Source: the human T2T-CHM13v2.0 reference genome, Homo sapiens
DNA length: 64,000 nt
Assembly: GCF_009914755.1 (NCBI RefSeq)
Contig: NC_060936.1
Reading direction: 5' to 3' (one strand)
The notes under the pieces were generated by a model that saw only the letters and a program-made list of their open reading frames with translations, was not told the origin of the DNA and searched no databases. Shown in pieces: positions 1-64,000 of this stretch (within the stretch, counting starts at the first letter, position 1; each line of letters begins with the position of its first letter). The position numbers and the translations under genes were made by a program.

Positions 1-641
1 GTGACAGTCTGAAATATGGCCTTGTGGGATGAGAATGACCTGACCATCCCCCAGCCCAACACCCGTAAAGGGTCTGTGCTGAGGTGGATTATTAAAAGAG
101 GAAAGCCTCTTGCAGTTGAGATAGTGGAAGGCTACTGTCTCCTGCCTGCCCTGGGAACTGAATGTCTTGGTATAAAACCCGATTGTACATTTGTTCAGTT
201 CTGAGATAGGAGAAAAACCACCCTATGGCAGGAGGCGAGACATGCTGGCGGCAATGCTGCTTTGTTATTCTTTACTCCACTGAGATGTTTGGGCGGAGAG
301 AAACATAAATCTGGCCTACTTGCACATCCAGGCATAGTACCTCCCCTTGAACTTAATTGTGACACAGATTCCTTTGCTCACATGTTTTCTTGCTGACCTT
401 CTCCCTATTATCACCCTGCTCTCCTACTGCATTCCTCTTGCTGAGATAGTGAAAATAATAATAAAAACTGAGGGAACTCAGAGACCGGTGCTGGTGCAGG
501 TCCTTATTATGGTGAGCGTCGGTCCCCTGGGCCCACTTTTCTTTCTCTATACTTTGTCTCTGTGTCTTATTTCTTTTCTCAGTCTCTCGTCCCACCTGAC
601 GAGATATACCCACAGGTGTGGAGGGGCAGGCCACCCCTTCA
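1..641 (+). mobile_element. HERV-K(HML-2) LTR, LTR5A-like; 5' part lies outside the window; solo or 3' LTR
   Basis: Matches recalled LTR5 sequence (CCCCCAGCCCAACACCCGTAAAGGGTCTGTGCTGAGG; TATAAAA at 171; AATAAA at 460; end GAGGGGCAGGCCACCCCTTCA at 641). No PBS follows; Alu sequence resumes directly. Confidence 0.88.
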
Positions 642-885
642 TGAGATGGGAGAATTGCTTGAGGCCAGGAGTTCACAACTAGCCTTGGTAACGTAGCAAG
701 ACTTTATTTTAAAAATTAAAAATTAGCCAGATGTGGTGGCATGCACCTGTAGTCCTAGCTATTCAGGAGGCTGAGGTGAGAGGATCACTTGAGCCCAGGA
801 GGTTGAGCCAGCAGTGAGCTATGATTGCACCACTGCACTCTAGCCTGGGTGACAGAGCAAGATGCTGTCTCTGAAAAATAAAAAC
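642..885 (+). mobile_element. AluJ-like element, 5' end interrupted by the LTR
   Basis: Alu left-arm remainder, linker, right arm and A tail. Confidence 0.85.
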
Positions 886-886
886 A

Positions 887-1520
<634 letters not shown>

Positions 1521-2511
1521 TTAAATAACCACAGCTTGAAAATAGCAACCCGAGTTTCTATGAGGAAAAATGGGCAGTTTTCTCACTGAATTTTTAACAC
1601 AGTCTATGCCAAATTTAGTACTTATTGCTGCAACCCATATTCTCATCTTGACCATAAGCAGGTTGGATGGGTTATATCTGGTGGATTGTGCTTTTATTTG
1701 GGGAGTTGGGAGTGTAGGCAGATACCTAACATGTATGGTGTATTTTTTCTTTTATTCATACAGAAATCTTATGTTAGTAGGTACATATCTCTATTCTATA
1801 GTAGAGTGAGGGCTCAGGAGTTATTAATTTCTTAAGGACATAGCTACCCCTCACTATACCATTCTTCTCATTCCTACTTTTCTAGCATCTCAAAACATAA
1901 ATCCTCAGAAATTAAAAACTTGACAAGTTGCTGTTTCCATCTGTTCTCTCCAGTTAGAAGTTCTCTTCACAGATATCATACCCTTTCTCTTAGCCATAAC
2001 GGTTGTTACATCTGTTACCTGCTTTACTTCTTTTCATTCTGCCTTTTATACTTTTTGGCTTTTTAGGAAGAGTAGATATCACCTAGCGGTATATACTGGG
2101 TGTCTGGGGGGCAGCTGCTTCCCTGCCTCAGGAGGAAAAAAACAGCTTCTTTGTGACAACTTGTATCTTTGGAACTTTCCCAGAAGTCTGAGGGTTCTGG
2201 GATTCTGGATTTTGAATAGCAAAGACCAATTGGATTATGGTTCTGTCTTAAACATATCAAGGGTGCTTTACCCACCTGGAACACTGCCTTGGTTTTCATG
2301 TCAGGTAATAGATGAAAGAAGAGTAAATAGTACCTGCCTATCAAAGTCACTACAAAAATTCAAATTATTATATATGAAATATTTTCTCTGAAATATACTG
2401 CTATCTGAATATAAGTTACAACATAGAGTTTTGTGCTACATGTTAAAAGTTTTAGTGGAAAACAACCATGTTGAATTTTTAACTACTTTTGTCTGATAGT
2501 TTCATGTAGAT

Positions 2512-2715
2512 CAAGCTTGATCTACATGCAACTGTGGCCCAGGATGGCTTTGAATACAGCCCAACACAAATTCCTAAACTTTCTTAAAACATTACGTGAT
2601 TTTTTCCTTTTTTTTTTTTTTAAGCTCATCAGCTATTCTTAGTGTTAGTGTATTCTATGTGTGGTCCAAGACAATTCTAACGTGGCCCAGGGAAGCCAAA
2701 GATTGGATGCCCCTG
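2512..2715 (-). mobile_element. MER30-like hAT-Charlie DNA transposon
   Basis: Ends CAAGCTTG ... GATTGGATGCCCCTG; 8-bp TSD ATGTAGAT/ATGTAAAT. Confidence 0.8.
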
Positions 2716-2754
2716 ATGTAAATGTTTGCATTTTTTTTTTCACAGACCGTGAAG

Positions 2755-2900
2755 TTTTTTTTTTTTTTTTTGTATATAAAAATAGAGATGGGGTCTTGCT
2801 ATGTTGCCCAGCCTGGTTTCAAACTCCTGGTCTCAAATGATCCTTCCACCTTGGCCTCCTAAAGTGCTGTGATTACAGGCGTGAGCCACTGTGCCTAGCC
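2755..2900 (-). mobile_element. Alu monomer (FLAM-like)
   Basis: PolyT followed by reverse-complement left arm. Confidence 0.8.
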
Positions 2901-3164
2901 AGACTATAAAATCTTAAAATGGAATCAAAATATCACAATTTTAGATCCATAGTTATTTTACATATTCAGAAGGTAGCGCCCTCTTTGATTTGCCCAAGGT
3001 CACATGGTAGCTGTGGGGAGCTTTATGAGCTAGATTTCCTGATTTGGTGAACTCTTTGATGTAACATTATGGCTGCCCATATGTTGGGATACTTTTTCAG
3101 AGTTTGTTAGTTTCAAATGATAGGTTTTCGAATGTGCAGAGAGAATGACAATAAGTTATAGTAG

Positions 3165-3524
<360 letters not shown>

Positions 3525-3869
3525 TAATTTTCTCTTAAATAGGTATGCCCCCTCACCCCCTGGAAAAAAAAACAACTTTCTTGGATATATTTGTGTTTGT
3601 ATATGTGTTTTCTTCTTCTAACTAGCTTTTAAAAAAACCTTCTATTACTGAGTAATAATAAAAGTATTACTTATAATACCTTTTTAACCTTATATATGGA
3701 CACGGCTTTGGAATGAGCTGTTTAAGCTTCCTCAATGGCTGTAGAATATACTTCATATAGATATATTGCTATAATATTCCAGTAAATGTAGATGGCTAGC
3801 CAGTAGTTTGATGAATTTAACAAGGTGTAGAAAAACATCAAATGACCTTTTCAGTTAAAAAAATGTCTA

Positions 3870-4197
<328 letters not shown>

Positions 4198-5504
4198 TTA
4201 TTAATGACTTTGAGCAGGTCACCATCATTCAGTTTTTTAGTTTATGAGTTGGGATAATAAAGCCTCTCTAATCACCTTCATGGAATTCTATTTAATTAAA
4301 GTACTTCTTTTGGTTCATAGATAAAAGCACTTTATAAATGGTAGTGCCCCATAAGTTCAGTGCCCAGCACTGTCATCCACAAGAGGTATATTTGGAATCA
4401 GTGATGTGACTTTAGAGAAGTAAAGCTTAGTAATAGAAGGTTTTTTAAGAAGAGATGGTTATGCAACTAAGCATGGCAGGGCAAAGCTGATGAAAATGTA
4501 TACCAAGGAAGTAGAATGGAATCAGAGAATTACCTTAACGGCCCTAAGGAAATAATTTTTAAATTTGTGCTTGACAATTCATATCTTATTTACAAAATAA
4601 GGCTTTAAACAGTACTGGGGGAATTATATCTGATCCAGAAAAGACATTTTACTTTCTTCATTTTTATATTGAGCCCATTGGCTGATTGATTTTCAGATAT
4701 GTTTTAGTATAATAGATTCACATCAGTGAATATGGAAAAGAAAGAAACACTAAGGTACCAAGCATTATTGTGGATACTTCCAGATCTATTACCTCCTTCA
4801 ATTCTCACAACTGCTTTGCAAAGTGAGCATTATTAACCCCTATTTTGTAAATGAAGAAACCAAGGCTCATGGTGTCGTAAGTTAGGTGTATAAAGTCATC
4901 TACCTAGCAAGTCATTAAACTGCGATTCAAAGCCAGGTCTGTATATAACTGCAAAGTCCATACCTTGTTTAGTATTGTGTGCAGTTAGATAAAGGAACTA
5001 GTAGTAGGATCAAAAAATGAAATTTAAGTTTAAAAATTTTGTGTAAGGAGTAGGATTTATGTAACTCACTGTACACTGTAATAATAGCATATCTGTACGT
5101 TTCTGTTGTATTAGGAGTTTGCTTTACTGAAATTTAGACATTACTTATTTCATTAAATATGCTTAAAGGCACAAAGTTGAAATCAGTATGATGTCTTTTA
5201 TATTCTAAATATAATTATTATATGAGTTAATTGTCAGTGTCTTTTGCTTTGTTACTTAGATGAATTTCTAGAGTCTTATGTAAATGAAATTAAGAATTAG
5301 ATCTGGTCTATATGTCCCAAAGGAATTGCTACTTAAAGTAATTCCATGTTGAATATTTTTGAAGGAGGAAATAAAGAATGTACCTGTTCTCCATAGAAAT
5401 TTGGAGGCTTATATGATTTTAAATGTAAGTGGAGTGTACTTCTTGGTGTATTTGAAGTTTAAAAGCCCTTGAGAATTGTAACAGAAATGTTCTATTTTTA
5501 TTAG

Positions 5505-5624
5505 GTGTTAGACAAACCCAGTAGGCTAACTGAAAAGGAACTTGCTGAGGCTGCAAGCAAGTGGGCTGCTGAAAAGCTAGAGAAATCAGATGAAAGTAAC
5601 TTGCCTGAAATTTCTGAGTATGAG
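5505..5624 (+). CDS. PPHLN1: Periphilin-1 internal coding exon (40 codons, phase 0/0)
   Basis: TTTTTATTAG acceptor and GAG|GTAAGG donor; 120 nt encode VLDKPSRLTEKELAEAASKWAAEKLEKSDESNLPEISEYE, recognised as periphilin. Confidence 0.95.
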
Positions 5625-8474
5625 GTAAGGCATAATGTCTCCTTTATGTTTCACATCTGAAAGTTTTGTCTGGATTTTAAATTATGGGCGAAAAATATTT
5701 GGTTTATTCCTGTACTTCAAAATATATCCTTATGGATTACAGGTATTAAAATTACCACACAGAATGATAGTCAGAATATGAATGACTCTGAATTCAGTAA
5801 TCACGCTTTGTCTGAATGTTTCCTGTAGTTTTGGTGTGTAAGAATAGTATAAATATGGAGTATAAGAAAAATGCGTTATTTATATACTTCTTTTAATGGG
5901 CTTTGCTGTTAAAAGTATCTCAGGAAATCATGCTAAGCCACTAGTTATAAACCAGTGAATTCAGAACAGAAATCTAATTTGACCTTGGATTGTGGACCAT
6001 ATTTATATTGCTTGTTATACTTCATGCAGATTATCTCATAAATATCCCAAGAAATAAAATTATTCATTGTCTGGGCAACCCGAGACCTTGATGAGTCTTG
6101 AATACCGAAAGATGGGAACATTTTTGGGACCATAGAAAAAGGTTTATGACACGTTTGTATTAACATATTTTGAAATGAACTGAAAAATTTCTGTATAAAC
6201 TGTAACATCTCTAAAAGGGAAATATAGAAATTCTGTGGTCACAATTAAGCTTTTAGATTCAGGATTTGATACTATAGGAATTCTTTGACATGACAGGTAG
6301 AGAATATAAAAATCCGTCCCGTGACAAATTATTTTTATTTGAAGGAGCATTCTGGCTTTTTGATTTACTTTTGGAATGACTTTTATAGAATGTTCTTTGA
6401 TAAAAGGGATCAAGCATTGATATTGTATGTAAAAATAATACTTAACTACATCTTTATACAGTGAAAAGATCCTTTCCAAAGTAACTAATGTACACTGCTC
6501 ATAAAAAGTATAAACCCTATCAGAACTTACGCAAATAGAGCCTTTCTTTTTAAAAATGCTGATCTGTCTTTTAGATATCGATTGTTCTTAAGTGGGTCAA
6601 GGTTTCCTCCTTATTGTAGCTATAATAATAGATATTTATGCATATTCTCCAGTAAATGTATCAAAAACACCAAGCTGTTCCTTCTTGGTACTTTTCCAGC
6701 ACTATTTAAAAGCATGAACAATACTTTTCAGTAATACATTTAATTGGATTATTTTGGTTATTTTCTCTAATAATTTAGAATAATGTTTCTACATTAATCA
6801 TTGATATTTATGCTTCAAAATTGCTGCTTTGGAATATTGGTAGTTTGTTTTATGGAACCAAAAACTTTCAAAAAGAATAATTTCTTAATACTTCATCTCC
6901 AATTAACAAGGCTTTATTAATTTATGAACATTAATAGTATATTTATCCTCCCTTCTCCCATCATTTTTTATCTCAGGTTTTTATAAAAGCTCACTACTGT
7001 TCTCAAATTTAAATATTCTGCTTGGGTTCTCTCATTTCTTGAATGCATCTTGACACTGAATAATCCATGAGTGACTTCGGATCTAGAAAGACTTTTTAAA
7101 CATCTTTTTTTTCCTCTAAAATTTGCTCAGAATTCGCTAGATTTCAAATTAATGAAAAGTAAATAACCCTAAAAAAAATCTGTAAGTTGAGTCATAGGTC
7201 AGACGTGTTCTTTTGTTGGATCAAAGGCAAGATATGTGAGAGTAGCACTGATAACCATAATATGTTTATTTCTGTATGTCATTAATGTTGAACAGCAGCA
7301 TCAATTTCATCCCATTCTCTAAAATATTTTTCTACTTAGATTGATACTTTTTCGTACTGGAAATCATTTGGGAAATTTTTGAGATAATTTTTGTAAACTT
7401 AGTCCCATATCATATTAATATTTTTCTCTTATTAATACTTTAGCTTATTAATATTTTGCTAATTTGTTCTCAGGCTATTGTTAAATAGTTACTCATTTCA
7501 GTGGTCCGTGCTTTTTGAGAAATATAATTTTGGCCTTGGTCCTGTAAACTGATATCTAATTTGACAGAATAGCCTGGAAAGAAGAAAGGCCTTTGATGCC
7601 AAGCAAGAGTTTGGCAAAGTACTGTGTATGTGTGTGTGTGCATGTGCGTGTCTGTTTAAATCTAATTGTGGCAATATTTTATTTTATATGAGCCTTTTAA
7701 GTAATGGTTCATGTACTTCAGAAACATTGTGTAAATTTCATTATTATGAGCTGAGATAGATAGAATGAATGCTTAAGTTTCCACCTTGTCTTCACTTGCT
7801 GCCCTCATTATAGTTCTAAGCAATTTGTTTGGGAAAACGTGTAGTTCATAGAAAGTCCAGTGAAATTGAAGGTAAATTCAATAATATACTTAAATATTCA
7901 GGCATGTTGTGGTTCCTGCCACTTTTCAGTTTTATACTTTCATCTTCTGGGCTCTACTACAGCATTTCCCAAGGTATTTGACAGCATATCTGAAGGGTCT
8001 TAATGGTCTGAGGAAGAAAAAAAAAGATTCTAGTAGCCAGTTTATTTGAGATGCTAAGTTTAAAAGAGTTAGGTTGGTTTTGATATTTCAGCACTTTTTA
8101 GAGATTTTAATTTATTATTAATATGTTCATCGGTGTTCAGTAAGAGGATAATAAAAGAGTTTGCATAATTTACCAAACTTTTGACTATGTAATTTTTTTC
8201 ACAGCATGTATTTCAGGATTAGTGTTTTAAGGCACACTTAAAAAATACTGTACTAGTTTTCTTATAGTTTATTTAAATTCACTAAATATGCATTGTATAT
8301 CCACTTGTGTCAGACATTGCTTTTGAGGTACCATCCTAGCCATCAAGAAGGTTGCAGTCAAGTTTTGTAGAGATATAATTTGCTGTCCTTAAACAAATAG
8401 CTGTGAGAGTTTTCTTTTGGTTGTCAGAATGAAAAGAAAATTGTTTGAAGGATATTAGAATGTCCTGGTAGATG

Positions 8475-8967
8475 AGACCTAGGCAGGAAGATTGTTTGAG
8501 GCCAGGAGTTGCAGACCAGCCTGGGCAATGTAGTAAGGTCTTGTCACTACAAAAAAAAAAAGCTGGGTGTGGTGGCCGCTTAGTCCCAGCTACTCAGGAG
8601 ACTAAGGTGGGAGGATCACTTGAGCCCAGGAATTGAAGTTTGCAGTGAGCTGTGATCACACCATGGCCCTCCAGGCTGGGTGACAGAGCAAGACCCTGTC
8701 TCAGAAAAAAAAGAAATGGGGACAGCGGGGCAGGTATGCTGGCTTACACCTGCAAAAATAGTGGGACCCCATCTGTACAAAAAAAAAAAAAATCCACAAA
8801 AAATTAGCTGGGCATGGTGGCATGTGCCTGTAGTTCTAGCTGTTCAGGAGGCTGAGGTGAGAGGATCTTGCTTCTGGATGATTGAGGCTGCAGTGAGCTG
8901 TGACTGCATCACTGCACTCCAGCCTGGGTGGCAGAGCAAGACCTAGTCTCAAAAAAAAAAAAAAAAA
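8475..8967 (+). mobile_element. Two degenerate AluJ-like elements in tandem
   Basis: Alu arms and A tails with internal deletions. Confidence 0.8.
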
Positions 8968-9446
8968 GTCTCAGTAGAACAGGTCACTTCCTGCTGTAGA
9001 GGAAAAATTTAAAATTTACGACTTATGTTGTTTTCACATATAGGGTGTTATTTTTGGCTTCAATGTCTGTGCTTATTCTGTCCCTAGTCTAGAATGACCA
9101 TCTTCCATGGCTCTCTTTCAAATTTATACTCATTCAGTGGAATCACTAGTGTTGGAGATAATACAACTCAAGATCTTGATTCCACTTTTCTACCTACTAT
9201 AACATTTTATGCCACTTTATATTTCATTGATGACCTTAATTTTTTTGCCTAGTGATATATGTTGAATGTATCTCAAACACTTGCTTTGTTTTCTGTACAG
9301 TACCTCGGACATATATATCTAATTGAAATACATTTAATTACTAATGAGCTCTTTTAAATTAACTGTCAGTTTTTTTTCCCCTTTTTCACTTGCTTTTTGT
9401 TTCTGAAAGCTCCTGTCTTCTCTGTTGTACTTTCTTTGCTCACCAG

Positions 9447-9510
9447 TTTACACATTGTGTATAGGCCTATGTCTTAGTTTTACATATTGTGTATAGGCCT
9501 ATGTCTTAGT
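9447..9510. repeat. 32-bp tandem duplication next to a MaLR LTR fragment
   Basis: TTTACA(C/T)ATTGTGTATAGGCCTATGTCTTAGT x2. Confidence 0.9.
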
Positions 9511-9659
9511 TTTGTGTTGCAGTAACAGAACACCAGTGACTGGGCAATTTACAAAGAATGTTGCTAGTGGAATTCTTTTCTTAAATGATTTTTATGCTTT
9601 TGGTATAAGTCCCTTAACATATGTAACTCAAACTTCTTTAAAAAAAAAACTAGGGTTGT

Positions 9660-9890
9660 TTGTTTTTTGAGACAGTGTCTGGCTCTGTCGCCAGGCTGGA
9701 GTGCAGTGGCGCTGGTGTGATTTTGGCTCACTGCAACCTCTGCCTCCCGGGTTCAAGTGATTCTCTTGCTGGGATTACAGGCACCTGCCACCACACCCAG
9801 CTAATTTTTGTATTTTTGGTAGAGACGGGTTTTCACCATGTTGGCCAGTATGGTCTTGATCTCTTGACCTCGTGATCCGCCTGCCTCGGG
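9660..9890 (-). mobile_element. AluS, partial
   Basis: Reverse Alu lacking its 5' end. Confidence 0.85.
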
Positions 9891-10459
9891 TTTTTTTTTT
9901 TTTGGTAGATCATACATGTATGTGTCAGAAATTCAAATGACACCAAAGTATTTACAATGTGGCTCTTCTTTGCTACTTCTTCTAAGTTGTTACTATTGAG
10001 ACAACTCCTTTGATAATTTTTTCTGTAGTGTCCTTCCAGAGACAGTCTATGCATATATGTATTCCAATACTTAATCTCCCACCTGACCGTTTTAGACATA
10101 ATTCACAGTATATTTATTCATTTTTAATTATTGGTCTAAAACTGAAGTGATCATTATTGATTTGTGGGGTTTTCTTTTTAATGATTTCAGTGAATTATTA
10201 GGCTACAGGAGCAAGGTGATTTAACTTCTAAAAATACAGCCTTTTCTCATATTCCCTTTAAATATATTTCTTTATTTGTGTACAACACCTCTCACTTCCA
10301 TTTGGACTTTTTCTCCTCAGTATTTCGTAAACTGATCACTTAAGGAATAGTCAAGGGACAATAATTTTTTATCTGTATCTTAATATAATGTGAAATAATA
10401 TTTTGGAATCGAATAGGCCTAGAGGCTTTGTCTTACCTAAAATTTAAAAAGTAACAGCC

Positions 10460-10574
10460 TCACTTGCTTCGGCAGCACATGCACTAAAAATTGGAATGAA
10501 ACAGAAGATTAGCGTGGCCCCTGCACAAGGATGGCACGCAAATTCATGAAGTGTTCCATATTAAAAAAAAAAAA
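10460..10574 (+). pseudogene. U6 snRNA retropseudogene
   Basis: GCTTCGGCAGCACAT...ATTGGAA...AGAAGATTAGCGTGGCCCCTGCACAAGGATG...GTTCCATATT plus A12 tail; TSD AAAAAGTAACAGC/AAAAAGTAGCAGT; ACAGAGA box damaged. Confidence 0.95.
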
Positions 10575-10767
10575 GTAGCAGTCATTTCTTCTTTAATCCA
10601 TTTCACATATGCTCATTATGCATAGTGAAATGGAGAGAGTTTTCTTTTCTTAAAACATGTTAAATCTAGCACTTAATATAATTTGCCAGTTAGTGCCTAT
10701 ACACAACCATCTGAACTGCTCTATGTTTTTTAAGAAAATAATTAAAGATTTCTAATTCCTTTTCAAG

Positions 10768-10908
10768 GCGGGATCCACAGCACCATTGTTTACTGACCAG
10801 CCAGAGGAACCTGAGTCAAACACAACACATGGGATAGAATTATTTGAAGATAGTCAGCTAACCACTCGCTCTAAAGCAATAGCATCAAAAACCAAAGAGA
10901 TTGAACAG
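10768..10908 (+). CDS. PPHLN1: Periphilin-1 internal coding exon (47 codons, phase 0/0)
   Basis: TTCCTTTTCAAG acceptor and CAG|GTGAGA donor; encodes AGSTAPLFTDQPEEPESNTTHGIELFEDSQLTTRSKAIASKTKEIEQ. Confidence 0.95.
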
Positions 10909-12078
10909 GTGAGAGTCTAGTTGTCTTCATGTACATAATTTTTGTTTGTGTTGCTTTGCACATGTAAACATTTATTGAATAAATATGCTTCATTTCTTTT
11001 TCCACCTGTAACTCTAAAACTACAACTTAAAAAATTATAAAAATTGTTTGAGTTGACTTCACAGTCAGTTTGATCAGTATGGTCCCCCACCTGGATTGTT
11101 TATTTTTAAATAAAAAACAGACTTCTTTTTTACAGAATATTAATATTCTAGTTAGTATGAAGCAATTAAAAATTATTAAAGTTAATAGGGATGGGATGGA
11201 AGAAATGTTCAATGTAGCAAAATGTTAGCAAATGTTATTTTTGAATATTGGGATTACAGATGTTTCTTATGTTTTTTCATTATACTTTAAGGTAGTTTCC
11301 AAATATTAAAGGAAAAATAAAGGATACTATTTAAGTCTAGTTTTTTAGTGAAGTCATTCTGAAAAGCAGGACTTTGTTTTTAATGTGCAACTATTATGGG
11401 GTTATTTTCATTTTATGAGGATTAAATGAAGTAAATGTGAAAGGGTTTTATAAAATGTAACATTTTGTACAGGTGCTTATTGATGTTGTTACTCTCTAGT
11501 GCGTTGAATAAATGTAATTACATTGATAATAATATTCTAAAACCTATTGGAAATTAAGAACAAAGTGAAAACTTTTCTCTAGGTGCTGTCCGATTTCTAC
11601 ATCAATTAAATCCGTTTCCTTTTGTTGGATAGGGAATGGTCTCAAATCCTAGATGTGACCGTGTAGCTTATGTTAATGTCACACTAATGTGAAAAGATAA
11701 GAACCAGAATAGGAAATTTGTCGTGCAAACCATTGGAGTTTCAAAATGAAGGTGGTGAGCAGTATCAGATGCTTAGAGGAATATAAGGAAAATGGAGACT
11801 GAGAAAATTCTGTTTAATTTGGTGATTGGGAGGCAGTTGGTACCTTTCAAGATACCAATTAAATGAGAGCATAAGTAAAAGGTTTGCTCAGTATATCTAT
11901 CTTTAACACAAAGATGAATGTCTTTATTTTATATAAAATTACTGTCCTTTTTTTTCTTGACATGTTTTTATTTCCTTTTCTCCCCTTACCATAATGGATG
12001 CTCTGTGAAAACAAGGGCTTTGTTTTATCTTGTTTTATTTACTGCTACATCTGCCATCACCGAGAACAGTATGTGTAG

Positions 12079-12509
<431 letters not shown>

Positions 12510-12674
12510 TCAAACTCTTGGCCTCAAGTGATCCTCCTCTCTGAGCCTCCCAAAGTGCTGGAATTATAGGTGTGAGCCACTGTGCTAAGATGCAGTTCTT
12601 AAAAGGAGAGGTTCTCTTAAGAATGTAACTGGTAGAAAAACTTGATTGAAATAACAGGGGAGAGCGAGACCCTG

Positions 12675-12750
<76 letters not shown>
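12675..12750. repeat. Compound (CT)n(CA)n microsatellite
   Basis: Direct reading. Confidence 0.95.
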
Positions 12751-12754
<4 letters not shown>

Positions 12755-13337
12755 ACGCAAGTGGCTATACTCTGTATGCTGTTCGGTATTCTTAGAGATC
12801 ATTCCATATTAGCCCATTATTAATAGATATTTACATCTGTTGTGAACCATGTTTTCAAATACAGTCCCTGATTTCTCCATATTTTTTAAAAGATATGCAT
12901 GTATATTTTTAATGAGTAAAGCATTACATTTAAAATGAACAATTCTGGGAGGTTTTTGGTTTAATATTGTGGATGTCACATGCCAGGTTTGAGAGTAATC
13001 AGAATGTGAGTTTGCAGAGAATCTTAATTTCTTGCTTGTACCAGTCACCGTCAACCGTTCTTAAAAATTGTGTTTGTAAATACAATTAATAAAGCCTAAA
13101 CCAAAACAATTGCAGGGATGTGCCTGAAAATATTTTTTAAATATATTATACTCTTCAAATTACAAAAACTTGCCATCTGTAGAAGGACGAGTCTCTCTCT
13201 TTTTATTTTTATTTGGTAGATAATAAATGAGAAAAGAACAAGTACCATGAATTCGTTTTTAAACCTCTTTGGCTCTTTCAGAACACTCTCCTAATATAAT
13301 GCTGTTTTATGAAAATGTTTATTTTTCTACCTATAAG

Positions 13338-13639
13338 CAGGGGTCCCCAACCCCTGGGCTTGTGGACCGCTACTGGTCTGTGGCCTGTTAGGAACTGGGC
13401 GTCACAGCAGGAGGTGAGTGGCCATGGGGATGGGGGAGGGAGGACAGGGGAGTGAGCATTACCTCCTCAGCTCTACTGCTTGTCAGATCAGTGGTGGCAT
13501 TAGATTGTCACAGAAGCGCAGACCCTATTGTGAACTGCAGACACGAGGGATCTAGGTTGTGTGCCCTCTCACTCCTTCCGTGGAAAAAATTGTCTTCCTC
13601 AAAACTGGTCCCTGTTGCCAAAAAGGTTGGTGTCTGCTG
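13338..13639 (+). mobile_element. MER1B-like hAT-Charlie transposon
   Basis: CAGGGGTCCCCAACC ... AAAAAGGTTGGTGTCTGCTG termini; perfect 8-bp TSD CCTATAAG. Confidence 0.88.
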
Positions 13640-13750
13640 CCTATAAGTATGCTATCTTTTGAAAAAAGAGCTGATTATATATTCATCAGGTAATTTATAG
13701 TTAAAATATAGATAGGAATCATTTTAGTTATAGGGAAGGTACCATTTTGA

Positions 13751-14055
<305 letters not shown>

Positions 14056-14790
14056 CATTCTGAGGTTCTTAAACATAAAGAAATAGAGTAATCAGGGACA
14101 CTTGGGGAAAGGGATTGATTATTTTGGTGTTCTTTTCTTTCTTTTAACTTCAAAACACTTATCCTGAATATTTTTTGTTTCTGTAAAGACAATTTTTATT
14201 ATAGTCATAGCTATGCCAGCGTTGTTATGTGAAACTTTACTTCTTAGCCATTTAGGAACCCCTTTCCTTATTACAATTAGCTAAGAAAAATTGAGTTAAT
14301 TCAGACTTTATTTTGTTGATTGTTATTAGCTTTATTAAGAGTCTGTTGTAAGTCTAAATCTACTTAATATATTTTTTATTTTGAATTCCGTACTATCACC
14401 ATTTGTGCGACTATATGGGCTACTTTACTAGCTTTTCTTCGCTTTTCCCTCCAAATAAAAGGGTTGGGCTGAATAATCTTAGGTCTCTTCCTGATCTAAA
14501 TCATACTGAAAATTAAAAGTTAAATATTACTTTTTCTGTACACAGTTGTGTGTAGTAATTTCATATTTAACTATAGAATTTTAAGTTTTTTTTTTAAACC
14601 TTCTTAAGGACACAGGGCTCTTAAATTAAAATAAGTTTTTAAATAACCTTCGAATATACCACTGTTATGTGTCAGTCAGTAATTAGTATTTGTTGAGTTA
14701 ATGAATTGTGCAGAGCAGGTTTTCTTCCGTAGATAGGGTGTTAGATTTAATTGTAAGTGTTGTAGCTGTGGCCATTTTCTCTTCTTACAG

Positions 14791-14841
14791 TGTCTCATTT
14801 CAGCTACTACTCATTGTCTGATGATTCCCAACACTCACTAG
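14791..14841 (+). CDS. PPHLN1: Candidate alternative terminal coding exon of PPHLN1 (CLISATTHCLMIPNTH*)
   Basis: Strong acceptor CATTTTCTCTTCTTACAG in non-repeat sequence; phase 0 matches the donor at 10908; usage not provable from sequence. Confidence 0.5.
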   Translation, partial: CLISATTHCLMIPNTH

Positions 14842-16163
14842 CTCTTGCTGTTTCTCATATATAATCTGTTTTTGTTTTACATTTAAAGAGGCTAGAAGTA
14901 AAGATTAGTGAAATGTACAGTCTTGAAAATGTTAACTAGAGTTGTGGACATGGAAAATAATCAGCTTTTAGCATATGATGCATTCCAATGAAATTGTTTT
15001 CAAAGTAGTGGCAGCTGTATCTATTGTTGTAGGTTCAAGATCTAAGCATTTCATAGTAACCTTACATAATAGAAACATTCTTTGTTTTTCCTTTTTATCA
15101 GAGCAAGTAACCAATGTTCTTTAAAGTGCAGCTCTCACCACTATCTTGTCTAGACATCAAGTCTACCCTACTGTATTTAACAATCCATTATTACCAACCA
15201 CTTGTTCAGATTTTACATACATACAGTTAGTAAAATATACTCACATAAGATGTACCTCTGAAAGTCTGGATTCCCAGAACAACTTGAAAAGAGATGATTT
15301 ATTTTGACCAAATTTCAAAGAGTTTGAAAGTTACAATTTACCAGATTCTGGTCATGCTGTTACTGCAGAAGCTTGTTGAAGTAAAAGTATAAAGTTTTTA
15401 TTTTAAGAGAATCTAAAAGCTATCTCTATAAGATAATTTGTATCATATTTAAAAGGAAGCATCTCTTAAAGGTAATTTAGTTATTTTGTACCTGATATCT
15501 CTTTAAGTGGGAAGCTTGATGAATCTGTTAAGATGTTATATTTACATCAAATATAAAATCTAGATAGTACAGATACCAAGTCTTATTAGAACCATACTTA
15601 AAATGATATGAGTACCTTAAGGGATGAGGCCATCTTGCACCTTATCCTTGGGGATGTTACCACTGAAACAAAAAATACCCAGTTATAAAGCAGTTCCAGT
15701 AAAGGTAATCCCCATGGCATAAACCCAAGTATAAGCTTCATTTTCTTACCTCTTCTCCTCATCCACTCTCTACCAGTGTTAGGTAAGGATTTTACCTAGT
15801 GGTTCCAAATTACTGTCCCATGCTACTCAATTTTGTTTTCTTAGGTCAACAATTTTTTTTAGTCTCTGAGTATTTTATGGTAAGGACATTTATAAATGGC
15901 ATGGTATAATGAACACTTAGTGTTTTCACATCTTAGAGACCTTTTCCTCTTTTTTTTTTTTCTTTTTTTTGAAACGAGGTCTCACTGCATTCTCTAATTA
16001 TAAGTTCTCTCACAGAATTGACAACCTATTATATGTGAAAGCCGTTTATGTATGAAAATTACCATACAGGTGGTTAATGGTAGTGTTAAGTAATACTTTC
16101 TGCCTGTTTCTTTGCAGCTTTGCAATATTGATTACTTTCAAATTACTTCTTAAGAATATTTTA

Positions 16164-17035
<872 letters not shown>

Positions 17036-17789
17036 TCAGTGTTCCTTATCTGTTTTGCTTGTATACACATAGCATAAAAAGATTAATGTTTCCTCCTTAG
17101 AATTCTCTACCGTCCTTTTCCTAAAGCATAAGTTGTTCTCATACTTTCCCCTTCATCTGTCATCTCTCATTTTTAAGATGTGATCTGTCTTGAAACATCT
17201 GCTGTCCTCTCTTAACTATTGTTTAATTCAGGTATTGTGCCAGGAGAGAACAAATGTGTATGTTTTATATGCACTTGAGTGCTGACTACAATTACAGTGT
17301 GAGTTAATTGATATTCTCAGTCCATTTATAAGAAACATTTTAAAAGCTGCACTAAGAAAATCTCATGTTTTACTTAAAGGTAACTTGAAAGTAAACACTA
17401 GAAGTGAATTGATGATTGTCTAATGTCTGGTTTATTGGGAGCTAATTATGTTATCTTTCGTTGTTTTTCTTTCCTTACTCTTCCTCTTTCTTTTTGCATT
17501 TTTTATGTTTTTGGGGTTTTAAAAAGAAAACCATTATAGGAAATCAGACAATGCAATATATGTTATTTCTGTTTTGAATACTTATTTACATGAGTTAGCT
17601 GGGGGAATATTTGTAGGGGTTTTTTGGTCTGCCTGAAAGCCAAATCTTAAGATTTTTAAACCCTCAATTACTGGAACTTGGGGGAAAAGTGAGCAGTTCA
17701 GTGTAATTTAATTTTCCAGTTGGCTGAAGTTAGCCATGCTAAACTCTGCTATGTTTGTTATTATGTTTTGCTTTTTTTTTAAAATCACT

Positions 17790-19160
<1,371 letters not shown>

Positions 19161-19169
19161 TGAGATCCT

Positions 19170-19940
19170 GGCTCAGGATATCTCAAGAAGTTGTAGTTCA
19201 GCTGGCAGCCAGGGCTACAGGGTTACAGACATGACTGGAGCTGGTAGATTGACTTCTGTGCTCATTCACATGCTGTTGGCAGAAGATTTTGGTTCCTTTC
19301 CTTGCCATATGGGCCTCTCCACAGCACTTGCTTATGACATGGCCTCCACTAGAGCTAGTGACCTAAGAGTAAAAGAGTGACACCTTAATGCTTTCATTGG
19401 TTTAGTCTCCAAGTCACATACCATCACTTCTGCCTTGTTCTGTCCATTAGAAGTGAGTCACTAAGCCCAGCCCAAAATCAACTGGAAGGAATTACACAAG
19501 GAAGTAAATGTAGTGATTCCTCAGTATCCGTGGGGAATTGGTTTCAGGACACCTCAGAGATACCAAAATCCATGGATGCTCAAATCCCTTATGTAAAATG
19601 GCCTTGTATTTGCATATAACCTACACACATCCTCCTGTATACTTTAAATCATCTCGATTATTTATAATACCTAATGCAATGTAATGCTATGTAAATAATT
19701 GTTTGTAAATAATTGCTATGTAAATAATTGTACTGTGTTGTTTAGGGAATAATGAAAAGGAAAAAATTCAGCACATGTTCAGTACAGATGCACCCATACC
19801 CATTCATTTTTCTCCCCCAAATATTTTTGATCTGTGGTTTGGCAGTCCATGGATGTGAAACCCATAGATACTCAGAGCCAACTGTACCAGAAGGTAGGGA
19901 TCACCGGGGGCTATTTGGAGAGTTAGCCATCATATCCTCC
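19170..19940. mobile_element. MLT1-like LTR interrupted by MER2-like Tigger element (~19512-19885)
   Basis: MLT1 motifs (CATCACTTCTGCC...AGAAGTGAGTCACTAAG); MER2 motifs (GATACCAAAATCCATGGATGCTCAAATCCCTT). Confidence 0.65.
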
Positions 19941-20145
19941 CATGATTAGTGTTATTGAAGTTAGCAGGTTTATTATTCTTTTCAAATAACTAACTTTTGA
20001 TTTTATTTATCTCTTTCTTCTTTAGTATTCTTTATTAATAATTTTCTATTTTGGGCGGGCTTAACTTGCTATTTAAAAAAAACATTCCTGAGCTGGATGC
20101 TTATTGATCTGCAGCTTTTCTTTTAACATATAAATTCTGACTCTT

Positions 20146-20365
20146 GGCCAGGTATGGTGGCTCACGCCTGTAATCCCAGCACTTTGGGAGGCTGAGGGAG
20201 GAGGTGGATCACTTGAGGTCAGGAGTTTGAGACCAACCTGACCAACGTGGCAAAACCCTGTCTGTACTAAAAAAATACAAAAATTAGCCAAGTGTGGTGG
20301 CTTTTTTTTTTTTTTAACATTACTTTTAATGGCAAAAACCACAATTACTTTTGCACCAGCCCAGT
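20146..20365 (+). mobile_element. Alu left arm followed by a T run and the right half of a MADE1 mariner
   Basis: CATTACTTTTAATGGCAAAAACCACAATTACTTTTGCACC at 20318-20358. Confidence 0.75.
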
Positions 20366-20806
20366 AGATTCTAGTGCATCCACACTATGGAATTTTATAC
20401 AGGCAGTAGAAGGATTAACAGAGAATTACCAAAGTACATAATGGTGTATTACTTTAGTAGTTAGGTAAGTAGCATAGGAACTTTGGTGTTAGGGGATCTG
20501 GCTTAAATCTCAGTTCAACTGCTTAATAATATGTGTCTTTGGGAAAGTCACTTAACTTTTCTGAGCCTTGCTTTGCTCATCATTGTAATGGGATTGGTGA
20601 CATTACCCACTTCATAGTAATGTTAGAATGAAGTGAGTATGTATATTTATGTTGCCTAAGACATTGTCAGTAATCAAAATATCTGCTATTATTGTTTTGT
20701 GGATTAGCCTGGGATCTTGAAATAAGGCAGAAATTTCAGTTAAGTAACTGATAAGTCACACTGAGAAAAAACTATTCCTTTGGTAATTCCTTGTATTGTA
20801 AATTAC

Positions 20807-21131
20807 AGTAGTTCTCCCACTTAACTGGGTTCTAAGACACCCAATGGTTTTCTGAAACCACAGATAATACTGAACCCAATATTTTTCCTATACATACATA
20901 TTTAAGATAAAGTTTAATTTATAAATTAGGCACAGTAAGAGATTAACAACAATAAGTAAAATAAAATAGAAGTATTAAAATAATGTAAAACTTGTGTGAA
21001 TGTGGTCTACCTTCTCTTTCTCTCAAAATATCTTATTGTACTATAATCACCTATTTTTGGACCATGGTTGACCTTGGATTACTGGAACTATGGAAAGCAA
21101 AACTGCTGATTGGGGGTGAGGGGACTACTGT
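20807..21131 (-). mobile_element. MER44/Tigger7-family transposon
   Basis: CAGTAGT ... GGGGACTACTG TIRs with TA flanks. Confidence 0.75.
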
Positions 21132-21803
21132 ATAGTCTTTGTGAGTGGATTAAAATTTACTTCATTAAAACCAAAAAAAATGGACAACTCCTGTCACTTT
21201 TATCTAGTGATTGTTTCTTAGTAGAAGTCAAAGAAAAGGGCAGTGCAGATACTGGAGAACTGAAATGTGCAGGTTGGTGATAATATGCTGTTATATTGTC
21301 ATCTCCATAATTAACCTATGATGGTAGTGATTGTATTGAGGATAATGAGACCTGATTTTTGTACAGATGTCTTTTAAAGGTTAATGTGCTTGGGAAACAG
21401 TCTTTAAAATATATAACAGCAGTGTTACTTAGGGATAGGGATTTTGTCTTTCATTTATTATTTTAATCATACAATCCCCTTGTTAGAGTGGTAAGAAATG
21501 TTTTCTTTCATGGTACCTTTGAAATAATCATTTATGGTATGTAAATTCCTTGCCAGCAAATATAGTGTATTTCCTCCCATTGAAAACTTTCCTTCCATTG
21601 AAAACTGCTTTAAGGTTTTTTTTTCTGAACATTGTCCTGAACGTATCCACTCCATTGTCTTTTGCTGTTAAAGAGACTGTACTGAATTGTGTTGCTTATT
21701 TCTATCTTTAAGATAATTGACGATTATTTATCTATTATGTGTCTGTTTTCATTAGTTTCATTGTCTTCTATTGGGGGTCTCAATTATAATTCTTGCCCCA
21801 GAG

Positions 21804-21941
21804 TTCTGACAGTTTTATATTGTTCTCCAGTTTTATATTATATCTCTGACAGCTTTATATTGTTCTTCAGAAGTTTCAGATCATATGAAGTCCTAATTTT
21901 ATATTGTTCTCCAGAAGTTTCAGATCATATGAAGTCCTAAT
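21804..21941. repeat. Nested local duplications (44-bp unit x2 plus a partial upstream copy)
   Basis: TTTATATTGTTCT(T/C)CAGAAGTTTCAGATCATATGAAGTCCTAAT at 21854 and 21898. Confidence 0.9.
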
Positions 21942-23160
21942 GATAATAAACATTTTTTAAATCTAGAGGGTTTAAATAGTACTCATTGTAAATCTCTAAT
22001 TATCTGCTTTAGAAATTCTTTGTAGCTTTGGAAAAGCTTAAAGAAACACTTAGGATTCTGTCAGTAGAGGCTTTCTTACATACAAATATGTTTTCATTCC
22101 ATTTTTTTTTTTTGCAGTACATTCTCTATTGTGATTGTCAAAACTGTAAGGACCCCATGTAAAGCAAAAGAGTAAATAATGTTAAATTGACTTTTTACTT
22201 GAATCTGGCATTAAGGGAGGGTAGTTTGAAGCATGTCTGATTTTTTTAAACTTTGTTTTATTTATACTAAAAATATATTCTTATTCACTGAATTCATCAG
22301 TTGCATAGTCAACTGTGTACAACCAGAAGTTTAATATCTTTTCTTCCTACCAATAGCTGGCATGTGTTCAGATAAGATACTGCCTACCTTATTAACAGGC
22401 TGAAAGGAAAATTACCTAGTTAATCATCTTTGCATCATTTGGAATTCCTTGCATATCGTAGACTTGCTGTAAATGTTTGTTTAGCAGTTATGAATGGTAC
22501 TGGAAAGGGTGCTTCAGTCTCATGTAGTTTGGCTCTGTCATTTGCTAATTCCAGCTAATGAAGATAAATATTACAGTGAGTCTTCAAGAACCTTTGCTTT
22601 TAAGCAGTTAGAAAGTAAAAGAAGCAGCAAAACTGTTTCATTCATTTGGATGCAAAAACACAGCCAGCCAGGCTGTAATGGTTTTCAAAACACACAAGAT
22701 TGAGAGGATTTCTCATAAAGTTAGTACATATGACTAAAATATTTATTGAGATTTATGTAAATTATGTATTCTCATTAGATCTTTACAACAACCTGAATTG
22801 GGAAAGAAAGAAATTATTTTTATTTTAAAATGCATTTACTTTTGATATGCAGTTTCACCATAATGTATCTAGGTATGGATTGTTTTTGAAATTTATTCTG
22901 TTTAAGGTGATTTATGTTAAATTACACCTTCTCTATCTGAGAGTTTATATTTTTCATTAGAGCTGGAAAATTATAGTGTTATCTCTTTGAATATTTAATA
23001 TCCTCTATTTTCTCCTATTTTTATGTCCTCCAGTTGAAATTAGGTCGATTTTTTTTTATCCTTTCATTTTCCTTACACTTTTTTGTTTCTTTCATATCTT
23101 GTGAAAGACTATCTCTAAGTCTTTAATTGTATTTAATTTGCCATGTAATCGATCCATTGA

Positions 23161-26680
<3,520 letters not shown>

Positions 26681-27013
26681 TACTCCATTGAATTCTTAAC
26701 GTTAGTTATATTCTTCATTTCTAGAAGTTCAATTTGGTTTTCTTTGCAAATTTACCTAGAATTAGATTGTTTATCGCTCATGTTATTCTCTCTTATGTAT
26801 TTAAACGTTTTATAATCTGTAACTGATAATTTTAATATTAAGGTGTCAGGGTTTTAATTCAGCTGTTGTCTCTGCTGACTCTTACTCGTGGTAGCAGGTT
26901 CCCTTGCATGTATTATATTTTGCGGTTGTGAGCTTATATTCAGAATTTTAAGTATGTGTGAACGTGGACCTATGCTTACAAATACTCAAGGGCGACTGCA
27001 TGTCTTTACTTAA

Positions 27014-27350
<337 letters not shown>

Positions 27351-28227
27351 AAAACCTGTTATTTTCTTTGACCAACAGGCAGTTTTTGTTTTCTCATTCA
27401 TCTTTTCACAGAGATCCTAGCTTTATGTAGACCCCTCAGATCCAACTCACTCTTACATGAGCTCGAGGTAATGTCTGTCATCCCTACCAGGCTCTGATTC
27501 GTGGCTCTTTGGGGCAGCCATGGCTTCACCACTGTATTAGCGTATCACTCTGATTTTTTGCTTTCTCTTCATCAACAGCTCCTGACAGTTTAAAAGAATG
27601 TGTTTCCAAAGTTTTTGACTTTTAAAAGAATGTGTTTCTAAATTTTTTGAGGCAGAAGAATTTTCTGAGAAATGTAGTGTGTTGTTTGGTCCTATCTTCA
27701 TTTTACATGTTTAAAAAGCTCAAGTGACTTGTTCAAGTTTATGCTAGAAGTGGTAGAACTGTGACCACTTCTTATTTATTGCTTTCTAATATGCTTATTT
27801 GCCTTAAACTGAGATTTAAAAATTAGTTCCAGTTAGAACCAAAGAAGGCCTTTCTGTGGAAGTGACATTTGATCAGACTCTTAAAATTCAGGTAGGATTC
27901 TCATAGGTAGAGATAGGAGGTAAAAGGTTCTACATAAAGGTGAATGACGTGCATGCAAGTAGGAAAATAGGGAACTATAGGGAATAATCAACAATTATCA
28001 GTCGTTTAGTGTGGGTAAAATCATCTTACATGTGTATTTTTAAAATCTCGCCTCCTGTACAAATCTCGCCTCCTGTACCCTTCATTCTCCCATTCTACTT
28101 CCCAGTCACAGCATTTATTGCATTGAATTCACAGAGTATGAATTTTTATTTACTGTGGTAAATTAGAAGGAGCTTGAATAGTCTTGAATAATGATCACAG
28201 AAACTTTGTCTTGACTTGGTAGAAATT

Positions 28228-28640
28228 GGAAGGAAGTGTTCTGTTTCAACCCCAACAGGTGTAGTGCAATTCAATTCTGGCATTAACCACCTGGAATCAG
28301 TGCATACACACAATTAAAGGGCACAGTGTCCAACAATACTGCCCTTACTTCAGACTTCAGCCTCACTTTGAGAATCCCCAGATCACCTGCACTTCTGTCA
28401 ATTGGCTACAAATCCAGGGTTTTCCATGACCCTGTAAGATTCAAGAATATGCTAGAACAACTCACGGAATTCAGGAGAGTGTTATACTTATGAATACAGT
28501 TTTATTATAAAGGGTGCAAATCAGGAAGGAAGTGTTCTGTTTCAACCTTAACTGGTCTACTGCAACTCAATTCTGGCACTAACCACGCAGAGTTAGTACA
28601 GACCCTACAAGTTAAAAGGCACTGTCTTCAAATAATGACT
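28228..28640. repeat. Old ~296-bp-period duplication in an ERV LTR-like fragment (MER21/MER77-type, tentative)
   Basis: GGAAGGAAGTGTTCTGTTTCAAC at 28228 and 28524, each followed by ~90 nt of diverged similarity. Confidence 0.75.
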
Positions 28641-29724
28641 GAGAAATTAAGGTAGTATGGAAAAGGATGTGATTATATAGATTGTATTTTACTGAAATTT
28701 GTAGATTTATATTTTACTGAATTTTGTAGGTAGAATAAAGATAATAGATAGCAATGCAGTATCATTTTATGAGATAGGTGGATCAGAGCCAGATTGTTGA
28801 AAAATTTGAAAGCCAGAAAAAAAGTGTTTGAATTCTATGATGGGCTTGTGGATGAATTTTGAATACATGAGTATTATGATTAAGATGTTTGTTGGAGGAT
28901 TAGATTGGCTATACAGAAATGTTTGGCTACTTTTTGAGGGAGGGATAATGAGAGCCTAAGTTAAATTGGTAGAGTCTGAAATGCAGAAGAATAAGTGCAT
29001 GAGAGTTTGTGGCAGGCAAGTAAGTAAAACTTAGCGACCGATTTGTCTGTTCATCTGTTTACTTTTGAGCACTTGTGAAAGAAGAAGGGTAGAATGAGAG
29101 ACTGAAGAGGAAAAACAGAATAACTGATAAAGCAAGAGGGGCTATCAGTAGCACAGATATAGGAACTAATCTTGAAAATTCGGAGAAACACTTTTCTGAG
29201 ATAGGAGGAAAGGAAAATAAAGGACAACATTTTTGAGGTGGATAGGAGATGAGTTTGGGAAAGAGGCAGTTTTGCTAAGAGTAGGGGGAAATGGGATAGG
29301 GAGGAGGGGGAGTCCTATCAGCAGTTGGATTTCCTGAATTGGGCGTGCAAAGGGCTTAGAATACCCCATATGTTACATGTTGATATGGAAGTCAACAAGA
29401 GAGACTAAGGAGTTAATAGTGGATCAAATAATTGCAGTTTTGGACTTTTTCCAACAATTCACAGCCTCCTTTAAGTAAGCGTAGAAAGGCAAACCGGATT
29501 ATTTATCCATAATTGACCAAGTAAAAACACTTCAAATGTTATTAAATAAAAGTTGCCCCCTGATAAGGTGGTGAAGATGATGATTTTATAGAAAAAAAAA
29601 ATGACGCAAACTTAGTCTCTTTTACTTTTTAACTCAGTGTTTATTTGCCAAGAAGTTCGACCAGTTCTGAGTAACTAGATTATTGGGACATTTCAAAATT
29701 AAAAAGACAAGTGATAATAGTTAA

Positions 29725-30075
<351 letters not shown>

Positions 30076-30249
30076 CCTCTTTTTTTTTTTTTTTTTTTAA
30101 TCAACGCAGGAAATGGGGAACGTATTTAAAATTTCCCACCTAAAAGGAATGAACAATACTATTTTAAAACAAAGATGAGCACTGCAGAGTATTTTGAAAC
30201 TCAGCCTCCCTAACCAAATGGAGTATTGCAATAATTTTTTTTTCCTGAC

Positions 30250-30775
30250 GTGTAAACGTGTTAAATGCAATGGCTTCCCTATTTGAAATCCTCCAGTGGT
30301 TTCCCATTATACTTAGAATAAAAATCCAAAGTCTTCACCATGGCTATAGAGACCTGCTAACACTGTATACTACCTCACCCTCCAAATTTCTTTCATGTTA
30401 CCCTCATGGCTCACTGTTCTGCAGTCATAGTGGCCTCCTCTCTACTGGGCATGCATTTTCCCCTTCTTGAGAGCCTTTCTTGATTATGACTTCTACTAAG
30501 CATTCTCTCTCTGGCCTCTGCTAAATGTCACCCTTTCCCTAAAATTTTTCTTTATCTCCCTGACCAATCTAAGTAGTTCTCCATCATTGAACCTACTTTA
30601 TTTCCTTTATAATAACTTATCACAATTATACATTTTTTTTGTTTTTATACATTTTAAAAATATCTTTCCAGCTAAAAAGAGAGTTTCCTGAGGATAGGCA
30701 CTACATGTTTTTTTCACCACTTGTACTGAGCCTTCACTTAGTAACTCCTCAGATGTTTGTTGAATGAATTAATGC
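30250..30775 (+). mobile_element. L2 3' fragment
   Basis: ATCCTCCAGTGGTTTCCCATTATACTTAGAATAAAAATCCAAA ... GTTTGTTGAATGAATTAATG. Confidence 0.7.
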
Positions 30776-31102
30776 TTTCTAAGTATTAAGTGCTTTATTA
30801 CATTCTCTCATTTAATCCTCACAAAAGGTAAGATATTATTATAATTCCCGCATTACAAATAAGGAAACTGTATCCCACAAATATATAAAATCATTATTTG
30901 TCAGTTAAAAATAAAATTTAAAATAAAAACAAAGAAATTGGGGCTTTGAGTAGGGTTACCTAGCACCCCAAACTTAGGGCTTCATGACCATAAAATCTTC
31001 ATCCCTCTGCCACATTTCCCTGTCAGCTCATTAATAGTTTAAATTCTTTCATATGTGTGTTTTAAAGTAAGAGAGAATGACATTTTAAATGCTTAGAGCA
31101 TG

Positions 31103-37561
<6,459 letters not shown>

Positions 37562-38046
37562 TCCTCAGGTTTTTAAAATGACTTTTATTTTTAAAAAGTT
37601 AATATGTGCATCATGGGTAACAAAAAACACAGGAAGCAAGGGACAAAGTCATCCATAATTACAAGCAGTTTACAGTTTGATGTGTCCTTCTAGGTCCTGT
37701 GTGTGTATACACGATACAGGATTTTAATATTGAAAGAAATGGGATAGTAGAGTGAATGTGCCTGGTCCACTGGATCATCTGTCAAAAGAAACTAAGGGAG
37801 AACTTGCCGCCTCTGCAGGATAATTTGAAAATGTCCCATTTCAACCATAAAATGCTCTTTAACCAACCAAAGCATAAGTAGCTTACAGAATAATAATGCT
37901 TTTCCCAGCATGGGGCAGATGGCTGATCTGACCTATTTATTTCTATCTTAGTGGCATCCCTGAAGCTATATGGAAAAATAATCCACGTTTCAAATTTCAC
38001 TAGAGGAATGACTTGAATAACTTAAAGTACAGTATTAGACTTGACA

Positions 38047-38086
<40 letters not shown>
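38047..38086. repeat. (CA)n microsatellite
   Basis: Direct reading. Confidence 0.95.
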
Positions 38087-38089
<3 letters not shown>

Positions 38090-39179
38090 CATGCATTGTC
38101 TCATGGCAGTTAGGAATCATAATCAGATGACCTGCCTTCCAGACCCCTCCAAACCAGTTTCTTTACACTACTCTTCAAAACCAAGCAAGTTCATTTATCT
38201 TTGCTAAGGATTTAGTTCAGTCAGGGCTTCATTTCTATTTTGGATTTTAATAATTATCTTGAGTTTGTAGCAGCAGTATGATAAGGAGTGAATTTGAAAT
38301 CTAGGCTATGAATGTTTATTGTATTTCTTACAGTTAACTCCTTTAATCTCTCTGCTTCACTATTTTTATAAAAAAAGGCCAATAACTCCAGAGTGCTTTT
38401 GAGGATTCTGGTACATAAAATAATACAAAGGTCTATATGAAAATGTTAAGTTAGTAACTTAATACTTCTAATTTGCCAGGAATTTTTAAATGTCATTATA
38501 TTTGAATAAGCAAATAAAAAGACCTTTAGAATTGTAACCCACAGCCATCCTTAGACATGGAGACCTTTGCTAGGATTCCTCCCCATTCTCCAAAAATTGT
38601 TCTTAGGTGGTGAGGCCTCCCTGAATTGAGAACTCAACTCATTGGACCCAGTAACAGTTAAAACTTCTATGTTCTGAGACATAACTTCTGTATCTTCAGA
38701 AGATAATGCGACCTATATATTGAATTGTCTCTGACCTCTTTGGTGGTAGATGAGCTGGGAAGGAAGTGGAGGGGGTGGGTCTTGAAATAGCTAAGCTGCT
38801 TCCCGCTTAGTCATTCCTGCTGACAAATTTCTCTCCTGTTGGAGAGTAACTGGGTGGATCTCGCGCCGTGCAGGTTTCTCAAACCAATGTAAGACTTTTT
38901 TTCACTTCGAGAACTGGCTGTTGCCAGTTAATTACTTTCTTTTAGCCTTAGTCAGATCTAAAATGTGACCTTTTGTACAGTCAGGACATTGCACTTTTCT
39001 GATAATATTAAATTATTTCATGAAGACTGGACTACCTCATCTGTGAAATTGTAAAAAGATTTATTTGAAGTTATTGTGTTTAAAATTTTTCTTTGGATAA
39101 TTCTCAAATATTTCTTTTGTAAGAAATAGCTGTATATAAAAATTAATTCAGTGTTTACATAAGAATTTTGCCTTTTTAA

Positions 39180-40655
39180 GCAAAAAGAAAAGTCTGGAGG
39201 CATCACATTACCTGATTTCAAACTATACTGTAAGGCCATAGTCACCAAAAACATCATGGTACTGGCATAAAAACAAGCACATAGATCAATGGAACAGAAT
39301 AGAGAACCCAGAAATTAACCCAAATACTTACAGCCAACTGATCTTCGACAAAGCAAACAAAAACATAAAGTGGGGAAAGGACACCCTATTCAACAAATGG
39401 TGCTGCCAATGTAGGAGAATGAAACTGGATCCTCATCTCCCACCTTATACAAAAATCAACTCAAGATGGATTAAGGACTTACTTACATCTACGACCTGAA
39501 ACTATAAAAATTGTAGAAGACAACTTAGGAAAAACCCTTCTAGACATTGGCTTAGGCAAGGATTTCATGACCAAGAACCCAAAAGCAAATGCAATAAAGA
39601 CAAAGATAAATAGCTGAGACTTAATTAAACTAAAGAGCTTTTACACAGCAAAAGGAACAGTCAGCAAAGTGAACAGACAACCCACAGAGTGGGAGAAGAT
39701 CTTTACAATCTGTACATCTGACAAAGGACTAATACCCAGAATCTATAACGAACTCAATCAAATCAGCAAGAAAAAAAACAATCACATCAAAAAGTGGGCT
39801 AAGGACATGAATAGACAATTCTAAAAAGAAGACATACAAATGGCCAAAAAATATATGAAAAAATGCTCAACATCACTAATGATCAGAGAAATGCAAATCA
39901 AAACCACAATGCAGTACCACCTTACTCCTGCAAGAATGGCCGTAATCAAAAAAATCAAAAAACAGTAGATGTTTGGCATGGATGTGGTGAAGAGGGAACA
40001 CTTCTACACTGCAGGTGGGAATGTAAACTAGTACAGCCATTATGGAAAACGGTGTGGAGATTCCTTAAAGAACTAAAAGTAGAACTACCATTTGATCCAG
40101 CAATCCCACTACTGGGTATCTACCCAGAGGAAAAGAAGTCATTATATGAAAAAGATACTTGTACACATATATTTATAGCAGCACAACTTGCAACTGTGAA
40201 ATCATGGGACCAACCCAAATGTCCATCAGTCAACGAGTGGATAAAGAAACTGTGGTATGTATATATACAATAGATTACTACTTAGCCATAAAAAGGAACA
40301 AATTAGTGGCATTTGGAATGAGCGGGGTGAGATTGGAGACTGTTATTCTAAGTGAAGTAACTAACTCAGGAATGGAAATCCAAACATCGTATGTTCTCAC
40401 TCATATGTGGGAGCTAAGCTATGTGGGGTGCAAAGGCATAAGAAAGACACAGTGGACTTTGGAGACTCAGGGGAAAAGAGTGGGAGGGGGGTGAGGGATA
40501 AAAAAGACCACATATTGGGTGCAGTGTATACTGCCTGCTCAGGTGATGAGTACACCAAAATCTCACAGATCACCACCATAGAACTTACTCATGTAACCAA
40601 ACATCACCTGTTCCCCAATAACCAATGGAAAGTTTTAATACTTAATTAAAAAAAA
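39180..40655 (+). mobile_element. 5'-truncated L1 (L1PB-like), ORF2 C-terminus plus 3' UTR
   Basis: [43 protein letters not shown]; A tail; TSD-like GAATTTTGCCTTTTTAA/GAAGTTTGCTTTTTTAA. Confidence 0.92.
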
Positions 40656-42158
40656 TGAAGTTTGCTTTTTTAACTTCTTTTTTTTTTTTTTTTTAACTTA
40701 AGGGACTTTCTAAGTGACAGATATCGTTTAGGGAGCTGAATTGCCATCTTAAACTGTGATCTGTTTCATTATGATGGATGTTTTGGACATGACTTGGGAA
40801 ATGTGCAAATTAAGCCTACTCCTCCTTGCTTTTATTAAATAATTTTTATTATTCTCAGACACGACAATATCAAAAGCCAAATGAAATTTTATCATATTGC
40901 ACAATATTTGTACCCATTTTCTCAGCATTTAGAACTTTAAAGCCTATTTTATTATGTATTTAATTGCCTTTCATCCTGTGTTCATTATGAATATTTTTCT
41001 TTAGATTTAGCCTTTTTATATGTTTTGCATCTTAGAAATTCTTTTCCCAAGCCAGTAATTGACATTGAATACAAAATTACTTTTCTCAAAATTCACTGAG
41101 CAATGAATACATTGGTTTTTTTCCTAATCAACAGTCTTTAGTTGTTTGTTTATTGCCTTTTGAATGAGAGAAAAAATGTCTACAGTGTTTCTACCATAAG
41201 TTATTTTAAGTCTAAGAATTTGGTCTTTGCCTTACCTGCTCATGTCTAGCTCCATTTTGATTGCAGTCTACTATCTTTCCCAAAACTTCCCTATATTCCA
41301 AGATTCATTACTGTTTAAACACTCTATGCTTTTTTGCTTCCAAGGTGCTTAGAACAGTTCACGCTGTCTTAGTGCTCCCTGCAACTCCCATGATCTTTTA
41401 TTTGGAATAATTACAACACTTTATATTTATTTTATGGCATTTACCATATTCTGCCTTGTTGTTTGGTTATTTTTAATGTGTTGGTCTTTTTACTAGAATG
41501 TAAAGTCCTTGAACAGAGCTTGTTGTACTCTGACCAATTCCAGTGCTTTAACATAGAAGGTGAGCTCTAGCTGTGTGGCAGGCACATTTATCTGTCATTC
41601 ACACTCATGTCAGCATTTGCAGATTCATTAATATCTAACCCATATCGAGAAGATGCAAAGCTCATCCTCCAGGGTCAAAGCAGAACAGATCCATCTTCAT
41701 TTTATTTTGAAAATTTTTGTATACCCATCACCTGGATTCTATAATTAAGCTTTTGCTCTATTTGTTTTGTCACTTATCTTTCCATTTCTGGATGTAATAA
41801 GAAATATATATTTGGCTTCTGCCCCCATTTCTTGGCACACAGCTTGGAATCTTAAAGTGATGTGTCTTTTTGTATGTGAATGAGGTAACCAATGGCCGGG
41901 GGAGCTCCTGGATAGCCTCTGTTTAGGGGCTGATTGCCCAGGGAAACCAACCATGTGTTTAGAGAGTTGGAACTTTCAGCCTACCCCCTTGACCTCTAAA
42001 AGGGGTGGAGAGGGACTGAAGGTTGAGCCGCTCACCAAAGGCCAATGATCTAATCAACTGTGTTTTTGTGATGGGTCTTCGATTTTAGCTGCTCTTCTCT
42101 CTCTGTCTCTGACACAGACACACACCCCTACAGTCACACACACACACACACACCCTTA

Positions 42159-45726
<3,568 letters not shown>

Positions 45727-46505
45727 TGTGAGATGATAGATATTACTATCTATATGTATCCCATAACATGTTGTAAACCTTAAATACACACAATAAAATT
45801 TATTTTAAAAAAACATAACACCACCAAAAGTTCAGGGTTTGGAGAGCTTCTGGGTTGCTGAACAGGTAGAGCTGCTACAAAGGTGGTATACTCAGAGTGG
45901 GCACAACAGCTCCATACCTGTTCCCCCATACCTTGCCCTACATATCTCTTCTATCTGGCTGTTCCTGAGTTGTATCCTTTTATAATAAACAGTATTTGTG
46001 GAGCTGGAGACCATTTTCCTTAGCAAACTAACATAGGAACACAAAACCAAATACCACATGTTCTCATTTGTAAGTGGGATCAGAATGATGAGAATACATG
46101 GACACAAGCGGGGGAACAACACACACTGGGGCCTGTTGGAGGCTGGGGAATGAGGGAGGGAGAGTATCAGGAAGAATAGCTAATGGATGCTGGGCTTAAT
46201 ACCTAAGTGATGGGATGATCATAAAAGTTGGAAATAAAAATAAATAAATGGTATTTGTAAGTAAAGCACTTTCTGTGAGCTGCTCTTGCAAATGATTGAA
46301 CCCAAGGAGGGGCTTGTAAGAACCCTCAGTTTATAGTTGCCTGGTCAGAAGTTTTGGAGGCCTGGGACCTGTGAATTCGTTTCTGTATTGGGGGTTAGTC
46401 TTGTGGGACTGAGTCCTTAGCCTATGGGATCTTAACCCAGTTGGTGTCTGCTGGGGAACTGATGTGTGGGCATGCCAGAAGTGAAGTGTTGAGTATTATG
46501 AGTGA

Positions 46506-46848
<343 letters not shown>

Positions 46849-47724
46849 CCTGTTTAGGTCTTACATTTAAATTTTGTGGAATCTGGTTTTGGCATTAACT
46901 ATTCTGCAATGATTACATTATTTGGAATTATTTCTTTTTTATATGTGGAATTATTTCTTTTTGTCTAGTATATTATGATTGAAAAAACTAATAAGCTGAA
47001 AGGGATAAAAAAGTCATAATTAAGGATTAATCTTTGGTTGAATTCTATATATTTATAAATTGGTCTGTATTTGTGTATGAGAATTCTATAAACATTGATT
47101 GCTGAGGCTTTTTAGCATGTCCTTAATTTATAATTGGTTTTGCAGTTGCTTCCTTTTGTGGTTGTAATAATTTCACTCACATATTGAATGTAGGCACTAT
47201 AGCTCTGATCCATGTGTTCATAATGCATTTCTTAGCAACCACCAGTGTTCTTTTTAGGAGCTGTGTTTTTAAGAGGCATTGGGGCTGCAGCTTTGAGGAG
47301 GACTCAAAAGATATCTTTTTCTATTAATACAGCACAAGCAGCAACATAGATTACAATAGTTTTGACACCTTCTGCATTACTATAGACCAAAATTAAAGGG
47401 TTTAAATTTATCTCCAGTATTTAATATCAATGTGTTATCGCTTTTTTCCTGGCCTCATCAACACATTAAACATTATGAATGGTTCCTTGTATATTACGCC
47501 CCAATTGGAGTTTCTTTTTTTTAACTTATTTTTATATACCTTTCATTAAAAGTTGTAGAACATTTTACAGATGCTAATTATATTTCACAATGCTCCTTTA
47601 AAAGTTGTAAGCTTTTATTTTCCACTTTAATGGTAAAATAGTTGCAAATATGTATTTAATTTACTAGATCACCACTTAACCATGACAACTTTCCCTTCTT
47701 TTTACTCCTCAGTCCTCCATGACA

Positions 47725-47907
47725 ACTCTGCTAAATAGAATTGTCTGCAGTGATGAAAATGTTTTATATCCTCATGTCCAGTATGGCAGCCACTAGCGTT
47801 TGAAATAGAGCTAGTGTGACTGGGAAACAGAATTAATTCTATTTCACTAATTAAAAATAAAATATAGTCACATATGGCTAGTGGCTACTGTATTGGACAG
47901 CACAGCT
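47725..47907. mobile_element. MER3-like hAT transposon within L2 remnants
   Basis: ATATGGCTAGTGGCTACTGTATTGGACAGCACAG end. Confidence 0.7.
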
Positions 47908-48462
47908 CTCCAGTCTCCACCATCCCAACAAACTGCTATTGTGGTTTACCTGCTAATTGCCAAATCCAGTCAATATGTTTCTTTGATCTTTCTCTGGCAT
48001 TTGATTGACTGTGTCCTTATTTTATAAACTCTTTCTTTGGCATCTGTGCCTTCACTGTCTCTTGATTCTTAATTTTTCTGCGGATGATATCGATGGTTTT
48101 AGATGTCTGCACTTGGCTCTTACATTGTCTTAAAGCACACTTTAGCTATTCATTCAACATTTACTGGGTATCAGTTTTGTGGTGCTAGGAAGAACTTACT
48201 CCCTCCTTCAGGAAATTCCCCTGGCCTCAGCTGGCATTACTGCTAAAGATTATAAAATCAATCTCTTCCTCACTTGCGTTTATTTCTTCAGAAGTCCAGA
48301 CTCATGTACTTAACTTCCTATTGATAGTTGGTTCTGGTTGTCTCATGAGTGCCTCAAGTGACTACTTAGTACTGAACTTATCTCCACTCCTATATAAAAG
48401 CAAAAAACCTTCCACCTATTACTCTTCACATGATCATACATCTACTGCTTCTTAATTATAAT

Positions 48463-48806
48463 ATCCCCCCCTTATCCTTAGGGGATATGTTCCAGGATCC
48501 TCAGTGGATCCCTGAAACTCAGATAGTACTGAACCCTGTGTATACTCTGTTTTACCAGTCCGACAACTGAGAGGGCTACTAAGTGACTAACAGGTGGGTA
48601 GTATATAAAGATTGAATATGGGACAAAGGGAGGATTTATGTCTTGGGCAGGATGAAGCAGGATGGCACAAGATCTCATCATACTACTCAGAACAGCATGC
48701 AGTTTAAAACTTAAGGATTGTTTGTTTCTGGAGTTTTCCATTTAATATTTTTGGACTGCAGTTTACAGCAGGTAACTGAAATCTCAGATAAAGTGGGGAC
48801 TACTGT
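48463..48806 (-). mobile_element. MER44A-like Tigger7 element
   Basis: TCCCCCCTTATCC ... GGGGACTACTG termini. Confidence 0.75.
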
Positions 48807-49374
48807 ACTTGTAAAGCCTCTAATCTCATCTTTCTTTCACACATCTTGTCATATTTATTGTCCTGGCTCTCAGGAGCAGGAACCCAAAGCATAGATTCTT
48901 GCTCATTTTTCTCTTCCTGATACATCCAAAGGTTCCAATTTCTACTTGTAGCTCTTTCCCTCTTTGTTAATTTATCAGTTGATGTCTAAGCTCCTTGAAG
49001 GAGCTCTTCATGATCTCGTTTCAGGGTGAATATCCTATGCTCTAGGTGTGCTAAGCCAATAGTATTTCCCCCAAACACCGTTTCCTTTTCCTTTTCTTTG
49101 TTTTCCTAGAGAGAACTTATCAACTCTAACACCATTTTCTACTACTCCCTTCTATAGACAAAGTCAGAACAGTTGTTTCTCCTCTTTCCATCATCATCAC
49201 TATAGCTGCCTTAGATTAAATGCTTCCTATGTGTCAGGCACTATTCTGAGTGTTCTGTATTATCTTATTTAATTCTTAAACAGCACAGTCAGCTGTAGGT
49301 ACTGAAACTCGGGCACAAAAGTTAAGAAACCTTTTTTTCTTTTTTCACTTTTGTGTGATTATTTTTGGGAAAAA

Positions 49375-52440
<3,066 letters not shown>

Positions 52441-53171
52441 TTCAAAACAGGTTTCACTGGACCCAAATCAGAATGTCTGCAGGGCTGCGTTTACTTTGGA
52501 GGCTCTAGGGAGAATATATTCCCTTGCGTTTCCCAGTTTCTAGAGGCCGCCACCTTCCCAAGTAGCTGGGGTTACAGACACGCGCCACCGCGCCCAGCCA
52601 ATTTTTTGTATTTTTAGTAGAGATGGGGTTTCGCCATGTTGGCCAGGCTAATCTGGAACTCCTGACCTCAGGTGATCCACCCGCTTCCACTTCCCAAATT
52701 GCTAAGCTAACAGGTGTGAGACACCGCACCCGGCCACTAAACAGAATTTGTTATCTGATCATGATTCAAACAAAGAATCTAAAGTTAGGGGCTCAGAAAC
52801 TTTTTTCTTCCAACAAATAAATGAACAAAGTCATTGATATGTCTTCCCTAGCCTTTGTTCTTATTCTCATCTCTAGTCTGATGTCCTTTGAGTAGACTGC
52901 CTTACACTGACAAATGCCATGCCAAACTTCTATATTCAGTAATGTAGTTTGTTAATGTTTTCCTTCTCATTCAGGTATTGTCAGCAGATCTCATGGATAG
53001 AGGTTTAAATGGCCTCTGGTAATAGTGACAATGCAAGGGCGAGAAAGGTTCCGCTTTCTTTTTTGTGTCTCTCTTTTAGATGTCAGCATCATAATTCTGC
53101 CAACTCAGTTAGCTAAGTATTTGGCTAGTTATTTTCATTCTCAGCTAACCAGAATGTGTTTTACCTTTTAG

Positions 53172-53366
53172 GTTTACCGACAAGACTGTGAAACTTTCGG
53201 GATGGTGGTGAAAATGCTGATTGAAAAAGATCCTTCATTAGAAAAGTCTATACAGTTTGCATTGAGGCAGAATTTACATGAAATAGGTGAGCGGTGTGTT
53301 GAAGAACTCAAGCATTTCATTGCAGAGTATGATACTTCCACTCAAGATTTTGGAGAGCCTTTTTAG
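53172..53366 (+). CDS. PPHLN1: Periphilin-1 terminal coding exon (C-terminal helical region; 64 aa plus TAG)
   Basis: TTTTACCTTTTAG acceptor, phase 0; VYRQDCETFGMVVKMLIEKDPSLEKSIQFALRQNLHEIGERCVEELKHFIAEYDTSTQDFGEPF*; internal donor TAG|GTGAGC after 53286. Confidence 0.96.
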   Translation, partial: VYRQDCETFGMVVKMLIEKDPSLEKSIQFALRQNLHEIGERCVEELKHFIAEYDTSTQDFGEPF

Positions 53367-53498
53367 ATTTTTCTGCTCAGGCTAAAAAAAAAAAAAAACA
53401 GTTTCTAAAAATTTTTTTTCCTGGATTGTGTAAATCCTTAATATATGGAATTTTTGTGATGCAGAGAAATACTTTATGATAGTTGACAACATTTCAGT

Positions 53499-53793
53499 AT
53501 TAAATAAACATCTAAAATAGTCTGTTTAAAATGTTTGATTCAAATTTTTGTATTTTTTGTAGAGATGGGGTTCACCATGTTGGCCAGGCTAGTCTCTAAC
53601 TCCTGGCCTCAAGTGATCTGCCTGCCTCAGCCTCTCAAAGTGTTGAGATTACAGGCGTGAGCCACCGCTCCCTGCCCAACACATATACCATCTGAAAATG
53701 TTAGAATTCTGAGTTGTGATTTTATTGACTTGTTGCTTGCTTTTTCTTAGGCTTTGTAACTTGTAATATGTTAAAGTGTACTATCCTAATAAA
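53499..53793 (+). terminator. Proximal polyadenylation signals of PPHLN1 flanking an antisense Alu monomer (53543-53678)
   Basis: Overlapping ATTAAA/AATAAA at 53499-53508 and AATAAA at 53788-53793. Confidence 0.6.
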
Positions 53794-54055
53794 CTGAATA
53801 CTTTGGTATCTTAGAGAATATTTGCTTTGAGAGTAATTCTCATTCAATGATAAAATAGAGCACTTAAATCTCTGAGAGATACCTCAGAAAAAAATCCGTT
53901 TTTCCAAGTAATGAACTCAGTGTCTTCTATTACAATAATCCTGAAACTCCTGACTCTCTCACTGATGTATGAGTCTTAAATAATATCATATACAAGACTA
54001 ATAAATAGAAGATGCAGTTTGAGGTGGAAGGTGAGGGATATTTTAAGTTTCGGAC

Positions 54056-54519
54056 TGTAGGAAATCAGTCAGGGTGGTAGGAGAAGCTATAAGGAAAGAC
54101 GCAAACCTTCTTGGAAGGCTGGGAGGTTTTGCAAAGCTTCAGAGAGAATAAAGCTGAAGGCAGCTAATTCTCTTACCCCGAGGCTGAGGGCGAAGAGTAG
54201 GTAACAAGGTAGTGTAAAGAAATTTATCTAGATAAGTTTGTTTACATATGTCCTCCAGAAACCAACCCTTGATCAGTGCAAGACTGCTCCCTGCAAAGGG
54301 GGGCGACAATGTTCATTACTCACAAATTGTGTTGGCTTCAGGCCTTTGGCGTTCTGTCTGTACCGAATAAATACAAGCGGCTCCAGCTTATCAGGACTGC
54401 ACTCTCTTTTGGGCTGCGCTAAAGCCGGCAGTCCCCTAGCCATTCTTACACAAAATACCTGCGTCTGAATACTCCTTTCATCCGGTCGCTCGGCCAGAGT
54501 CTGCAGGACAGACTTGGCA
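54056..54519 (+). promoter_or_regulatory. 5' LTR (LTR22-like)
   Basis: TGTAGGAAATCAGTCAGGG ... GACAGACTTGGCA; about 90% identical to 58560-59013 by hand alignment. Confidence 0.92.
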
Positions 54520-54598
54520 GCAGGTACCCCCTGTGAGGAACACTGAAATGGATCACGACGGAACCCCCGAAAACGAAGGCGAAGAGACTGCGCAGTCA
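54498..54598 (+). CDS. PPHLN1: HERV-derived PPHLN1 alternative exon 1 (U5/PBS/leader)
   Basis: CCAG acceptor in U5; retroviral major donor TCA|GTAAGT; 101 nt, phase 1 to 0; (E)SAGQTWQQVPPVRNTEMDHDGTPENEGEETAQS in frame with the donor at 53286. Confidence 0.8.
54522..54539 (+). other. Primer binding site, tRNA-Met
   Basis: AGGTACCCCCTGTGAGGA matches TGGTGCCCCGTGTGAGGA (complement of elongator tRNA-Met 3' end, recalled) at 15/18. Confidence 0.85.
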
Positions 54599-54662
54599 GT
54601 AAGTCATTGGTGCCCGCTCGGGATTTCCAAGTTCAGGGGAATTCTCAAGCTAGGGTTTCATC

Positions 54663-55410
54663 ATGGGACAACAGCTATCCACACAACAGAAACAGTATAT
54701 AAAAGTATTGAAACAACTGCTTAAAGCTAGCAGAGCCTCGGTTTCGCAGGCTCAATTAAGGGACCCAGTGCAAACTGTTGTTTCCCATAACCCATGGTCC
54801 CCAGAAGAAGGCACGCTGGACCTAGAGCTTTGGGAAAAAGTGGGGAGAAATCTTAAACGATATCATGCACAAGGGCAATGGGTCCCAGTAAAATCTTTAA
54901 CGTTATGGGCCTTAGTTAAGGCTACTTTGGCCTTGCTCTACACAGAAGAGCCTAAGAAGGGAAAGGAGGAGGAACCATCACCTTATCGCCTCCTCTTCCT
55001 CCCTCAGTCCTGCCGTTACCAGATAAAGATACCAAAGAGGAAACGGAGGTTTTCCCTGAGCCCCCTCCCCCAATAAATTGGAAAAAAGACAACAGATACA
55101 CTACAGCTATGGGACCCTGTTTTAGGCAAGCGGCATTAGAAGGGGACCTCTTGGCCTGCCCAGTGATACAAAATTGACAAGGCAATCAAGTATATGAACC
55201 CATTACTTTTTATGCTTATAAAGAGATAAGAAAAAGCATTAGAGAAAATGGAGCTGCTAGTAGCCCATTTACGAAAGGATTAATTAAGGCCATAGCAGAC
55301 AACTTCCATATAACCCTATAGGACTGGTCAGTGCTAGCTAAAACAATTTTAGAGGCCAGTCAGTACCTCCCCTGGAGGACAGAATTTGATGAATTATATA
55401 AACAGCAAAC
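54663..55410 (+). pseudogene. gag: gag remnant (MA to N-terminal CA)
   Basis: MGQQLS myristoylation start, NPWSPEEGTLDLELWEKVG matrix motif, CA start CPV at 55157; frameshifts and stops; truncated by deletion. Confidence 0.9.
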
Positions 55411-58059
55411 CTCTTTCTAGTAGTAGAACACTGGCCTTTAAAGGGAGAGAAATTACAACTGAGCCAGTAAATTAGTTGAGCAATTAAAAGCCGGCCATAT
55501 AGAACCATCAAACAGCCCTTGGAATTTGCCCATTTTCGTCATTCCCAAAAGGTCTGGCAAATGGAGACTTTTGCATGGCTTACAAGCTATCAATGCTAAT
55601 TTGCAATCTATGGGGCCCCTTCAACAGGCTCCCTTCCCCCGCAGCAGTTTCTCAAGATTGGCCTATAGTTGTTACTGACTTAAAAGACTGCTTTTATACT
55701 ATTCCCCTTGCAGAACAGGACAGAGAAAAATTTGCATTTACAATACCAGCTATCAACAATGAAAGGCTAGCTCACCTATTTTATTAGAAAGTACTTTCTC
55801 AAGCAATGCTGAACAGTCCTACCATGTGTCAGTATTATGTAAATCAGGCTTTGCTCCCCAGGAGAAAAGAATATCCTAGTTGCAAGATTATTCATTTTAT
55901 GGATGATATTTTACTAGCAGCTCCAATGGAGCCAGTACTTTTGAGTTTATATGCCTCTGTCATAAGGAATACACAGTTAAGAGGTTTAATCATAGCACCT
56001 GAAAAAGTACAGATGTCCTCACCTTAGAAATATCTTTACATACTAACTTCCTGGTCAATAAGACCTCAAAAGGTTAAATTAAATACTAGCAACTAACATA
56101 CCTTAAATAATTATCAAAAATTGCTAGGCGATATTAACTATCTTTGCCCCACCTTGGGCATAACTACTGATAAATTACAGAACCTGTTTTCTATCCTAAA
56201 AGGCAGTATAGCCCTAGACTCTCCTAGGTATTTAACCCCCACAGCAAAAAGAGAAATTGAGGAAATCAAGCTATTTCTCAGAGGCAACTAGATCGCATAG
56301 ACCCACAATACTCAGTCCAATTGTTTGTTCTTCCTATTAAACATTTCCCCTACAGGATTAATAGGACAGATGGCCCCAGGGCTGCACTTCCTAGAATAGG
56401 TTTTTTGCTCACATACCAGGACTAAAACACTATCTCCCTATATCCAGCTAGTTAGTAAAGTCATCTATACAGACAGCGGATGATGCCATCAGTTGCTAGG
56501 TTATGACCCTGATGTCATAAGAATTCCCTTGAGTAAAAAACAATTTGAAGCAGTCTTGCCCCTATCTCTAGACCTTCAGATAGCACTCTCTGATTATGCA
56601 GGCCATATAAAACATGCCCTTCCTGCTGACAAACTACTTCAGTTCTTATCTAGTACTTCTGTAGTTATTCCTACAAAGGTAGTTTCCTCCCCCATACCTA
56701 ACGCTGTAATGCTTTTTACCGATGGCTCTCGTAAAAATGGAAAAGCGGCTATCTGGTGGAAACCACATAACTCCCTCACTCCATCGAGATTTACTAGTAC
56801 TCAGAGAGCTGAGGTTGGAGCCCTAATATTGGCCCTAGAAACTTTTTCTGTTCAGCCCATCAATATTGTTAGTGACTCTGCTTACTCTGTTTATTTATTG
56901 CAGAACCTTGAAACAGCCCTCATTAAGTCTACTCTCGAGCCGGCCCTGTGTGCCTTTTTTCTTTGACTTCAGTAATTGCTAAATCAATGTACACATTCTA
57001 TTTTTATCACACATATTTGAGCCCACAGCTCACTGCCTGACCCACTGGCTTATGGCAATGATCAAGCAGACCTGCAGGTTATGATGTCACTGCTTAACCA
57101 AGCCACCCAATCACATCAATTTTTCCACCAAAATTAGAGAAACTTAACTAAACAATGTCAACTTACCCAGAGACTAGCTAAACAAATTATCCTGCAATGC
57201 CCAGATTGCCAGCTCACAGGCACGTCCCCTCCTTCAACAGGTGTTAACCCTAGAGGACTAGAACCTAATCAGTTATGGCAAACAGATGTTACACATGTCC
57301 CTGAATTTGGAAAACTAAGATATATACATGTATCCGTTGACACCTATTCTCACCTAATTAGCGCACATGCTCTTCCTGGAAAGTCCACCCCATCTGTCAT
57401 TAAACATCTTTTAACTTTTATGTTTATGGGGCAGCCCACAAAAATTAAAACTTAATAATGGTCCGGCTTATGCCAGCTCACTCAACAATTTTGTCACACT
57501 TGGAGCGTCCAACATTCCACAGGCATCCCGTACAACCCCCAAGGACAGGCCGTAGTAGAACGTGCCCACTTCACCCTTAAAAATATGCTCAGAAAACAAT
57601 GGAGAATATGAGTAAAGACCCTGCAACACTACTAGCACAAGCCTTACTTACCCTTAATTTCTGAAATTTAGATGATAAATTTCAGTCAGCTATAGAAAAG
57701 CACTTTGCTAAAACCTCTCCAGACATAAAACTGCAGTTTTATGGAAAGATGTAAATAGTAATATATGGCATGGTCCAAATGTTTTGCTAACATGGGGAAG
57801 AGGATATGCTTGTGTTCACATCCCCTCAGGCCCTCTTTGGATTCCAGCACGACGCATCAAACCATACCATAGTGGGGCTAGGACCCAACCCAGTACCAGA
57901 AATGAAGGAAACGACCCTGCAGGCCCCGCAGCCCCCGCAGGCCCCGCAGCCCCTGCAGCCCCGGAAGAAACGGGTTCGTCGGACGACACAGCTTCGTCGG
58001 ACGACAGGAGCCCCAGACATTACCTGGGGGATGCTGAAGAAGACAACTCAGGAGGCTGA
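55411..58059 (+). pseudogene. pol: pol remnant (RT, RNase H, integrase)
   Basis: [91 protein letters not shown]; many stops and frameshifts. Confidence 0.95.
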
Positions 58060-58147
58060 GAGGATCCTGCTCCGAACACAGACACCATTCACTCCAGAAA
58101 ATTTGTTCCTTGCTATGCTCTCTGTTGTACATTGCAACTCACGCAAG
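57923..58147 (+). CDS. PPHLN1: HERV-derived PPHLN1 alternative exon 2: env leader/Rec-like domain (alternative in-frame acceptor gives start 57830)
   Basis: CCCTGCAG acceptor and AAG|GTATTG donor; 225 nt, phase 0/0; APQPPQAPQPLQPRKKRVRRTTQLRRTTGAPDITWGMLKKTTQEAERILLRTQTPFTPENLFLAMLSVVHCNSRK. Confidence 0.8.
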
Positions 58148-58559
58148 GTATTGGTCCTTTTTATTCTCTCACTTTGCCTGTTACCCGTACCTACTATACC
58201 CTATTAAGCCCATTTTCTAAATCTGCCTTTTTTCAGCCCTATTCCCTTCCCAGCGTCTAGCAGTGTGACTTTTTAGCTAGGAGGGACTAACATACCCCCA
58301 GTGGGGTTCCTCAGTAACAGCCATATGGAAGGATATGCAAAAAAAAATCTCTCCTAGAAAGACCCCCACTCCTGGGGGTCGCTTCTTAGTTAGAAAAGAA
58401 TATTACTAATTATACTCATGTTTGTCTCTTGTTGTTTACTAATTCTAGGATGTAAAGCCAGAAAACAAGCAGTAACTGCTATGCCTGACAAAACTGTTGC
58501 TGCACACATCTGTACTCGTCAATCAACAAAACCTGATGCAAAAAACAGAAAAGGGGTGA
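58148..58559 (+). pseudogene. env: env remnant: start of SU fused near 58320 to the TM anchor and cytoplasmic tail
   Basis: Signal-peptide hydrophobic stretch, stop at 58205-58207, then hydrophobic ILLIILMFVSCCLLILG running to the PPT. Confidence 0.75.
58449..58475 (+). CDS. PPHLN1: HERV-derived PPHLN1 alternative last coding exon (DVKPENKQ*)
   Basis: TTGTTGTTTACTAATTCTAG acceptor just upstream of the 3' LTR; phase 0; frame differs from env TM. Confidence 0.75.
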   Translation, partial: DVKPENKQ

Positions 58560-59013
58560 TGTAGGAGATGGTCAGGTTGGTAGGAGAAGCTATAAGGAAA
58601 GACGCAATTGGAAGGTCGGGAGGTTTTCCAAAGCTTCAGGAGAGAATAAAGCTGAAGGCAGCTTTATTAATTAATTCTCTTACCCTGAGGCTGAGGGCGA
58701 ACAGTAGGTAGCAAGGGAGTGTAAAGGAATTTATCTAGATAAGTTTGTTTACTTATGCCCTCCGGAAATCATGCAAGACTGCTCCCTGCAAAGGGGGGCG
58801 ACAATGTTCATTACTCACAAATTGTGTTGGCTTCAGGCCTTTGGTATTCTGTCTCTACTGAATAAATACAAATGGTTCCAGCCTATCAGGACTGCACTCT
58901 CTTCTCGGCTGCACTAAAGCTGGCACTCCCCCAGCCGTTCTCATGCAAAATACCTGTGTCAGAATACTCCTTTCATCCATCACTCAGCCAGAGTCTTCAG
59001 GACAGACTCGGCA
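58560..59013 (+). promoter_or_regulatory. 3' LTR (LTR22-like)
   Basis: TGTAGGAGATGGTCAGG ... GACAGACTCGGCA; AATAAA at 58861. Confidence 0.92.
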
Positions 59014-60456
59014 TGGGACTTGTCCAAAAAAATTCTAATCAAAAGAGGAAAATTTTGGAATATGCCAGGAATAGTGGAATTTTATTTTTTAAATTTTTTT
59101 ATAGGCCCATATGCTCTATCTCAAGAAACAAGATGATTGTAACATGTCCATGATTAAACTATTGGCAGATTATTGCTGTGTTAATCTCTGTAGTCTAATG
59201 AGTTCTTTGTTCTGTTCTGCTGCCTTTTACGTTTTCTTGTCCTTTCAAAAGTGTTCTTGAAAGAAACAAAGCGAATAGGCAGTTAGCACAGCACAGCTAC
59301 CCCTTACCAAGCAGTCTATGGAAACAACCCCTCATCCAAATCATGGGTTAGTTAAGAATCTAACTGGGGCAATTAAGATGAATTCCACTCACTTCCTGGT
59401 CACTTCAGCAGCCCAGCGGCATTGAGCCAAAATATACAATTCTGTGTTATTAGTGAGGAAACTTTAAAACTCATGTTTGTTATTACTTACTACCCAATTT
59501 CATTATCCTCCCTTCCTCTTTCCATTTCTATTCTCTCTCACTTGAATTCTGGCATTATTTTTAGTGGCCTCTACTGATAATACCTACCCTAGAGTACATA
59601 AAAATTATATTAAAAGAGGAAGTAGCAGTATGCATAATTTTAACAGATTCTATAATGGGTGCCTCAAAATATGTATTGTGCCATTCCGCAAATTTAAAAG
59701 CTAATTGAGGACAATTTTTTTTTAATTTCCTAAATGAGACCACCTTGGATTTTTATTTTTGCCATTTAGATGTTTATACTTATTTAGCTTTTATAAAACA
59801 TAAGCCAAGCTAAATCCCACATAACAACTCTGGTATTCTTCCCTCATATGAGCAGTGATTTTATTTGTTACCCACCTTAGATAGACTAAGAAAGTTCTAG
59901 TCTTGTTTCTCCTTCTCCCCGCTTCCCTGGGGGTTTTTCCTTACCATAAGTATTCTGGTCCGAGGGTTCAGTTCCTTTAGTCAAGATGTCACAAGTTTAA
60001 AAACAAAACTTGAGAAACTACCAAAGGCTCAGGAGTTGTCCACTTTGTTGAAATCCATTAAATTAGAGAAGTCTCACTAACAGATGTATTTAAATATAGG
60101 TACAACAAATAATTTCTTTTTCTCCCCTTCCCCAAATTACAGTCAGCATTTAAAGCTGTTTATGGCTTGCCATCAGCATTATTCTGGTAGGCTTGTTAGT
60201 GTTAAAATCTATTTGATTTTTTTTTTTTTTTTTTGCCTCTTAAAGTCTAATTTTAGGATGGATGAATTCAGATGTTTACCAGAGTGTGTATTTTACATAA
60301 TGTTCTTGATTAAAAAGACTTGTTTGTAAATTATCCGTTGTTTTTGCATATGCCCAGTTGATGTGATAAAATTTTCATTGTCTTGCCATATAAAGCCTTG
60401 GTTATCAACAGGTGGAATGTAGATATTGTAAAGCTTTTTGTGAATTAAAAGTGCAA

Positions 60457-60462
60457 AATAAA
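60457..60462 (+). terminator. Candidate distal polyadenylation signal
   Basis: AATAAA at the end of an AU-rich repeat-poor stretch, followed by T-rich sequence. Confidence 0.5.
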
Positions 60463-60622
60463 GCAACCACATTTAAGTAGATTGTCTTTTCTCTTATTTT
60501 AACAGGGTTAACGTATTTTGCTAAAATGTGGGCTTTATTACTCTGTACTGCAAGATTACTTCTTAGTCTTCAGTTCACCTACTCAGCAGCAGGATAGAGG
60601 AAGTGTGAGAATTGAAAAACTA

Positions 60623-61525
<903 letters not shown>

Positions 61526-63168
61526 ATTCACTCTGGGGACTTAGGGAGTCTTCTGAGAAGTAGTTAAGAAAGGTGGCGCCTGATACAGTAGTACTCAATT
61601 GTTGTGTAATTATGAATCTGAATTTCAAAGAATTGTAGGATCAAGGTCCTCTATCTTTGTAATAACTCCTGGAGGGCAGGAAACTTGTCTTTGGGACTCC
61701 AGTTCTTAGCATAGTTTAAAACGTAGTAGATACTCATATTTGTTAACTTAAAGGGGGCTTCACAAAGGAAATTATATTTGACCCCTGGGTCTTGGAGGAA
61801 TATGACTTATTCAGGCAGAGAGGGGAAGCATTTATTAGAAATCCAGGAGGAGGAAAAGGTGTCCTGTGTCCTGAAGCTGTGTGCTGAAGATGACAGGGGA
61901 CGAAGGTGGGAAAAGGTAAGTTGAGAGCAGAATGGGAAGGATGTTGAATGTTTATAGCTTATTTACCCTTTCTCTCCTACTTAATGAAATTTGGAAACGT
62001 TATCTATGTAGTATTCTTGCAAGAGATGTGGATTTCTCATAGCCCTCAGCAACTTCACAGATCTAGAACCTCTTGAAGGAAGGGGAAGCCAGATCTCCTT
62101 AAGGAAAGACTCCGCTGTACTGCCAAAATATATTTTGGTTTCAGCTTCACTTCCAGACTTTCCTGTAATGGATCCTGAGTTCCAGGGAAGTCTCTGACAG
62201 TTCTTTGGCAACAGTTTTGGAGATGATGATCTGATCATCTCTGAAGTATTCATTCTAGACAAGATTCAGTGCTGCCAGCAGCCAGCCACCCAGGTTGCTT
62301 TATAGCTGTAACCCTGCTCAGGCTGGCTCGTGGAGTTCCTGAGAGTAATGGCCACTCTCTGCTTGCCAGGTCAAGGCTTGTGGGTTATGCATGATGTATT
62401 TGTCACCTTCTTCCTGCCTGTTCTCTTGAGAGCACTGATGTATCAGTTACCCAGTTCAGTGGAAAAAAAAAAAAGGGTAGGGGTGGACCAGTAACTGAGG
62501 TAGTTAACACAATCTGTTCTCCCATTTTTTTCCATGGTAATAGGGGTTGACATTGAATAACATGCCTGCCTAACTGGGACTGTATTTGCTGTTTTCCTTG
62601 TAGTTTTAGGTGTGATGAAGCAACTAAGTTTTATGGAATTTGAGTGGAAATGCTGCTAATTCCAGGTTGGGAACCTGACAACAGTGACTGTGCCTCCTCC
62701 ATGTTCTTTTATCCCCTCCCAAAAGTAGCAATAGCAATGCAGCCTTGATTTTTTTTTTTTTTTGCAGAGCCACAAGATGGAAGGAACCTGCATAACCACA
62801 TGGAATAGTGAACTGTTATGTGAGAGCAGAATAAATGCCTTTATTCTTTAAGCCACAGTTTTGTTTGGTTTCTTGTTATAGCAGCTTACTTTTTGCTCAA
62901 ACTTATTGATTATTTTTGTCAAATAACATCTAAGCATTCACTTCACCAGTGTAGGCCCTGAGCAGGCCGCACCACTCCTGCTTTTCCATTGTAATGGAAA
63001 TCTTGGGGTAAGGGACTGATTCTAAAAAAGGCTTTGAATTAAGAATTTTAAGCCGTCTTTTAAATCTTGGTAAGTATTGTTACAGCCTTGTGAACATTTG
63101 TATAGCAGCAGACACAGCCTCATTATATAGCATGTTTTTTTTTCAGCTCTGTTCCCACAGATTGATGG

Positions 63169-63943
<775 letters not shown>

Positions 63944-64000
63944 GAAAGTATGAATCTTAAATGTTAATAATTGTTTTAGCACTTTTCAATAATGGAACCA

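What the first reader, a model, noticed from the sequence alone, without database searches (positions are those of the whole stretch)
53172..58475. Periphilin fused in frame to a Rec-like retroviral module through the provirus's own splice sites
Seen: four joins keep one open frame, 53172-53286 (GTGAGC donor) to 54498-54598 (GTAAGT) to 57923-58147 (GTATTG) to 58449-58475 (TAA), adding 34+75+8 = 117 HERV-derived residues. The middle exon has an Arg-rich stretch (RKKRVRRTTQLRR) followed by PDITWGMLKKTTQEAERILLRTQTPFTPENLFLAMLSVV. By eye this aligns with HML-2 Rec as I recall it ([39 protein letters not shown]). The last exon reads the env tail in a different frame, as in rec. Established: Rec/Rem/Rej are env-leader-derived RNA export adaptors with an Arg-rich NLS/RNA-binding motif and a CRM1 NES, and periphilin is the RNA-binding HUSH subunit. 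Inference: this is a primate chimera joining a retroelement silencer to a retroviral RNA-export module. I recall HERV-M-derived periphilin exons and a long annotated isoform with this tail, so the exons are probably known; a Rec-type function would be the new part.
Basis: partly seen in the sequence, partly recalled or inferred. Interest (0 to 1): 0.9.

Follow-up and report, generated by a model that had tools for sequence, protein, structure and literature searches.

The report
Periphilin tail from retroviral Rec homolog
An ancient retrovirus lying just past the end of the periphilin gene supplies, largely through its own splice sites, an alternative protein tail related to the viral Rec export factor; this tail has stayed almost unchanged in apes and Old World monkeys, and it replaces the part of periphilin that docks it into the HUSH silencing complex.

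Summary
The four joins keep one frame and add 117 residues, and all the exons are annotated. The donor element is a 4,958-bp, internally deleted HML-5/HERV-M provirus (54056-59013) that starts 18 nt past the ancestral poly(A) site.

The 75-aa exon is the N-extension of the Env signal peptide. It matches Pfam HERV-K_REC (E 2e-5, 25.0 bits, below the 27.5 cut-off) and a natural HML-2 Env (17 of 36 identical, E 1e-7). The last acceptor sits at the same place as the HML-2 rec acceptor.

Two Rec hallmarks fail as inherited features:
- Both leucines in the HML-2 NES stretch are replaced.
- The Arg-rich motif comes from a 45-nt expansion absent from 39 of 39 other copies and from marmoset and owl-monkey orthologues. 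It is present with 9 of 9 basic residues invariant in 15 of 15 catarrhines.

Across catarrhines the tail shows 8 replacements against about 45 expected under neutrality. The alternative donor also removes periphilin residues 349-374, including L356, which TASOR binding requires.

My reading is a selected, HUSH-uncoupled periphilin isoform carrying a domesticated Rec-homologous module. CRM1-type export is unproven and less likely.

The parts
53172..53286 (+). Retained part of the ancestral last coding exon of PPHLN1. It encodes periphilin V311-I348 in isoform-2 numbering and keeps the dimer-interface residues L326, L333 and I337. It ends at the internal donor AG|gtgagc.
   Evidence: for the joins. 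Periphilin_C PF25234, E 1.7e-34, profile positions 29-83. PDB 6swg chain position 38 equals exon residue 1. Searches give the residue numbering and the interface residues.
53287..53366 (+). Canonical C-terminus, G349-F374 plus the stop codon, spliced out in the HERV-tailed isoforms. It contains L356 and almost exactly matches the d350-374 segment that TASOR binding needs.
   Evidence: for the sequence. PMC7544229 passages: d350-374 and L356R lose TASOR binding and silencing.
54002..54038 (+). Ancestral poly(A) signal AATAAA (54002-54007) and the annotated end of the selected transcript (54038). This is 18 nt before the provirus.
   Evidence: for the sequence; hub gene table for the exon 53172-54038.
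54056..54519 (+). 5' LTR, 464 nt, running TG...CA.
   Evidence: 90-91% identical to the 3' LTR. The flanking 6-mers TCGGAC and TGGGAC match at 5 of 6 positions.
54498..54598 (+). Exon made of the last 22 nt of U5, the decayed primer-binding site (54522-54539) and the viral leader. It encodes 33 full codons plus two bases of the split first codon. This stretch is non-coding in the virus.
   Evidence: The acceptor AG is present in 25 of 29 other copies. The same frame is open in 13 of 29.
54599..54604 (+). Viral major 5' splice site GTAAGT, about 80 nt after the LTR end.
   Evidence: GT in 25 of 29 other copies; TCA|GTAAGT in 17 of 30 copies.
54654..57611 (+). Decayed and deleted gag-pol: Gag p10 fragment, RT, RT thumb, RNase H, integrase.
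   Evidence: for the ORFs. Gag_p10 E 1.4e-20, RVT_1 E 9e-12, RVT_thumb E 1.3e-20, RNase_H E 3.6e-11, rve E 1.2e-10.
57830..57922 (+). In-frame upstream extension used by other transcripts, with acceptors at 57830 and 57848. It contains the env ATG at 57902-57904. The acceptor at 57830 is the likely viral env acceptor.
   Evidence: the frame is open from 57791 to 58207. AG present in 33 of 39 (57830) and 37 of 39 (57848) other copies; ATG in 35 of 39. Searches show proteins that begin the tail with these extensions.
57923..58147 (+). 75-aa exon encoding the Env signal-peptide N-extension, the homologue of Rec exon 1. It ends at the rec-type donor AAG|gtattg.
   Evidence: HERV-K_REC E 2.1e-5, 25.0 bits against a cut-off of 27.5; 17 of 36 identical to a natural HML-2 Env, E 1e-7; 40% identity over 67 aa to a betaretrovirus-like contig; donor GT in 26 of 39 other copies; AAG|GT in 0 of 39.
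57935..57979 (+). 45-nt expansion specific to this locus, made of tandem copies of adjacent sequence. It creates the Pro-rich repeat and, together with the following bases, the Arg-rich motif encoded at 57962-58000.
   Evidence: absent from 39 of 39 other copies; unique in the genome; present in 15 of 15 catarrhine orthologues and absent from 2 of 2 New World monkey orthologues.
58148..58448 (+). The rec-type intron. It holds 170 nt of env 5' sequence and 132 nt of env 3' sequence around a 1,305-nt env deletion, with the junction near 58316/58317.
   Evidence: by comparison with a full-env copy; 8 other loci share the short spacing.
58449..58475 (+). Last coding piece, 8 codons plus TAA. It reads the TM membrane-anchor region in a frame different from env. 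The annotated gene runs on to 60479.
   Evidence: acceptor AG in 26 of 29 other copies; the HML-2 rec exon 2 starts at the homologous CTAG|, one codon before the conserved Cys.
58560..59013 (+). 3' LTR, preceded by the polypurine tract at 58540-58559. It lies in the 3' UTR of the tailed transcripts.
60458..60463 (+). Distal poly(A) signal AATAAA used by the tailed transcripts.
   Evidence: the hub table gives exon ends at 60476 and the gene end at 60479.

Best explanation
**What it is (shown).** An HML-5/HERV-M provirus integrated in sense orientation 18 nt past the ancestral PPHLN1 poly(A) site, before New World and Old World anthropoids split. The provirus was already deleted in gag-pro and env. 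When the ancestral poly(A) site is bypassed, splicing proceeds in this order:
1. A donor inside the last coding exon (53286) joins an AG in U5 (54498).
2. The viral major donor (54598) joins the env acceptor region (57830, 57848 or 57923).
3. A donor inside the Env signal peptide (58147) joins an acceptor at the TM anchor (58449).

The last two steps are the provirus's own rec-type splice. The final 83 residues are therefore the provirus's Rec-homologous reading frame, fused to periphilin.

**Later changes (shown).** In the catarrhine stem a 45-nt tandem expansion and further substitutions turned a weakly basic stretch into RKKRVRR.TQ.RR. Since then the tail has evolved 5 to 10 times more slowly than the neighbouring untranslated-when-spliced segment.

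**How it most likely works (inferred).**
- The splice deletes periphilin residues 349-374, including L356. Deleting or mutating these abolishes TASOR binding and silencing in published work.
- The splice keeps the RNA-binding N-terminal domain and the dimer interface.
- The isoform should therefore bind RNA, and possibly pair with canonical periphilin, without recruiting HUSH.
- The Rec-derived basic and helical module would then act as a nuclear/nucleolar-targeting, RNA-binding or partner-binding end, rather than as a CRM1 export signal.
For: - **Joins and frame:**
- **Provirus anatomy:**
- **Family identity:** the primer-binding site in other copies matches a tRNA-Met(CAT) gene. PMC3778440 passages equate HML-5 with HERV-M.
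- **Rec homology:**
- **Conserved proviral splice sites:**. One search shows the acceptor is homologous to the HML-2 rec acceptor.
- **Origin of the Arg-rich motif:** absent from 39 of 39 paralogues, unique in the genome, absent from marmoset and owl monkey, and present in 15 of 15 catarrhines with 9 of 9 basic residues invariant.
- **Constraint, by my parsimony count on the table (statistics):**
  - 47-aa core: 2 replacements against 20.6 expected (P 2.6e-7; P 0.034 if the neutral rate is three times lower).
  - The core's rate is 0.10 of the read-through segment's rate (binomial P 0.009).
  - The read-through segment fits neutrality (4 observed, 4.2 expected).
  - Pooled tail: 8 against 45.2.
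- **Loss of the TASOR interface:**, plus PMC7544229 passages and PMC11754731 passages. The latter reports that C-terminal deletions unable to bind TASOR bind more RNA but do not silence.
Against: - No experiment on the tailed isoform was found. Loss of TASOR binding is inferred from deletion and point mutants of isoform 2. The new tail could in principle supply another contact.
- Constraint was measured on predicted protein models only. Without orthologous DNA I could not compare synonymous with non-synonymous change, so constraint could lie at the RNA level.
- The U5/leader exon, which never coded in the virus, is also slow (3 replacements in 34 codons). That would fit an RNA-level reading as well.
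- The branch times and neutral rate are recalled approximations.
- Comparison with paralogues gave no signal: pN/pS 0.52 for this copy against 0.60 among the others, rank 12 of 38.
- The isoform that restores HUSH function in knock-out cells is isoform 2, so the tail is not needed for silencing.
- Periphilin is already nuclear, so an extra nuclear-localisation signal is not obviously required.
Confidence: 0.5

Rival explanations
1. The tail is a working Rec-type adaptor. The Arg-rich motif would bind a structured retroviral RNA element, and a leucine-rich or hydrophobic signal would recruit CRM1. Periphilin would then become an RNA export or shuttling factor for retroelement transcripts.
For: - Homology to Rec exon 1 and to a betaretroviral Env leader.
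- A rec-type splice architecture.
- An Arg-rich motif N-terminal to the conserved Trp motif, as in HML-2 and in the contig L108.
- Conservation of the core in catarrhines.
- The tailed mRNA carries the whole 3' LTR in its 3' UTR.
Against: - The two leucines inside the published HML-2 NES stretch (aa 54-60, KKLTQLA in a natural copy) read KKTTQEA here. The same or near-identical reading, with no Leu at either position, is seen in the family copies whose frame can be read there.
- The Arg-rich motif is not inherited from the virus.
- The Pfam score is below the gathering cut-off.
- The 3' LTR folds no better than shuffles (z -1.41; a weak test on one decayed copy).
- No Rec-type protein or responsive element is described for HML-5 in the papers I could search.
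Confidence: 0.12
2. The constraint is on the RNA, not the protein. The proviral exons would serve as a regulated alternative 3' end that diverts transcripts away from the HUSH-competent isoform as a dosage control. The sequence of the encoded tail would be incidental.
For: - The U5/leader exon and the optional upstream extension also change slowly: 3 of 34 and 4 of 25.
- The donor at 58147 reads AAG|GT in this copy and in 0 of 39 others. By my recalled knowledge of 5' splice-site consensus, that is the stronger form.
- All 17 orthologues have Lys at that codon.
- No synonymous-site data were available.
Against: - The 19 codons immediately after the donor, in the same provirus, evolve at the neutral rate.
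- All 9 basic residues of the Arg-rich motif are invariant in 15 of 15 catarrhines, while the neighbouring Pro-rich repeat varies freely in length and sequence.
- The stop codon lies in the last exon, so the transcripts are not obvious decay targets.
Confidence: 0.2
3. The tailed isoforms are tolerated by-products of a provirus next to a poly(A) site and have no selected function.
For: - About 1 family copy in 8 would give an open tail by chance.
- The selected RefSeq transcript and the functionally studied isoform both use the ancestral end (hub table).
- Ueda 2020 passages report low expression of the PPHLN1 ERV-ORF in one data set.
- The paralogue comparison shows no signal.
Against: - The frame is open in all 17 anthropoid species retrieved.
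- There are 8 replacements against about 45 expected in catarrhines.
- The Arg-rich motif has been invariant since the catarrhine stem.
Confidence: 0.12

Closest known systems
HERV-K(HML-2) Rec (formerly cORF/K-Rev)
   Same: - It is made from the Env signal-peptide N-extension.
- Its donor lies inside the hydrophobic part of the signal peptide, in env phase 0.
- Its acceptor lies at CTAG|, one codon before the Cys that follows the TM membrane span, so exon 2 is read in another frame.
- The shared motif is TW..LKK.TQ.A...L..T...TPE..LA.L.V, 17 of 36 identical.
- It has an Arg-rich stretch N-terminal to the Trp.
   Different: - Exon 2 encodes 8 aa here rather than 18.
- The two Leu inside the NES stretch (aa 54-60) are T and E here.
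- The Arg-rich motif arose in the host lineage.
- The Pfam score is 25.0, below the 27.5 cut-off.
- The module is not free-standing. It is the C-terminus of a host protein, preceded by 33 residues from U5 and the viral leader.
MMTV Rem / signal peptide and JSRV Rej (Env signal-peptide export factors)
   Same: They are betaretroviral regulators that reside in a long Env signal peptide (PMC5568270 and PMC8725593, abstract and passages). The env leader of the betaretrovirus-like contig L108 aligns at 40% identity over 67 aa and carries RRRKR nine residues before the Trp.
   Different: I did not compare MMTV or JSRV sequences themselves. Any closer resemblance to Rem is recalled, not tested. In those viruses the functional unit is the cleaved signal peptide; here there is no signal-peptide context.
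Putative Rec domain of HML-10 type II proviruses (Grandi 2017, PMC5667498)
   Same: A Rec-like env-leader domain detected by profile outside HML-2. The authors say Rec had been thought exclusive to HML-2 (passages).
   Different: Those are proviral ORFs without a host fusion. They are reported to lack the NLS but to keep a recognisable NES, the reverse of what is seen here.
Periphilin isoform 2 (374 aa), the HUSH subunit in PDB 6SWG
   Same: Identical up to I348 in this window's exon, including the dimer interface L326/L333/I337.
   Different: The tailed isoforms lack 349-374, including L356. These are the residues whose deletion or mutation abolishes TASOR binding and silencing.
HERV-M exonisation in PPHLN1 (Huh et al. 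2006, J Mol Evol)
   Same: It concerns the same locus and the same kind of event, and is cited as such in PMC6379475, PMC7544229 and PMC3123540.
   Different: I could not read the paper. [quoted passage not shown] None of the passages I saw mentions Rec homology, the host-lineage Arg-rich motif, the loss of the TASOR interface or the constraint.

Membership tests
Rec/Rem/Rej-type betaretroviral Env-leader regulators | Encoded by the N-extension of the Env signal peptide | tested here: met
   The env ATG at 57902 is in frame with the exon. The exon is homologous to a natural HML-2 Env N-terminus and to the env leader of L108.
Rec/Rem/Rej-type betaretroviral Env-leader regulators | Significant match to the curated Rec profile (Pfam PF15695, which covers HML-2 Env aa 19-105) | tested here: inconclusive
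   E 2.1e-5 and the only hit, but 25.0 bits is below the gathering score of 27.5. The profile register was checked on a natural copy.
Rec/Rem/Rej-type betaretroviral Env-leader regulators | Second splice inside env, from the signal peptide to the TM anchor, with exon 2 in another frame (Rec-specific) | tested here: met
   Donor 58147/8 and acceptor 58448/9. The frames differ. The HML-2 acceptor is at the homologous CTAG|. Across other copies the donor GT is present in 26 of 39 and the acceptor AG in 26 of 29. Whether the virus itself used this splice is inferred.
Rec/Rem/Rej-type betaretroviral Env-leader regulators | Arg-rich NLS / RNA-binding motif | tested here: inconclusive
   The motif RKKRVRRTTQLRR is present, but not by descent. 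It is absent from 39 of 39 paralogues and 2 of 2 New World monkey orthologues. Its function was not tested.
Rec/Rem/Rej-type betaretroviral Env-leader regulators | Leucine-rich NES at the position mapped in HML-2 Rec (aa 54-60) | tested here: not met
   KKLTQLA in the natural HML-2 copy aligns with KKTTQEA here. The NES position comes from PMC2649029 passages. No family copy whose frame can be read there has a Leu at either position.
Rec/Rem/Rej-type betaretroviral Env-leader regulators | Binds a responsive element in the viral RNA and exports intron-retaining RNA through CRM1 | not testable with these tools
   The only test was a fold of the 3' LTR, which gave z -1.41 and is uninformative.
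HUSH-competent periphilin | Complete Periphilin_C hairpin, with residues 350-374 and L356 that contact TASOR | tested here: not met
   The donor at 53286 keeps residues up to I348 only. The requirement comes from PMC7544229 passages.
HUSH-competent periphilin | Dimer interface L326, L333, I337 and the RNA-binding N-terminal domain | tested here: met
   The interface residues are within 53172-53286. The N-terminal domain lies outside the window but is present in the tailed isoforms retrieved.
HERV-K(HML-5)/HERV-M provirus | Primer-binding site complementary to tRNA-Met | tested here: met
   This holds for the family. A 15-mer from other copies is an exact match to the 3' end of a tRNA-Met(CAT) gene. 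This copy's site (54522-54539) is decayed. The naming comes from PMC3778440 passages.
HERV-K(HML-5)/HERV-M provirus | Paired LTRs with a target-site duplication, and betaretroviral gag/pol domains | tested here: met
   I made no comparison with a named HML-5 reference sequence.

The most novel reading that the evidence does not exclude
HML-5 viruses made a Rec-type protein. Anthropoid primates then domesticated one copy as the C-terminus of the HUSH RNA-binding subunit. In catarrhines the host rebuilt its Arg-rich motif. The resulting periphilin-Rec fusion cannot dock on TASOR and would act as a natural modulator or antagonist of HUSH. It could do this by competing for retroelement RNA, by poisoning periphilin dimers, or by moving bound transcripts to the nucleolus or cytoplasm. 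In short, a retroviral accessory module would have been turned into a built-in brake or re-router on the retroelement silencer.
Probability: 0.15. Interest if true: 0.9.

Novelty: new variant of a known kind. Interest (0 to 1): 0.68.

Why it matters
Periphilin is the subunit that lets HUSH recognise retroelement RNA. All mechanistic work I could read used isoform 2 and set the longer isoform aside.

This analysis adds four points about the longer isoforms:
- They end in a homologue of a retroviral RNA-export factor.
- The tail has been conserved for roughly 30 million years or more.
- It gained a basic motif in the host lineage.
- It lacks the residues needed to join HUSH.

Together these give a concrete, testable idea: primates may carry a selected, HUSH-uncoupled periphilin whose tail came from the class of element HUSH silences.

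The data also suggest that rec-type splicing predates HML-2 within the HERV-K supergroup. The passages I read describe Rec as known for HML-2, with only a putative domain reported in HML-10.

Tried and rejected
- **Paralogue pN/pS over 50 codons:** this copy 0.52 against 0.60 among the others, rank 12 of 38. No signal. The test has low power because half of each path is a decaying copy.
- **RNA fold of the 3' LTR as a stand-in for a responsive element:** z -1.41, with 6 of 100 shuffles folding at least as well. Uninformative.
- **Sequence search of the env leader against solved structures:** only chance-level hits, best E 0.33 (TRPM2 chanzyme).
- **Pfam on the U5/leader frame and on the TM-tail frame:** no families.
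- **Structure prediction of the leader from alignment A2:** the tool accepted no jobs, so I report no fold or fold search.
- **Primary papers:** Lavie 2004 on HML-5 and Huh 2006 on this locus could not be read. If either describes a rec-like ORF in HML-5, or the primate distribution of the tail, my novelty claim shrinks.
- **[quoted passage not shown]:** considered and rejected. It is built from tandem copies of adjacent sequence, is absent from 39 of 39 paralogues, and is absent from the two New World monkey orthologues.
- **"The open frame proves function":** considered and rejected.
- **Complex prediction:** not sent.

Full report
**1.

One search recomputed the four intervals from the window.
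- 53172-53286 is followed by gtgagc.
- 54498-54598 is preceded by cag and followed by gtaagt.
- 57923-58147 is preceded by cag and followed by gtattg.
- 58449-58475 is preceded by tag and ends in TAA.

Exon phases are 0, 1, 0, 0. The joined frame has 155 codons and no internal stop. The tail is 34+75+8 = 117 residues, the first from a split codon. The hub table lists these exons among RefSeq transcripts. One search returned periphilin isoforms with this tail, including entries named as human isoforms 12, 16 and 18. So the chimera is real and already annotated.

**2. The donor element.**

- Searches show two LTRs, at 54056-54519 and 58560-59013, that are 90-91% identical.
- The flanking 6-mers, TCGGAC and TGGGAC, match at 5 of 6 positions.
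- A polypurine tract lies just before the 3' LTR.
- Between the LTRs lie a Gag p10 fragment, RT, RT thumb, RNase H and integrase pieces, then an env leader and an env TM anchor and tail.
- Compared with a full-env copy, 1,305 nt of env are missing, with the junction near 58316/58317.

The human assembly holds many relatives: 93, 111 and 124 first-look candidates for three probes, 40 scored each time.

In other copies the sequence just after the LTR is a primer-binding site. A 15-mer from it is an exact match to the 3' end of a tRNA-Met(CAT) gene. This copy's site is decayed. PMC3778440 (passages) says HML-5 could be called HERV-M for that reason. It gives about 139 proviruses and an age of about 55 My. 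PMC6379475 (passages) states that periphilin has undergone a HERV-M insertion.

The provirus starts 18 nt after the annotated end (54038) of the selected transcript. That transcript's AATAAA is at 54002-54007. The tailed transcripts end after an AATAAA at 60458-60463.

**3. Whose splice sites are they?**

| Site | In this copy | In other family copies |
|---|---|---|
| Donor 54598/9 | TCA\|GTAAGT, ~80 nt past the LTR | GT in 25 of 29; exact 9-mer in 17 of 30 (this copy counted) |
| Acceptor 57830 | long pyrimidine run before it | AG in 33 of 39 |
| Acceptor 57848 | | AG in 37 of 39 |
| Acceptor 57923 | 21 nt after the env ATG | AG in 33 of 39 |
| Donor 58147/8 | AAG\|GT | GT in 26 of 39; AAG\|GT in 0 of 39 |
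| Acceptor 58448/9 | after TTTACTAATTCTAG | AG in 26 of 29 |

- The position and conservation of the donor at 54598/9 fit the viral major 5' splice site.
- The acceptor at 57830 is the likely env acceptor. All three acceptors in that region stay in the open frame 57791-58207. Proteins using each of them were retrieved.
- The acceptor at 54498 lies in U5 and cannot have been a viral acceptor. Its AG is simply common in the family (25 of 29).
- The donor at 53286 is internal to the ancestral last coding exon.

**4. Homology to Rec.**

- The 75-aa exon gives one Pfam hit, HERV-K_REC: E 2.1e-5, 25.0 bits against a cut-off of 27.5, with exon residues 24-70 on profile positions 21-67.
- I located natural HML-2 copies with the same profile. 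This showed that the profile equals Env residues 19-105.
- A 7,470-nt betaretrovirus-like contig from IMG/VR with intact pol and env aligns better: 40% over 67 residues, E 3e-10.

PMC2649029 (passages) gives the reference features for HML-2:
- Rec exon 1 is aa 1-87, shared with the signal peptide.
- Exon 2 is aa 88-105, in another frame.
- The NLS is aa 13-20 and the NES is aa 54-60.

In a natural HML-2 copy, the 18-codon second exon starts right after CTAG, one codon before the Cys that follows the membrane span. Here the acceptor is also CTAG|, one codon before the corresponding Cys. Both donors are in env phase 0 inside the hydrophobic part of the signal peptide. By ungapped extrapolation of the alignment, they lie within about three codons of each other.

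The architecture is therefore rec-type. Most family copies would read 8 codons and then a stop in the second exon. That the virus itself used this splice is an inference.

**5. Two Rec hallmarks are not inherited.**

*The NES.* The HML-2 stretch at aa 54-60 reads KKLTQLA in the natural copy. It aligns with KKTTQEA here. No family copy whose frame can be read there has a Leu at either position.

*The Arg-rich motif.*
- The alignment of this copy with 39 others shows a 45-nt segment (57935-57979) in this copy only.
- A probe across it finds only this locus in the genome.
- It is built from tandem copies of neighbouring sequence, including an 18-nt unit that matches the next 18 nt at 14 positions.
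- Natural copies read, for example, RTTRLPRMTQ before the Trp motif (L006).

**6. Orthologues date the motif and show constraint.**

A search for longer proteins returned 109 hits. Periphilin isoforms with this tail came from:
- Homo, two Pan species, Pongo and Symphalangus;
- two Rhinopithecus species, Trachypithecus and Piliocolobus;
- Papio, Cercocebus, three Macaca species and Chlorocebus (these catarrhines at 91-100% identity);
- Callithrix and Aotus (69%).

I read 20 of the 109 and tabulated 17 species.

- All 15 catarrhines carry RKKRVRR[T/M]TQ[L/F]RRTT, with 9 of 9 basic residues invariant.
- Both New World monkeys read NLQSQRLRLRRTA, without the expansion.
- The expansion therefore arose in the host lineage, after integration, between the platyrrhine split and the ape/Old World monkey split.
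- All 17 species have Lys at the last codon before the donor, where other copies have Arg. This fits the AAG|GT reading seen only in this copy. From recalled splice-site consensus, A at position -2 is the favoured base.

Replacements counted by parsimony on the table, within catarrhines:

| Segment | Replacements / codons |
|---|---|
| U5/leader exon | 3 of 34 |
| Upstream extension | 4 of 25 |
| Arg-rich motif | 2 of 15 |
| 47-aa core | 2 of 47 |
| Last exon | 1 of 8 |
| 19 read-through codons after the donor (4 taxa) | 4 of 19 |

The Pro-rich repeat varies in sequence and length.

One search used recalled branch times (175 My in all) and a recalled neutral rate (1.1e-9 per site per year).
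- The read-through segment fits neutrality: 4 observed, 4.2 expected.
- The core does not: 2 observed against 20.6 expected, P 2.6e-7. At one third of the rate, P is 0.034.
- Against the read-through segment, the core's rate ratio is 0.10 (binomial P 0.009).

Caveats:
- The sequences are predicted models.
- There are no synonymous-site data.
- The dates are approximate.
- Species with a broken frame would not appear in the search.

Between human and marmoset the core differs at 8 of 47 positions. That is near what neutrality on the non-catarrhine branches would give, so the strong constraint is shown for catarrhines only.

**7. What the splice removes.**

- The exon that starts at 53172 matches Periphilin_C (E 1.7e-34).
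- It also matches the periphilin chain of PDB 6swg from chain position 38. This sets 53172 at V311 of the 374-aa isoform 2.
- The internal donor keeps residues up to I348.

PMC7544229 (passages) reports:
- d350-374 neither binds TASOR nor rescues silencing.
- L356R fails to rescue silencing and H3K9me3.
- L326, L333 and I337 form the dimer interface.
- Isoform 1 numbering is seven lower. That makes 341+117 = 458, which matches my recollection of the isoform 1 length.

PMC11754731 (passages) adds that the N-terminal domain binds RNA. It also reports that C-terminal deletions unable to bind TASOR bind more RNA but do not silence.

The tailed isoforms keep the dimer residues and, as searches show, the N-terminal domain. 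They lose L356 and the rest of 349-374. Loss of HUSH assembly is therefore a strong inference, though nobody has shown it for this isoform in the papers I could search (listing only).

**8. Most likely mechanism and its rivals.**

I commit to the following. This is a selected alternative C-terminus that uncouples periphilin from TASOR. It adds a domesticated Rec-homologous module whose basic motif the host lineage rebuilt. The module more probably serves nuclear or nucleolar targeting, RNA binding or partner binding than CRM1 export. Confidence is 0.5.

| Rival | Confidence |
|---|---|
| True Rec-type export adaptor | 0.12 |
| Constraint at the RNA level, with the alternative end acting as a dosage valve for HUSH-competent periphilin | 0.20 |
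| Tolerated by-product | 0.12 |

**9. What is in print.**

| Search terms | Papers |
|---|---|
| periphilin + HERV-M | 3 |
| PPHLN1 + HML-5 | 0 |
| PPHLN1 with LTR22 or HERVK22 names | none holds PPHLN1 |
| HML-5 + Rec + splice + env | 10 (listing only, plus passages of one) |
| periphilin + isoform 1 + TASOR | 7 (listing) |
| PPHLN1 + HERV + exon + env | 14 (passages of three) |

- The exonisation itself is known. Ueda 2020 (passages) notes ERV-ORF overlap with PPHLN1 exons.
- Grandi 2017 (passages) reports a putative Rec domain in HML-10 and says Rec had been considered exclusive to HML-2.
- I found no statement of Rec homology of the periphilin tail, of rec-type splicing in HML-5, of the host-lineage Arg-rich motif, of the lost TASOR interface, or of constraint on the tail.
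- Huh 2006 and Lavie 2004 could not be read, and supplements were not consulted.

**10. Verdict.**

The object is a known, annotated isoform family. The Rec homology and architecture are confirmed. Rec-type function is unproven, and one defining feature (the NES) fails.

Four points raise the finding above an ordinary exonisation:
- the tail has a retroviral accessory-gene origin;
- it is conserved in catarrhines;
- it gained a basic motif in the host lineage;
- it replaces the HUSH docking helix.

Noticed in passing
window 58148-58448; other loci on C12, C6, C13, C20, C8, C23 and C5 (coordinates): Among 19 loci where both probes hit, this locus and 8 others have about 207-245 nt between the env leader and the TM anchor. 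The other 10 have 1.5-2.5 kb. This points to a shared env-deleted subfamily that keeps both rec-type splice sites. Several of these loci also share about 3.2-3.4 kb between the 5' leader and the env leader, so a roughly 5-kb deleted form seems to have multiplied.
   Followed up: partly
L108 (IMG/VR contig, 7,470 nt), env at 2815-4878: A betaretrovirus-like contig with long open pol and env frames. Its env leader is the closest non-human relative of the tail that I found. It carries RRRKR nine residues before the conserved Trp.
   Followed up: partly
window 58148-58207: Transcripts that do not use the donor at 58147 (exons 57830-60476 and 57848-60476 in the hub table) would end in 19 further, mostly hydrophobic residues. 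This gives a long hydrophobic C-terminus like an uncleaved signal-peptide core. Such models are annotated in Rhinopithecus, Papio and Chlorocebus. This segment evolves at the neutral rate.
   Followed up: partly
whole genome: The HERV-K_REC profile finds 371 candidates, of which 150 were scored and all listed ones pass the cut-off. Beyond the HML-2 copies, dozens of loci score 30-55 bits on profile positions of about 21-87. Many of these have open frames of 114 aa. Rec-like env leaders therefore seem widespread among HERV-K groups.
   Followed up: no
window 54002-54056: The provirus integrated 18 nt past the annotated poly(A) cleavage site of the ancestral last exon. The 5' LTR's own AATAAA (54367-54372) lies in the intron that the tailed transcripts remove.
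   Followed up: partly
proteins P0084-P0109: About twenty unnamed short proteins from small contigs of various archives are 64-87% identical to the exon. Three of them carry the Rec Pfam label. They are probably primate-derived family copies.
   Followed up: no
I did not work out what transcript model this belongs to.
   Followed up: no
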